Below are positions 1 to 64,000 of a stretch of DNA of 64,000 nucleotides, piece after piece. The notes below the pieces were generated by a model that saw nothing but the letters and a program-made list of their open reading frames with translations, was not told the origin of the DNA and made no database searches. The stretch is from Pseudomonas aeruginosa PAO1 (GTDB taxonomy: Bacteria > Pseudomonadota > Gammaproteobacteria > Pseudomonadales > Pseudomonadaceae): assembly GCF_000006765.1 (NCBI RefSeq), contig NC_002516.2. One strand, 5' to 3'. The stretch's first letter is position 1, and each line of letters opens with the position of its first letter. A program made the translations under genes and the position numbers.

Positions 1-72
1 CGGCCGGGTGCTCGACAGCGTTCGCCATCATCGGCCGCGGAATCCCGCGCAACCCTCGAACAAGGAGCCACA

Positions 73-795
73 GTGACTCTCATCTATGGACATCGCGGCG
101 CCAAGGGCGAAGCGCCGGAAAACACCCTGGCCAGCTTCCAGCGCTGCCTGGAGCATGGCGTCAACCGTTGCGAACTGGACCTGCACCTGTCCCGCGACGG
201 CGAACTGATGGTGATCCACGACCCGACCCTGAAGCGCACCACCGGCCGCCGCGGCAAGGTCGCCGAACACGACGCGGCCACCCTGGCCACCTACGACGCG
301 CGCAAGGGCGGCCCCGGCTGGGTACGGCCGACGCCGATCCCGCGGCTGGAGGAGCTGTTCGAGAAGTGCCCGTTCGAGCACTGGCAGCTGGAAGTGAAGA
401 GCGCCTCGCGCGAACGCGCGGCGCGGACGGTAACGCGGATCAGGGAGCTGACCGAGCGCTTCGGCAACCGCGACAAGGTCACCGTCACCAGCGGTTCGCG
501 GACCGTGCTCAAGGCCCTCAACGAACTGACCCCAGAGCTGTCGCGCGGGCTGGTCGCCGAATACGCCTGGCTCGACCCGCTGAAGGTCGCCCAGCACTAT
601 GGCTGTGCCCTGCTCGCCCTGAACTGGACCCTATGCACCCCGGAACGCCTGCTCAAGGCCCAGCGCCAGGGGCTTCACGTCTCGGTGTGGACGGTCAACG
701 AACCGGCGCTGATGCGCCGGCTCGCCGACTTCGGCGTGGACAGCCTGATCACAGACTTTCCCGGTTTGGCCAGCGCCACCCTCGGGAATCGCTGA
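73..795 (+). CDS. Glycerophosphodiester phosphodiesterase (GDPD family)
   Basis: 240 aa, GTG start. Motifs GHRGAKGEAPENTLASF, ELDLHLS and VWTVN...DSLITDFP are typical of GDPD/UgpQ. Confidence 0.92.
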   Translation: MTLIYGHRGAKGEAPENTLASFQRCLEHGVNRCELDLHLSRDGELMVIHDPTLKRTTGRRGKVAEHDAATLATYDARKGGPGWVRPTPIPRLEELFEKCPFEHWQLEVKSASRERAARTVTRIRELTERFGNRDKVTVTSGSRTVLKALNELTPELSRGLVAEYAWLDPLKVAQHYGCALLALNWTLCTPERLLKAQRQGLHVSVWTVNEPALMRRLADFGVDSLITDFPGLASATLGNR

Positions 796-804
796 GCACA
801 TCCC

Positions 805-833
805 CTCCGGCCGGCTCAGGCCGCCGGCCGGAG
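805..833. terminator. GC-rich hairpin between convergent GDPD and sthA
   Basis: CTCCGGCCGGC-N7-GCCGGCCGGAG, a perfect 11-bp stem with weak U-tracts. Confidence 0.6.
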
Positions 834-837
834 TCCT

Positions 838-2232
838 TCAAAAAAGCCGGTTGAGGCCGTCGAACGCCGCTACCCGATAGGCTTCCGCCATGGTCGGGTA
901 GTTGAAGGTGGTGTTGACGAAGTACTTCAGGGTATTCAGCTCGCCCGGCTGGTTCATGATCGCCTGGCCGATGTGGACGATTTCCGAAGCCTGGTCGCCG
1001 AAGCAGTGCACGCCGAGGATCTCCAGGGTCTCGCGATGGAACAGGATCTTCAGCATGCCCACCGGCTCGTTGGAAATCTGCGCCCGGGCCATGCCCTTGA
1101 AGAACGCCTTGCCCACTTCGTAGGGAATCTTCGCCGCGGTCAGTTCGCTTTCGTTCTTGCCGATCGAGCTGATCTCCGGAATGGTGTAGATGCCGGTCGG
1201 CACATCGTTGACGAAGCGCCAGCTGTCGCTCTCGACGATGTTGCCGGCGGCCGAGCGGCCCTGGTCGTAGGCAGCGCTGGCCAGGCTCGGCCAGCCGATC
1301 ACGTCGCCAGCGGCGAAGATGTTGCTCACCGAAGTGCGGTAGTTCTCGTCCACCTCGATCTGGCCACGGCTGTTGACCTTGATGCCGACGTTCTCCAGGC
1401 CGAGCTTGTCGGTGTTGCCGGTCCGGCCGTTGCACCAGAGCAGCGCGTCCGCCTTGATCTTCTTGCCCGACTTCAGGTGCAGGATGACACCGTTGTCCAG
1501 CCCCTCGACGCGCTCGTACTCCTCGTTGTGGCGGATCAGCACGTTGTTGTTGCGCAGGTGGTAGCTCAGCGCATCGGAAATCTCGTCATCGAGGAAGCTG
1601 AGCAACTGGTCGCGCGTATCGATCAGGTCCACCAGCACGCCCAGGCCGCTGAAGATCGACGCGTATTCGCAGCCGATCACCCCGGCTCCGTAGATGATCA
1701 GCCGGCGCGGGGTGTGGCTCAGGGACAGGATGGTGTCGCTGTCGTAGACCCGCGGGTGGTTGAAATTGATGTCCGAAGGACGATACGGGCGCGAGCCGGT
1801 GGCGATCACGAACTGGTCGGCGACCAGGCGCTCCACCGCGCCGCTCGGCGTCACCACTTCGACGGTGCGTTCGTCGACGAAGCTGGCGGTGCCGGTGAAC
1901 ATGTCGATGCGATTGCGCGCGTAGTAGCCGGTACGCGAAGCGACCTGCTTGGAGATCACCCGGTCGGCGCTCTTCAGCACGTCGGGGAAGGAGAACCAGC
2001 GCGGCTCGCCGATCTGGCGGAACATCGGGTTGGTGTTGAACTCGATGATCTGCTTCACCGAGTGGCGCAGGGCCTTGGAAGGAATGGTGCCGAGGTGCGT
2101 GCAGTTGCCTCCGACCACGCGACGGCTGTCGACTACCGCCAGCTTGCGTCCGTACTTGGAGGCGTTCATCGCCGCCCCTTCGCCCGCCGGACCCGTGCCC
2201 AAAATCACCACGTCGTAGTTGTAGACAGCCAT
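838..2232 (-). CDS. sthA: Soluble pyridine nucleotide transhydrogenase
   Basis: 464 aa. [13 protein letters not shown] motif, [15 protein letters not shown], second Rossmann YGAGVIG and C-terminal [10 protein letters not shown]. Confidence 0.97.
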
Positions 2233-2410
2233 GCGTACTCCTCAGAACAGGCCGAGGCGCCCACTGGCGCCTCCGGCAAAGCCGCTGCACAACATGTGCG
2301 CGGCGGATCGATTCGATCATCGGGTCGGTGCGAACGACGGCATTCGCCGGGCAAGGCTCGGTCCGACCTCGAGGCGGGCATATGTTACGCCCTGTGCGAA
2401 ATGTCGCACA

Positions 2411-2638
2411 TTAGCGTTTGGTCGCGTCGTAGGCGAGTTTTCCGGGCACTACAGATTCGTCGCGGTTGGCTTCCTCGCATTTCTGCCGGTCGCCGCCGCA
2501 GATCGAGCATTCCTTCTCGATCCCCAGGTTGGCGATGCCGCCGCAGGAACCGGCGATCGGCTTGCGGCCCATGATGACGCCGATGGACATGCCGAAGACC
2601 ACCAGCAGCATGATGACGAAGACCAGTAGCCAGGTCAT
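2411..2638 (-). CDS. nqrM: NQR maturation factor NqrM
   Basis: 75 aa within the longer ORF 2411..3178, starting MTWLLVF. One TM helix, then GSCGG and three more Cys. Last gene of the nqr-apbE operon. Confidence 0.88.
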   Translation of the reverse strand: MTWLLVFVIMLLVVFGMSIGVIMGRKPIAGSCGGIANLGIEKECSICGGDRQKCEEANRDESVVPGKLAYDATKR

Positions 2639-3663
2639 GGACGTTCTCCTTGGTTGCCGAACAGTTGCTCGTAGCGTGGCGTGGTGCGGCTGTCGAAACC
2701 GTTGCCCTGGCGACTGACGAACAGCGCCGCCAGTCGGTGCTTCTCGGCGAAACGGTAGCCCTCCTCCGGACCGAGCACCATCAGCAGGGTCGACAGGCCG
2801 TCGGCGTTGCGCGTCGACGGATCGATCACCGTGACCGAAGCCAGGTGATGGTCGATCGGCGCGCCGGTGCGCGGGTCGAAGGTGTGCGAATAGCGCTGGC
2901 CGTTCTCTTCGAAATAGTTGCGGTAATCGCCCGAGGTCGAGACGCCGTAGCCGTCCAGCGCCAGTACCTGCTGGGCGACCCGCTGGCCCTCGCGCGGCGC
3001 TTCGATAGCGATGCGCCAGGGCGTGCCGTCCGGCTTGCGCCCTTCGGCTTTCAACTCGCCGGTGATTTCCGCCAGGTAGCTGCGCACGCCAAGCTCCTTC
3101 AGGCGTTCGCCTACCGCGTCCACCGTATAGCCAGCGGCGATGCTGTCGAAGTCCAGCTGTACGGCGGCGTCCTTGCACAGGCGCTGGCCGTCGATGCGCA
3201 GGTGTCGATGGCCGACGTCACGGCGCACCGCGGCGATCTGCTCGGCGCTGGGAACCTTCTCCACCCGCGCCTGCGGACCGAAGCCCCAGAGGTTCATCAG
3301 CGGCTCGACGGTCATGTCGAAGGCGCCCTGGCTCTGTTCCGACAACTCGCCGCCGTAGCGCAGCAACTCCAGCATCGGTAGCGGCAGCTCCATGCAGGAC
3401 TGCGCCGGCAGCGCATTGAAACGCGAGACCAGGGAATCGTCGCGGTAGGTGGACATCTGCCGGTCGACCTCGGCGAGGATCGCCTCCACCGCGGCTTTCG
3501 CCGTCTGGACGTCGGGCGCCGAGGCGCCGCGCACGTACTTGATCGAATAGGTGCTGCCCATGGTCGGGCCGCCGAAGCTTTCCAGGGTGTCGCCGCAACC
3601 GGCCAGGACCAGCGCCAGCGCTGCCAGTCCGGCCATGGCAAGCGGACGGAAACGCTCAGCCAC
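2635..3663 (-). CDS. apbE: FAD:protein FMN transferase ApbE (lipoprotein)
   Basis: 342 aa. Lipobox [33 protein letters not shown]. Overlaps the nqrF stop. Confidence 0.95.
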
Positions 3664-4879
3664 CGAAATCGTCCAGCAGGATATTCTCGCGCTCCACGCC
3701 CAGGTCGGTGAGCATCTTGATCACCGCGGCATTCATCATCGGCGGGCCGCACATGTAGAACTCGCAGTCCTCGGGCGCCGGGTGGTCCTTCAGGTAGTTC
3801 TCGAACAGCACGTTGTGGATGAAACCGGTCAGGCCGGTCCAGTTGTCCTCCGGCTGCGGGTCGGACAGCGCCAGGTGCCACTGGAAGTTGGGGTTCTCCG
3901 CCTGCAGCTGGTCGTACTCCTCGGTATAGAAGGCCTCGCGCAGCGAGCGCGCGCCGTACCAGAAGCTGATCTTGCGGTTCGACTTGAGCCGGCGCAACTG
4001 GTCGAAGATGTGCGAACGCATCGGCGCCATGCCGGCGCCGCCGCCGATGAAGACCATCTCGGCCTCGGTGTCCTTGGCGAAGAACTCGCCGAACGGCCCG
4101 TACACGGTGACCTTGTCGCCCGGCTTGAGGTTGAACACCCAGGACGACATCTGCCCCGGCGGCAGGTCGCTGCCCGGCGGCGGCGAGGCGATGCGGATGT
4201 TGAACTTGACCACGCCCTTCTCTTCCGGGTAGTTGGCCATCGAGTAGGCGCGGATCACCGTCTCGTCGACCTTCGACACGTAGCGCCACATGTTGAACTT
4301 GTCCCAGTCGCCGCGATATTCCGGCTGGATATCGAAGTCCTTGTACTCGACCACGTGCGGCGGGCATTCCAGCTGCACGTAGCCGCCGGCACGAAAGTCC
4401 ACGCTCTCGCCGTCCGGCAGGCGCAGGGTGAGTTCCTTGATGAAGGTGGCGACGTTGGGGTTGGACTCCACCGTGCACTCCCATTTCTTCACCCCGAAGA
4501 CCTCTTCAGGCACGCGGATCTGCATATCCTGCTTGACCGGCGTCTGGCACGACAGGCGCCAGCCTTCCTTCGCCTGGCGCCGGGTGAAGTGCGACTCCTC
4601 GGTCGGCAGCATCTCGCCGCCGCCCTCGACCACCACGCATTTGCACTGCGCGCAGGTGCCGCCGCCGCCGCAGGCGGAAGACAGGAACACGTTGTTCGCC
4701 GCCAGGGTTTGCAGCAGCTTGCCGCCGGCCGGCACGGTCAGGCTGTGCTCGCCGTTGATCTGGATGGTCACGTCGCCACTCGACACCAGCTTGGCGCGGG
4801 CGACCAGGATGATCGCCACCAGGCCCAGGACGATGGCGGTGAACATGCCGATGGCCAGGAAAATCTCGAATCCGATCAC
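3656..4879 (-). CDS. nqrF: NADH:quinone oxidoreductase subunit F
   Basis: 407 aa. 2Fe-2S motif [12 protein letters not shown]...[26 protein letters not shown]. Confidence 0.98.
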
Positions 4880-4889
4880 GGGCCTCTCC

Positions 4890-5498
4890 TTACAACTGCA
4901 CGCCGGAGAACGACATGAAGCCCAACGACATCAGGCCGATGGTGATGAAGGTGATCCCCAGGCCCTGCAGGCCCTCGGGGACGTCGCTGTACTTGAGCTT
5001 CTCGCGGATACCCGCCAGCGCGGCGATCGCCAGCGCCCAGGAAAAGCCCGAGCCGACGCCGTACACCGTGCTCTCGGCAAGGTTGTAGTCGCGCTCGACC
5101 ATGAACAGCGAGCCGGCCATGATCGCGCAGTTCACCGTGATCAGCGGCAGGAACACGCCCAGCGCGTTGTAGAGGCTGGGTACGTACTTGTCGAGGAGCA
5201 TCTCGAGGATCTGCACGATGGCGGCGATCACCCCGATGTAGCTGAGCAGGCCGAGGAAGCTCAGGTCCACCTCGGGCAGCCCGGCCCAGGCCAGCGCGCC
5301 GTCCTTGAGCAGGTAGGTGTAGATCAGGTTGTTGGCCGGCACGGTGATGGTCTGCACCACGATCACCGCGATACCCAGGCCGATGGCGGTCTCCACCTTC
5401 TTCGAGATGGCGATGAAGGTACACATGCCGAGGAAGAACGCCAGCGCCATGTTCTCGACGAACACGGCTTTCACGAACAGGCTGATGTAGTGCTCCAT
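4890..5498 (-). CDS. nqrE: NQR subunit E
   Basis: 202 aa membrane protein. [16 protein letters not shown] and [10 protein letters not shown]. Confidence 0.97.
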
Positions 5499-6169
5499 CA
5501 GTAAGCCTCCTTGCTGGATACCTGCGGGGCCATCTTGTAGGTCGGGGCCTCGACCTGGTCTTTCTTCCAGGTCCGCAGGGCCCAGATGATCAGGCCGATC
5601 AGGAAGAACGCCGAAGGCGGCAACAGGAGCAGGCCGTTCGGCTGGTACCAGCCGCCATCGTTGACCGTCGGCAACACGCTGATGCCGTAGAGCTTGCCGG
5701 CGCCGAACAGCTCGCGGACGAAGCCCAGCACCAGCAGCATGGCGCTGTAGCCGAGACCGTTGCCGATGCCGTCGAAGAACGACACGAGCGGCGGGTTGGC
5801 CATGGCGAAGGCTTCGGCGCGGCCCATCACGATGCAGTTGGTGATGATCAGCCCGACGAACACCGAGAGCTGCTTGCTCAGGCTATAGGCATAGGCCTTG
5901 AGCACCTGGTCGACGACGATCACCAGCGAGGCGATGATCACCATCTGCACGATCATCCGGATCGAGCTGGGAATCTGCCGGCGGATCATCGAGATGAACA
6001 GGTTGGAGAAGCCGGTCACCAGGGTCAGGGCGATGGCCATGACGGTAGCGGTCTTCAGGTTCGAGGTTACCGCCAGCGCCGAGCAGATCCCGAGGATCTG
6101 CAGGCCGATCGGATTGTTCTGGAAGACCGGATTGAACAGGACTTCGCGGATCGTGGGTTGAGCAGCCAT
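5498..6169 (-). CDS. nqrD: NQR subunit D
   Basis: 223 aa from [10 protein letters not shown], inside ORF 5498..6904. [10 protein letters not shown] and [22 protein letters not shown] coupling with nqrC. Confidence 0.96.
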
Positions 6170-6954
6170 CACGCCTCCCCTTTGCGCAGATTGGCGAGGA
6201 AGGCGTCGAAACCGTCCTTGCCGAGCCAGAAATGCAGCAGGTTGTCGACACCCTTGCTGGTCAGGGTGGCGCCGGCCAGGCCGTCGACCTGGTGGGTCGC
6301 CTTCGCCGACTGCGGGTCCACCGAGCCCTTGATGATCTGTACCGCAAGATCGCCCTGGGCGTCGTAGAGGGTCTTGCCGACCCACAGCGCCTTCCATTTC
6401 GGATTGTCGACCTCGCCGCCGAGACCGGGGGTCTCGCCATGCTGGTAGAAGCCGAAGCCGGCGACCGTGTTGAGGTCGCCCTTGAGCGCCAGGAAGCCGT
6501 AGAGGGTCGACCACAGACCGTAGCCGCGCACCGGCAGGATCAGGGTGTCGAGCTTGCCGTCGGTCTCCACCAGGTAGACCGTGGTATAGCGCTCGCGGCG
6601 CTTGATCGAGGCGATGTCCTCGGCGGCGGGCAGCGCATCCGACAGCGCCGGGTCCTTGGCCGCTTTCAGCGGGTCGTAGCCGAGCGGGTCCTGGGCATCG
6701 CTGAAGGTGCCGCTCTGCAGGTCGACCACCTTGGCGGTGATGCGACTGTCGAACAGCGCCTTGACCTCTTTGCCGGACATGCCCGGCTCGCCGAGACCAG
6801 CGATGGCGAGGATGCTGCGCTGCTTGTCGAGCAGGCGGTTTTCCGCCTGGGTCGGCTTCAGCGCCACCGCCGCGCCGGCGACGAACACCGAGCTGACCAG
6901 GCACACCACCAGGGCTACCAGCAGTGTGCGGGTGGTGGATTCTTGATTAGCCAT
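6169..6954 (-). CDS. nqrC: NQR subunit C
   Basis: 261 aa. [21 protein letters not shown] and FMN site [11 protein letters not shown]. Confidence 0.97.
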
Positions 6955-8158
6955 TGCGCGCCAGCCTCCGCTTGATGTTGGCCTGAACGACGAAATGGTC
7001 GATCAGCGGTGCGAACAGGTTGGCGAACAGGATCGCCAGCATCATGCCTTCCGGGAACGCCGGGTTGACCACCCGGATCAGCATGACCATCACTCCGATC
7101 AGGGCGCCGAACAGCCACTTGCCGGTATCGGTCATGGACGCCGAGACCGGGTCGGTGGCCATGAAGATCATGCCGAAGGCGAAGCCGCCGGTGACCAGGT
7201 GCCAATACCAGGGCATGGCGAACATCGGGTTGCTGGCCGAGCCGATGGCGTTGAACAGGTAGCTCATGGCGACCATCCCCAGCATCACCCCGGCGACGAT
7301 GCGCCAGGAGGCGATGCGGGTCAGCAGCAGCACGGCGCCGCCGATGAAGATCGCCAGGGTGCTGGTCTCGCCCATCGAACCCTGCATGTGGCCGAGGAAG
7401 GCATCCATCCAGGTCAAGCCGTGGCCGAGGATGTTGTCCACGCCGCCGGCGGCGGCCAGGCTCAGCGAGGTGGCGCCGGCGAAGCCGTCCACCGAGGTCC
7501 ATACCGCGTCGCCGGACATCTGCGCCGGGTAGGCGAAGAACAGGAAGGCCCGGCCGACCAGTGCCGGATTGAGGAAGTTCTTCCCGGTGCCGCCGAACAC
7601 TTCCTTGCCCAGCACCACGCCGAAGCTGATCCCCAGGGCTACCTGCCACAACGGGACGGACGGCGGCAGGGTCAGGGCGAACAGCACCGAGGTGACGAAG
7701 AAGCCTTCGTTGACCTCGTGGCGGCGGATGCTGGCGAACAGCACCTCCCAGAAACCGCCGACGATGAAGGTGGTCAGGTACACCGGCAGGAAGTACGCGG
7801 CGCCCTGGACCAGGCAATCCCACAGGCTGTTCGGGTCGAACCCGGCCAGCGCGCCGATCAGGGCGAAGCGCCAGCCATCCTGGGCGCTCAACAGGTCGGG
7901 GCTCTGGGCGAAGATCAGGTTGGCCTGGTGGCCGACGTTGTACATGCCGAAGAACATCGCCGGGAAGGTGCATAGCCAGACGATGATCATCATGCGCTTC
8001 AGGTCGATGCCGTCGCGCACGTGTGCAGTGGTGCGGGTGACGCTGCCCGGACGATAGAGGAAGGTGTCCACGGCTTCGTACAGCGGGTACCACTTCTCGT
8101 AGCGCCCGCCCTTCTCGAAATGATGCTCGACCTTGTCGAGCAGGTTACGCAAACCCAT
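6947..8158 (-). CDS. nqrB: NQR subunit B
   Basis: 403 aa. [31 protein letters not shown] site [16 protein letters not shown]. Confidence 0.97.
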
Positions 8159-8161
8159 GGC

Positions 8162-9508
<1,347 letters not shown>

Positions 9509-9709
9509 CTAGTGGTCGTGGACAGAAAAGACGAGGCCCAAGTCAGAAAATGACCATCATCGCGCGCAACGTACTGAATTGGCACGATTGATGAATGGCC
9601 CCGCAAGGTAACCCCGGGATTATAAAGAGCCACCTCCCCGGGAGCCACCCAAGCCGCACACCGGGTCTTGAAACGCGTAACAGAAAACGACAGAAAAACA
9701 TGCCCGTGC

Positions 9710-9739
9710 GAAATGAAAAACGGGAGCCGAAGCTCCCGT
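9710..9739. repeat. Direct repeat copy 1 (contains the aroP terminator)
   Basis: GAAATGAAAAACGGGAGCC-GAA-GCTCCCGT. The first 19 nt and the last 8 nt are identical to 11217..11248. Confidence 0.85.
9716..9739 (-). terminator. Rho-independent terminator of aroP
   Basis: Minus strand: CGGGAGC-TTCG-GCTCCCG followed by TTTTT. Confidence 0.85.
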
Positions 9740-9757
9740 CCTGCGCCACCCGCAGGC

Positions 9758-11167
9758 TCAGGCCTGCTGGCCGAGCCCGCGCCTTTCCGCCAGCGACAGC
9801 TTGACCCGGTAGCACAACCACATCAGCAGCAGCCAGAATGGAATGGCGTACACCGAGATGTTGATCCCGGGGATCATCAGCATGATGCCAAGGATGAACA
9901 ACACGAAGGCCAGGCACAGGTAGTTGCTGAACGGCGACCAGAGCGCCTTGAAGAAGGTGTCCACGCCCTGGCGCTTCATCGCCGCGCGGAACTTCAGGTG
10001 CGACAGGCTGATCATCGCCCAGTTGATCACCAGCGCCGCCACCACCAGCGACATCAGCAGCTCCAGCGCCTTGTGCGGCAATACGTAGTTGACGATCACG
10101 CAGAGGAAGGTGATCAGCGCCGAGACCAGGATCGACAGCACCGGCACGCCCCGGCGGTCCACCGACATCAGCACCTTCGGCGCGTCACCCTGGGCGGCCA
10201 GGCCGTAGAGCATCCGGCTGTTGCAGTAGACGCCGCTGTTGTAGACCGACAATGCCGCGGTGAGTACTACGAAGTTGAGGATGTTGGCCGCGGTGCCGCT
10301 GCCGATCAACGAGAAGATCTGCACGAACGGGCTGCCGCTGTAGTCGTCGCCGGAAGCGTTGATGGTCTCCACCAACTGGTCCCATGGATACAGCGAGAGC
10401 AGCACCGCCAGGGCGCCGATATAGAAGATCAGGATCCGGTAGATCACCTGGTTGATCGCCTTCGGGATCACCTTCCGCGGCTCGGACGCCTCGGCGGCGG
10501 TGATACCCACCAGCTCCAGCCCCCCGAAGGAGAACATGATGATCGCCAGGGTCATCACCAGGCCGCTGAGACCGTTGGGGAAGAAGCCGCCGCGGTCCCA
10601 CAGGTTGCTCACCGAGGCTTGCGGTCCGCCACCGCCGCCGACCAGCAGGTAGATACCGAGCAGGATCATGCCGACGATCGCCGCTACCTTGATGATCGCG
10701 AACCAGAACTCGGTCTCGCCGAAGGCTTTCACGTTGGCCAGGTTGATCGCGTTGATCAGCACGAAGAACGCCGCCGCCGTCGCCCAGGTCGGCACGTCCG
10801 GCCACCAATACTGGATGTACTTGCCCACCGCGGTCAGCTCCGACATGCCCACCAGGATGTACAGCACCCAGTAGTTCCAGCCGGAAAGGAAACCGGCGAA
10901 TCCGCCCCAGTACTTGTGTGCGAAGTGACTGAAGGAGCCGGCCACCGGCTCCTCGACGATCATCTCGCCGAGCTGGCGCATGATCAGGAAGGCGATGAAG
11001 CCGCCAATGGCGTAACCGAGGATCATCGACGGGCCGGCCGTCTTGATGACGCCCGCCGAGCCGAGGAACAGCCCGGTGCCGATCGCCCCGCCCAGCGCGA
11101 TCAACTGGATGTGGCGATTCTTCAGGCCACGCTTCAGCTCGCCCTGGTGCAGATGTTGACCATCCAT
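9758..11167 (-). CDS. aroP: Aromatic amino acid permease (APC family)
   Basis: 469 aa. LKRGLKNRHIQLIALGGAIGTGLFLGS, FGETEFWFA, FSFGGLELVG. Confidence 0.88.
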   Translation of the reverse strand: MDGQHLHQGELKRGLKNRHIQLIALGGAIGTGLFLGSAGVIKTAGPSMILGYAIGGFIAFLIMRQLGEMIVEEPVAGSFSHFAHKYWGGFAGFLSGWNYWVLYILVGMSELTAVGKYIQYWWPDVPTWATAAAFFVLINAINLANVKAFGETEFWFAIIKVAAIVGMILLGIYLLVGGGGGPQASVSNLWDRGGFFPNGLSGLVMTLAIIMFSFGGLELVGITAAEASEPRKVIPKAINQVIYRILIFYIGALAVLLSLYPWDQLVETINASGDDYSGSPFVQIFSLIGSGTAANILNFVVLTAALSVYNSGVYCNSRMLYGLAAQGDAPKVLMSVDRRGVPVLSILVSALITFLCVIVNYVLPHKALELLMSLVVAALVINWAMISLSHLKFRAAMKRQGVDTFFKALWSPFSNYLCLAFVLFILGIMLMIPGINISVYAIPFWLLLMWLCYRVKLSLAERRGLGQQA

Positions 11168-11216
11168 TGAAAAACCCTAAATCGAAGTGAGTAGTTTCTT
11201 GTTCTGGTTATCCACA

Positions 11217-11248
11217 GAAATGAAAAACGGGAGCCCGAGAGCTCCCGT
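11217..11248. repeat. Direct repeat copy 2 (contains the GAPDH terminator)
   Basis: GAAATGAAAAACGGGAGCC-CGAGA-GCTCCCGT. Confidence 0.85.
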
Positions 11249-11251
11249 TTT
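11223..11251 (-). terminator. Rho-independent terminator of the GAPDH gene
   Basis: AAAAACGGGAGC-CCGAGA-GCTCCCGTTTT, potentially bidirectional. Confidence 0.85.
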
Positions 11252-11268
11252 CCTCTACGCCTTGCGCA

Positions 11269-12735
11269 TCAACGCGGGAAGGCCGGCGGGTTGACCCCAG
11301 CCATGTCTTCCATCACGCGCACTACCTGGCAGCTGTAGCCGAACTCGTTGTCGTACCACACGTACAGGACGACACGGTTGTCGTTGCAGATGGTCGCCTC
11401 GGCGTCCACCACGCCGGCATGGCGCGAACCGACGAAGTCGGTGGAAACCACTTCCTGGGAGCTGACGAAGTCGATCTGCTTCTGCAGGTCCGAGTGCATG
11501 GCCATCTGGCGCAGGTACTCGTTGATCTCTTCGCGGGTGGTGGCCTTTTCCAGGTTCAGGTTGAGGATCGCCATGGACACGTTCGGCGTCGGCACGCGGA
11601 TCGCATTGCCGGTCAGCTTGCCTTTCAGCACCGGCAGGGCCTTGGCCGCGGCGGTGGCGGCACCGGTCTCGGTGATCACCATGTTCAGCGGCGCGCTGCG
11701 GCCACGACGACTGCCCTTGTGGAAGTTGTCGATCAGGTTCTGGTCGTTGGTGTACGAGTGGACGGTCTCGACGTGACCGTTGACGATGCCGTACTGGTCG
11801 TTGACGGCCTTCAGCACCGGCACGATGGCGTTGGTGGTGCAGGAGGCGGCCGAGATGATCTTGTCGTCGGCGCCGATGTCGGTGTGGTTGATACCGTGCA
11901 CGATGTTCTTCAGCGCACCCTTGCCCGGAGCGGTAAGGACCACGCGATCGATCCCCGGGCACTTCAGGTGCTGGCCGAGGCCTTCGGCGTCGCGCCACTT
12001 GCCGGTGTTGTCGACCAGCAGGGCGTTCTTGATGCCGTACTGGGTGTAGTCGATCGACGCCGGGTCGTTGGAGTAGATCACCTGGATCAGGTTGCCGTTG
12101 GCGGTCAGCGTGTTGTTTTCTTCGTCGATGGTGATGGTGCCGTCGAACGGACCGTGCACCGAGTCCCGACGCAGCAGGCTGGCCCGCTTGACCAGGTCGT
12201 TCTCGGCGCCCTTGCGCACGACGATCGCGCGCAGGCGCAGGCCGTCGCCGCCGCCGGTCTTCTCGATCAGGATGCGCGCCAGCAGGCGGCCGATGCGGCC
12301 GAAGCCGTAGAGCACGACGTCGGTGCCTTCGCGGGCATCGCCGTTCTGCTTGCCGACCACCTCGGCCAGCTCGGCCTTGACGAAGTCCTCGATGCTGCGG
12401 CCGTTACCTTCTGCCTTGAACTTGGCGACCATCTTGCCCAGATCGACGGAAGCGGCGCCCAGCTTGAGCTCGCTCATCGCCTTGAGGATCGGGAACGTCT
12501 CGTGAACCGACAGCTCGGCGTCATCAGCCATGCGATGACGGGCGAAACGATGCGCCTTCATGATCGCGATCACCGAGCGGTTGATCAGACCACGGCCATG
12601 GATCGAGGTCACCACATTGTTATTGCGGTAGAGCTGGCCAATCAGCGGGATCATGGCTTCCGCGATGGCTTCACGATCGATCCATTCACCGAGACACTGG
12701 TCGGGCTTCTGAGTCACGGGCAATACCTTCCACAT
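11269..12735 (-). CDS. gap: Glyceraldehyde-3-phosphate dehydrogenase, long form with N-terminal extension
   Basis: GFGRIGR, catalytic ASCTTN and WYDNEFGY. Start uncertain: ATG 12735, GTG 12717 (GGAAGG upstream) or ATG 12654. Confidence 0.9.
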   Translation of the reverse strand: MWKVLPVTQKPDQCLGEWIDREAIAEAMIPLIGQLYRNNNVVTSIHGRGLINRSVIAIMKAHRFARHRMADDAELSVHETFPILKAMSELKLGAASVDLGKMVAKFKAEGNGRSIEDFVKAELAEVVGKQNGDAREGTDVVLYGFGRIGRLLARILIEKTGGGDGLRLRAIVVRKGAENDLVKRASLLRRDSVHGPFDGTITIDEENNTLTANGNLIQVIYSNDPASIDYTQYGIKNALLVDNTGKWRDAEGLGQHLKCPGIDRVVLTAPGKGALKNIVHGINHTDIGADDKIISAASCTTNAIVPVLKAVNDQYGIVNGHVETVHSYTNDQNLIDNFHKGSRRGRSAPLNMVITETGAATAAAKALPVLKGKLTGNAIRVPTPNVSMAILNLNLEKATTREEINEYLRQMAMHSDLQKQIDFVSSQEVVSTDFVGSRHAGVVDAEATICNDNRVVLYVWYDNEFGYSCQVVRVMEDMAGVNPPAFPR

Positions 12736-12874
12736 GTAGGGGATGAAAAAAGGGGCTACATTATGACCGCGCCGGCCAGGCTCGGCAATCTGCAGCAGTC
12801 GGAAGACTGACATCCAGCAGTCGGGAAAGTTACAATCCGGCGGGTCAAATTCCCGACCGGAGCCCAGCTTGCCC

Positions 12875-16321
<3,447 letters not shown>

Positions 16322-16331
16322 GGATTAGCCT

Positions 16332-16961
16332 ATGCGCTTGTTCCGTTGCCTTGCCCTGCTGCTCTCACTGGCCGCCCCCGCGGCATTCGCCGGCGGTCCC
16401 TACCAGGTGGAACTGGTGGTGTTCCGCCAGGCCGGCGATGCCGTGCCGTCCAGCCAGCCGGCGCCGGACGACTGGGCCACCGGCGCACAGCCGCTGGCCA
16501 GCGACGCCCTGCGCGCCACCGCGCTCGACAACCAGCTCGCCAAGCTCAGCCAGGACAACGGCTACACCGTGCTGCTGCACAAGGCCTGGCGCCAGGACAT
16601 CGGCGAGACCCCGGTGAAGATCGCCCTCAGCGAAGGCCAGGAACAGGATCATCATTTCCCGGTGGAAGGTACGCTGACCCTCAGCCAGGTGCGCTTCGTC
16701 GACATGGAGGCCGATTTCTGGGTCAATCGCTTCGGCGACGACGGTTTCCTCGCCGGCAGCCAGCACATCAGGCAGGGCACGCGGCTGAAGAATGGCGAAC
16801 TGACCTATCTCGACCATCCGAGCCTGGGCATCCTGATCAAGGTGGTGCCGGTCGGCGCCCGTCCCGCCGCCCCCAATCCCATGGAAATGGAAGAACAGCA
16901 GGCACCGGCGGACGCGCCTCCCGTCGAAGGCGGTTTCGACGCCGCACCTCCTGCGCAATAG
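16332..16961 (+). CDS. Exported protein, CsiV (peptidoglycan-binding) family-like
   Basis: 209 aa with signal peptide (AFA). YQVELVVFR, VLLHKAWRQ, LKNGELTYLDHPSLGILI. Located 10 bp after mfd. Confidence 0.7.
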   Translation: MRLFRCLALLLSLAAPAAFAGGPYQVELVVFRQAGDAVPSSQPAPDDWATGAQPLASDALRATALDNQLAKLSQDNGYTVLLHKAWRQDIGETPVKIALSEGQEQDHHFPVEGTLTLSQVRFVDMEADFWVNRFGDDGFLAGSQHIRQGTRLKNGELTYLDHPSLGILIKVVPVGARPAAPNPMEMEEQQAPADAPPVEGGFDAAPPAQ

Positions 16962-16963
16962 CG

Positions 16964-16991
16964 AAAAAGGCCGCAATAGCGGCCTTTTTTT
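16964..16991. terminator. Bidirectional terminator
   Basis: AAAAAGGCCGC-AATA-GCGGCCTTTTTT between convergent genes. Confidence 0.92.
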
Positions 16992-17006
16992 CGTTGCGAT
17001 GGCCGC

Positions 17007-18754
<1,748 letters not shown>

Positions 18755-18912
18755 GAAAAGTCCTATGGCCTGGAAATCAGCGAAGCCCGCCGTCACGGGC
18801 CTCAGACAGCGCACACTGTACTGCACCCGGCAGAAAGACTTAAGTCCCGGGGCGGTACCGCGCGCCTGCCAATGGAGCCGGCCCGGCGCATGGAGTTCCG
18901 CCCGGAGCACAG

Positions 18913-18940
18913 AGAAAGGAGAAAGGAGAAAGGAGAAAGG
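18913..18940. repeat. Tandem repeat (AGAAAGG)x4
   Basis: Four perfect 7-mer units read directly from the sequence. Confidence 0.95.
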
Positions 18941-18963
18941 AAAACGGCGCCCTGGGGCGCCGT
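18941..18963 (-). terminator. psrA terminator
   Basis: ACGGCGCC-N4-GGCGCCGT stem followed on the minus strand by TTTTCC and the pyrimidine repeat. Confidence 0.85.
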
Positions 18964-18969
18964 CTGCGA

Positions 18970-19671
18970 TCAGGCCTTGGCGGGCGTCTTGTTCCGCGGG
19001 CGCAGTTGCGCCCCGGCCAGCAGCGGATCGTCGATGCCGCTCTCGGCGCGCATGCCGGCAGCGAAGAACGGCACCATCAGGTGCATCACCTGCTCGGTGG
19101 AAGTGTTCACGCCGAAATCGGTTTCCGCCATCGCCCGCAGGGCCTTGATCCCCGACATGCTGAAGGCGGCCGCGCCGAGCATGAAGTGCACGCGCCAGAA
19201 CAGCTCGATGGGCGGCAGCTTCGGCGCAGCCTCGTTGACCAGCAGCATGTAGCGCCGGAAGACCTTGCCGTAGACCTCCTCCAGGTACTTGCGCAGGTGC
19301 CCCTGGCTCTGGCTGAAGGCCAGGCCGAGCAAGCGCATGAAGATCGACAGGTCGTTGCCGCTGCGCGGCTTCACCGCCATCGCCTGGGACACCAGCAGGT
19401 GCAGGAGGTCCTCCAGGGTGGCGTGCTGGGCCTCGGGCTTGGCCTGGCGACGATCCAGCTCCTTTTCCAGGCTGGCGCAGAATGGCCCGAGGAAGCGCGA
19501 GAACACCGCCTGGATCAGCGCCTTCTTCGAACCGAAGTGATAATTCACCGCCGCCAGGTTGACCCCGGCCTTGCTGGTGATCAGACGCAACGAGGTTTCG
19601 GCGAAGCCTTTTTCCGCGAACAGCTGTTCCGCCGCATCGAGAATGCGTTCGACGGTTTCCGACTGGGCCAT
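18970..19671 (-). CDS. psrA: TetR-family regulator PsrA
   Basis: 233 aa from MAQSETVERILDAAEQLFAEKGF, TetR HTH. Located between nagZ and lexA. Confidence 0.93.
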   Translation of the reverse strand: MAQSETVERILDAAEQLFAEKGFAETSLRLITSKAGVNLAAVNYHFGSKKALIQAVFSRFLGPFCASLEKELDRRQAKPEAQHATLEDLLHLLVSQAMAVKPRSGNDLSIFMRLLGLAFSQSQGHLRKYLEEVYGKVFRRYMLLVNEAAPKLPPIELFWRVHFMLGAAAFSMSGIKALRAMAETDFGVNTSTEQVMHLMVPFFAAGMRAESGIDDPLLAGAQLRPRNKTPAKA

Positions 19672-19686
19672 GGTTTCTCCGCCTGA

Positions 19687-19713
19687 CAAACACTTGTTTG
19701 AAACATACGTTTC
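19687..19713. promoter_or_regulatory. Tandem PsrA operators (autorepression)
   Basis: CAAAC-ACTT-GTTTG (19687-19700) and GAAAC-ATAC-GTTTC (19700-19713) match the known G/CAAAC-N2-4-GTTTG/C consensus. Confidence 0.88.
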
Positions 19714-19731
19714 AGCCACATCCCTTGTCAA
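19702..19731 (-). promoter_or_regulatory. Candidate sigma70 promoter of psrA
   Basis: TTGACA (19731-19726)-N18-TATGTT (19707-19702). The -10 lies inside the PsrA operator. Confidence 0.6.
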
Positions 19732-19841
19732 GCGGCAGATGACGCACCAGTCAGGAAAATTACAGAGAAGTCCCGAAAAACGGAAGCAAGACACTGGCCA
19801 ACTTCATCGTGACGCAGGACGAAATGTCATGCGGAAAATCA

Positions 19842-19869
19842 TTGCCACGCCCCGCTCACTGTATATAAT
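19842..19869 (+). promoter_or_regulatory. sigma70 promoter of lexA-sulA
   Basis: TTGCCA-N16-TATAAT. Confidence 0.75.
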
Positions 19870-19874
19870 CCCAG
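19859..19874. promoter_or_regulatory. LexA (SOS) box 1
   Basis: CTGTATATAATCCCAG (CTG-N10-CAG), overlapping the -10. Confidence 0.93.
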
Positions 19875-19877
19875 TCA

Positions 19878-19893
19878 CTGGATAAAAACACAG
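19878..19893. promoter_or_regulatory. LexA (SOS) box 2
   Basis: CTGGATAAAAACACAG. Confidence 0.9.
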
Positions 19894-19902
19894 AGCGACG
19901 AC

Positions 19903-20517
19903 ATGCAGAAGCTGACGCCCCGCCAAGCCGAGATCCTCTCCTTCATCAAGCGCTGCCTGGAAGACCACGGCTTTCCGCCGACCCGGGCGGAAATCGCCCA
20001 GGAACTCGGCTTCAAGTCGCCGAACGCCGCCGAGGAGCACCTCAAGGCGCTGGCACGCAAGGGCGCCATCGAAATGACTCCGGGCGCCTCTCGCGGCATC
20101 CGCATTCCCGGCTTCGAACCGCATGCCGCCAACGACGATGAGGGCCTGCCGGTGATCGGACGGGTCGCCGCCGGCGCACCGATCCTCGCCGAACAGAACA
20201 TCGAGGAATCCTGCCGTATCAATCCCGCCTTCTTCAATCCTCGCGCCGACTACCTGTTGCGCGTGCGCGGCATGAGCATGAAGGACATCGGCATCCTCGA
20301 CGGCGACCTGCTGGCCGTCCACGTCACCCGCGAAGCGCGCAACGGCCAGGTGGTGGTCGCGCGGATCGGCGAGGAGGTCACGGTGAAACGCTTCAAGCGC
20401 GAAGGCAGCAAGGTCTGGCTGCTGGCGGAAAACCCTGAGTTCGCTCCGATCGAAGTCGATCTGAAGGAGCAGGAACTGATCATCGAAGGCTTGAGCGTCG
20501 GCGTGATCCGGCGCTGA
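19903..20517 (+). CDS. lexA: SOS repressor LexA
   Basis: 204 aa. PPTRAEIA wHTH, Ala-Gly cleavage site in VAAGAP, GMSM (Ser) and TVKR (Lys). Confidence 0.99.
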
Positions 20518-20528
20518 CAGGAGATACC

Positions 20529-21014
20529 ATGCAGACCTCCCACTCGCTGCCCAGCGCCCAGTTGCCACTGTTCCAGGAAGCGTTCTGGGCCAGCAACGGC
20601 GCACCCTTGCTCGACGATGTCATCGACAGCCCTTCCAGCGCCTCCATTGAGGAACCCGCTGCCTTTAGCGAACTTTCGCTCAGCGGCCTGCCGGGGCACT
20701 GCCTGACCCTGCTCGCACCGATTCTCCGCGAGCTCAGCGAGGAACAGGATGCCCGCTGGCTGACCCTGATCGCTCCGCCGGCGAGCCTGACCCATGAATG
20801 GCTGCGCCGCGCCGGCCTGAACCGCGAGCGCATCCTGCTACTGCAGGCGAAGGACAACGCCGCTGCCCTGGCGCTCAGTTGCGAGGCCTTGCGCCTGGGC
20901 CGCAGCCACACCGTGGTCAGTTGGCTGGAACCGCTGAGCCGGGCGGCGCGCAAGCAACTGTCCCGCGCCGCCCAACTGGGCCAAGCACAGAGCCTGAATA
21001 TTCGTCTGGGTTGA
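20529..21014 (+). CDS. sulA: SOS cell division inhibitor SulA
   Basis: 161 aa. RWLTLIAPP, ALRLGRSHTVVSWL. Located 11 bp after lexA. Confidence 0.93.
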   Translation: MQTSHSLPSAQLPLFQEAFWASNGAPLLDDVIDSPSSASIEEPAAFSELSLSGLPGHCLTLLAPILRELSEEQDARWLTLIAPPASLTHEWLRRAGLNRERILLLQAKDNAAALALSCEALRLGRSHTVVSWLEPLSRAARKQLSRAAQLGQAQSLNIRLG

Positions 21015-21035
21015 AAAAACGGCGGGGGACAGCGT

Positions 21036-21269
21036 TCAGTGCAGGACGCGGGGGCCTTCGTCGTGTTCCATCTCGCCCTCGGCAAGACGACCGGCCATTT
21101 GCACGCCGACATTGAACATGGCCTTGGCCACTTCGACATGCTGGCCTTGCAGGAAATTCTTCGCGTCCCCGGAGAACTCCAGGGTCACCAACGCCTCCTC
21201 GTCATCGGCGCGACGCAGCACGATGCGCCCGTCGGGCATTTCTACGATTTCAAGGAAGGATGTTGGCAT
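21036..21269 (-). CDS. Conserved small hypothetical protein
   Basis: 77 aa acidic ORF with typical codon usage (MPTSFLEIVEMPDGRIVLRR). Confidence 0.8.
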   Translation of the reverse strand: MPTSFLEIVEMPDGRIVLRRADDEEALVTLEFSGDAKNFLQGQHVEVAKAMFNVGVQMAGRLAEGEMEHDEGPRVLH

Positions 21270-21430
21270 GACAGACGCTCTCTACGAAGACGCGACATTG
21301 TAACAGCCCATCCAGTGCATCCCTAGCCCGCATCCGCCTTCCGGCTCCCCTCTCGCGCCTGTAACGGCGGTTCCAGAGCGCCCGGACGGCATCCGCTAAA
21401 TTTTTTTGCTGGCAAATCAACCGAGTGGAA

Positions 21431-21451
21431 CGGTAGGAAAATGTCCTACCG
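21431..21451. other. Inverted repeat (terminator or operator)
   Basis: CGGTAGGA-AAATG-TCCTACCG, a perfect 8-bp stem without a good U-tract. Confidence 0.7.
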
Positions 21452-21474
21452 CTGATCGGCGAATGACGACGGCG

Positions 21475-21993
21475 TTACAGCTCCGTCAGGCTCTCGCGAA
21501 AACGCAGGACCAATTGCTTCAGCGACTGCCGCCATTCCTCGAGGGTTTCGCGAGAAAGCAAGGGGGCTTCTTCGTCGATACTCACGGCAACGATCAACGG
21601 TGTGCTGGGGTCGATCTTCGCTGCCTTGGTCGGTCGCGGCGGCAGGAACAGCTCGGAGTAGGCGCCCAGCAACTGGCCCAGCCAGGTTTCCGGCTGCGAC
21701 GCCAACTCCACCAGTTCAGCCAGCTCGGGGCTGGGCGCGGCCGCCAGCACTTCGGCATTCAGCAATGCATCCACGCGAGGAGCGGCAGCCTGCGGCAGAC
21801 GGTAGTAACCGGCGATCTCATGGCATACACCGAGCACTGCGCCATAAAGGTGGAACAGCGCCGACTCGCGCTCCCCCTGGATGATCGCCTGGGCATTCAT
21901 CGCCCGCTCGGCATCGGCTCGCTTCCAGGCCTCCAGAGCCAACCCGGCGAAATACAGCTTCTGGTTGGTGCGGGTATAAAGCTCTTGGGCCAT
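21475..21993 (-). CDS. Conserved hypothetical protein (DUF6586-like)
   Basis: 172 aa ORF starting MAQELYTRTNQKLYFAGL, downstream of topA. Confidence 0.78.
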   Translation of the reverse strand: MAQELYTRTNQKLYFAGLALEAWKRADAERAMNAQAIIQGERESALFHLYGAVLGVCHEIAGYYRLPQAAAPRVDALLNAEVLAAAPSPELAELVELASQPETWLGQLLGAYSELFLPPRPTKAAKIDPSTPLIVAVSIDEEAPLLSRETLEEWRQSLKQLVLRFRESLTEL

Positions 21994-22099
21994 GCCGGTA
22001 CTCCCGATTAAAACTGGAAGGAATGCGGAGCGCAGGCCAGGTCAGCGCCCGGCCTTCGCGCAGTATAAGCGCGCCCCATGCAAGCGGGCGCGCCATCCA

Positions 22100-24706
22100 T
22101 CAGCGCTTGTCTTCGACCTTCCACTTGCCGCCATCGTAGAAGGCGCGCCAGCCGGTGGGCTTGCCATCGACCTCGGACTGCACGTATTGCTCCTTGGTCT
22201 TGCGGCTGAAACGGATCACCGCGGGACGGCCGTCCGGGTCTTTCTGCGGGGCGTCGCAGAGGTAATGGTACTTGGGATCCAGCTCGGCCTTGTGCGGGAT
22301 GATCTCGCTCACCAACGGCGCGCGGGTCTCGCGGTTCTTCGGGAACTGGCTGGCGGCCAGGAACATGCCCGAAGCGCCGTCGCGCAGCACGTAGATATCG
22401 TCCACCTTCTCGCACTTCAATTCAGGCATGCGGATGGCGTCCATCTTCGGCGGCGCCGCCTCGCCATTCTTCAGCAGCTTGCGGGTGTTCTTGCAGGTCG
22501 GATTGGTGCAACCGAAGAACTTGCCGAAACGGCCGGTCTTCAACTGCATCTCGCTGCCACACTTGTCGCATTCCAGGCTCGGCCCTTCGTAGCCCTTGAT
22601 CCGGTACTGGCCTTCCTCGATCTCGTAGCCCGGACAGTCGGGGTTGTTGCCGCAGATATGCAGCTTGTGTTTCTCGTCCAGCAGGTAGGCGTCCATCGCG
22701 GTACTGCAGATCGGGCAGCGATGCTTGCCACGCAACACCCGCGACTCGGACTCGCCCTCGTCGTCCGCGGCGATCTCGTCGCCGGGAATCAGGTTGACGG
22801 TCGCCTTGCAACGCTCCTTCGGCGGCAGGCTGTAGCCCGAGCAGCCGAGGAACACGCCGGTGGAGGCGGTACGAATCATCATCGGCCGGCCGCACTCGCG
22901 GCAGGGAATGTTGGTCAGGGTCGGCTGGTTGGCGCGCATCCCCTTCTCGCTGACTTCGGCCACCTCGAGCTTCTTCTTGAAATCGCCGTAGAACTCGTCG
23001 AGCAGGTGCTTCCAGTCGCGCTCGCCCTGGGCCACGTCGTCGAGATGCTCCTCCATCCCGGCGGTGAAACCGTAGTCCATCAGGTTGGCGAAGCTCTCGT
23101 TGAGCCGATCGGTGACGATGTCGCCCATCTTCTCCGCATAGAAGCGGCGGTTGTGGGTGGTTACGTAGCCGCGCTCCTGGATGGTGGAGATGATCGCCGC
23201 GTAGGTCGAGGGGCGGCCGATACCGCGCTTCTCCAGTTCCTTGACCAGGCTCGCTTCGGAGTAGCGCGCCGGCGGCTTGGTGAAGTGCTGGCTCGGATCG
23301 AGCTTGATCAGCTTGAGGTTCTCGCCTTCCTTCATTTCCGGCAGGACGTCGTCCTCGCCCGGCTTGCTCTGCTGCGGCAGTACCCGGGTATAACCGTCGA
23401 ACTTGAGGATGCGGCCCTTGGCGCGCAGCTCGAAATCGCCGGCGGTGACGCTCACGCTGGTCGAGAGGTATTCGGCCGGGGTCATCTGGCACGCCACGAA
23501 CTGGCGCCAGATCAGGTCGTACAGGCGCTCGGCGTCACGCTCCATGCCGGACAGCTGGGTCGGCTTGAGGTTGACGTCGGAAGGACGGATCGCCTCGTGC
23601 GCTTCCTGGGCGCCCTCCTTGCTCGAGTAGACGTTGGCCTTGCCCGGCAGGTACTTCTGGCCGAACTCGTCCTCGATGAAACCGCGGACCATGCCAATGG
23701 CATCGGCCGACAGGTTGGTCGAGTCGGTACGCATGTAGGTGATGTAGCCGGCCTCGTAGAGACGCTGGGCCATCATCATGGTCTTCTTCACCCCGAAGCC
23801 CAGGCGGTTGCTCGCCGCCTGCTGCAGGGTGGAAGTGATGAACGGCGCCGAGGGTCGGCTGGAGGTCGGCCGGTCCTCGCGCTTGGCGACGCTATAGGCC
23901 GAGGCCTTGAGCTTTTCCAGGGCCGCCATGGCCTGGGCTTCGTTGAGCGGCTTGAAGGCCTCGCCCTTCTCACGGGTAACCTCGAAGCGCACGTTGGCGC
24001 CCTTGGCGGTACCGAGGTCGGCATGCACTTCCCAGTACTCTTCCGGGACGAAGGCGCGAATCTCGCGTTCGCGCTCCACCACCAGCTTCACCGCCACCGA
24101 CTGCACGCGGCCGGCGGACAACCCACGGGCAATCTTCTGCCAGAGCAGCGGCGAGACCATGTAGCCGACCACGCGGTCGAGGAAACGCCGCGCCTGCTGG
24201 GCGTTCACCCGGTTGATATCGAGCTCGCCGGGCTGGGAGAAGGCCTCCTGGATGGCCTTCTTGGTGATTTCGTTGAATACCACGCGCTTGTAGCGGCTTT
24301 CGTCGCCGCCGATGGCTTCCCGCAGGTGCCAGGCGATGGCCTCCCCTTCGCGGTCCAAGTCGGTCGCGAGATAGACGGTGTCGGCGTCCTTGGCCAGGCG
24401 GCGCAGCTCGTCGATGACCTTTTCCTTGCCGGGCAGGATCTCGTACTTGGCCTTCCAGCCATGCTCGGGGTCGACCCCCATGCGCGAGACCAGTTGGCGC
24501 CTGGCCTTCTCCTTCGGTGACAGCGCCGGCGCCTCGGAGGCGCTCTTGCGGCCCTTGGCCGCCGGCTCCTTGGAACTCGACGAACCACTGGTGGGCAGGT
24601 CACGGATGTGGCCGATGCTCGACTTCACCACGTACTGGCTGCCCAGGTACTTGTTGATGGTCTTGGCCTTGGCCGGGGATTCCACGATGACCAGCGATTT
24701 ACCCAT
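22100..24706 (-). CDS. topA: DNA topoisomerase I
   Basis: 868 aa. [30 protein letters not shown], catalytic [10 protein letters not shown]-terminal Zn ribbons. Confidence 0.99.
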
Positions 24707-24770
24707 GGATCGGAAGGTTCCTGCGTCGAAAAGATGAATATAAAGGAGGGAGCGACTAGCGCGGCACCGC

Positions 24771-24800
24771 TATATATAGTGGCGAACGAGCCAAGGTCAA
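24771..24800 (-). promoter_or_regulatory. Candidate sigma70 promoter of topA
   Basis: TTGACC (24800-24795) with TATATA at 16- or 18-bp spacing inside CTATATATAG. Confidence 0.55.
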
Positions 24801-25060
24801 GCGCGGTCTTCCCCGCCGGGAGCTTTCTGCAAGCCCAGGGGATCGGCCTCGGGACTCACCAGGACGAAGCGCGGCACCCACTCGCCATCGACCTCCACGG
24901 CCTCGGTGAACATCTCCAGCGGACGCACCCAGAGACCGAATTCGCCGTACAGCGCCTGGTAGATCACCAGCGCCTCTTCCGTCTCCGAATGCCGCGCGAC
25001 ACCCAGGACCCGGTAGTTCTGTCCCTTGTAATGACGATAGAGCCCAGCCTGCAGGTCCAT
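24797..25060 (-). CDS. DUF1653 family protein
   Basis: 87 aa from MDLQAGLYRHYKG with RBS AAGGA. HSETEE and LWVRPLEMF motifs. Confidence 0.85.
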   Translation of the reverse strand: MDLQAGLYRHYKGQNYRVLGVARHSETEEALVIYQALYGEFGLWVRPLEMFTEAVEVDGEWVPRFVLVSPEADPLGLQKAPGGEDRA

Positions 25061-25209
25061 GTTCCTTACCTTGTCTCGAAAATCGGAAAACAACGGCACA
25101 ATGCCGACATACAACAGCCCGGTATAGGCACGGATCGCACAATAGGCAAACCCGCGCTCCCGGGGCGTCATTCGCTCGATACAGCCGGAAACGACTGACA
25201 CTGAAAAAC

Positions 25210-25238
25210 GAAAGCCGGGGCACGAGGCCCCGGCTTTC
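25210..25238 (-). terminator. Terminator hairpin of fadBA
   Basis: GAAAGCCGGGGC-ACGAG-GCCCCGGCTTTC, then GTTTTT on the minus strand. Confidence 0.85.
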
Positions 25239-25253
25239 CCCTTCGACGAACGC

Positions 25254-26444
<1,191 letters not shown>

Positions 26445-26459
26445 CTAGTCGTTCCGCGA

Positions 26460-28607
<2,148 letters not shown>

Positions 28608-28757
28608 CAACTGATCTCCACGCTATTATGGAAGCTTGAACTTACACATCGGACGCCGTGTCGGGACCCTTTCGGCAACCGCCGAGCATAGTCCCAAACC
28701 CTTCGGCACACCCGCCGACGCGATAACCGGGTCTCTATTGTCGAGGCCTGCGCGAGG

Positions 28758-28784
28758 CAAACGCTCGATTCATACGCCCGTTTG
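28758..28784. promoter_or_regulatory. Tandem PsrA-type operator upstream of fadBA
   Basis: CAAAC-GCTC-GATTC / CATAC-GCCC-GTTTG share C28771. PsrA repression of fadBA is established. Confidence 0.75.
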
Positions 28785-28798
28785 ACTTGGGTGCGCAC

Positions 28799-28827
28799 AC
28801 ATTCCGGCAAAAGCCGGGAATTGTCAA
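28799..28827 (-). promoter_or_regulatory. Candidate sigma70 promoter of fadBA
   Basis: TTGACA (28827-28822)-N17-GAATGT (28804-28799). Confidence 0.55.
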
Positions 28828-29005
28828 TCAGCCATCCGGAAAACACCTGCCCTCCTCCAGGCCCTCTGCGCAGGGCCATTCAGCCAGCCTCTGTCGTACC
28901 ATTCAGATGTTCGATGATCGGCGCCGTGGGCGCTTGTCCCGGTGCGGAAAGGCAGGCTAGAGTCGCCGCAGATCGCCATGCATGATCGGCCACGGGCCGT
29001 TACAA

Positions 29006-29019
29006 AAGAACAACAAGAA
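29006..29019 (+). promoter_or_regulatory. A-rich CA/(ARN)n motif, candidate Hfq/Crc site
   Basis: AAGAACAACAAGAA about 30 nt upstream of ATG 29050. Confidence 0.6.
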
Positions 29020-29049
29020 GGCCTCCAGGGCCACATGGAGATGGAACCC

Positions 29050-29853
29050 ATGATCTGCCGTCCGTTCACTCTTTGTCTGGCCCTGCTCGGCCTGCTGAGC
29101 CTCCCCGTCTTCGCGGCAGGGACCGCCGATGACCTGCTCGCCCTGCACCAGATGCGGCTCGCCACGCAGAAATCCCTGAACGCCTTCTTCATGTACGTCG
29201 GCCAGGAAGGCGATCAACGCTACGCCAGCCTGATCGAAAGCTCGGCGCAGACGGCGGAAGCCCGCCTGCAGCGACTCGACGGCGTGAACGGCAGCGAATC
29301 CCGGCGCCTGCTGGGCCAGCTTCGCGAGCAATGGCGGGACTATGCGCAAGACCTCGACAAGCTGACCGGCGCGGTGCGCAACAAGGGCTACAGCGACCTG
29401 CAACCGGTCGCCGACCTGGCACGACGCAACCAGCAACTGATGGACCTCGGCGGCCAGTTGTATCGCAGCCTGCAACGGGAAAACGCCGCCACGGTGCCGA
29501 CGCTCACCGAGCAGAGCCGCGAACAGAGCCTGCTGATGCAGGACATTGCTCTGGACTATGCCTCGCGCAACGCGTCGGTGGGCGCCAGCTTCTTCGGCGG
29601 CGGCGAGGAGCGTCCACTGGACGACCTGGCCAGCCGCTTTTCGGTCAACCTGTTGAAGCTGCAGCAGGCGCCGCAGAACGACGAGGAGATAGCCAGGGCG
29701 CTGCGCAGCGTGGCGATCAAGTGGCACTACATCGAGAAGTCCCTGCGCAACTACAACCAGAACAGCGTGCCGTTCCTGGTCAACAAGAATGCAGACCGGA
29801 TCATCGATGGCCTGGAGAAGGTCGCCGCGCTGTATGCCGCGCGCAACCAATGA
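29050..29853 (+). CDS. Exported hypothetical protein, possibly tandem NarX/PilJ-like helical domains
   Basis: 267 aa from MICRPFTLCLALLGLLSLPVFA (signal peptide). Product assignment is weak. Confidence 0.7.
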   Translation: MICRPFTLCLALLGLLSLPVFAAGTADDLLALHQMRLATQKSLNAFFMYVGQEGDQRYASLIESSAQTAEARLQRLDGVNGSESRRLLGQLREQWRDYAQDLDKLTGAVRNKGYSDLQPVADLARRNQQLMDLGGQLYRSLQRENAATVPTLTEQSREQSLLMQDIALDYASRNASVGASFFGGGEERPLDDLASRFSVNLLKLQQAPQNDEEIARALRSVAIKWHYIEKSLRNYNQNSVPFLVNKNADRIIDGLEKVAALYAARNQ

Positions 29854-29869
29854 ACCTCGGCGCGCCGCC

Positions 29870-30304
29870 TCAGGCGCGCTGGCGGAGAAACTCGGCGATG
29901 CGCCCGAGGTCGGCGCTATCGCCGCGCTCGCCCCAATACAGGGCAAGGAACTGGGCGGTCGCCTCCACCTTGTAGACATCCCCGGGGAGGCTGCGCAGGG
30001 CGTCCAGCAACTCATCGTCCGCGCACGGCTCGCGCCACTGGTTCAGCCACTGGCCCGGGGTATTCTGCCAATAGCACCAGGCCTCCCGGCCGCGTCGGCG
30101 CGGGCAGTGGAACTGCGCGCAGGACGTCGGCGGAGCGCTCTCCAGCCAATGCGGCCAATCCTGGCGCGCGAGCTGCATGGCCAGGCCGAGACGGCGCGCC
30201 TCGAGGCGCAGGGCCATCTTGCCGCGCTGCCTGTTGGACGGCATCAGCCAGGCCAGGGGACTGAGCATGACAGCCAGCAGCAGGATCACCAGCCAAGTGG
30301 TCAT
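29870..30304 (-). CDS. Membrane-anchored hypothetical protein
   Basis: 144 aa with N-terminal TM (WLVILLLAVMLSPLAWL). Confidence 0.78.
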   Translation of the reverse strand: MTTWLVILLLAVMLSPLAWLMPSNRQRGKMALRLEARRLGLAMQLARQDWPHWLESAPPTSCAQFHCPRRRGREAWCYWQNTPGQWLNQWREPCADDELLDALRSLPGDVYKVEATAQFLALYWGERGDSADLGRIAEFLRQRA

Positions 30305-30511
30305 AAGGAACGGACACTCGAAAAACGGTTAAGGCATTTGCCTCGATCCGCGCGCGCAGGCAGGATCGGTCGCAGTCGCCAAGGGAGGCGCAGTTTACAG
30401 GCGAATGCGACCACGGCGGAGCAGCTTTTTGCCCAGCGCAACGGAACAGGTTCCACGCGCGGCGCGAAAGTCCATAATGAAAACACTATCCCCTTCTGGG
30501 AGGAGACGTTC

Positions 30512-30949
30512 ATGCCCTATCAACACATTCTGGTCGCCGTCGACCTGACCGACGAATGCGACCCGGTGATGAAGCGTGCGGCGGCCCTGGCCACCAGCAA
30601 CCAGGCCCGGCTCTCGGTGGTGCATGTGGTCGAGCCCATGGCCATGGCCTTCGGTGGGGACGTGCCGATGGACCTGTCGATGTTGCAGCAGCAGCAGTTC
30701 GACCAGGCCCGTGAACGCCTGGATGCCTTCGCCGTACGCTATCCGGACCTCGGCAGCGAGCAGCGCCACCTGGTCTACGGGCAACCGCGCCAGGAAATCC
30801 ACCGCCTCGCCGCGGAACAGGCTTGCGACCTGATCGTGGTCGGCAGCCACGGTCGCCACGGCCTGGCGCTGCTGCTCGGTTCCACTGCCAACGACGTGCT
30901 GCACGGCGCGCCCTGCGACGTGCTCGCGGTGCACCTGAAGAAAGCCTGA
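30512..30949 (+). CDS. Universal stress protein (UspA family)
   Basis: 145 aa from MPYQHILVAVDL with RBS GGAGG. DLIVVGSHGRHG and LGSTANDVL. Confidence 0.93.
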   Translation: MPYQHILVAVDLTDECDPVMKRAAALATSNQARLSVVHVVEPMAMAFGGDVPMDLSMLQQQQFDQARERLDAFAVRYPDLGSEQRHLVYGQPRQEIHRLAAEQACDLIVVGSHGRHGLALLLGSTANDVLHGAPCDVLAVHLKKA

Positions 30950-30978
30950 TCTCTCCCCGCTCGGCCGGGGCCTGCGCC

Positions 30979-31665
30979 TCAGCCGAGCGTTTCCTCGGCG
31001 CTCATCACCAGCGGGCGGATCTTCTGCAACTGGGTTTCCAGCGAATAGCTGATGCTCGACGACAGCGAGAAGAAGGTCAGGAACGCCTTCAGGTTGGAAT
31101 CGCTGACACAGGTGTCGTGGATTCGCTGCCAGAACGCCTGGTTGACCAGTTGCAACTGCTGGAACAGCCGCACCAGCCCTTTCAGTTCCCAATCGGCATG
31201 CCGCCCCTCGCGGAAGTTGAAGTACTGGCGCATCAGGTACAGCGGCACCACCCGCAGCACGAACTCCTGGTTGCTGGCGAACGGCAGGTGCTGCATGGCC
31301 ATCGGCCTCAGCGGCGCCAGCAGCGGACAGGCGCTGCTGGCCATGATCAAGCCGATCAGCGCGCGCAGTCCTTCCTCCAGGCCCGCCTGCTTGATGTACT
31401 CGCGCTCCGGCGTGCGCACGCAGATGCCGGCCTTGCGGAACGCCGGCAGGTTGCGGAAATCCTCGATCACCCCATGCAGGTCGACCGCCGCCGGACAATG
31501 GCTGTAGCGTTCGCGATCGAGCGGGCAGTTGCTGCAGCGATTGTGTTCCAGGCGCGTCCAGCGCGGCGCTGCGGCAGCCGCCTGCGGGTCGTAGTGCCGC
31601 TCCAGCTCGATGCGATAGTTGAGCTGATGCTGGTCGTCCAGCGTGATGCGGTACTCGATTGCCAT
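30979..31665 (-). CDS. Cys-rich hypothetical protein (DUF6901-like)
   Basis: 228 aa. RCSNCPL...HCPAA, ASSACPLL, HLPFAS. Confidence 0.75.
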   Translation of the reverse strand: MAIEYRITLDDQHQLNYRIELERHYDPQAAAAAPRWTRLEHNRCSNCPLDRERYSHCPAAVDLHGVIEDFRNLPAFRKAGICVRTPEREYIKQAGLEEGLRALIGLIMASSACPLLAPLRPMAMQHLPFASNQEFVLRVVPLYLMRQYFNFREGRHADWELKGLVRLFQQLQLVNQAFWQRIHDTCVSDSNLKAFLTFFSLSSSISYSLETQLQKIRPLVMSAEETLG

Positions 31666-31814
31666 GGACTGATCCTTTCTCGGGGGACGGCCGGCCCGTC
31701 AATGACGCCAGCCAGAGGGACCGACGGGGGACTGCACCCACCGCCGGCAAGGCCCGCAAGGATCATCGAGATGAGCCGCTATCACATTGATGCAGCTCAC
31801 TTTTTCGAGATGGA

Positions 31815-33737
31815 TCAGTCTTCCAGTTCGGCCCAGCGCTCGAGCAAGGCATCGAGTTCCTGCTGCAACGCGTCCAGCCGCGCCAGGGTTTCGCGCTGCT
31901 CGTCCTGCGGGCGCAGATAGAAATCCTGCTGCGCGATGGTTTCCTGGACACCCGCCAGCTCCGCCTCGACCGCGTCGATCTGCCCGGGCAAAGCCTCCAG
32001 CTCGCGCTGCAACTTGTAGCTGAGCTTTTTCTTCGCCGGCGCCTCGCTCGGCGCCGCAGCAGCCGGCGCGGGTTCGGCGGCGGGCGCCAGCGCGGTATTC
32101 AGCTCGGCCTTGCCGCTCTTCGACTCGCTCACGCCGAGCAGGCGCGGCGTGCCCCCTTGGCGCAGCCAGTCCTGGTAGCCACCGACGAATTCGCGAACCT
32201 TGCCCTCGCCCTCGAAGACCAGGGTGCTGGTCACCACGTTGTCGAGGAAGGCCCGATCGTGGCTGACCATCAGCACGGTGCCCTGGAAGCCGAGCAGGAC
32301 TTCCTCCAGCAGTTCCAGGGTTTCCACGTCGAGGTCGTTGGTCGGTTCGTCGAGCACCAGCAGGTTGGCCGGCTTGCTGAACAGCTTGGCCAGCAACAGG
32401 CGCGCGCGCTCGCCGCCGGACAACGCCTTCACCGGGGTGCGGGCGCGCTGCGGACTGAACAGGAAGTCGCCGAGATAGCTGAGCACATGCCGGTTCTGGC
32501 CGTCGATTGTGATGAACTCGCGGCCTTCGGAGATATTGTCGATCACCGTCTGCTCGGGTTCGAGCTGATGGCGCAACTGGTCGAAGTAGGCCACTTCCAG
32601 CTTGGTGCCCACCTCGATCTTGCCCGAGGTCGGCTGCAGGTCGCCAAGCAGCAGCTTGAGCAAGGTGGTCTTGCCGGTACCGTTGGCACCGAGCAGGCCG
32701 ATACGGTCGCCGCGCTGCAGGACCATGGAGAAGTCGCGTACCAGCGGCTGGCCGCCGGGATGGGCGAAGCTGACGTGCTCCACCACGATCACCTGCTTGC
32801 CGGACTTGTCCGCGCTTTCCAGCTGGAAGCTGGCCTTGCCCTGGCGCTCGCGGCGCTCGGCGCGTTCGCGACGCATTTCCTTCAGTGCCCGAACCCGCCC
32901 TTCGTTGCGCGTGCGGCGGGCCTTGATGCCCTGGCGGATCCACACTTCTTCCTGGGCCAGGCGCTTGTCGAACAATGCGTTGGCAGCTTCTTCGGCGGCC
33001 AGTTGCTGTTCCTTGTGCACCAGGAAACTGGCGTAGTCGCCGTTCCAGTCGATCAGGTGGCCACGATCCAGCTCGAGGATGCGGGTCGCCAGGGATTGCA
33101 GGAAGGCGCGGTCGTGGGTAATGAACAGCACCGCGCCGTTGAAGCCCAGCAGCGCTTCCTCGAGCCAGGCGATGGCGCCGATGTCCAGGTGGTTGGTCGG
33201 TTCGTCGAGCAGCAGCAGGTCCGGCTCGGCGACCAGCGCCTGGGCCAGCAGCACGCGCCGACGCCAGCCGCCGGAGAGTTCGGCGAGGGTCTTGTCGGCC
33301 GGCAACTGCAGGCGGCTGAGGGTGCTGTCCACCAGTTGCTGCAGGCGCCAGCCATCGCGCGCCTCGAGTTCCTGCTGGACCCGCGAGAGGCGCGCCAGGT
33401 CGTCGTCGGTATGGATGTTCAGGCTCAGGTGGTGGTACTCGGCGAGCAGCTTGCCGACTTCCGCCAGACCCTCGGCCACCACGTCGAACACTATCCGTTC
33501 GTCGGCACGCGGCAGTTCCTGGGGCAATTCGCCGATCTTCAGCGCCGGTGCGCGCCAGACTTCGCCGTCGTCGGCCTGCTGTTCGCCCTTGACCACCTTG
33601 AACAGGCTGGACTTGCCGGTACCGTTGCGCCCGATCACGCAGACCCGCTCGCCACGGCCGATCTGCCACGACACCTTGTCCAGCAAGGGAGTGGTGCCAA
33701 AGGCAAGGGATACATCGGTGAACTTGAGCAGGGTCAT
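31815..33737 (-). CDS. uup: ABC-F ATPase Uup
   Basis: 640 aa from MTLLKFTDVS. Two NBDs (GRNGTGKS/LSGGW, GANGTGKT/LSGGE), no TM domains, C-terminal KKKLSYKLQRELE coiled coil. Confidence 0.92.
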   Translation of the reverse strand: MTLLKFTDVSLAFGTTPLLDKVSWQIGRGERVCVIGRNGTGKSSLFKVVKGEQQADDGEVWRAPALKIGELPQELPRADERIVFDVVAEGLAEVGKLLAEYHHLSLNIHTDDDLARLSRVQQELEARDGWRLQQLVDSTLSRLQLPADKTLAELSGGWRRRVLLAQALVAEPDLLLLDEPTNHLDIGAIAWLEEALLGFNGAVLFITHDRAFLQSLATRILELDRGHLIDWNGDYASFLVHKEQQLAAEEAANALFDKRLAQEEVWIRQGIKARRTRNEGRVRALKEMRRERAERRERQGKASFQLESADKSGKQVIVVEHVSFAHPGGQPLVRDFSMVLQRGDRIGLLGANGTGKTTLLKLLLGDLQPTSGKIEVGTKLEVAYFDQLRHQLEPEQTVIDNISEGREFITIDGQNRHVLSYLGDFLFSPQRARTPVKALSGGERARLLLAKLFSKPANLLVLDEPTNDLDVETLELLEEVLLGFQGTVLMVSHDRAFLDNVVTSTLVFEGEGKVREFVGGYQDWLRQGGTPRLLGVSESKSGKAELNTALAPAAEPAPAAAAPSEAPAKKKLSYKLQRELEALPGQIDAVEAELAGVQETIAQQDFYLRPQDEQRETLARLDALQQELDALLERWAELED

Positions 33738-33962
33738 GGGCGCCTCCGGAAACAGGGCGCGCATTTTACGCCGGATAGGCATCGGATGGCACGGCGCTTT
33801 CACCGCCATGCCGCAACGGCTAAGCTTAGGCGAGCCATCCGCCCGGCTTCGGGCGCGCCCCGCGACAGCGGTCGCGCGCCAGTCCCGCGAGCGGTCGAAA
33901 CGCCCGTAGGCAGCCGTTGCGGACCTGCCGACGTTACCCGACATCACCTGCCCGGATAAGTC

Positions 33963-35891
33963 ATGCGCGGTCGCCTGTTCACTCTCGTTTCCTGCCTTTT
34001 GCTCAGTATTTCCTTCGTCGACGCGGTCCACGCCGCTTCCCTGACCGAACAACGCCGTCTCTACGACCAGGCCAAGGCCGCCCTGGCCAAGGGCAACAGC
34101 GCGCCCTACATGGCCTCGCGCAGCGCCCTGCGCGATTACCCGCTGGAACCCTACCTGGCCTACGACGAACTGACCCATCGGCTGAAGTCCGCCAGCAACG
34201 AGGAGGTCGAGCGCTTCCTCACCGAACACGGCGACCTGCCGCAGATCGGCTGGCTGAAACTGCGCTGGCTGCGCCTGCTGGCCGACCGCGGCGACTGGAA
34301 GACCTTCGTCAACTACTACGATCCGAAGCTGAACTTCACCGAACTCGACTGCCTGTATGGCCAGTATCAGCTGGGCCACGGCCAGAAGGCCGAAGGCTAC
34401 GCCACCAGCGAACGCCTGTGGCTGGTCGGCAAGTCGCAGCCGGCTGCCTGCGACACCCTGTTCGGCCTCTGGCAGGGCGAAGGCCAGCTCACCGAGGAAA
34501 AGGTCTGGAAACGCCTCAAGCTGGCCGCCGAAGCGCGCAACTACAGCCTCGCCTCGCACCTCGCGCAGCGCCTGCCGACCCTCGGCAACCAGGGCGCGCT
34601 GATGGTCAGCGTGGCGCAGAACCCCGCCCAGCTGAGCCAGACCGGCCGCTTCAGCCAGCGCGACCATGCCACCGCCGACGTGGTCGGTCTCGGCCTGCGC
34701 CGCCTGGCGCGGCAGGACCCGGAAAAGGCCCTTAGCCTGCTCGACTACTACAGCTCGGCGCTACCCTTCTCCAGCGACGAGAAGGTCGCCATCGCCCGCG
34801 AGATCGGTCTCAGCCTGGCCAAGCGCTTCGATCCGCGCGCACTGCCGCTGATGACCCAGTACGATCCCGGCCTGCGCGACAACACCGTCACCGAATGGCG
34901 CACCCGCCTGCTGCTGCGCCTGGGCCGCTGGGACGAAGCCTACGCGCTGACCCGCAAGCTGCCCCAGGATCTTGCCGCCACCAGCCGCTGGCGCTATTGG
35001 CAGGCACGCAGCCTGCAACTGGCGCAGCCGAACAGCAAGGAGCCGATCGCGCTGTACCAGAAGCTCGCCGGCGAGCGCGACTTCTACGGCTTCCTCGCCG
35101 CCGACCGCCTGAGCGTGCCGTACAAGCTCGGCAACCGTCCTGCGCACATCGACCCGCGCGTCCTGCAACGCGTACGCAACGCCGCCAGTACGCGCCGGGC
35201 CATGGAGTTCTTCAACCGTGGCGAAGTGATCAACGCCCGCCGCGAGTGGTACCACGCCGCGCGCCTGTTCGATCGCGACGAGCTGATCGCCCAGGCCAGG
35301 CTGGCCTACGACATGCAGTGGTATTTCCCGGCGATCCGCTCGATCAGCCAGGCGCAGTACTGGGACGACCTGGACATCCGCTTCCCGATGGCGCACCGCG
35401 CCACCCTGGTGCGCGAAGCGAAGAACCGCGGCCTGCACTCCAGTTGGATCTTCGCCATCACCCGGCAGGAAAGCGCGTTCATGTCCGATGCCCGTTCCGG
35501 AGTCGGCGCCACCGGGCTGATGCAGCTGATGCCCGGCACCGCCAAGGAGACCTCGCGCAAGTTCGGCATCCCGCTGGCCTCGACCCAGCAACTGATCGTG
35601 CCCGACGTCAACATCCGCCTCGGCGCCGCCTACCTGAGCCAGGTGCATAGCCAGTTCAACGGCAACCGGGTACTCGCCTCGGCCGCCTACAACGCCGGTC
35701 CGGGCCGCGTCCGCCAGTGGCTGAAAGATACCCGCCACCTGGCCTTCGACGTGTGGATCGAGACCATTCCGTTCGACGAGACTCGCCAGTACGTGCAGAA
35801 CGTGCTGTCCTATGCGGTGATCTACGGGCAGAAGCTCAATGCGCCGCAGCCCATCGTCGACTGGCACGAACGCTACTTCGACGATTTCTGA
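33963..35891 (+). CDS. slt: Soluble lytic transglycosylase (Slt70-like)
   Basis: 642 aa with signal peptide. ITRQESAF, GLMQLMP, AAYNAGPGRV, ETRQYV. Confidence 0.96.
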   Translation: MRGRLFTLVSCLLLSISFVDAVHAASLTEQRRLYDQAKAALAKGNSAPYMASRSALRDYPLEPYLAYDELTHRLKSASNEEVERFLTEHGDLPQIGWLKLRWLRLLADRGDWKTFVNYYDPKLNFTELDCLYGQYQLGHGQKAEGYATSERLWLVGKSQPAACDTLFGLWQGEGQLTEEKVWKRLKLAAEARNYSLASHLAQRLPTLGNQGALMVSVAQNPAQLSQTGRFSQRDHATADVVGLGLRRLARQDPEKALSLLDYYSSALPFSSDEKVAIAREIGLSLAKRFDPRALPLMTQYDPGLRDNTVTEWRTRLLLRLGRWDEAYALTRKLPQDLAATSRWRYWQARSLQLAQPNSKEPIALYQKLAGERDFYGFLAADRLSVPYKLGNRPAHIDPRVLQRVRNAASTRRAMEFFNRGEVINARREWYHAARLFDRDELIAQARLAYDMQWYFPAIRSISQAQYWDDLDIRFPMAHRATLVREAKNRGLHSSWIFAITRQESAFMSDARSGVGATGLMQLMPGTAKETSRKFGIPLASTQQLIVPDVNIRLGAAYLSQVHSQFNGNRVLASAAYNAGPGRVRQWLKDTRHLAFDVWIETIPFDETRQYVQNVLSYAVIYGQKLNAPQPIVDWHERYFDDF

Positions 35892-35947
35892 CCCCCAACC
35901 CGGCCCGGACGCCCGGGCCTTTCCAGTACCTTGAAAAGGACCTCAAG

Positions 35948-36334
35948 ATGAACAAGCCCCTCGCCACCGCCCTGCTCGCCACCTCCAGCCTGCTGCTCGC
36001 CGACGGCGCCCTGGCCGCCGACGCCTGCGGTACGCCGCGCAACGCCTTCGACAGCGTGTACTGCCGCAGCGGCGAGTTTTCCCAGGCCGACCGCGAGCTG
36101 AACCAGCAGTTCGGCACCCTGCGCAAGCACCTGAACGACGGCCAGAAAACCCTGCTGAAGAAGAGCCAGATCGCCTGGATCAAGGAGCGCGACGCGGCCT
36201 GCAGCGAAAGCAAGGACAACGGTTATTTCGTCAACCTCGACTGCGCCACCGAGAAGACCCGCCAGCGCCTCGACTTCCTCCGCGAACGCGAGCGCGAGTG
36301 CCTGAGCACCGGTTGCGTCGACGCCAAGCTCTGA
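35948..36334 (+). CDS. Exported LprI/DUF1311-like protein
   Basis: 128 aa with signal peptide. YC...ADRELNQQF, SQIAWIKERDAAC, DCATEKTRQR. Confidence 0.75.
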   Translation: MNKPLATALLATSSLLLADGALAADACGTPRNAFDSVYCRSGEFSQADRELNQQFGTLRKHLNDGQKTLLKKSQIAWIKERDAACSESKDNGYFVNLDCATEKTRQRLDFLRERERECLSTGCVDAKL

Positions 36335-36348
36335 TCGCCGGCAATGGC

Positions 36349-36369
36349 CGCCCGCCGCAACGGCGGGCG
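36349..36369. terminator. Hairpin between convergent lprI-like and MOSC genes
   Basis: CGCCCGCCG-CAA-CGGCGGGCG. Confidence 0.6.
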
Positions 36370-36377
36370 ACCGTTCC

Positions 36378-37184
36378 TCAGTCGAGGATTTCCACCGGCA
36401 TCCCCACCTCCAGGCTGCCCTGTCCCAGCGCAATCAGGTTCTGCCCGAACAGCACCGCGCCATCCTTTTCCCGGTAGGTCTTCAGGGTCGTCAGCGGCTC
36501 GCGGTCCTCGTTGCGCTCGCCGGTCGCCGGATCCAGGGTGGTGAGGATGCAGCGGGAACAGGGCTTGGCCACGACGAACTCGACCGAGCCGATGCGGATG
36601 CGTTTCCAGCCGTCCTCGGCGAACGCGGCGCTGCCTTCCACCACCAGGTTGGGACGGAAGCGCAGCATCTCCAACGGCCGGCCGACCCGCTGGCTGAGGT
36701 CGTCGAGCGAAGCCTGGCCGATCAGCAGCAGCGGGAAACCGTCGGCGAAATGCACCTTCTGCCCCGGTTCGGCGTAGCCGGTATCGACCTGCCGCGCGCG
36801 CGCCTCGGGAATGTGCACCAGGCGCGTCGGGCGGCCGAGGAAGCGCGTCAGCCAGTCCGCTGCGGCGTCGCCGGCATCCGGCGCCTGCAAGGTATCGCGC
36901 CAGACCGTGACGCCACGCAGGTTGGCGTCGGCTGCCGGTACTTCGAGGCTCAGCTCGGACATCCCCGGCGCATTCAGCCGCAGGACCTCCGGCGCCGCCC
37001 AGCGCGCCTGGATACGCCCCAGCTGCGGCAGCAGGCGCTGGGTGAAGAAACGTCCGGTTTCGGTGTCCACCGCCATCCAGCGTCGGTCGCCGACCACGCC
37101 CAGCGCATCGAGCGCGACACGCTCCAGGGACTCGGCGGCGGAAGACTTGATCGGATAGCGGTACAGCGCGGAGAGACGGAACAT
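36378..37184 (-). CDS. MOSC domain protein (YcbX/mARC-like)
   Basis: 268 aa. LYRYPIKS, GDRRWM, FADGFP, RFRPNLVV, KPCSRC. Confidence 0.9.
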   Translation of the reverse strand: MFRLSALYRYPIKSSAAESLERVALDALGVVGDRRWMAVDTETGRFFTQRLLPQLGRIQARWAAPEVLRLNAPGMSELSLEVPAADANLRGVTVWRDTLQAPDAGDAAADWLTRFLGRPTRLVHIPEARARQVDTGYAEPGQKVHFADGFPLLLIGQASLDDLSQRVGRPLEMLRFRPNLVVEGSAAFAEDGWKRIRIGSVEFVVAKPCSRCILTTLDPATGERNEDREPLTTLKTYREKDGAVLFGQNLIALGQGSLEVGMPVEILD

Positions 37185-37286
37185 GGAACCAGCATCCTTG
37201 GTGGAAAGATGCTGTTATACGGTGTCGCGGGAAAGGCCGACAAGACACAGACGCCACTCCAGGCAGCGGATCAGTCGGCCCCGCCC

Positions 37287-38195
37287 TCAGTCCTCGCGCG
37301 GCGGCTCGCGCAACAACGGCGAGCCGGCCGGCAAGTGCACGCGCAGCGCGCCCGGGGAAACCGAGAAACGCAGCTTGCGTCCTTCCAGCGGCTCGCCGTC
37401 GAGATTGACGTCGAGACCTTCCGCCGCCTCCACTTCCAGCCATGGCACCCGCGCGCGGACGAACAGGCTTTCCACTCCGTTGCCACCGCCGAGCAGGGTG
37501 CCCAGGGTACCGACCATGTCCTGCGGCGTCGGCAGGATGCTCACGTCCAGCAGGCCGTCGTCCACTCGCGCTTGCGGACACAGTACGTGCCCGCCGCCGG
37601 CCTGGCGCCCGTTACCGATGCCCAGGGCGAGGAACTCGCCTTCCCACTGGAAGTCCGGGGCGCTGAAACGGCCCTGGGCGGCATGCACTTCGGAAAAACG
37701 GGTCAACCCGGTCAACAGGTAGGCGGCACCGCCGAGAACCTTCTTCAGGTCCTCCGAGGTATTCGCGGTGACCTTCGAACCGAAGCCGCCAGTGGCCATG
37801 TTGAGGAACAGCTTGCCGTTCACCTCGCCCAGGTCGATCGGCCGCGCCGTCTGGTCGAGCAGCGCCAGCGCCGCGGCCGGTTCCAGGGGAATCCCGGCGG
37901 CGCGGGCGAAATCGTTGGCGGTGCCCAGCGGCAGGATCGCCAGGCTCGCCTCGCCTCGCCCGCGCGCCAGCGCTTCGGCCACCTCGCGCAGCGTGCCGTC
38001 GCCACCGCCCGCGACCAGCGTCGCATAGCCGGCCGCCAGCGCCTCCTCGACGATGCGCCGGGCGTCGCCGTCCTCCCAGGTTACCCGCACCGCCAGCTCC
38101 CGCCCGGCCTCGCGCTGTGCCGCGACCGCGGCACGAACCTCTTCGTTGCCCGCCTGCTTGCCGTGCAGGACCAGCAGAACCTTGTCCTTGTCCAT
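37287..38195 (-). CDS. yegS: Lipid kinase YegS (DAGK family)
   Basis: 302 aa from MDKDKVLLVLHGK. AGGGDGT, LPLGTANDFA, IGNGRQAGGG. Confidence 0.9.
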   Translation of the reverse strand: MDKDKVLLVLHGKQAGNEEVRAAVAAQREAGRELAVRVTWEDGDARRIVEEALAAGYATLVAGGGDGTLREVAEALARGRGEASLAILPLGTANDFARAAGIPLEPAAALALLDQTARPIDLGEVNGKLFLNMATGGFGSKVTANTSEDLKKVLGGAAYLLTGLTRFSEVHAAQGRFSAPDFQWEGEFLALGIGNGRQAGGGHVLCPQARVDDGLLDVSILPTPQDMVGTLGTLLGGGNGVESLFVRARVPWLEVEAAEGLDVNLDGEPLEGRKLRFSVSPGALRVHLPAGSPLLREPPRED

Positions 38196-38269
38196 CGAAC
38201 CGAACCCCTCGTCGTGGCCTTGTCTTTGCCTATTGACCGCGTATCCGGGACGGAAGTGCGGCGCCCGGT

Positions 38270-39829
38270 TCAGGCAGGGTAGCCGGTAATCTCGCGAATG
38301 CTGCGGTAGAGCGGGCGCAACTGGCGATACATGCGCAGGTAAACCTCGCCATAGAGCCGCTGGTAGATCTGCCGGGCTTCCGCCTGGGGCAGGAAAACCC
38401 GGCCGACGCGGGTCATCCCGGCCACCGCGCTGGCGACGTCCGGATAGAGGCCGAGCCCCACCGCGCAGTCGATCGCCGCACCCAGGCCGGACGCCTCGTA
38501 GACATGCGGGCGCTCGGCCGGCAGGCCGAAGATGTCGGCGGTGAGCTGCATCGCCGCGTCGCTCTGCGAGCCGCCGCCGGCCACGCGCAGGCGCACGATC
38601 GGCGTGCCCGAACGCTTCTCGATGCGCTCCTTGCCCTGGCGCAGGGCATAGGCCAGGCCCTCGAGGATGGCCCGGTAGATGTGCGCCCGGGTATGCACGT
38701 CGCCGAAACCGATCATCGCCCCCTTGGCCTCCAGTCCCGGTTCGCGGATTCCCGGCGACCAGTAGGGTTGCAGGGTCAGGCCCATCGAGCCGGGCGGCAC
38801 GCCGTTGACCAGTTCGTCGAACAGTTGCTCCGGCTCGACCCCCTGCTCGCGCGCCTGCTGCATCTCGCGCAAGCCGAACTCGCGCTTGAACCAGCTGACC
38901 ATCCAGTAGCCGCGATAGATCATCACCTCGGTATTGAAATGATCGGGAATCGCCGCCGGATAGGGTGGAATCAGCGGCACGGTTTCCAGGTAGCGGGCGC
39001 GAGTGGTGTTGATGGTCGCCGTGGTGCCATAGGAGAGGCAGGCGATGGTGGGCTCCAGCGCACCTGCGCCGAGCACCTCGCAGGCCTTGTCGGCCCCCGC
39101 GGCGATCAACGGCAGGCCTTGCGGAATGCCGGTGTGCCGGCTGGCCTCGGCGCTGATCTCGCCGAGCCGCTCGCCCGGCTTGAACAGCTCCGGCAACTGC
39201 TCGCGGCGTACCGCCAGCGCCTGCCATTTCCAGTCGCGCGGCGCGGCCCAGCGCAGGCGCTTGTAGTCGAACGGCAGGTAGGCAACGCAGCACCCCACCG
39301 AGTCGACGAAACGGCCGGTCAGGCGGTGGCTGAGAAAGCCGGAAAGCAGCAACACCTTGTCGGTCTTCGCAGCGATCTCCGGCTGCTCCTGGGCCACCCA
39401 GTTGACCTCGGCCTGGGCGCGGAAATGCTCCACCGCGCCCTCGGCGCCGACCAGCTTGAACAGCCAGCCCCAAGGCCCCCTGATGCGCTCGCGGACCTCC
39501 GCCCGGCGCTGGTCGAGCCAGAGGATCGCCGGACGCAACGGCCTGCCCTCGGCATCGACGTGGATCACCGTGCCACGCTGGGTGGTCAGCGACACCCCGC
39601 GGATGAGCCCGCGATCGATGTCCACCTGGTCCCAGAGCCGCCGACAGGCCTCGCCGAGCATCGCCCAGTAGTACTCGGGGTCCTGTTCGGCCCAGCCCGG
39701 ATGCTTCGAGTAGTAGGCCTCCAGCTCCACCTTGCCCTTGCCCAGCAGGTTGCCCTGCAGGTCGAACAGCAGGGCGCGCACGCTCTGGGTGCCATTGTCG
39801 ATCGCCAGCAGATAGTTCTTGTCGTTCAT
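38270..39829 (-). CDS. FGGY-family carbohydrate/polyol kinase
   Basis: 519 aa. AIDNGTQSVRA, EQDPEYYW, ILWLDQRR, AGGGSQSD. Confidence 0.9.
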   Translation of the reverse strand: MNDKNYLLAIDNGTQSVRALLFDLQGNLLGKGKVELEAYYSKHPGWAEQDPEYYWAMLGEACRRLWDQVDIDRGLIRGVSLTTQRGTVIHVDAEGRPLRPAILWLDQRRAEVRERIRGPWGWLFKLVGAEGAVEHFRAQAEVNWVAQEQPEIAAKTDKVLLLSGFLSHRLTGRFVDSVGCCVAYLPFDYKRLRWAAPRDWKWQALAVRREQLPELFKPGERLGEISAEASRHTGIPQGLPLIAAGADKACEVLGAGALEPTIACLSYGTTATINTTRARYLETVPLIPPYPAAIPDHFNTEVMIYRGYWMVSWFKREFGLREMQQAREQGVEPEQLFDELVNGVPPGSMGLTLQPYWSPGIREPGLEAKGAMIGFGDVHTRAHIYRAILEGLAYALRQGKERIEKRSGTPIVRLRVAGGGSQSDAAMQLTADIFGLPAERPHVYEASGLGAAIDCAVGLGLYPDVASAVAGMTRVGRVFLPQAEARQIYQRLYGEVYLRMYRQLRPLYRSIREITGYPA

Positions 39830-39849
39830 CTCGTTCTCGTCTCGGCTGG

Positions 39850-41430
39850 TCAGACGGGCAGGCTGTAGTGCCGGCGCCAGAGGTCCAGATAGGCCTGTTG
39901 CTCACGTTCCCAGCGCGGGTCGTCCCAGCCCAGGCGCGCTTGGCAGAGCGCGCGGATACGCGGCAGGTATGCCGCGCCGCCTCCGGGCAACAGCAGGCCG
40001 AGGCGGGTGCGGCGCAACAGCAGGTCATCGAGATGCAGCACCATTTCCGCCTCGGCGGCGAACGCCAGTTCGGCCCAGAGCGTTTCGCTGGCACCCACGC
40101 AGTCCGTTCCGAGGGTGTCCACCAGCCGCTTGAGGCGGACCAGGTCGCGTCCGTAGCGACCGGCCAGGCGGCGTCGCTGGCCGCTGCCGAGCCCGTCGAT
40201 GAGCGGGCCTTCGCAGGCGCCGAACACCGCCGCGCCATCGTCCGTGACCGTGCGCCCGAGCAGCGGCGCGCAGGCTTGTAGCACCTCCACCGCCAGCGGC
40301 CGGAAGGTGGTCAGCTTGCCGCCGGCCAGGGTCACGCAGCCCGGCTCGCGCCAGAGCACATGCTCGCGTTTCTCGTCGGAAGGCTTGCCGCTGTCGTCGC
40401 CGCTGCTGACCACCGGTCGCACGCCGGCCCAGGTCGACAGCACGTCGCGCGCCTCGATGGCAGCGGCGGGAAACTGCTGGGCGCAGGCCGCCAGCAGGTA
40501 GTCGAGTTCGGCGCGGCTGATCCGCGCGTCCTCCCCAAGGCCGTCGCGATGGTCGAGATCGGTGGTGCCGACCACCGTCGCGCCCTCCCAGGGGAACACG
40601 AACACCGGTCGCCGGTCCGTGGCGTGCATGAAGCTGAAGGCATGGGCCACCGGCAGGCGCCAGGCCGGCAGCAATAGATGGCTGCCGCGCAGCGGGCGGA
40701 TGTGCTCGCTTCCGCCGGGCTGGCGCAACTCATCGGCCCAGGCCCCGGTGGCCAGCGCCAGGGCGCGGCAGCGAAAGTCGAAAAGCTCGCCGCTCTCGCG
40801 GTCCTCGGCGCGCAGGCCGACCACCTGGCCGCCCTCGCGCAGCAATTCGCGCACACGCATGCCGTTGAATGCCTCGCCGCCGTCGTGACGCGCCTCGGCC
40901 AGCACCCGCAGCACCAGGCGCGCATCGTCGGTCACCGCATCGAAGAATCGCGTGCCGCCGAGCAGCCGTTGTTCCTTCAGGCCCGGCGCCAGGTAGCGCA
41001 ACGCGGCGGCGTCGTAGAAACGGTGGTTGCGCCGCCCGGCAAGGGCGTCGTACACGCTCAGCAGGCCGCCGAATAGCCGCGGGCCGGGAAAGCCGCCGCG
41101 GTAGTGGGCCATCACGAAGCTCAACGGCTCCACCAGCCCAGGCGCCTCGCCGAGCAGGCGCTGGCGCTCGCGCACCGAGTCGCGGGTCAGCCGCCACTGG
41201 CCCTTGGCGATGTAGCGCAGGCCGCCATGGACCATCTTCGACGAGCGGCTCGAGGTGCCCCAGGCGAAGTCCCGCTGCTCCAGCAGCAGGCAGCGCCAGC
41301 CGCGCCGCGCGGCTTCGCGGAGGATGCCGGCACCGCTGATGCCGCCGCCGACCACGATCAGGTCCCACTCCTGCCCCGCCAGCGCCGGCAGGCGGCGGCG
41401 ACGCCACTCCTCGTTCCAGGCTGAAGTCAT
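39850..41430 (-). CDS. FAD-dependent glycerol-3-phosphate dehydrogenase/oxidase-like protein
   Basis: 526 aa from MTSAWNEEW. VVGGGISGAG, GTSSRSSKMVHGGLRY, WAGVRP, GGKLTTFR. Confidence 0.9.
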   Translation of the reverse strand: MTSAWNEEWRRRRLPALAGQEWDLIVVGGGISGAGILREAARRGWRCLLLEQRDFAWGTSSRSSKMVHGGLRYIAKGQWRLTRDSVRERQRLLGEAPGLVEPLSFVMAHYRGGFPGPRLFGGLLSVYDALAGRRNHRFYDAAALRYLAPGLKEQRLLGGTRFFDAVTDDARLVLRVLAEARHDGGEAFNGMRVRELLREGGQVVGLRAEDRESGELFDFRCRALALATGAWADELRQPGGSEHIRPLRGSHLLLPAWRLPVAHAFSFMHATDRRPVFVFPWEGATVVGTTDLDHRDGLGEDARISRAELDYLLAACAQQFPAAAIEARDVLSTWAGVRPVVSSGDDSGKPSDEKREHVLWREPGCVTLAGGKLTTFRPLAVEVLQACAPLLGRTVTDDGAAVFGACEGPLIDGLGSGQRRRLAGRYGRDLVRLKRLVDTLGTDCVGASETLWAELAFAAEAEMVLHLDDLLLRRTRLGLLLPGGGAAYLPRIRALCQARLGWDDPRWEREQQAYLDLWRRHYSLPV

Positions 41431-41435
41431 TCCGC

Positions 41436-43031
41436 TCAGTCCTGCAGCAGGGTGCCGCGGTTGAGCCGCCCGGCCGGGTCGAAGTGACCGGCCATGGCAC
41501 GCAGCGCGGCGACGCCCAGTTCGCCCTTCTCGCGGGGCAGGTAGGGTGCGTGGTCCTTGCCGACGCCATGCTGGTGGCTGATGGTGCCACGATTGTCGAC
41601 GATCGCCTGGCTGGCCGCATGCTTGAGACGCTTCCAGCGCTCCAGCGTCGCCGCATAGCTCGCGGCCGGACGGAACACGTAGGTGGTATAGATGCTCGAC
41701 CCCTCGCCATAGACATGCGAGAGGTGGGTGAACACATGGACTTTCTCGCCCTCGGCGGCCAGGCCGTCTCGCAGGCTGGCCTCGATCTTCTGCAGCAGGC
41801 CGTCGACGTTGCTCCAGTCGGTGGCGGTCTCCAGGGTGTCCACGGCGTAGCCCGCCTGCCACAGGGCCTCGCGCAGGTAGGGGAAGCGGAAGCGGTTCTG
41901 CGCCCACTTGCGCCCCAGCAGGGTGCCGGTGAAGACCCCGCCGAAGCGTTTCAGCAAGGCCTTCGCCTGGCTCAGCGACAATCCGTTCTGCCGGCGGTTG
42001 CCGGTCACGCCGAAGGTCAGCATGCACTTGCCCTCGCCCGCGCCGCGCAGCGCCAGGTATTTCTCCAGCCAGGCGATCTGTCCGGGATGGCCGGCCAGGG
42101 CCAGTTGGGTCATGGTTTCCACGGCGTTGGACAGTCGCAGCATCGACAGCGGCACGCGCGCCTGGGCCAGCTCGCGGGTGGCTTGCAGGGCCTGCTGCCA
42201 GTTCGGCAGGAAGACGCTGTAGAAGCGCTCGTCCTCGGCCAGCGGCGAGACCCGCACCTTCACCGAGGAAATGATCCCGAAGCGTCCCTCAGAGCCCAGC
42301 ACCAGTTCGCGCAGGTCCGGTCCCGCCGCGGATGCCGGGAAGGTAGCGATTTCAAGCGGCCCGGCGAAGGTCTCCAGGGTCCCGCCGGCGAAAAGTTGTT
42401 CGATCCGCCCGTAGCGCAGCGACTGCTGGCCACTGGAGCGGCTGGCGACCCAGCCACCGAGGGTCGACAACTCCCAGGACTGCGGGAAATGCCCGAGCGT
42501 GTAGCCCAGCGCACGCAACTGGCTCTCCACCTGCGGGCCGGCGGCGCCGGGGCCGAAGGTCGCGACCAGGCTCTCGCGGTCCAGATCGATCAGGCGGTTC
42601 ATGCGCTCCAGCGAGACCGTCAGTACCGGCCGCCGCGAGGCTTGCGGATTGATATGGCCGGCCACGGAAGTACCGCCGCCATAGGGAATCAGTTGCAGGT
42701 CGCGGGAGTCGGCCAGGGCCAGCAACTCGCGGATCTGCTCGGCGGTTTCCGGATAGGCCACGGCGTCCGGGTAGACGCCGAAGTCACCCTCGCGCATCGC
42801 CAGCCAGTCCGGCAGGCTCTGCCCGCGGGCATGCAGCAGACGCTCACGGGGGTCGATGCTGTAGCGCGGATCGGCCTCCAGGCGCGACGCCGGGACCTTC
42901 GCCAGCGCCGCCTCCAGGCTGGCGTCCGGCAAGCGTGCGCCCTGCCCGACCAGTTCCGCCAGGAACCCACGGGCGCTGTCCGGCAATTCGACCACGGTGC
43001 TTTCTTCGCCCCAGCCATTCCAACGACGCAT
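41436..43031 (-). CDS. FAD-binding oxidoreductase, alkyl-DHAP synthase (AGPS)-like, VAO family
   Basis: 531 aa. PYGGGTSV, GHFPQSWELSTLGGW, GSEGRFGII, DTLETA, TISHQHGVG. Confidence 0.85.
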   Translation of the reverse strand: MRRWNGWGEESTVVELPDSARGFLAELVGQGARLPDASLEAALAKVPASRLEADPRYSIDPRERLLHARGQSLPDWLAMREGDFGVYPDAVAYPETAEQIRELLALADSRDLQLIPYGGGTSVAGHINPQASRRPVLTVSLERMNRLIDLDRESLVATFGPGAAGPQVESQLRALGYTLGHFPQSWELSTLGGWVASRSSGQQSLRYGRIEQLFAGGTLETFAGPLEIATFPASAAGPDLRELVLGSEGRFGIISSVKVRVSPLAEDERFYSVFLPNWQQALQATRELAQARVPLSMLRLSNAVETMTQLALAGHPGQIAWLEKYLALRGAGEGKCMLTFGVTGNRRQNGLSLSQAKALLKRFGGVFTGTLLGRKWAQNRFRFPYLREALWQAGYAVDTLETATDWSNVDGLLQKIEASLRDGLAAEGEKVHVFTHLSHVYGEGSSIYTTYVFRPAASYAATLERWKRLKHAASQAIVDNRGTISHQHGVGKDHAPYLPREKGELGVAALRAMAGHFDPAGRLNRGTLLQD

Positions 43032-43154
43032 GAACCTCTCCCCTCGCTTGTCGCGGCAACCTGTTTATCGGAACCTTTCTGGCTGCCTATACTAGCCAGC
43101 CGCCCTCGCCTGTCACTGTCGGATCGAGACACTCCCTGTGACCGATCAAGACAG

Positions 43155-43170
43155 CCGGCACGCACGCCGG
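43155..43170. promoter_or_regulatory. Palindrome in the divergent intergenic region
   Basis: CCGGC-ACGCAC-GCCGG. The operator role is inferred. Confidence 0.4.
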
Positions 43171-43192
43171 ACGGCCTGTTCCACCCGCCACG

Positions 43193-43203
43193 ACAAGAAC
43201 AAC
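43193..43203 (+). promoter_or_regulatory. A-rich CA motif next to the AraC start
   Basis: ACAAGAACAAC 4 nt before the ATG, with no clear SD. Confidence 0.45.
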
Positions 43204-43207
43204 GACC

Positions 43208-44239
43208 ATGCAGACCCTTGGCTCCACCTCGGTTCCGGCCCTGCTGAAATACCTGCGCCATGCCGAACGGCTCGGCCTGGACATCGCCCCTGCCCTGGCC
43301 GCCGCCGGCCTCCAGGCCGACCAGCTCAACGACAATCGCCAGCGCCTGCCGGGCGAAGCCCACGAGCACCTGCTCGGCTATTTCTGCGAGCATTCCGGCG
43401 ATCCCCTGTTCGGCCTGCATTCGGCGCGTTTCGTCCAGCCCGGCTCCTGGAGCGTGCTCGGCTACATCGCGATGAACTGCGCCACCCTGGGCGAGGCCAT
43501 GAGCCGCATCACGCCCTACGAGAAGCTGGTCGGCGACATGGGCACCAGCCGCATCGAGGCGGCCGGCGGGCAGGTCCGGCTGATCTGGAACTGCCGCCAC
43601 CAGACACCCCTGGTACGGCGCCACATGGTCGAGCACGTCCTGGCTTCCTGGGTCCTCTACGCGCGCTGGATCGCCGACCTGGAAGGTTCGCCGGACGAGG
43701 TCTGGCTGGAACACGACCTGCCGGACGGAACCCGCGTGGAAGACTACGAGACCTTCTTCGGCTGTCCGGTACGCTTCGCCCAACCCTGTTCGGCGCTGCT
43801 GGTACCGCTGGACTACCTGGCGCTGCCGCTGCGCCAGGCCGACGCGACGCTGCTGCGCACTCTGGAGGAACATGCCCTGGCGCTGATGGCCGAGCTGGAC
43901 GATGACGAGCCGCTGCCGCTGCGGGTGAAGAACGCCCTGCGCCAGCTACTCAAGGACGGCCTGCCGCGCAAGGAACGGGTGGCGGAGAAGTTCGGCATGA
44001 CCGTACGCACCCTGCAACGCCACCTGCAGCAAGCCGGCAGCAGCTACCAGCAGACCCTCGACGAACTGCGCCGCGAACTGGCCGAGCACTACCTGCTGCA
44101 TAGCGAGCTGCCGATCCAGGACATCGCCCAGTACCTGGGCTTTACCGAGTCGCGCTCGTTCCATCGCAGTTTCAAGGGTTGGACCGGGCAGACGCCCGGC
44201 GAGTACCGGCAACGGCGCAAGGAGCCGGCGGCGCAATGA
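43208..44239 (+). CDS. AraC-family transcriptional regulator
   Basis: 343 aa. C-terminal double HTH (VAEKFGMTVRTLQRHL; IAQYLGFTESRSFHRSFKGWTG). Confidence 0.93.
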   Translation: MQTLGSTSVPALLKYLRHAERLGLDIAPALAAAGLQADQLNDNRQRLPGEAHEHLLGYFCEHSGDPLFGLHSARFVQPGSWSVLGYIAMNCATLGEAMSRITPYEKLVGDMGTSRIEAAGGQVRLIWNCRHQTPLVRRHMVEHVLASWVLYARWIADLEGSPDEVWLEHDLPDGTRVEDYETFFGCPVRFAQPCSALLVPLDYLALPLRQADATLLRTLEEHALALMAELDDDEPLPLRVKNALRQLLKDGLPRKERVAEKFGMTVRTLQRHLQQAGSSYQQTLDELRRELAEHYLLHSELPIQDIAQYLGFTESRSFHRSFKGWTGQTPGEYRQRRKEPAAQ

Positions 44240-44241
44240 GA

Positions 44242-44263
44242 ACGGCGGCCATCCGGCCGCCGT
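44242..44263. terminator. Hairpin between convergent araC and moeA
   Basis: ACGGCGGCC-ATCC-GGCCGCCGT. Confidence 0.6.
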
Positions 44264-44267
44264 CGGC

Positions 44268-45485
44268 TCAATCGAGCAGTTCGCTCAGCGGAATGAACGC
44301 CACGCCCTCGCCTTCCACGAGGGTACGTCCCTCGCGGACCTCCACCAGCCCCTCGGCCCAGGAAGCGCTGCGCAGTACCCCGGAACTCTGGTTCGGATAG
44401 AGCACCGCGCGGCCCTGCTCCAGGCGACCACGCAGGTACTCGCGACGCTGCCCCGCCTTGGTCCAGGCAAAGCCGGCCGGTACCTCCACCCGCAGCGGCG
44501 CGACCTGCGCCACGCCAAGCCGGCGCAGCAGGTAGGGACGCGCCAGCAGGGCGAAGGTGACCAGGGTCGAAGCCGGATTGCCCGGCAGGCCGATCACCGG
44601 GATGCCCTGGAACTGGCCGACGGTCAGCGGCTTGCCGGGTTTTATCGCCAGCTTCCAGAGGGTCAGCTCGCCGGCTTCGCGCAGCGCCATGCCGAGGAAG
44701 TCGGCCTCGCCCACCGATACGCCGCCGGTGGACAGGATCAGGTCCACCCCGGCCAACCCGGCCAGGCGCTCGCGGGTACGTGCCAGGTCGTCGGGAAGGA
44801 TGCCGGCGTCGAGCACGTCGCAGCCCAAGCGTTGCAGCCAATCCTTGAGCAACGGACGGTTGCTGTTGTAGATCTGCCCGGCCTGCAGCGGCTGGCCCGC
44901 CTCGACCAGCTCGTCGCCGGTGGACAGCAGCGCCACCCGCGGCTTGCGTCGCACCTCCAGGGCCGCGTAGCCGAGCGAAGCCGCCAACCCCAGTTCGATG
45001 GAGCGCAGGCGCGTGCCGGCCGGCAGGACCAGGTCGCCCTGGCGGATTTCCTGGCCACGCGGGCGCACATGCTGGCCCACGCGCAACGGCTGGGTGAAGC
45101 GCACGCGGCCATCGTCGAGCGCTTCGGCGTTTTCCTGCATCTCTACCAGATCGGCGCCTTCGGGCAGCGGCGCACCGGTGAAGATCCGCGCACAGGTACC
45201 CGCTTGCAGCGGCTTCGGCGCCTGTCCGGCAAAGATTTTCTGGCTGACCGGCAGTGGCTCGCCGTTCCAGTCGGCGAGGCGCAAGGCGTAGCCGTCCATG
45301 GCGCTGTTCGGCCACGGCGGCAGGTCCAGGCCGGCCAGCAGGTCGACCGCCAGCACGCGGCCGCCAGCCTGCTCCAGGGGCACCTGCTCACACGTATCGA
45401 TAGGCGTTTGCGCGGCCAGTTCGAGGAGCCGTTCCAGCGCCGTCTCGACCGGCATCAGCCCCGGCTGTTCGCAGCAGCCGCTCAC
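44268..45485 (-). CDS. moeA2: Molybdopterin molybdotransferase MoeA (second paralog)
   Basis: 405 aa, GTG start overlapping the moaB stop. NSAMDGYA, RIFTGA, STGDEL, TGGVSVG, GLPGNP. Confidence 0.93.
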   Translation of the reverse strand: MSGCCEQPGLMPVETALERLLELAAQTPIDTCEQVPLEQAGGRVLAVDLLAGLDLPPWPNSAMDGYALRLADWNGEPLPVSQKIFAGQAPKPLQAGTCARIFTGAPLPEGADLVEMQENAEALDDGRVRFTQPLRVGQHVRPRGQEIRQGDLVLPAGTRLRSIELGLAASLGYAALEVRRKPRVALLSTGDELVEAGQPLQAGQIYNSNRPLLKDWLQRLGCDVLDAGILPDDLARTRERLAGLAGVDLILSTGGVSVGEADFLGMALREAGELTLWKLAIKPGKPLTVGQFQGIPVIGLPGNPASTLVTFALLARPYLLRRLGVAQVAPLRVEVPAGFAWTKAGQRREYLRGRLEQGRAVLYPNQSSGVLRSASWAEGLVEVREGRTLVEGEGVAFIPLSELLD

Positions 45486-46021
45486 CCGCGGCTCTCGCAG
45501 GGCGCCGCCTGTTTCAGGTGCGGGACGAAGTTGCACGGGCGATGACGGGCGTCCAGTTGCTCGACGAGGATGCCTTCCCAGGCAGTGCGGCAGGCGTTGG
45601 TGGAGCCCGGCAGGCAGCAGACCAGGGTGCCGTTGGAAAGCCCGGCCAGGGCCCGCGACTGGATGGTGGAGGTACCGATGTCGGCCAGCGAAATCTGCCG
45701 GAACAGCTCGCCGAAGCCGTCCACCTGCTTGTCCAGCAGGCAGGCCACCGCTTCCGGGGTGCTGTCGCGGCCGGTGAAACCGGTGCCGCCGGTGATCAGC
45801 ACGACCTGCACGCTATCCTCGGCGATCCAGGTCGCGACCTGTGCGCGGATCCGGTATAGGTCATCCTTCAGCAGCACGCGAGCGGCCAGGTTGTGCCCGG
45901 CCTCGGTCAGGCGGTCGACGAACAACTGGCCTGAAGTATCGGTTTCCAGGGTACGGGTATCGCTGACGGTCAGGACGGCGATGTTCAACGGCACGAATGC
46001 CGTTTCGGCCTTGTGGCTCAT
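45482..46021 (-). CDS. moaB2: Molybdenum cofactor biosynthesis protein MoaB
   Basis: 179 aa from MSHKAETAF. VLTVSDTR, ITGGTGFTGRDSTPEA, CLPGS. Confidence 0.93.
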   Translation of the reverse strand: MSHKAETAFVPLNIAVLTVSDTRTLETDTSGQLFVDRLTEAGHNLAARVLLKDDLYRIRAQVATWIAEDSVQVVLITGGTGFTGRDSTPEAVACLLDKQVDGFGELFRQISLADIGTSTIQSRALAGLSNGTLVCCLPGSTNACRTAWEGILVEQLDARHRPCNFVPHLKQAAPCESRG

Positions 46022-46087
46022 GGGGTTGGCCCTTGCTTGTGGACGTGATCGCGGTGTTATATCACAGGCCCGACACGGAGACCCCAG

Positions 46088-46684
46088 ATGCCCGATAGCG
46101 CCCTGCCCCCCTGCTCCATCCTTCTCCTGGCGGGAGGCCGCGGCCAGCGCATGGGCGGTCGCGACAAGGGCCTGATCGAGTGGCAGGGCCTGCCCCTGAT
46201 CGCCCACCTGCATCGCCTGGTGCGCCCGCTCACCGATGACCTGATCGTCTCCTGCAACCGCAACCAGGAACGCTATGCGGCCTATGCCGACCGCGTGGTG
46301 AGCGACGACAGCCGAGACTTCCCCGGCCCGCTCGCCGGCATCCGCGCCGGCCTGGCGGTGGCCCGGCATCCCTGGCTGCTGGTGCTGCCCTGCGACGCGC
46401 CGCGCATCGACCGCGCCTTGCTGGAAACCCTGCTGCAGGCCGCCGGCCGCACACCGGCGCGCCCCTGGATGCTGCGCTGCGGCGGCCAGTGGGAACCGCT
46501 GTTCAGCCTGATCCCGACGCACCTGGCCGAAGAGATAGAACACGCCTGGCGCCAGGGCGACCGTAGCCCACGCCACGTCCTGTTGCCGCTTGGCGCGGAG
46601 GCCATCGAGCTGGCCGCGGGCGATCCGCGGCTGGCCAACCTGAACACCCCCGAGCTGTTGGCTAATCACCGCGAACTGAAGTAA
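46088..46684 (+). CDS. mobA: Molybdenum cofactor guanylyltransferase
   Basis: 198 aa. [34 protein letters not shown]. Confidence 0.95.
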
Positions 46685-46745
46685 AACGGAAGGGACGTCG
46701 AGTCGAATTTTCTCGAAGGTGGGGGGAACACTCGTTTTTAGGGGG

Positions 46746-46773
46746 GAACTCTTCCTAGAACTCGTCTGTCAGA
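46746..46773 (+). promoter_or_regulatory. Candidate AlgU (sigma22/RpoE) promoter
   Basis: GAACTC-N17-TCAGA versus the consensus GAACTT-N16/17-TCNRA, upstream of a lipoprotein gene. Confidence 0.45.
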
Positions 46774-46815
46774 AACTCGTAACTTCAAAGTCTGACCGCA
46801 CAGGAGAACTGCGCA

Positions 46816-47037
46816 ATGATCAAGCGGATGCTACCCGCCCTCCTCCTCGCCGTAGGCCTCGGCGCCCTCGCGGGTTGTTCCAGCCCTACCGTGATCACCC
46901 TCAACGACGGACGTGAAATCCAGGCCGTAGACACCCCTTCCTATGACGAGGATTCCGGCTTCTACGAGTTCGAACAGCTCGACGGCAAGCGCGCCCGCGT
47001 GAACAAGGACCAGGTCCGCACCGTCAAGGAACTCTGA
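46816..47037 (+). CDS. Small lipoprotein, YgdI/YgdR (DUF903) family
   Basis: 73 aa. Lipobox [36 protein letters not shown]. Confidence 0.88.
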
Positions 47038-47063
47038 TACCGTCGCGTAACAGGTTTTCCTGG

Positions 47064-47096
47064 AGACCCCGTCGACTCGAACGAGCGACGGGGTCT
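47064..47096 (+). terminator. Terminator after the lipoprotein gene
   Basis: AGACCCCGTCG..CGACGGGGTCT followed by TTGCTTTTT. Confidence 0.8.
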
Positions 47097-47148
47097 TTGC
47101 TTTTTCGCCCGGGGAAACCGGGGCTCGAAAAAAAATTCATCTAACCCC

Positions 47149-47183
47149 TTGTGTACCAAAACTTTTTCTGTAGAATGCGCCCC
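47149..47183 (+). promoter_or_regulatory. Stable-RNA type sigma70 promoter
   Basis: TTGTGT-N16-TAGAAT plus GC-rich discriminator GCGCCCC. Confidence 0.65.
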
Positions 47184-47190
47184 AACAAAA

Positions 47191-47267
47191 CGGAGCGTAG
47201 CGCAGCTTGGTAGCGCGTCTCGTTCGGGACGAGAAGGTCGCTGGTTCGAATCCAGTCGCTCCGACCA
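47191..47267 (+). tRNA. tRNA-Pro (anticodon CGG)
   Basis: 77 nt cloverleaf: acceptor CGGAGCG/CGCTCCG, anticodon stem TCTCG/CGAGA with loop TTCGGGA, TTCGAAT T-loop, encoded CCA. Confidence 0.98.
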
Positions 47268-47274
47268 TATCCCG

Positions 47275-47302
47275 AAAAACCCGCCTCAACGGCGGGTTTT
47301 TT
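47275..47302. terminator. Bidirectional terminator tRNA/snr1
   Basis: AAAAACCCGCC-TCAAC-GGCGGGTTTTTT. Confidence 0.92.
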
Positions 47303-47324
47303 ATTGCCTGCGATTCGGCCTTTC

Positions 47325-48728
47325 TCACAGGGTACGCAGGTAGGCCACCAGGTCGCCCTTCTCTTCCGCGGACAGCTTGCGCTCCAGTACCAGGTTGAAG
47401 AACTCCACGGTGTCCTCCAGGGTCAGCAGGCGGTCGTCGTGCAGGTACGGCGGCGAATCCTTGATCCCGCGCAACGGGAAGGTCTTGATCGGCCCGTCGG
47501 CGGACGCCATCACGCCATTGACCAGTTTCGGATCGTAGAAGCGCTCCACCTTCAGGTTGTGCATCAGGTTGTCGGTGAAGTAAGGCGGCGCATGGCACCC
47601 GGCGCAGGCCGCCTTGCCGTAGAACAGCTTTTCGCCACGCAATTCCTGCTCGCTGGCCTTGCCCGGATCGAGCCGCCCCTCCACATCCAGCTTCGGTGCC
47701 GGGGGGAAGTCCAGCAGCGCCTGGAACTCACCCATGAAATGCACTTGACTGCCACGCTCGAGCACGTTCACCCCCTTCTTGGTGGCGATTACCGGATCAC
47801 CGTCGAAGTAGGCGGCGCGCTGCTCGAACTCGGTGAAGTCCTCGACGGTCTTCAGCGCCCTCTGCGAGCCGAACAACCGCTGGATGTTCACCCCGCGCAG
47901 CGTCGGTGTGTCGATGCGGTGGCGGAACGGCTGCGGGCGCACATCGCCGGCCAGGTGAGTAGCGGCATTGGTGTGGCCGTTCGCATGGCAGTCGAAGCAG
48001 GCTACGCCGCGGCTCGGATGCTCGCTACGGCGATCGTCGGTGAGGTTGAACTGCTGCTGCGGAAAGGCCGTTAGCAGCAGGCGCAGCCCTTCCAGCTGCT
48101 TGGGATTGAGAATCCCGTTGAACAACTCGAAATAGTTGTCGATGGTCACCAGCTTGCCCTTGGACACATCGCCCAGGTCAGGCCGGGTGGTAAGGAACAT
48201 CGGTGCCGGGAATTCCGGCAGGAAGTGGTCCGGCAGGTCGTAGTCGAGGTCGAAACGGGTCAGGTCGCGGCTTTCCTGGCGCTTGATCTCGTCGATGAGG
48301 AACTTGGGAAAGACCATCCCGCCTTCGGCATGGTTGGGGTGCGGCAGCGGCAGGAAGCCACCGGGGAACAGCCCCTGCTTGCGGATTTCCTCGGGGCTCA
48401 GCCTGGCCAGTTCCTCCCAGCTGGTGCCGGCCGGCAGCTTCACCCGGATCCCCTCCTGCAGCGGCTTGCCGCGCGTCATGCTGGCGCCCTTGGCCGGCCT
48501 GTCGCTGAGATCGTAACGCTGCTCGAGAAGCGTCTTGTGGGCCTGTTCGATCGACGGTTTGTTCGCCGTCATGCGCTTCATGATGGTGGCGAAGTCCTCA
48601 TTGATCACCACCGGCGAATAGCTGGAAGTCTTGCTTGGCTGCTCATCCCCCGCGACCACGGCGGATTGCAGCCCCAGGGCGAGCGGCATGACCCAGAGGG
48701 CATGGCGCGTCCAGGCGGGCGTTTTCAT
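47325..48728 (-). CDS. snr1: Periplasmic di-heme cytochrome c (CCP/MauG-like) Snr1
   Basis: 467 aa from MKTPAWTRH with signal peptide. CFDCH and CAGCH, TPTLRG, SPPYLHD. Confidence 0.82.
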   Translation of the reverse strand: MKTPAWTRHALWVMPLALGLQSAVVAGDEQPSKTSSYSPVVINEDFATIMKRMTANKPSIEQAHKTLLEQRYDLSDRPAKGASMTRGKPLQEGIRVKLPAGTSWEELARLSPEEIRKQGLFPGGFLPLPHPNHAEGGMVFPKFLIDEIKRQESRDLTRFDLDYDLPDHFLPEFPAPMFLTTRPDLGDVSKGKLVTIDNYFELFNGILNPKQLEGLRLLLTAFPQQQFNLTDDRRSEHPSRGVACFDCHANGHTNAATHLAGDVRPQPFRHRIDTPTLRGVNIQRLFGSQRALKTVEDFTEFEQRAAYFDGDPVIATKKGVNVLERGSQVHFMGEFQALLDFPPAPKLDVEGRLDPGKASEQELRGEKLFYGKAACAGCHAPPYFTDNLMHNLKVERFYDPKLVNGVMASADGPIKTFPLRGIKDSPPYLHDDRLLTLEDTVEFFNLVLERKLSAEEKGDLVAYLRTL

Positions 48729-49095
48729 CAGGCGTCCTCTTTCGTTATGAGGAAACGCCGAGCCTCGTCGTCCCGACCCCCACACCCCGGCGGTCCGCGA
48801 CAGCGGACCGAACGACCTGCGACGCGTCCTGCGCCACGCGGGTTCCCGGCTGTTTCCAGTCAGTCCTGAAGGGAACTCAGGGTTTATCCATCGCCCTTAG
48901 GCCTAGCCGAACGCAGCCTGCCGAGCCAATAGACTCAGGCTATGAAAACCATTGAGAAACGCCTATGCATCGCTTCGCCAGCATCGCCGAAGCCAGGCAC
49001 CGCGCGGCATGGGGGAAGGAAGCGGAACGCAGTCCGGTTTGCGCATAGAGCGCGGGGTTACCAGCGGTGCCGCGCTTAGCGCGAATGAATAGGCA

Positions 49096-49335
49096 TCAGC
49101 AGCTGAGGAAGGCTGCGACCTGCTCGGCCTCGAACGGCCAGTTCAGCTCGGCGCCATTGTCGCAGCGGCGCAGCACCGGGATCCGCAGGCCATAGTGCTC
49201 GACCCAGGCTTCGTCGTCGGCGATGTCCACCAGTTCGACCAGCAGGCCATGTTCGACGAAGGGCATCAGCACCGCCTCCGCGACTTCGCAGAGGTGGCAA
49301 CCGAGGGTTCCGAAGAGTTGGCATTCCGGGGGCAT
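49096..49335 (-). CDS. Glutaredoxin-like protein (DUF836-like)
   Basis: LFGTLGCHLCE (CxxC) and YGLRIPVL. Start ATG 49335 or upstream at 49374. Confidence 0.82.
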   Translation of the reverse strand: MPPECQLFGTLGCHLCEVAEAVLMPFVEHGLLVELVDIADDEAWVEHYGLRIPVLRRCDNGAELNWPFEAEQVAAFLSC

Positions 49336-49380
49336 CGAAAGGACCTGTGCAGTGTTTCGCGGCGATGGTAGCACCCGCGC

Positions 49381-49938
49381 TCAGATGCCAGCGACCTGCA
49401 ACAGACTTTCGGCCGCCTGCCGGGCCTCGCGAGCCTGATCCGCCGGCCCATGGATGTGCGCCATCACCAGGGCGCCCTCCATCAGGTATTGCAACTGCCG
49501 CGCAAGCAGTGCCGCCGAACGCACGCCCAGGCGCTCCAGCTGGCGCTGGAAATAGGCTTCGACGAAGGCCTTTTGCTCGGCCGCTTGGCGATGGATCGGA
49601 TGCGAGCGCTCATGGAACTCGGCGGCGGCATGGATGAAGGCACAGCCACGGAACGCCTCGTCCTGGAGGAACTCCTGCAGACCATCGAACACCGCCAGGA
49701 TCGCCGCACGCGGCTGCAACCGTGCCTCGGCTTCGAGCATGCGTTCGGCGGTGCGCTGCCGACGCACCTCCAGGGCGGCCATGATCAGTTCGTCCTTCGA
49801 GCGAAAGTGTTTGTACAGCGTCATCTTCGCCACGCCGGATTCGGCCAGGATGCGGTCGATGCCGGTGGCGTGGTAACCCTCGCGATAGAACAGGTCGACG
49901 GCGGTGCTGAGCAGTTGCTCGCGTTTGCGGGATGTCAT
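49381..49938 (-). CDS. TetR-family regulator
   Basis: 185 aa from MTSRKREQLL. GYHATGIDRILAESGVAKMTLYKHF and FRGCAFI. Confidence 0.93.
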   Translation of the reverse strand: MTSRKREQLLSTAVDLFYREGYHATGIDRILAESGVAKMTLYKHFRSKDELIMAALEVRRQRTAERMLEAEARLQPRAAILAVFDGLQEFLQDEAFRGCAFIHAAAEFHERSHPIHRQAAEQKAFVEAYFQRQLERLGVRSAALLARQLQYLMEGALVMAHIHGPADQAREARQAAESLLQVAGI

Positions 49939-50048
49939 GGAAAGCCTCCTGAGCGGCCCATTATGCGCGACCCTGCCGCCCCCTTGAACCGCTCTGCGTC
50001 GCTCCCCGGACGAATACCGACGGAAAAAGGCGAACGCGTGCCTTGAAA

Positions 50049-50068
50049 TATACAGACCTGTCTGTCTA
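50049..50068. promoter_or_regulatory. Candidate TetR operator within a candidate sigma70 promoter
   Basis: TAT-ACAGAC-CT-GTCTGT-CTA palindrome lying between TTGAAA (50043) and TAATAT (50067). Confidence 0.6.
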
Positions 50069-50103
50069 ATATCCAGGCACCAATACCCACCTGGAACCCT
50101 CAG

Positions 50104-50700
50104 ATGAAACTGCATGACCTGGCTCTCTCCGGCAACGCCTACAAGGTCCGCCTGTTCCTCTCCCTCATCGGCCGCGAGGCGACGCTGCGGCCGGTCGATT
50201 TCCTCAACCGCGAGCACAAGACCCAAGCCTTCCTCCGCATGAATCCCCGCGGGCAGATCCCGGTGCTGGAAGACGGCGAGCTGCAACTGGGCGACTCCCA
50301 TGCCATCCTCGTCTATCTGGCGCGACGCCATGCCGATCCCGTGTGGTATCCGCTCGACCCCGTCAGCCAGGGCCGAATCGCCTACTGGCTCAGCTATTCG
50401 GCCAACGAGGTGCAGAACGGCCCGGCCAGCGCCCGGCTGATCACTCGCTTCAACCTGCCGCTGGATCGCGAGCAAACCCACCAGCGAGGCCTGGAAGTGC
50501 TGCGCCTGGTCGACCGGCACCTGGCCGAGCATCGCTGGCTGGCCCAGGGCGAACAGCCGAGCATCGCCGACGTGGCCCTCTACCCCTACCTGGCCCTGGC
50601 CCCCGAGGGCGGCCTGGCGCTGGACCACTACCCGGCGCTGAACGCCTGGATCGCCCGCATCCGCGCGCTGCCCGGCTACATCCCGATGCCCGGCCTGTAG
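50104..50700 (+). CDS. Glutathione S-transferase family protein
   Basis: 198 aa. SGNAYKVRL, NPRGQIPVL, DSHAILVYLA, PSIADVALYPY. Confidence 0.92.
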   Translation: MKLHDLALSGNAYKVRLFLSLIGREATLRPVDFLNREHKTQAFLRMNPRGQIPVLEDGELQLGDSHAILVYLARRHADPVWYPLDPVSQGRIAYWLSYSANEVQNGPASARLITRFNLPLDREQTHQRGLEVLRLVDRHLAEHRWLAQGEQPSIADVALYPYLALAPEGGLALDHYPALNAWIARIRALPGYIPMPGL

Positions 50701-50716
50701 CTCGGCAGGAGGCAGC

Positions 50717-51649
50717 ATGAGCCCGGAACAGAGTCCCTTCCACGCCGGCGAACTGGCGATCCAGGAACGCGCCGGCGTTCGCGAACAGGTCGCCGGCTTC
50801 GGCAGCCGCGCGATCCGCACCTTCATGCCGGACCAGCACCGGGAGTTCTTCGCCCTGCTATCGCTGTTGCTGGTGGGCAGCCTCGACGCCGACGGCTACC
50901 CCAGCGCCTCGGTGCTCTGGGGCCCCCCCGGCTTCGCCCGTTCGCCGGAACCGACCCGCCTGCGCATCGACAACCTGCCGCAAGCGGACGATCCGCTGGC
51001 GGCCAATCTCGAGGCTGGCACCCGCCTCGGCATCCTCGGCCTGGAATGGCCGACCCGCCGCCGCAACCGCATGAATGGACGGGTCCTGGCGCGGGACGGA
51101 AAGGGTTTCACGGTCGGCGTCGAGCAATCCTTCGGAAACTGTCCCAAGTACATCCAGGCGCGCAGCCATCAGCCCGTCTCCAGGATCGCAAGTCCCGCAT
51201 TGCAGGGCGAAGGACTCGATCCACGCTGGCTGTCGCTGGTCTCGTGCAGCGATACGCTGTTCATCGCCAGCCAGCATGCCGACCCGCTCAGAGGCGGCGT
51301 CGACGTCTCCCATCGGGGCGGGCCGCCGGGCTTTCTCCGGCTCGGCGCGGATGGCCGCCTGTGGTTGCCCGACTATGCCGGCAACCGCCTGTTCAATACC
51401 CTCGGCAACCTGCTCCAGGATCCTCGCTGCGGCCTGCTGTTCATCGATTTCGACAATGGCGACCTGCTGCACCTGCACGCCGAAGCCGAGCTGTTCTGGC
51501 CGGGTTCGCAGCCATCCATCCCCTGGCCCGCCGGCGCCGAGCGCCTGCTGGCGTTGCGCCCCGCAGGCTGGCGCTGGCGGCGCGGCCGCCTGCCGCTGGC
51601 ATTCGGCGAGCCCCAGCCATCCCCTTTTCTTCCTGCCGGTGAATCTTGA
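50717..51649 (+). CDS. Pyridoxamine 5'-phosphate oxidase-like flavin-binding protein
   Basis: 310 aa. PFHAGELAIQ, TRRRNRMNG, FGNCPKYIQ, DVSHRGG, DYAGNRLFNTLGN. Confidence 0.82.
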   Translation: MSPEQSPFHAGELAIQERAGVREQVAGFGSRAIRTFMPDQHREFFALLSLLLVGSLDADGYPSASVLWGPPGFARSPEPTRLRIDNLPQADDPLAANLEAGTRLGILGLEWPTRRRNRMNGRVLARDGKGFTVGVEQSFGNCPKYIQARSHQPVSRIASPALQGEGLDPRWLSLVSCSDTLFIASQHADPLRGGVDVSHRGGPPGFLRLGADGRLWLPDYAGNRLFNTLGNLLQDPRCGLLFIDFDNGDLLHLHAEAELFWPGSQPSIPWPAGAERLLALRPAGWRWRRGRLPLAFGEPQPSPFLPAGES

Positions 51650-52515
51650 TGCCTTTCCTGTATCGCCTTGCCTCGTTGTTGATCGCCCTCCTCGTCCTGC
51701 CGGTGCAGGCGGCGGAAATGCGAGTCGCCCTGTTGCGCACCTCGGGAGTGGAAACCCTCGATGCGCTCACCGTCGACGGCGGCTCCTGGGTGCGCCGGGT
51801 GCCGCTCAGCCATACCGCGGTGCTGATCGAGCACCACGCCGCCACCCTGCTCTTCGACACTGGCCTGGGGCGCGACATCGACGCCCAGTTCCGCGCCGAC
51901 ATGCCTTGGTGGGCAGCGCCGCTGTTCGCTTACCAGAAAGTCGTCCCGGCGCGCGACCAACTGGACGCAGCCGGTATCCGCGTCGATCGCATCCTGCTGT
52001 CCCACGCACACTGGGATCACGCCTCGGGCCTGGTCGACTTCCCCGAAGTACCGGTCTGGGCACCCTACGAGGAGATCGCCTTCAGCCGCATCGCCACCCC
52101 GCCGGCCGCCTTCCCCAGCCAATTCCGCCATGGCGTGCGCTGGCAACCTTACAGCTTCGATCCGCGGCCGTTCATGGGCTTCGACGAAAGCCTCGACCTG
52201 TTTGGCGACGGCCGCCTGGTGCTGGTCCCCCTGCCCGGCCATACGCCCGGCTCGGTCGGTCTGTTCGTCACCCTCGACAGCGGGCGCCGGCTGTTCTTCA
52301 GCGGCGACACCAGTTGGCGACTCGAAGGCGTCGAAGGCCCACGGCAGAAATTCTTCGCCGGCCGCGCCCTGGTCGATCGCGATCCCGCGCGCACCCTCGC
52401 GCAACTGGCGAAGATCCGCCTACTGCTCCGCAGCGACCCGCGCCTGAGCGTGATTCCGGCGCACGATGCGCGGGTCCAGGCCGCCCTGGGCTACTTCCCG
52501 CACTGGCTGGAATAG
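51649..52515 (+). CDS. Exported metallo-beta-lactamase-fold hydrolase (AHL-lactonase-like)
   Basis: 288 aa with signal peptide (VQA). SHAHWDH, PGHTPGS, SGD, PAHD. TGATG coupling. Confidence 0.85.
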   Translation: MPFLYRLASLLIALLVLPVQAAEMRVALLRTSGVETLDALTVDGGSWVRRVPLSHTAVLIEHHAATLLFDTGLGRDIDAQFRADMPWWAAPLFAYQKVVPARDQLDAAGIRVDRILLSHAHWDHASGLVDFPEVPVWAPYEEIAFSRIATPPAAFPSQFRHGVRWQPYSFDPRPFMGFDESLDLFGDGRLVLVPLPGHTPGSVGLFVTLDSGRRLFFSGDTSWRLEGVEGPRQKFFAGRALVDRDPARTLAQLAKIRLLLRSDPRLSVIPAHDARVQAALGYFPHWLE

Positions 52516-52676
52516 CGGGAAAGCCCGTCCTAGACAGGGTTCGTGCCAATTCGCGGCCACCCTCGACTAATGTCTAACAGTGGCCGTCTTCCTGTAGTGC
52601 TTAAGTAACCGGGCTGTCACAGGCCGACGTGGCGTCACGCCGCCGCCATCGGCCTGCCCCAAGCGCTCGAGGAGAC

Positions 52677-52684
52677 AATAACAA
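52677..52684 (+). promoter_or_regulatory. CA motif (AANAANAA), candidate Hfq/Crc site
   Basis: AATAACAA between the RBS GGAG and the ATG. Confidence 0.65.
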
Positions 52685-53949
52685 TGAGCATGACCCCGAT
52701 CGCCCGTGCCGTGGCTTTTGCCGCGCTGGGTTCCAGCATTACCGTCCCAACCCTGGCCCATGCCGAGTTCATCAAGGACAGCAAGGCCAGCATCGAACTC
52801 CGCAACTTCTACTTCAACCGTGATTTCCGCCAGGAAGGCGCCAGCCAGTCCAAGGCCGAGGAATGGGCCCAGGGCTTCCTCCTGCGCTACGAGTCCGGCT
52901 ACACCGAGGGCACCATCGGTTTCGGCGTCGACGCCATCGGCCTGCTCGGGGTGAAGCTCGACTCCAGCCCCGACCGCAGCGGCACCGGCCTGCTCAAGCG
53001 CGACCGCGAGACCGGCCGCGCCCAGGACGACTATGGCGAGGCAGGGATCACCGCCAAGCTGCGGGCGTCGAAGAGCACCCTGAAGATCGGCACCCTGACC
53101 CCCAAGCTGCCGGTGATCATGCCCAACGACAGCCGCCTGCTGCCACAGACCTTCCAGGGCGGCGCGCTGAACTCCATGGAGATCGACGGCCTGACCCTCG
53201 ACGCCGGGCGCCTGAAGAAGGTCAACCAGCGCGACTCCTCGGACAACGAGGACATGACCATCACCGGTGGCGGCAAGCGCAACATCGTGGTCCGTTCCGG
53301 GCTGACTTCGGACAAGTTCGACTTCGCCGGCGGCAGCTACAAGTGGACCGACAACCTCAGCACCAGCTACCACTACGGCAAGCTCGACAACTTCTACAAG
53401 CAGCATTACCTCGGCCTGGTGCACACCCTGCCGATCGCCGACAAGCAGTCGCTGAAATCCGACATCCGCTGGGCGCGCTCCACCGACGACGGTTCCAGCA
53501 ACGTCGACAACAAGGCGCTCAACGCCATGTTCACCTACAGCCTCGGCTACCACGCCTTCGGCGTCGGCTACCAGAAGATGAGCGGCGACACCGGCTTCGC
53601 CTACATCAACGGCGCCGACCCCTACCTGGTGAACTTCATCCAGATCGGCGACTTCGCCAACAAGGACGAGAAATCCTGGCAGGCGCGCTACGACTACAAC
53701 TTCGCCGGCGTCGGCATTCCCGGCCTGACCTTCATGACCCGCTACGTCAAGGGCGACAACATCGACCTGCTGACCACCTCGGGCGAAGGCAAGGAATGGG
53801 AACGCGACATGGACATCGCCTACGTGTTCCAGAGCGGCCCGTTGAAGAACCTCGGGGTGAAGTGGCGCAACGCGACCATGCGCACCAACTACACCAACGA
53901 CTACGACGAAAATCGCCTGATCGTCAGCTACACGCTGCCGCTCTGGTAA
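52684..53949 (+). CDS. opdQ: OprD-family porin OpdQ
   Basis: 421 aa. RNFYFNRDFR, EEWAQGF, DENRLIVSYTLPLW. The specific paralog call comes from recalled synteny. Confidence 0.85.
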   Translation: MSMTPIARAVAFAALGSSITVPTLAHAEFIKDSKASIELRNFYFNRDFRQEGASQSKAEEWAQGFLLRYESGYTEGTIGFGVDAIGLLGVKLDSSPDRSGTGLLKRDRETGRAQDDYGEAGITAKLRASKSTLKIGTLTPKLPVIMPNDSRLLPQTFQGGALNSMEIDGLTLDAGRLKKVNQRDSSDNEDMTITGGGKRNIVVRSGLTSDKFDFAGGSYKWTDNLSTSYHYGKLDNFYKQHYLGLVHTLPIADKQSLKSDIRWARSTDDGSSNVDNKALNAMFTYSLGYHAFGVGYQKMSGDTGFAYINGADPYLVNFIQIGDFANKDEKSWQARYDYNFAGVGIPGLTFMTRYVKGDNIDLLTTSGEGKEWERDMDIAYVFQSGPLKNLGVKWRNATMRTNYTNDYDENRLIVSYTLPLW

Positions 53950-53960
53950 CGGCAGGCCCC

Positions 53961-53987
53961 GCGGATAGCCGCGCTACGGCCATCCGC
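53961..53987. repeat. REP-like imperfect palindrome
   Basis: GCGGATAGCCG-CGCTA-CGGCCATCCGC. Confidence 0.45.
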
Positions 53988-54014
53988 CCCTCCCCAGAGC
54001 CCCGCGGCGGAACG

Positions 54015-54041
54015 AAGAGGCCACCCTTGGGTGGCCTCTTT
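54015..54041. terminator. Terminator between opdQ and the amt-like gene
   Basis: AAGAGGCCACCC-TT-GGGTGGCCTCTTT. Confidence 0.88.
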
Positions 54042-54074
54042 CATGGCGGGATGCCTCGCTCGCAGCGTGCAGGA

Positions 54075-54101
54075 CGGATAGCGCCTGGGGCGTTATCCGC
54101 C
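54075..54101. repeat. REP-like palindrome (GGCGGATAAC type)
   Basis: CGGATAGCGCC-TGG-GGCGTTATCCGCC. Confidence 0.55.
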
Positions 54102-54133
54102 GATACCCCACCGGACCAAGGAAGTCCGCCCCC

Positions 54134-55342
54134 TCATTCGTGGCTGATCGCGCCGATCTTGTGGATCGACAGGTCCGCGCCGTAGTACTCCTCCTCCTGG
54201 CTCAAGCGGATGCCCAGCAGCGCCTTCATCAGCCCATAGACCAACAGGCCGCCGGCGAAAGCCACCGTCACCCCCAGCAGGCTGCCGAGCGCCTGGCTGG
54301 CCAGGCTCACCCCGCCGAGCCCACCCAATGCCTGCTGGCCAAAGATGCCGCAGGCAATCCCGCCCCAGACCCCGCAAAGACCGTGCAACGGCCAGACACC
54401 GAGGACGTCGTCGATCTTCCAGCGCACCTGGGTCGCGGTGAACGCCCAGACGAACAGGGCCCCCGCCACCAGGCCGGTAGCCAGCGCGCCGATCGGATGC
54501 ATCAGGTCGGAACCGGCGCACACCGCCACCAACCCGGCCAGCGGACCGTTGTGCAGGAAACCCGGGTCGTTGCGGCCGATCAGCAGCGACGCCATGGTGC
54601 CGCCAACCATCGCCAGCAAGGAGTTGACCGCCACCAGCCCGCTGACCCCAGCGAGGGTCTGGGCGCTCATCACGTTGAAGCCGAACCAGCCGATGATCAG
54701 GATCCACGACCCCAGTGCCAGGAACGGGATGCTCGACGGCGCCATCGCCACCAGCTTGCCGTCGCGATAGCGGCCGTTGCGGCTGCCCAGCAATAGCACC
54801 GCCGCCAATGCCAGCCAGCCGCCCAGCGCATGCACCACCACGGAGCCGGCGAAATCGTGGAAGGGCGCGCCGAACTCCAGCTTCAGCCATTCCTGCAAGC
54901 CGAAATTGCCGTTCCACACCAAGCCTTCGAAAAACGGGTACACGAAGGCCACGATCAGCGCCGTGGCGCACAACTGCGGACCGAACCTGGCACGCTCGGC
55001 GATGCCGCCGGAGATGATCGCCGGGATTGCCGCGGCGAAGGTCAGCAGGAAGAAGAACTTCACCAGCGCATAGCCACTGTCCACGGTCAGCGCCGCCGCC
55101 GGATGGAAGAAAGTCACGCCGTAGGCAATCCAGTAGCCGACGAAGAAATAGGCCAGCGCCGAGATGGCGAAGTCGGACAGAATCTTCGACAGGGCGTTGA
55201 CCTGGTTCTTCAGGCGCACGGTGCCCACCTCGAGGAAGGCGAAGCCGGCGTGCATCGCCAGCACCATCACCGCTCCGAGCAGGATGAACAGGGTATTGGA
55301 GCCGTGGATCAGGACTTGCACCGCACTATTCAGGTTATCCAT
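54134..55342 (-). CDS. Ammonium transporter (Amt) family protein
   Basis: 402 aa from MDNLNSAV. GFAFLEVG, DFAGSVVVH, GWFGFN, DDVLGVWPLHG. Confidence 0.88.
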   Translation of the reverse strand: MDNLNSAVQVLIHGSNTLFILLGAVMVLAMHAGFAFLEVGTVRLKNQVNALSKILSDFAISALAYFFVGYWIAYGVTFFHPAAALTVDSGYALVKFFFLLTFAAAIPAIISGGIAERARFGPQLCATALIVAFVYPFFEGLVWNGNFGLQEWLKLEFGAPFHDFAGSVVVHALGGWLALAAVLLLGSRNGRYRDGKLVAMAPSSIPFLALGSWILIIGWFGFNVMSAQTLAGVSGLVAVNSLLAMVGGTMASLLIGRNDPGFLHNGPLAGLVAVCAGSDLMHPIGALATGLVAGALFVWAFTATQVRWKIDDVLGVWPLHGLCGVWGGIACGIFGQQALGGLGGVSLASQALGSLLGVTVAFAGGLLVYGLMKALLGIRLSQEEEYYGADLSIHKIGAISHE

Positions 55343-55751
55343 GGATTGAGGCAGCCTTCGCGCGTAGAGAGAAAGCACCAGAAACGCCCACGCCCGCCCT
55401 TCAACGCACCATGACGAAGCAGTAGTCGTCGTGCGAACCGCCGCTTTTCTTCGGCAGACGTTTCGCAAGGTGCCTGAGGCAGCATGGAAAGCTCCCGGAC
55501 TTTCCTTGATTTTCATTGGGTTGGACGTTCATCCCGAAGTACCCTCCGGGAGCGCCTGGCGCCCTCGCAAGGGGCATTCCGGCCGACGTGCGCACCAGGG
55601 AATTGCAAGCGCCATACCAGTTCGCGCCCCGTTGCGAGGCAGCCGGATGGGCGTCATCTCGCCGCAGCCGCGCCGACAGGCACGCTGTGGCAGTCTTTAA
55701 TGAAAGGAACGCCGGGAGCGACCGGTAACGCGCGGAAATTACCCACCGGTT

Positions 55752-55779
55752 GAACCTTCCGCCCCGCGCTCGGCTCGAA
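55752..55779 (+). promoter_or_regulatory. Candidate AlgU promoter
   Basis: GAACCT-N17-TCGAA, 32 nt upstream of the ATG. Confidence 0.5.
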
Positions 55780-55811
55780 AAAAACACACCCCATGACCAG
55801 AGGAGCTCGTC

Positions 55812-56141
55812 ATGCCCCGCAAGACCACTGCAAACGCTGCAAAGGATGAACTGTTGGCTGAATTCCAGGCACTGGTCGCCGATACCGAGAAACTCCTGCA
55901 AAGCACCGCCGACGTGGCGGGCGACCAGGCCGAAGAAATCCGCGGCAAGATCCACGACAGCCTCAAGCGCGCTCGCGATACCTTGCGCGACACCAAGGAC
56001 TCGCTGAAGGACAACGTCCGCGAACGCAGCCAGGCCGCGGTGGACGCCACCGAGGTGTACGTCGGCGAACACCCCTGGCAGAGCATCGGCATCGCCGCCG
56101 GCGTCGGCTTCCTGCTTGGCCTGTTGGTCAGCCGGCGCTGA
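55812..56141 (+). CDS. YqjD/ElaB (DUF883) family membrane-anchored protein
   Basis: 109 aa with C-terminal YVGEHPWQSIGIAAGVGFLLGLLVSRR. Confidence 0.92.
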   Translation: MPRKTTANAAKDELLAEFQALVADTEKLLQSTADVAGDQAEEIRGKIHDSLKRARDTLRDTKDSLKDNVRERSQAAVDATEVYVGEHPWQSIGIAAGVGFLLGLLVSRR

Positions 56142-56144
56142 GCC

Positions 56145-56525
56145 ATGAGCGAAGGAAAGGACCCGGCGGACGGCCGCCCCTCCCTGCGGCGCTTCGGCGC
56201 CGCCTTCCTCGGCCTGTTGCACGGTCACGTCGAGCTGTTCGGCATCGAGCTGCAGGAACAGAAGGCCAACACCCTGCGCCTGCTGCTGTTCGCCGGGCTG
56301 GCCCTGGTATTCGCCCTGCTCCTGCTGGTCGGCCTGTCGCTGCTGGTGCTGATCGTATTCTGGGACACCAACCGGCTCGCAGCGGCGCTCGGGTTGTGCC
56401 TGTTCTACGTGATCGGCTCGCTGTTCTGCGGCTGGCGCCTGTACCAGTCGATCAACGACGAAAGCTCGCCGTTCAGCGCCACCCTGGAAGAACTGGCCAA
56501 CGACCGCGAGCGACTGCTGCCATGA
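56145..56525 (+). CDS. YqjE/holin-X-like membrane protein
   Basis: 126 aa with 2 TM. ELFGIELQEQK and PFSATLEELANDR. Confidence 0.85.
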   Translation: MSEGKDPADGRPSLRRFGAAFLGLLHGHVELFGIELQEQKANTLRLLLFAGLALVFALLLLVGLSLLVLIVFWDTNRLAAALGLCLFYVIGSLFCGWRLYQSINDESSPFSATLEELANDRERLLP

Positions 56526-56538
56526 CAAGGAAACGCGC

Positions 56539-56862
56539 ATGAGCCAACTACCGGTGAACGCGACCGGCCTGTCGCGTCGCGAATTGCGCAAGGCGGTGAT
56601 CCGCCTGCGCCTGGAAATGCAGCGCCAGCAATTGCGCCGCGAAAGCCAACTGCTGGTGCAACCCTTCCGCCAGGCCCAGGGGCTTGGCCACAACCTCAGC
56701 CAGCAACTGTTCGGCGGTGGCAATGCGGCGCTCTGGGGCGCCGGCGGAGCCGCACTGCTGGGCGTACTGCTTGGCAAGGGCGGACGCTGGCAGCGTCTGC
56801 TGCGCCTGGGCGTCGCCCTGGCCCCGCTGTTGCTCGGCCTGCGCAAGCAGAAAGGCCGTTGA
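56539..56862 (+). CDS. YqjK-like protein
   Basis: 107 aa. RKAVIRLRLEMQRQQL. Third gene of a yqjD/E/K-type operon. Confidence 0.72.
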   Translation: MSQLPVNATGLSRRELRKAVIRLRLEMQRQQLRRESQLLVQPFRQAQGLGHNLSQQLFGGGNAALWGAGGAALLGVLLGKGGRWQRLLRLGVALAPLLLGLRKQKGR

Positions 56863-56978
56863 AGGATGCGCCGACCGGCAACGGTCGGCGCCCTCCGTTT
56901 CCCCAACGCGACGATTGAGCTTGCCAAGGCAAACCGTTAGCGTGTCCGCATCGCCTCAGCGCATCCCTGGAATTCCCG

Positions 56979-58310
56979 ATGGACTGGCAGACCCTGCTCA
57001 CCCGCGAACGGCTCGGAAAGCCGGTACACAGCAACGATGAACTGGGCCGCAGCGCCTTCCACAAGGACCATGACCGGATCATCTTCTCCGGCGCGTTTCG
57101 CCGCCTCGGACGCAAGACCCAGGTCCATCCGGTCTCCAGCAACGATCACATCCACACCCGCCTGACCCACTCCCTGGAAGTCGCCTGCGTCGGCCGCTCG
57201 CTGGGCATGCGGGTCGGCGAGATCCTCCGCGAGGAACTACCCGAGTGGTGCGACCCCAGCGACCTCGGGGTCATCGTCCAGTCGGCCTGCCTGGCCCACG
57301 ACATCGGCAACCCACCATTCGGGCACTCCGGCGAAGACGCGATCCGCAACTGGTTCCAGCAAGCCGCCGGACGTGGCTGGCTGGACGAGATGAGCGACGC
57401 CGAGCGTTCCGACTTTCTCCACTTCGAAGGCAACGCCCAGGGCTTCCGGGTCCTCACCCAACTGGAATACCACCAGTTCGACGGCGGCACGCGGTTGACC
57501 TACGCAACCCTGGGTACCTACCTGAAGTACCCCTGGACCTCGCGCCACGCCGAAGCGCTGGGCTACAAGAAGCACAAGTTCGGCTGCTACCAGAGCGAAC
57601 TGCCGCTGCTCGAGCAGATCACCCATAAGCTCGGCATGCCGCAACTCGACGACGAGCGCTGGGCTCGCCATCCGCTGGTCTACCTGATGGAAGCGGCGGA
57701 CGACATCTGCTACGGCCTGATCGACCTCGAAGACGGCCTGGAAATGGAGCTGCTCGAATACAGCGAGGTCGAGGCGCTGCTGCTCGGCCTGGTCGGCGAC
57801 GACCTGCCCGACACCTATCGCCAACTCGGCCCCAGGGACTCACGCCGGCGTAAACTGGCGATCCTCCGCGGCAAGGCCATCGAGCACCTGACCAATGCCG
57901 CCGCCCGTGCCTTCGTCGACCAGCAGCAGGCCCTGCTCGCCGGGCAGCTTGCCGGCGACCTGGTGGAACACATGCATGGCCCGGCCAAGCTCTGCGTGCA
58001 GCGGGCCAAGGCCATCGCGCGGGAAAAGATCTTCCAGGACAAGCGCAAGACCCTCCACGAGATCGGCGCCTACACCACCCTGGAGATCCTCCTCAACGCC
58101 TTCTGTGGCGCCGCGCTGGAGCAATATGGCGGGCATACGCCGTCGTTCAAGAACCGGCGCATCCTCGACCTGCTCGGACGCAACGCGCCCGACCCGCAGT
58201 GGCCGCTGTACCGCGCCTTCCTCCAGGTGATCGATTTCATCGCCGGCATGACCGACAGCTACGCCACGGAAATGGCCCGGGAAATGACCGGACGCTCGAG
58301 CCCCTCCTGA
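56979..58310 (+). CDS. dgt: Deoxyguanosinetriphosphate triphosphohydrolase
   Basis: 443 aa. [55 protein letters not shown]. Confidence 0.95.
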
Positions 58311-58320
58311 AAGGAAGGGC

Positions 58321-60546
58321 TCATACCGCAGCGCCCGCCAACTGCTCCTGGAGTTCCTCCTGCAACGCCTCCAGGGCCAGCCGGAGTCTTTCGCCAGGCG
58401 CCTGCAGGCACTCCCCGTCACCACTTCGCCGGCAGGCGTCCTCCAGGGCCTCGCAGGCCTCCAGCAGGGTACGCGCCCCGATCATCCGTGCGGCGCCCTT
58501 GATGCGGTGGGCATGCTCGGCGAGCCGGGTCCTGTCGCCCTCGCGCAGGAGGATGGCAAGGCGCTGGAGGTCCTGACGGTTGCTGCCTAGCAGGGTCTCC
58601 AGCAGTTCGCGCAGCCGTTCCGGGCGGTCGCCGCCGAGGCTGCTGAGAGCGGCTGCATCATAGAGCCCCCGGGGCTGCGCGGCGTCGCGTCCGAAAGAGG
58701 TCGCGAGGTAGTTGCGCAGGGTCTCCAGGCCGAGCGGCTTGAACAGGCAATCATCCATGCCCGCGTCGCGGCAGCGCTGTACCTCGTCCGGCTCGGCGTC
58801 GGCGGTATAGCCGAGGATCAGGATCGGCGCGCGTCGCTCGCACCGTTCCTGGATGCGTATCCTGCGTGCCAGCTGATAGCCGTTCAGGCGCGGCATGTTG
58901 CAGTCGCTGATCAGCACCTCGAAGCGCTCGTCGGCCCAGAGCTCCAGCGCCACCTGGCCATCCTCCGCTTCCGCCACCCGGTGGCCGAGAAACTCCAGTT
59001 GCTGGCGCAGCAGTACCCGGTTGGGCGGATAGTCGTCGGCGATGAGGATATGCAGGCGGCGAGACGGCTCCATGGATGCTGCCAGCGGGTCCTGGCCGGA
59101 TTCAGGCATTTTCGGCCCGCACTGGCGCAAGAGCAGGTCGAGCGACACCCGGGTGCCTTTGCCCGGCTCGCTGTGCATCTCGACATCGCCGCCCATGAGG
59201 TCCACCAACTTCCGACAGATCGCCAGCCCAAGGCCGGTCCCGCCCTGCACCGTGCGTCCCTTGGCCACCTGGATGAAAGGCTGGAACAGGCGCGCCTGGT
59301 CCGCCGGAGCGATACCGATACCGGAATCCTCCACGTCCACCCGGACGATCGCCCTCCCCTCGTCCAGGCTCCTTTCCTGGAGACGGATCGTCACCTGTCC
59401 CCGCTCGGTGAACTTGATCGCATTGCTCACCAGGTTGGAGAGCACCTGCTTGAAGCGCAGGGGATCGATCAGCACGTCCCGTCCCGGGGCATCGTCCAGC
59501 TCCACAACGAGCCTCAGGCCTTTCTGCCGGGCCAGGCCTTCGAACATGCGGCGCACCGACTCCACGACATGGCGCAGGCGAACCCGCTCGGGCGTGAGGG
59601 TCAGGTGACCGGACTCGATCTTGGCGACGTCGAGGATGTCGCCGATGAGCAGTTGCAGCGACCCCGCTGCCTCGTAGGCGACCTCCAGCGAGGCGCGTTC
59701 GCGCTGCTCCGGCGCCAGGCGCTGCAGGACCAGTTCGAGGATGCCGATGACCGCATTCATCGGCGTACGGATCTCGTGGCTCATGGTCGCCAGGAAGACG
59801 CTCTTCGCCCGATTCGCCTCGTCCGCCTGGCGCATCGCCTCGCGCAACTGGCGGGCCAGGCGCTCCCGTTCGGTGATGTCGATCCAGCCGTTCATCAGGC
59901 CGAGCACCCGGCCCTGGCGATCCCTGTAGGGCGTGACCCAATGGTGGATCTCCAGCAATTGCCCGCCGATGCGCACCGCCATGTCGGTGAAGCTCGCCGT
60001 TCCTCCCCGAGCCACCGCCAGGCACTGCTGGTGCATGAGCCGTGCCTTGCTGCCCTCGACCCAGTCGGAATCGGTCAACAGGGTGCCGCGGGCCTGCTCT
60101 CGGGTCATCCGCAGGCTTTCCAGGTAATTGCGGTTGCAGGCCAGCAGGCGACCGTCGAGCGTGCGGATGCTCACCGGGTAGGGAATCCCGTCGACCAGCG
60201 CCTGCTTCAATGCCAGGCGGCCGCTCAGGTCGGCTTCGGTACGTTGCCAACGCCTGAGCCTGAGCTGCAGGACGGTATTCCAGCCCAGGCATCCGACGCA
60301 GACCAGGCAGGCCACCAGCAGGCCGAGCACCAGGCTGGAAGGGGATGGCGAGCGCAGCCCGTCGGCAGCCTGGCGTAGCGGCGCTTCGTCGACCACATCG
60401 GCGTCCCCCGGACGATCCGGAGCGGGAATCCGGAGCATGGAAGAATATTCGCCAGCCGTCGCCCTCGCCGGAACGGCATATCCCGCCATGCAGGCGAATA
60501 TGAGAAGCAGGCCGAGCATGCACGCACTGCGTTTCTGGAACTTCAT
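58321..60546 (-). CDS. rocS2: Unorthodox hybrid sensor kinase (TM-PAS-HK-REC-HPt), BvgS/EvgS family
   Basis: 741 aa. FLATMSHEIRTPM, GGTGLGL, SDCNMP, HRIKGAA. Symbol from recalled synteny. Confidence 0.85.
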   Translation of the reverse strand: MKFQKRSACMLGLLLIFACMAGYAVPARATAGEYSSMLRIPAPDRPGDADVVDEAPLRQAADGLRSPSPSSLVLGLLVACLVCVGCLGWNTVLQLRLRRWQRTEADLSGRLALKQALVDGIPYPVSIRTLDGRLLACNRNYLESLRMTREQARGTLLTDSDWVEGSKARLMHQQCLAVARGGTASFTDMAVRIGGQLLEIHHWVTPYRDRQGRVLGLMNGWIDITERERLARQLREAMRQADEANRAKSVFLATMSHEIRTPMNAVIGILELVLQRLAPEQRERASLEVAYEAAGSLQLLIGDILDVAKIESGHLTLTPERVRLRHVVESVRRMFEGLARQKGLRLVVELDDAPGRDVLIDPLRFKQVLSNLVSNAIKFTERGQVTIRLQERSLDEGRAIVRVDVEDSGIGIAPADQARLFQPFIQVAKGRTVQGGTGLGLAICRKLVDLMGGDVEMHSEPGKGTRVSLDLLLRQCGPKMPESGQDPLAASMEPSRRLHILIADDYPPNRVLLRQQLEFLGHRVAEAEDGQVALELWADERFEVLISDCNMPRLNGYQLARRIRIQERCERRAPILILGYTADAEPDEVQRCRDAGMDDCLFKPLGLETLRNYLATSFGRDAAQPRGLYDAAALSSLGGDRPERLRELLETLLGSNRQDLQRLAILLREGDRTRLAEHAHRIKGAARMIGARTLLEACEALEDACRRSGDGECLQAPGERLRLALEALQEELQEQLAGAAV

Positions 60547-60559
60547 TCGGTTCCGGCCC

Positions 60560-61183
60560 TTAGATAAGCGTATTGCGTTTGGCGAACTCGATGAGATCCA
60601 CCAGCGAGCCGGCGTTCAACTTCAACAACAAGCGCGCCTTGTAAGTGCTGACGGTCTTGTTGCTGATAAACATCTGCTCGGATATCTGCTTGTTCGAATA
60701 ACCCTGGCTGAGGTATTGCAATACCGATACTTCGCGATCGGACAGGCGTCCGAGCAATTCCACATCGTCGGAATAGGCGCCCTGTTGCACAGGACGCATG
60801 GCCGAGCTGGGAAAGTAACTGTATCCCGAGGCGACCGCATTCACCGCCGTCACCAGTTCGGCCAGTCCGCCCTGCTTGCAGACGAACCCGGCTGCGCCCG
60901 CCTGCATGCTGCGCAGGGCGAAGAGCGAGGCGCTCTGGCCGGTCAGGACGAGGATCTTCAGGGGCAACGCCAGCACCATCAGGCGGCTGATGACCTCGAG
61001 GCCGTCCAGCCTGGGAATGCCGATATCGAGGATGACCAGGTCCGGCTTCAGCTCCCGCCCGAGGCTGATGGCATCCACGCCATTATCGGTATCGCCGACG
61101 ATCTGGTGCCCTTCGGCTTCCAGCAACATCTTCATGGCCATGCGAATCACGGGATGATCGTCGACTATCAGGATACGGCTCAT
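60560..61183 (-). CDS. rocA2: NarL/LuxR-family response regulator (BvgA/EvgA-like)
   Basis: 207 aa from MSRILIVDDHP. ILDIGIP, LSDREVSVL, ISNKTVSTYK. Confidence 0.87.
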   Translation of the reverse strand: MSRILIVDDHPVIRMAMKMLLEAEGHQIVGDTDNGVDAISLGRELKPDLVILDIGIPRLDGLEVISRLMVLALPLKILVLTGQSASLFALRSMQAGAAGFVCKQGGLAELVTAVNAVASGYSYFPSSAMRPVQQGAYSDDVELLGRLSDREVSVLQYLSQGYSNKQISEQMFISNKTVSTYKARLLLKLNAGSLVDLIEFAKRNTLI

Positions 61184-61285
61184 TGTCTGATTTCCTTGCC
61201 AATAAAAATTCAGAAAAAATTCTCCTGAGCAAGATATAGACGGGAGCCATATTGTCGAGATACTCGATGGCAACTCATATACTTT

Positions 61286-61299
61286 AAGGAATATTCTCA
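61286..61299 (-). promoter_or_regulatory. RcsB/BvgA-like box in an AT-rich promoter
   Basis: Minus strand TGAGAATATTCCTT, a 12/14 match to the RcsAB box TAAGAATATTCCTA. Confidence 0.4.
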
Positions 61300-61608
61300 C
61301 GGAAACTTAATTTATTTCTTACGGCGAATTCAAAACCTCGTATATTGCCAAGCAATTGGCCTGGTTATCTGCATGAAAAACACCCGCATATATACGCGCC
61401 TTCCCGGCTCGTTATCTGCCAGAGCGAGTTGAATAGTTCGTCAGGGGTTTCGGAGTATTGCTATCCGCATGTACGGCCACAAGCCGCCGACATGCCTTGG
61501 CAGGGCAAAGGGAAGCACGACGGGCGCCGGGCCAGATAGCGCCGGAGCAGGATCGAAAGGGAGGGAAGACGCGACCGCCATCCTCGGGCGGGATGGCGGC
61601 GCTATCGC

Positions 61609-61953
61609 TTAGAGCTTCGGCAGGACAGGCTGTTCCGGGTACCAGGCGTCGACCAACGCGCCGACCTCGACGCTGGCCAGTTCCGGTTGCTGCTTCAACC
61701 AGGCCTCGATCAGGGCCCGCTGCTCTTCATTGACCGAGCCACGGCGCGCCAGGCAGACGAAACCGAATTCGTCGCAGCCGCCATAGGTCAGTTCGTTGGC
61801 TTCGATCGCCTGATCGATGAAGCGCAACATGAAAGCGTTCACCGCATCGGCATCCACGCCTTCCTTGTAGTGGAAGTTCAATTCGAAACCCAGCTCCTGG
61901 AATTCATCGACGCACAATTTCTTGCGCAGGCGGCGGGAACGATTAGTAGCCAT
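61609..61953 (-). CDS. yggL: YggL (DUF469) family protein
   Basis: 114 aa. RSRRLRKKLCVDEFQELGF and VGALVDAWY. Confidence 0.9.
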   Translation of the reverse strand: MATNRSRRLRKKLCVDEFQELGFELNFHYKEGVDADAVNAFMLRFIDQAIEANELTYGGCDEFGFVCLARRGSVNEEQRALIEAWLKQQPELASVEVGALVDAWYPEQPVLPKL

Positions 61954-62263
61954 GGCGGCATCTCCTGGATTGACGCTCCATTGGCGGAGCCTCGCATTAC
62001 AGACAGTAGCCGACGCCGCTGGAGCCGCGGGCGAACCCCGGCAAGCTCCGCGCGGCGCGGCCGGATTGCCGGCGCACTCTACCAGTTCCGACCATTCGGC
62101 GATATGACGGCGAACTCCGCGAAACTCCAGCGCATCGTTATCCGCCTTGCGGCATAATGAGCAAGACGGCCTCTTCGCGTGATGTCCGTCTCTTTTTTCA
62201 GGTTCGCTTCGTTTTTCATCTTCATTTCATTTTCTACCCTCCGTCTTCAAGGGTTCTTCATTA

Positions 62264-63694
62264 ATGTTCAAGTCGCTGCGTACTCTTGCCTTCGCCACGC
62301 TCCTGCCTTTCGCCCTTCCCACCCTCGCCCAGGTCAACGCCACCCTGCCGGCCAACGTGCAGAAAGCCCTGCAGACCAACAAGCTGACCGGCAACGATCT
62401 GTCGCTGGTGCTGATTCCGCTCGACGGCCCGGGCAACCCCACCTACTACAACGCCGACGTATCGGTGAACCCGGCCTCGACCATGAAGCTGTTCACCACC
62501 TATGCCGCCCTGGAAATGCTCGGCCCGACCTACCAGTGGAAGACCGAGTTCTACACCGACGGCCAGCTCAAGAACGGAGTGCTCAACGGCAACCTCTACC
62601 TCAAGGGCGGCGGCGATCCGAAACTGAACATGGAGAAGCTCTGGCTGCTGATGCGCGACCTGCGCGCCAATGGCGTGACCAAGGTCACAGGTGACCTGGT
62701 ACTCGACCGCAGCTACTTCAACATCCCGCAGTTGCCGGTATTCAACGACGACGGCGGCGACGACACCAAGCCGTTCCTGGTCGGTCCGGACTCGCTGCTG
62801 GTCAACCTGAAGAGCGTGCGCATGGTGGTGCGCACCGACGGCAACAAGGTCAACGTGCAGATGGACCCGCCGCTGGCCAACGTACGCATCGACAACCAGG
62901 TGAAGATGACCGCGCCGGCCACCTGCCCGGCCTGGCCGAAGCTGCGCTTCAGCCCGGTGACCCAGTTCGACGGCACCACCCTGCTGGCCACCGGACAGAT
63001 TCCCCAGGGCTGTAGCGCGCAGACCTACATGTCGCTGCTCGACCACCCCGGCTACACCGCCGGCGCGGTGCGCGGCATCTGGCAGGAGCTGGGCGGCAGC
63101 ATCCTCGGCAAGGACCGCCAGGGCAGCGTACCGCGCAACGCCACGCTGATCGCCAAGGCCTTCTCGCCAGACCTGGTCGAGATCATCCGCGACATCAACA
63201 AATACAGTAACAACACCATGGCCCGGCAGTTGTTCCTCTCCATCGGCGCGCAGTTCCGCAACAGTGCCGACGGCGACGACGCCCAGGCCGCGCAGCGGGT
63301 GGTGCGGCAGTGGCTGGCGCGCAAGGGCATCACCGCGCCGCGCCTGGTGATGGAGAACGGCTCGGGACTGTCGCGCCAGGAACGGGTCAGCGCCCGTGAG
63401 ATGGCGGCGATGCTGCAAGCCGCCTGGCACAGCCCCTATGCAGCGGAGTACATCTCCTCGCTGCCGCTGGCCGGCCTCGACGGCACCATGCGCAAACGCC
63501 TGCGGCGCACCGCACTGGTCGGCGAGGCGCACGTGAAGACCGGCACCCTCAACACCGTGCGCGCCCTCGCCGGCTTCAGCCGCGACGCCAGCGGCCACAA
63601 CTGGGTGGTGGTGGCGATCCTCAACAGCCCGCGGCCGTGGGGCGCTTCGGCGATCCTCGACCAGGTACTGCTGAGCCTGCACGCGCGGAAATAA
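62264..63694 (+). CDS. dacB: D-Ala-D-Ala carboxypeptidase/endopeptidase PBP4
   Basis: 476 aa with signal peptide. SxxK (PASTMK), SxN (YSNN), KTGTL. Intact. Confidence 0.97.
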   Translation: MFKSLRTLAFATLLPFALPTLAQVNATLPANVQKALQTNKLTGNDLSLVLIPLDGPGNPTYYNADVSVNPASTMKLFTTYAALEMLGPTYQWKTEFYTDGQLKNGVLNGNLYLKGGGDPKLNMEKLWLLMRDLRANGVTKVTGDLVLDRSYFNIPQLPVFNDDGGDDTKPFLVGPDSLLVNLKSVRMVVRTDGNKVNVQMDPPLANVRIDNQVKMTAPATCPAWPKLRFSPVTQFDGTTLLATGQIPQGCSAQTYMSLLDHPGYTAGAVRGIWQELGGSILGKDRQGSVPRNATLIAKAFSPDLVEIIRDINKYSNNTMARQLFLSIGAQFRNSADGDDAQAAQRVVRQWLARKGITAPRLVMENGSGLSRQERVSAREMAAMLQAAWHSPYAAEYISSLPLAGLDGTMRKRLRRTALVGEAHVKTGTLNTVRALAGFSRDASGHNWVVVAILNSPRPWGASAILDQVLLSLHARK

Positions 63695-63706
63695 GGCGCA
63701 GTACGA

Positions 63707-63744
63707 AAAAAAGGCCGCCAGCGGTTGCCCGCCGGCGGCCTTTT
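63707..63744. terminator. Bidirectional terminator dacB/rlmKL
   Basis: AAAAGGCCGCC...GGCGGCCTTTT. Confidence 0.88.
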
Positions 63745-63762
63745 GCATGAATGCCGCTCGCC

Positions 63763-64000
63763 TCAGCGAACGGTGATTCTCCAGGCCCGATGGATCTTCG
63801 GATTACGCGCGAAATCCGGATCGAGGGTTTCGCCAGTGATCTCTTCGACCGCATAGCGGGCCTGCACGCTCTCGTCCAGTTCGAACTTGCGGAAGTTGTT
63901 GGAGAAATACAGCACCCCGCCCGGCGCCAGCCGCGCCATGGCCAGGTCGAGCAGTTCGACGTGGTCGCGCTGCACGTCGAACACGCCTTCCATGCGCTTG
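63763..64000 (-). CDS. rlmKL: 23S rRNA methyltransferase RlmKL, 3' end only (runs off the window)
   Basis: [23 protein letters not shown] and [12 protein letters not shown] match the RlmK C-terminus. Confidence 0.88.

Follow-up and report, generated by a model that had tools for sequence, protein, structure and literature searches.

The window, a 64,000-nt stretch of the Pseudomonas aeruginosa PAO1 genome, contains the sequences of primers from the GliR paper, which identifies the locus as PA3027–PA3023. An operon of four genes lies on the minus strand, divergent from an AraC-type gene (Table 1). The first three genes, hereafter the triad, are separated by 5 nt (PA3026 to PA3025) and 20 nt (PA3025 to PA3024), and yegS follows after 74 nt. 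Gene positions, spacings, two motifs in PA3026 and the divergent AraC-type gene were all as described in the original prediction, whose gene names also agreed with the domains found using Pfam and NCBIfam. That no obvious terminator precedes yegS was borne out by a consensus scan of the 74-nt gap. Contigs from RNA libraries span this gap, although such contigs cannot prove a single transcript.

Table 1. Features of the PA3027–PA3023 locus, numbered along the window.
Feature	Position	Strand	Basis or remark
GliR (PA3027), AraC-type gene	43208..44239	+	Pfam Arabinose_bd and HTH_18; divergent from the operon
PA3027/PA3026 divergent intergenic/promoter region, 176 nt	43032..43207
Promoter-like site upstream of PA3026	43116..43089	-	Consensus scan
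PA3026, AGPS-family FAD enzyme, 531 aa, HQH variant of the HHH loop	41436..43031	-
HVYGEGSSIY	41688..41717	-	Translation and alignment to solved AGPS
SHQHGVG, S485–G491; AGPS 'HHH loop' His615–617, Gln487 replacing His616	41559..41579	-	Translation, AGPS alignment
PA3025, GlpD-like FAD dehydrogenase, 526 aa	39850..41430	-	Pfam DAO and DAO_C
PA3024, FGGY kinase of its own subfamily, 519 aa	38270..39829	-	Pfam FGGY_N and FGGY_C
Gap between FGGY kinase gene and yegS, 74 nt	38196..38269		Without terminator-like hairpin (consensus scan)
PA3023, YegS lipid kinase (DAGK family), 302 aa	37287..38195	-	DAGK_cat and YegS_C
Terminator-like hairpin, 19 nt past the yegS stop codon	37252..37268	-	Consensus scan, pattern match only

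PA3026 comprises the Pfam domains FAD_binding_4 and FAD-oxidase_C. In phmmer searches of the PDB, it matched AGPS over nearly its full length (2uuu, E = 2.9e-66; 4bby, E = 8.7e-57); the next best match, D-lactate dehydrogenase (D-LDH), covered the FAD domain only (E = 2e-21). With an AF2 model of PA3026 (pLDDT 96.8) as the Foldseek query, the top 37 matches were all AGPS, with TM-scores of up to 0.92 versus 0.72 for D-LDH. We considered whether the resemblance to AGPS could be superficial and PA3026 a conventional dehydrogenase of the D-2-hydroxyacid or glycolate type. These enzymes have the same two-domain architecture, and the NCBIfam matches of PA3026 were of the GlcD type. However, those matches were weak (GlcD, 96 bits versus a cut-off of 568), the AGPS matches were better by 45 orders of magnitude and covered the whole protein, and AGPS entries ranked first by fold. 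Moreover, D-LDH/GlcD-type enzymes carry a Gly-Glu-His motif where PA3026 reads HQH. The dehydrogenase reading is therefore very improbable. Overall, sequence, fold and catalytic residues place PA3026 in the AGPS family and not in the D-lactate dehydrogenase group. The resemblance to AGPS noted in the original prediction thus holds, and the clustering with D-2-hydroxyacid dehydrogenases that would have spoken against it was not observed.

The AGPS motifs cited in that prediction are real: SHHHGVG occurs in the solved Dictyostelium and guinea-pig AGPS, and QTYDAGACIY in guinea-pig AGPS, at aligned positions. In PA3026, HVYGEGSSIY was present (translated from 41717..41688). SHQHGVG was also present, but the range originally given for it, 41559-41576, covers HQHGVG alone, the serine lying 3 nt further (41579..41559). 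Tyr448 (41690..41688) aligns with the catalytic tyrosine of AGPS (Tyr508 in Dictyostelium, Tyr578 in guinea pig); PDB entry 4bca (Tyr578Phe) differs exactly in this column. Mutagenesis of Dictyostelium AGPS established that Y508, R352 and R447 are essential (PMC3509576), and R299 (42137..42135) and R387 (41873..41871) of PA3026 align with the two essential arginines. According to the alignment with solved AGPS, R299, R387, Y448, H486 and H488 are thus all retained.

By contrast, PA3026 has Gln where eukaryotic AGPS has the middle histidine of the HHH loop; the first and third are kept. This difference was left unweighed in the original prediction. HQH was invariant in 10 aligned triad-linked orthologues, and distant paralogues read HHH. 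Among 120 full-length sequences from the 150 best cluster representatives, 9 had HQH and 102 had HHH. Judged from these alignments, the HQH loop is a signature of the gammaproteobacterial clade. The AGPS literature counts His616 as an active-site residue, so the chemistry of PA3026 may differ from that of AGPS.

PA3025 reached none of the NCBIfam cut-offs for GlpD equivalogs (263.5 versus 360). Its best PDB matches were GlpD and GlpO (E = 1e-57 to 8e-65), and the glycerol-3-phosphate (GlpD) signature motifs SSKxxHGGxRY, GSH, GTTD, GVRP and GGKLTTxR are retained in the GlpD-like proteins, including PA3025. We know of no precedent for the use of a lipid glycerol-3-phosphate as substrate by a GlpD-type enzyme. 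PA3024 likewise fell below every NCBIfam cut-off (XylB, 252 versus 380; GlpK, 148.5 versus 590) and was about equally far from the solved structures of glycerol kinase, LsrK and xylulokinase. It shares 31% identity with E. coli YgcE (E = 2e-77), and its orthologues, of 51–68% identity, travel with the AGPS-like gene. The FGGY kinases of the triads scored 127–160 bits versus the 590-bit GlpK cut-off, and a true GlpK (647–728 bits) was encoded elsewhere in five of five non-Pseudomonas triad genomes. By these scores, the FGGY kinase of the triad is distinct from the glycerol kinase. PA3023 matched the YegS equivalog (478.8 bits; cut-off 387) and YegS in the PDB (2p1r, E = 2e-73).

The AraC-type protein matched the GliR equivalog (671.8 bits; cut-off 570). 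The link between this regulator and the operon, noted in the original prediction, is documented: GliR activates the PA3026 promoter according to ChIP-seq, EMSA and reporter data, its overproduction induced the PA3026–PA3023 cluster >40-fold in RNA-seq, and it also activates the phospholipase C PlcA (PMC8151288). The partial palindrome described in PA3026p (PMC8151288) was seen near 43154-43169. The published 'motif A' consensus had no match with at most one mismatch within the intergenic region, 43032..43207. The same study, published in 2021, presented an in-silico scheme for PA3027/PA3026–PA3023 leading from glycerol to alkyl-DHAP, and reported that a PA3026–PA3024 deletion showed no phenotype, whether on rich medium, on glycerol or citrate, or across nine Biolog plates (PMC8151288). 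The AGPS identity of PA3026 is thus not new: this study and database annotations already name it as an alkyl-DHAP synthase candidate.

What is new here is the cross-phylum adjacency of AGPS-like and GlpD-like genes, four clusters of fusions between them, their usual kinase partner, and the mutual exclusivity of acyltransferase and GlpD-like neighbours. We found the two side by side in Gamma- and Alphaproteobacteria, Desulfobacterota, Actinomycetota (including Mycobacterium), Bdellovibrionota and Chloroflexota. Among 401 sampled Pseudomonadota, the order AGPS-like, GlpD-like, FGGY was kept in all 13 genomes with an orthologue of at least 52% identity; outside Pseudomonas, the triad occurs without yegS. 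A further sample comprised 80 loci from one-genome-per-species contigs of other phyla, chosen as the HHH-type homologues most similar to PA3026. A GlpD-like gene lay within ~3 kb in 59 of these, a DAGK/YegS-type gene was adjacent in 54, and both were present in 49, counts that rest on the matches closest to PA3026 and include related, non-independent genomes. The arrangement varied: the GlpD-like and AGPS-like genes are divergent in Actinomycetota, the order is GlpD-DAGK-AGPS in Alphaproteobacteria, and a Bacteriovoracaceae MAG has AGPS-GlpD-DAGK with 4-nt overlaps. Fusion was rare; AGPS-like::GlpD-like fusions of ~1100 aa, ordered as in the operon, formed four distinct 50%-identity clusters with named members from Fidelibacterota and Calditrichota. 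In metagenomes, two loci had an uninterrupted fused frame and 32 more had back-to-back genes. These data extend the originally predicted AGPS-like/GlpD-like link across phyla.

A kinase usually accompanies this pair, either of the DAGK/YegS type, as in most phyla, or an FGGY kinase, as in the gamma/Desulfobacterota clade; Pseudomonas has both. The peripheral role originally assigned to yegS is at odds with this distribution, the accompanying kinase in most phyla being a YegS-type lipid kinase of the DAGK family. In the metagenome sample, a PlsC-type acyltransferase gene lay immediately upstream of eight AGPS-like genes, none of which had a GlpD-like neighbour, and acyltransferase genes were absent beside all ~37 GlpD-linked AGPS-like genes. 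One acyltransferase::AGPS fusion was also found. This exclusivity fits the hypothesis that the GlpD-like enzyme and kinase provide AGPS with its substrate by another route. In the neighbourhoods examined, no alkyl-DHAP reductase, fatty-acyl reductase, lipase or fatty-alcohol source was conserved in the module, and no transporter was conserved beside the triad. In a Desulfobacterota MAG, the genes immediately upstream of the module encode a CDP-alcohol phosphatidyltransferase and a glycosyltransferase.

We propose, with a little less than even confidence, that a three-step module widespread among bacteria takes the form of PA3026–PA3023 in Pseudomonas, where GliR activates it. In the first step, a kinase (DAGK/YegS-type or FGGY according to clade, or both in Pseudomonas) would phosphorylate a 1-O-substituted glycerol, that is, an alkyl- or acyl-glycerol, at the sn-3 hydroxyl. 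The GlpD-like FAD enzyme would then oxidize C2 of the 1-O-substituted glycerol-3-phosphate to yield the corresponding 1-O-substituted dihydroxyacetone phosphate, which belongs to the class of compounds on which AGPS acts. Finally, PA3026 would break or exchange the C1–O bond via the flavin-N5 adduct chemistry known for AGPS. Substrates, step order and direction are inferred in this proposal. The comparative pattern across phyla points to an uncharacterised route that would make or break glycerol ether lipids. Counting against the module are the substrate range of FGGY kinases, the deletion without phenotype, and the pairing of YgcE and YgcU with sugar-type transporters. So do the missing precedent for a GlpD-type enzyme with a lipid substrate, Gln487 in place of His616, the lack of a conserved alkyl-DHAP reductase, fatty-acyl reductase or lipase, and the fact that we know of no ether lipids from P. 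aeruginosa.

As to direction, we lean, with considerable doubt, towards ether-lipid turnover or use, in which alkyl-DHAP would be converted to fatty alcohol and DHAP or acyl-DHAP, fed by PlcA. Almost as likely is the synthetic direction, a variant whose probability is included in that of the module as a whole. Here, the kinase and GlpD-like enzyme would convert monoacylglycerol or lysophosphatidate to 1-acyl-DHAP, bypassing the acyltransferase, and PA3026 would swap the acyl group for a fatty alcohol in the manner of canonical AGPS, starting ether-lipid synthesis without a DHAP acyltransferase. The retained AGPS catalytic residues, the mutually exclusive acyltransferase- and GlpD-linked contexts, the genes upstream of the module in the Desulfobacterota MAG, and the status of lysophosphatidate as a universal bacterial intermediate are all consistent with synthesis. 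However, neither an alkyl-DHAP reductase nor a fatty-alcohol source is conserved in the module, and co-induction with a phospholipase C looks more like breakdown. Furthermore, we know of no ether lipids from Pseudomonas, Streptomyces or Mycobacterium, nor of any report of them in P. aeruginosa itself.

Two further readings outside the module were weighed. The published scheme, which is based on KEGG, treats PA3024 as a glycerol kinase and PA3025 as a second glycerol-3-phosphate dehydrogenase yielding free DHAP, from which an unlinked acyltransferase makes acyl-DHAP and PA3026 then alkyl-DHAP (PMC8151288). The family names fit this scheme and the GlpD motifs are intact, but we consider it unlikely. 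PA3024 reaches 148 bits of the 590 required for GlpK and is no nearer GlpK than LsrK or XylB, and the true GlpK that coexists with the triad in five of five genomes argues against the suggestion that the operon kinase is possibly the sole one (PMC8151288). The operon deletion also grows on glycerol (PMC8151288). The AGPS-like/GlpD-like fusions argue for consecutive steps, and no acyltransferase gene is linked, though other AGPS-like genes carry one. Because the acyltransferase it needs is missing, the published scheme fits the comparative pattern less well than the originally predicted order of kinase, dehydrogenase and AGPS-like enzyme acting on a 1-O-substituted glycerol. We judge improbable a route resembling erythritol catabolism, with a soluble polyol or sugar as substrate, in which an FGGY kinase and a GlpD-like polyol-phosphate dehydrogenase act in turn, the AGPS-like flavoenzyme acts on the resulting ketose phosphate or another small hydroxy compound, and yegS is an unrelated neighbour. 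To our knowledge, all known FGGY kinase substrates are small and soluble (sugars and polyols). Moreover, Brucella EryA/EryB combine a GlpD-like enzyme with an FGGY kinase, the E. coli ygc cluster joins YgcE and YgcU with MFS transporters and a short-chain dehydrogenase, and the triad lacks yegS outside Pseudomonas. Against this route, the kinase beside the AGPS-like/GlpD-like pair in most phyla is a DAGK-family lipid kinase and not a sugar kinase, no transporter is conserved beside the triad, PA3026 retains the AGPS-specific N-terminal part and catalytic set, the GliR regulon includes a phospholipase C, and Biolog carbon plates revealed no phenotype (PMC8151288).

The proposed three-step module can be compared with several known systems. 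PA3026 aligns with eukaryotic alkyl-DHAP synthase (AGPS/ADPS, EC 2.5.1.26; PDB 2uuu, 4bby) over its full length at ~25% identity, with a similar fold (TM-scores of 0.82–0.92), FAD domains in common and a shared N-terminal WNGWG segment. By contrast, its N-terminal region is ~50 residues shorter, there is no peroxisomal context, and its gene is accompanied by those for a GlpD-like enzyme and kinases rather than for GNPAT and FAR. The mycobacterial grouping of glpD, flavoprotein and DAG-kinase genes cited in the original prediction, Rv2249c (glpD1), Rv2251 (flavoprotein) and Rv2252 (DAG kinase) in M. tuberculosis, has its counterpart in the Mycobacterium spp. loci examined, where genes of these three families are adjacent. 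In one such locus, the GlpD-like gene is divergent from the AGPS-like gene, which the DAG-kinase gene overlaps by 4 nt, and across Mycobacteriales both partners accompany the AGPS-like gene in 10 of 12 loci. The mycobacterial AGPS-like proteins are 37–38% identical to PA3026; they differ in reading HHH, and their grouping differs in its divergent GlpD-like gene, the lack of an FGGY kinase and a regulator unlike GliR. Our literature search found no functional work on Rv2249c–Rv2252.

The only bacterial AGPS with genetic evidence is a member of the family of PA3026, Myxococcus xanthus Agps (MXAN_1676), which functions in alkyl/alkenyl ether lipid formation (PMC13012113, PMC13159169). Its operon holds FAR-/acyltransferase-type genes (PMC13012113), whereas the Pseudomonas-type AGPS-like genes are partnered by GlpD-like and kinase genes and no acyltransferase. 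E. coli YgcU, whose similarity to AGPS is distant (27% identity to PA3026), keeps HHH but lacks the N-terminal AGPS part. Its gene lies 2.5 kb from that of YgcE, the closest named relative found for PA3024; both proteins are uncharacterised, and the cluster contains ETF-like genes, MFS transporters and a short-chain dehydrogenase but no GlpD-like gene. Lastly, the ACAD10 kinase domain is a 1-O-alkylglycerol kinase of an animal ether-lipid salvage path, and its homologues in prokaryotes, which co-occur with AGPS, phosphorylate chimyl alcohol (bioRxiv 10.1101/2025.09.10.675409). Its protein-kinase-like fold is unrelated to DAGK or FGGY, and it feeds synthesis downstream of AGPS rather than an AGPS-type step. 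The ACAD10 kinase provides a precedent for phosphorylation of a 1-O-alkyl- or 1-O-acyl-glycerol as an entry step.

The genes PA3026 (AGPS-like), PA3025 (GlpD-like), PA3024 (FGGY kinase) and PA3023 (yegS) follow one another on the minus strand. Coordinates and domain content confirmed the short gaps and the divergent AraC-type gene described in the original prediction. The primers of Kotecka et al. 2021 (PMC8151288) are present in the window, so the locus is their PA3027 (GliR) and PA3026-PA3023. GliR scored above its equivalog cut-off (NF050186, 671.8 vs 570), as did YegS (TIGR03702, 478.8 vs 387), which comprises DAGK_cat and YegS_C domains and matched the PDB YegS at 2e-73. The MoeA/MoaB-type and MOSC-domain genes on the flanks are unrelated to the operon.

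Features of the PA3027-PA3023 locus and its flanks
Feature	Coordinates	Strand or orientation	Remarks
MoeA-, MoaB-type molybdopterin genes and MOSC-domain gene	44268-46669 and 36378-37184		opposite flanks
PA3027, GliR, AraC-type	43208..44239	divergent from PA3026	176-nt intergenic region between
PA3026, AGPS-like	43031..41436	minus	531 aa; FAD_binding_4/FAD-oxidase_C (Pfam, NCBIfam)
PA3025, GlpD-like	41430..39850	minus	526 aa; DAO/DAO_C; 5 nt past PA3026 stop
PA3024, FGGY kinase	39829..38270	minus	519 aa; 20-nt gap before
PA3023, YegS lipid kinase	38195..37287	minus	302 aa; 74-nt gap before

A consensus scan found one promoter-like site, 5' of PA3026, and one terminator-like hairpin, directly 3' of yegS. 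In the 74-nt gap between PA3024 and yegS, the scan found no terminator-like hairpin, in line with the earlier impression that no obvious terminator is present. RNA-library contigs from four runs spanned this gap, yet they also entered neighbouring genes and are therefore uninformative as to a single PA3024-yegS transcript. The published GliR 'motif A' consensus had no match in the PA3026 promoter region at ≤1 mismatch. At the same threshold it had 13 matches in the window, compared with 3.2 expected, most of them inside genes; GC-rich codon usage may be the source of this excess.

The link between the AraC-type regulator and the operon, mentioned in the original prediction, is documented: GliR is an activator that binds the PA3026 promoter, and on its overproduction expression of PA3026-PA3023 rose more than 40-fold, as did that of plcA (PA3464), a phospholipase C gene; PA3342 mRNA also increased strongly (PMC8151288). 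Deletion of PA3027 or of PA3026-PA3024 gave no phenotype in rich medium, glycerol, citrate, osmotic stress or nine Biolog plates (PMC8151288). PA3026 or PA3025 is also mentioned in two proteomics/microarray papers, neither of which offered a useful clue to induction. A scheme mined from databases runs from glycerol via glycerol-3-P and DHAP, through an unknown acyltransferase, to acyl-DHAP and alkyl-DHAP (PMC8151288), and orthologues carry the label 'alkyldihydroxyacetonephosphate synthase' in several database sources; PA3026 had thus been read as an AGPS before.

PA3026 contains a PCMH-type FAD-binding domain (PF01565, 1e-27) and a FAD-oxidase_C cap (PF02913, 4e-47). According to phmmer, its best PDB match was Dictyostelium ADPS (2uuu), at E 2.9e-66 over query residues 60-521, followed by guinea-pig AGPS at E 8.7e-57. 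D-lactate dehydrogenase, the family that came next, reached 2.2e-21 and aligned over the FAD-binding half only (residues 88-300). An AlphaFold model (mean pLDDT 96.8, built on 102 homologues) gave the same ranking in Foldseek: the best 37 matches were all AGPS, with query-normalised TM-scores of up to 0.92, and D-lactate dehydrogenase came next at ∼0.72. Clustering with D-2-hydroxyacid dehydrogenases, raised beforehand as the counter-case, did not occur, D-lactate dehydrogenase lying far behind AGPS.

The catalytic residues were likewise conserved. Dictyostelium ADPS needs R352, R447 and Y508 for catalysis, according to a review of noncanonical flavoenzymes (PMC3509576). These residues align with R299, R387 and Y448 of PA3026 (HMMER), in columns that were invariant or nearly so in two protein alignments, A1 and A2. 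The PDB entries for guinea-pig Y578F and R419H vary at the same Tyr and Arg columns. An N-terminal WNGWG segment of PA3026 aligns with both solved AGPS, although the region as a whole is shorter by ∼50 residues, which leaves the AGPS-specific N-terminal part, including its gating helix, a candidate feature. The phmmer and Foldseek matches and the essential residues thus agree with the AGPS likeness originally proposed for the 531-aa protein. Both peptide motifs on which that proposal drew, SHQHGVG and HVYGEGSSIY, translate as stated, but the coordinates assigned to the first miss its serine by 3 nt.

One defining feature is absent. The HHH loop of AGPS (His615-617) corresponds to His486-Gln487-His488 in PA3026. 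His616 and His617 are active-site residues in an AGPS docking paper, and the placement of His616 there locates the Gln487 substitution in the active site. HQH is fixed in the gammaproteobacterial clade linked to the triad (AGPS-like, GlpD-like and FGGY kinase genes in that order), whereas distant AGPS-like proteins in the alignment read HHH. Together, the sequence and model comparisons identify PA3026 as a predicted divergent member of the AGPS family that departs from it in the HHH loop. Neither the operon nor any of the 13 orthologous loci described below contains a gene for a GNPAT-type acyltransferase or a fatty-acyl reductase.

The two companion enzymes also depart from their canonical counterparts. 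PA3025 fell under the GlpD equivalog cut-offs (NF008899, 263.5 vs 360; NF009906, 238.6 vs 352), on a scale on which the canonical GlpD proteins of two sampled genomes, G260 and G278, scored ∼780-790. As it lies under every curated GlpD cut-off, it is a paralogue of GlpD. It has DAO and DAO_C domains and the GlpD/GlpO signature motifs SSKMVHGGLRY, GSH, GTTD, GVRP and GGKLTTFR, which we take to be substrate-binding from the structures of those enzymes. The canonical glpD match of G278 (G278:C1:1437548-1439059) has one in-frame TGA. PA3024 scored 148.5 against the GlpK cut-off of 590 (TIGR01311); its best family was XylB, at 252 against 380, and it was about equally distant from solved glycerol kinases, LsrK and xylulokinase. 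A true GlpK (647-728 bits) was encoded elsewhere in each of five non-Pseudomonas triad genomes, whose triad kinases scored 127-160 bits. This coexistence argues against the idea that the operon kinase may be the cell's glycerol kinase (PMC8151288).

We examined conservation in 401 genomes across the Pseudomonadota. A PA3026 orthologue of at least 52% identity occurred in 13, all of which kept the order AGPS-like, GlpD-like, FGGY; among them, yegS followed the triad in Pseudomonas-family genomes only. Four distant AGPS-like genes in this sample (30-33% identity) had neither a GlpD-like nor an FGGY partner. The unpublished genome G384 enters only the tally of 16 of 401 and one of the four distant loci (L014/L029). 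One genome of the Pseudomonas family has a 258-aa ORF without a Pfam match between its FGGY kinase and YegS genes (L020:4970-5746); an extra gene at this spot is known from P. mendocina and P. resinovorans (PMC8151288).

Among 1.84 billion cluster representatives searched, 1083 clusters matched at E ≤1e-30. Among the best 150, 120 were full length, with the loop reading HHH in 102 and HQH in nine. Four representatives of ∼1100 aa were AGPS-like::GlpD-like (DAO + DAO_C) fusions in the order of the operon, and the named members of their clusters belong to Fidelibacterota and Calditrichota. Neighbourhoods were obtained by our own ORF calling and tblastn around AGPS-like genes. In a genome-contig set compiled by pattern scan with one genome per species, the 80 HHH-type homologues that ranked closest to PA3026 had a GlpD-like gene within ∼3 kb in 59 cases, an adjacent DAGK/YegS-type gene in 54 and both in 49; here and in the other samples, the loci counted are those of the best-matching hits, and related genomes among them are not independent. 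Both partners were present in Streptomycetales (17/17), Mycobacteriales (10/12), Propionibacteriales (5/5) and Alphaproteobacteria (5/6), and one Bacteriovoracaceae MAG had AGPS-GlpD-DAGK genes with 4-nt overlaps. One of three Desulfobacterota MAG loci had AGPS-GlpD-FGGY, and the 11 Thermoleophilia loci had neither a GlpD-like nor a DAGK/YegS-type partner. The cross-phylum synteny suggested as a check was thus found, as AGPS-like/GlpD-like adjacency in several phyla, with fusions.

The metagenome scan yielded two fusions that a stop-codon check showed to be uninterrupted and 32 back-to-back AGPS-like/GlpD-like pairs, with a DAGK-type or FGGY gene next in line in several. Spurious antisense and 5'-extended ORFs, which greedy calling generated in high-GC DNA, were rejected; they included seeming AGPS+DAGK 'fusions' of 700-890 aa whose parts lie in different frames. 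A PlsC-type acyltransferase gene, probed with a single sequence, lay directly 5' of eight metagenome AGPS-like genes (L145, L161, L166, L167, L175, L180, L183 and L186), none with a GlpD-like neighbour; another cluster representative, P0200, is an acyltransferase::AGPS fusion, also without a GlpD-like gene. The acyltransferase-linked and GlpD-linked contexts were therefore non-overlapping in the one sample showing both, the metagenome. In a quick maximum-likelihood tree, PA3026 fell in an FGGY-linked clade (99% SH-aLRT) beside an alphaproteobacterial DAGK-linked clade, and GlpD linkage appeared in several deep branches; with E. coli YgcU as the only outgroup and eukaryotic AGPS absent, the tree leaves the bacterial clades unplaced relative to eukaryotes.

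Some neighbourhoods held further genes. The gene for a Caa3_CtaG-family membrane protein, which could be a membrane partner, immediately follows the triad in the gammaproteobacterium G260 (L022:4892-5734) and, in an Anaerolineae MAG of the Chloroflexota (L066:6999-7889), separates the AGPS-like gene from the GlpD-like one. In two Desulfobacterota MAGs (L035:7052-9911 and L033:5294-8968), lipid-related genes precede the AGPS-like/GlpD-like genes: a GT4 glycosyltransferase, a methyltransferase and a CDP-alcohol phosphatidyltransferase in one, and a YhdP-like protein in the other.

These arrangements suggest a pathway in which the kinase would phosphorylate a 1-O-acyl- or 1-O-alkyl-glycerol, the GlpD-like enzyme would oxidise the free 2-hydroxyl, and the AGPS-like enzyme would exchange or remove the C1 substituent via a flavin adduct. 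The occasional fusion of the AGPS-like and GlpD-like proteins favours consecutive steps over the published scheme, in which a missing acyltransferase stands between them (PMC8151288). A kinase accompanies the pair in ∼50 of the best 80 genome loci and is of the DAGK family in most phyla, a pattern that favours a lipid substrate over a sugar. The kinase/GlpD/AGPS pathway of the original prediction comes close in its step chemistry, but the broadly conserved kinase is of the YegS type and not FGGY. Overall, its observation was confirmed and its interpretation is partly supported.

As to the direction of this pathway, we lean slightly towards breakdown of ether lipids, although at well below an even chance. 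Breakdown would suit a self-contained module whose regulator co-induces phospholipase C, and would act on a bond beyond the reach of lipases, the ether bond being the one in glycerolipids that these enzymes cannot open. The alcohol-addition half-reaction of AGPS is also reversible in principle, since microscopic reversibility allows it to run backwards. Synthesis of ether lipids, which we judge nearly as likely, would accord with the intact AGPS catalytic set of PA3026 and with the one Desulfobacterota locus that lies among phospholipid head-group genes. Either direction has to contend with the fact that we know of no precedent for GlpD acting on a lipid and of no FGGY kinase substrates other than small, soluble ones. 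The absence of a deletion phenotype (PMC8151288) counts against both.

The locus and the AGPS annotation of PA3026 were already known. New are the cross-phylum module with its fusions, the alternation of kinases, the exclusivity with respect to AGPS genes linked to an acyltransferase, and an HQH loop specific to one clade. The operon may represent a new variant of ether-lipid-related metabolism, with a candidate substrate and direction. Taken jointly, the data make it conceivable, at somewhat less than an even chance, that a hitherto unrecognised ether-lipid module is common to Pseudomonas, Mycobacterium, Streptomyces and numerous uncultured bacteria, one in which the GlpD-like protein is a 1-acyl/alkyl-glycerol-3-phosphate dehydrogenase that hands its product directly to the AGPS-family enzyme. 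Such a dehydrogenase would be a new activity, and the GlpD paralogue, the DAGK-type kinase and the FGGY kinase would all gain new activities. To our knowledge, bacterial AGPS homologues beyond myxobacteria are without an assigned role, and no bacterial route that breaks the glyceryl ether bond came to light in the literature. The module would then be one of two things: the first bacterial pathway that cleaves and uses this otherwise hydrolysis-resistant bond in lipids from the host, or an aerobic way for bacteria to make ether lipids without an acyltransferase. A large fraction of animal phospholipids are ether lipids, particularly in phagocytes; a module that processed them would give P. aeruginosa and mycobacteria a shared trait in nutrition or membrane remodelling. 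Even with another substrate, the conserved, sometimes fused AGPS-like/GlpD-like pair is a clear and cheap enzymology target, for which the GliR regulator and clean deletion strains are already at hand.

Among named systems, the ygc cluster of E. coli K-12 offers a distant likeness. YgcU is AGPS-like (27% identity to PA3026) and keeps HHH, but is without the N-terminal part; YgcE, encoded 2.5 kb away, was the closest named relative of PA3024 found (31% identity, E 2e-77). The cluster (L113, 2892657-2903374) also encodes the ETF-like YgcQR, YgcNO, two MFS transporters of the sugar type and a GlpP-like antiterminator. A preprint reports 1-O-alkylglycerol kinase activity for an unrelated family of kinases, among them prokaryotic ones that occur together with AGPS (bioRxiv 10.1101/2025.09.10.675409), a finding that makes an alkylglycerol entry step biologically plausible. 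The bacterial context of a PlsC-type acyltransferase and an AGPS-like protein resembles the eukaryotic GNPAT+AGPS pair, and the Myxococcus AGPS operon comes with FAR/acyltransferase functions (PMC13012113). Given these functions and the non-overlap of the GlpD-linked and acyltransferase-linked contexts, the data fit the idea that the kinase and GlpD-like enzyme provide an alternative supply of 1-O-substituted DHAP for an AGPS-type enzyme.
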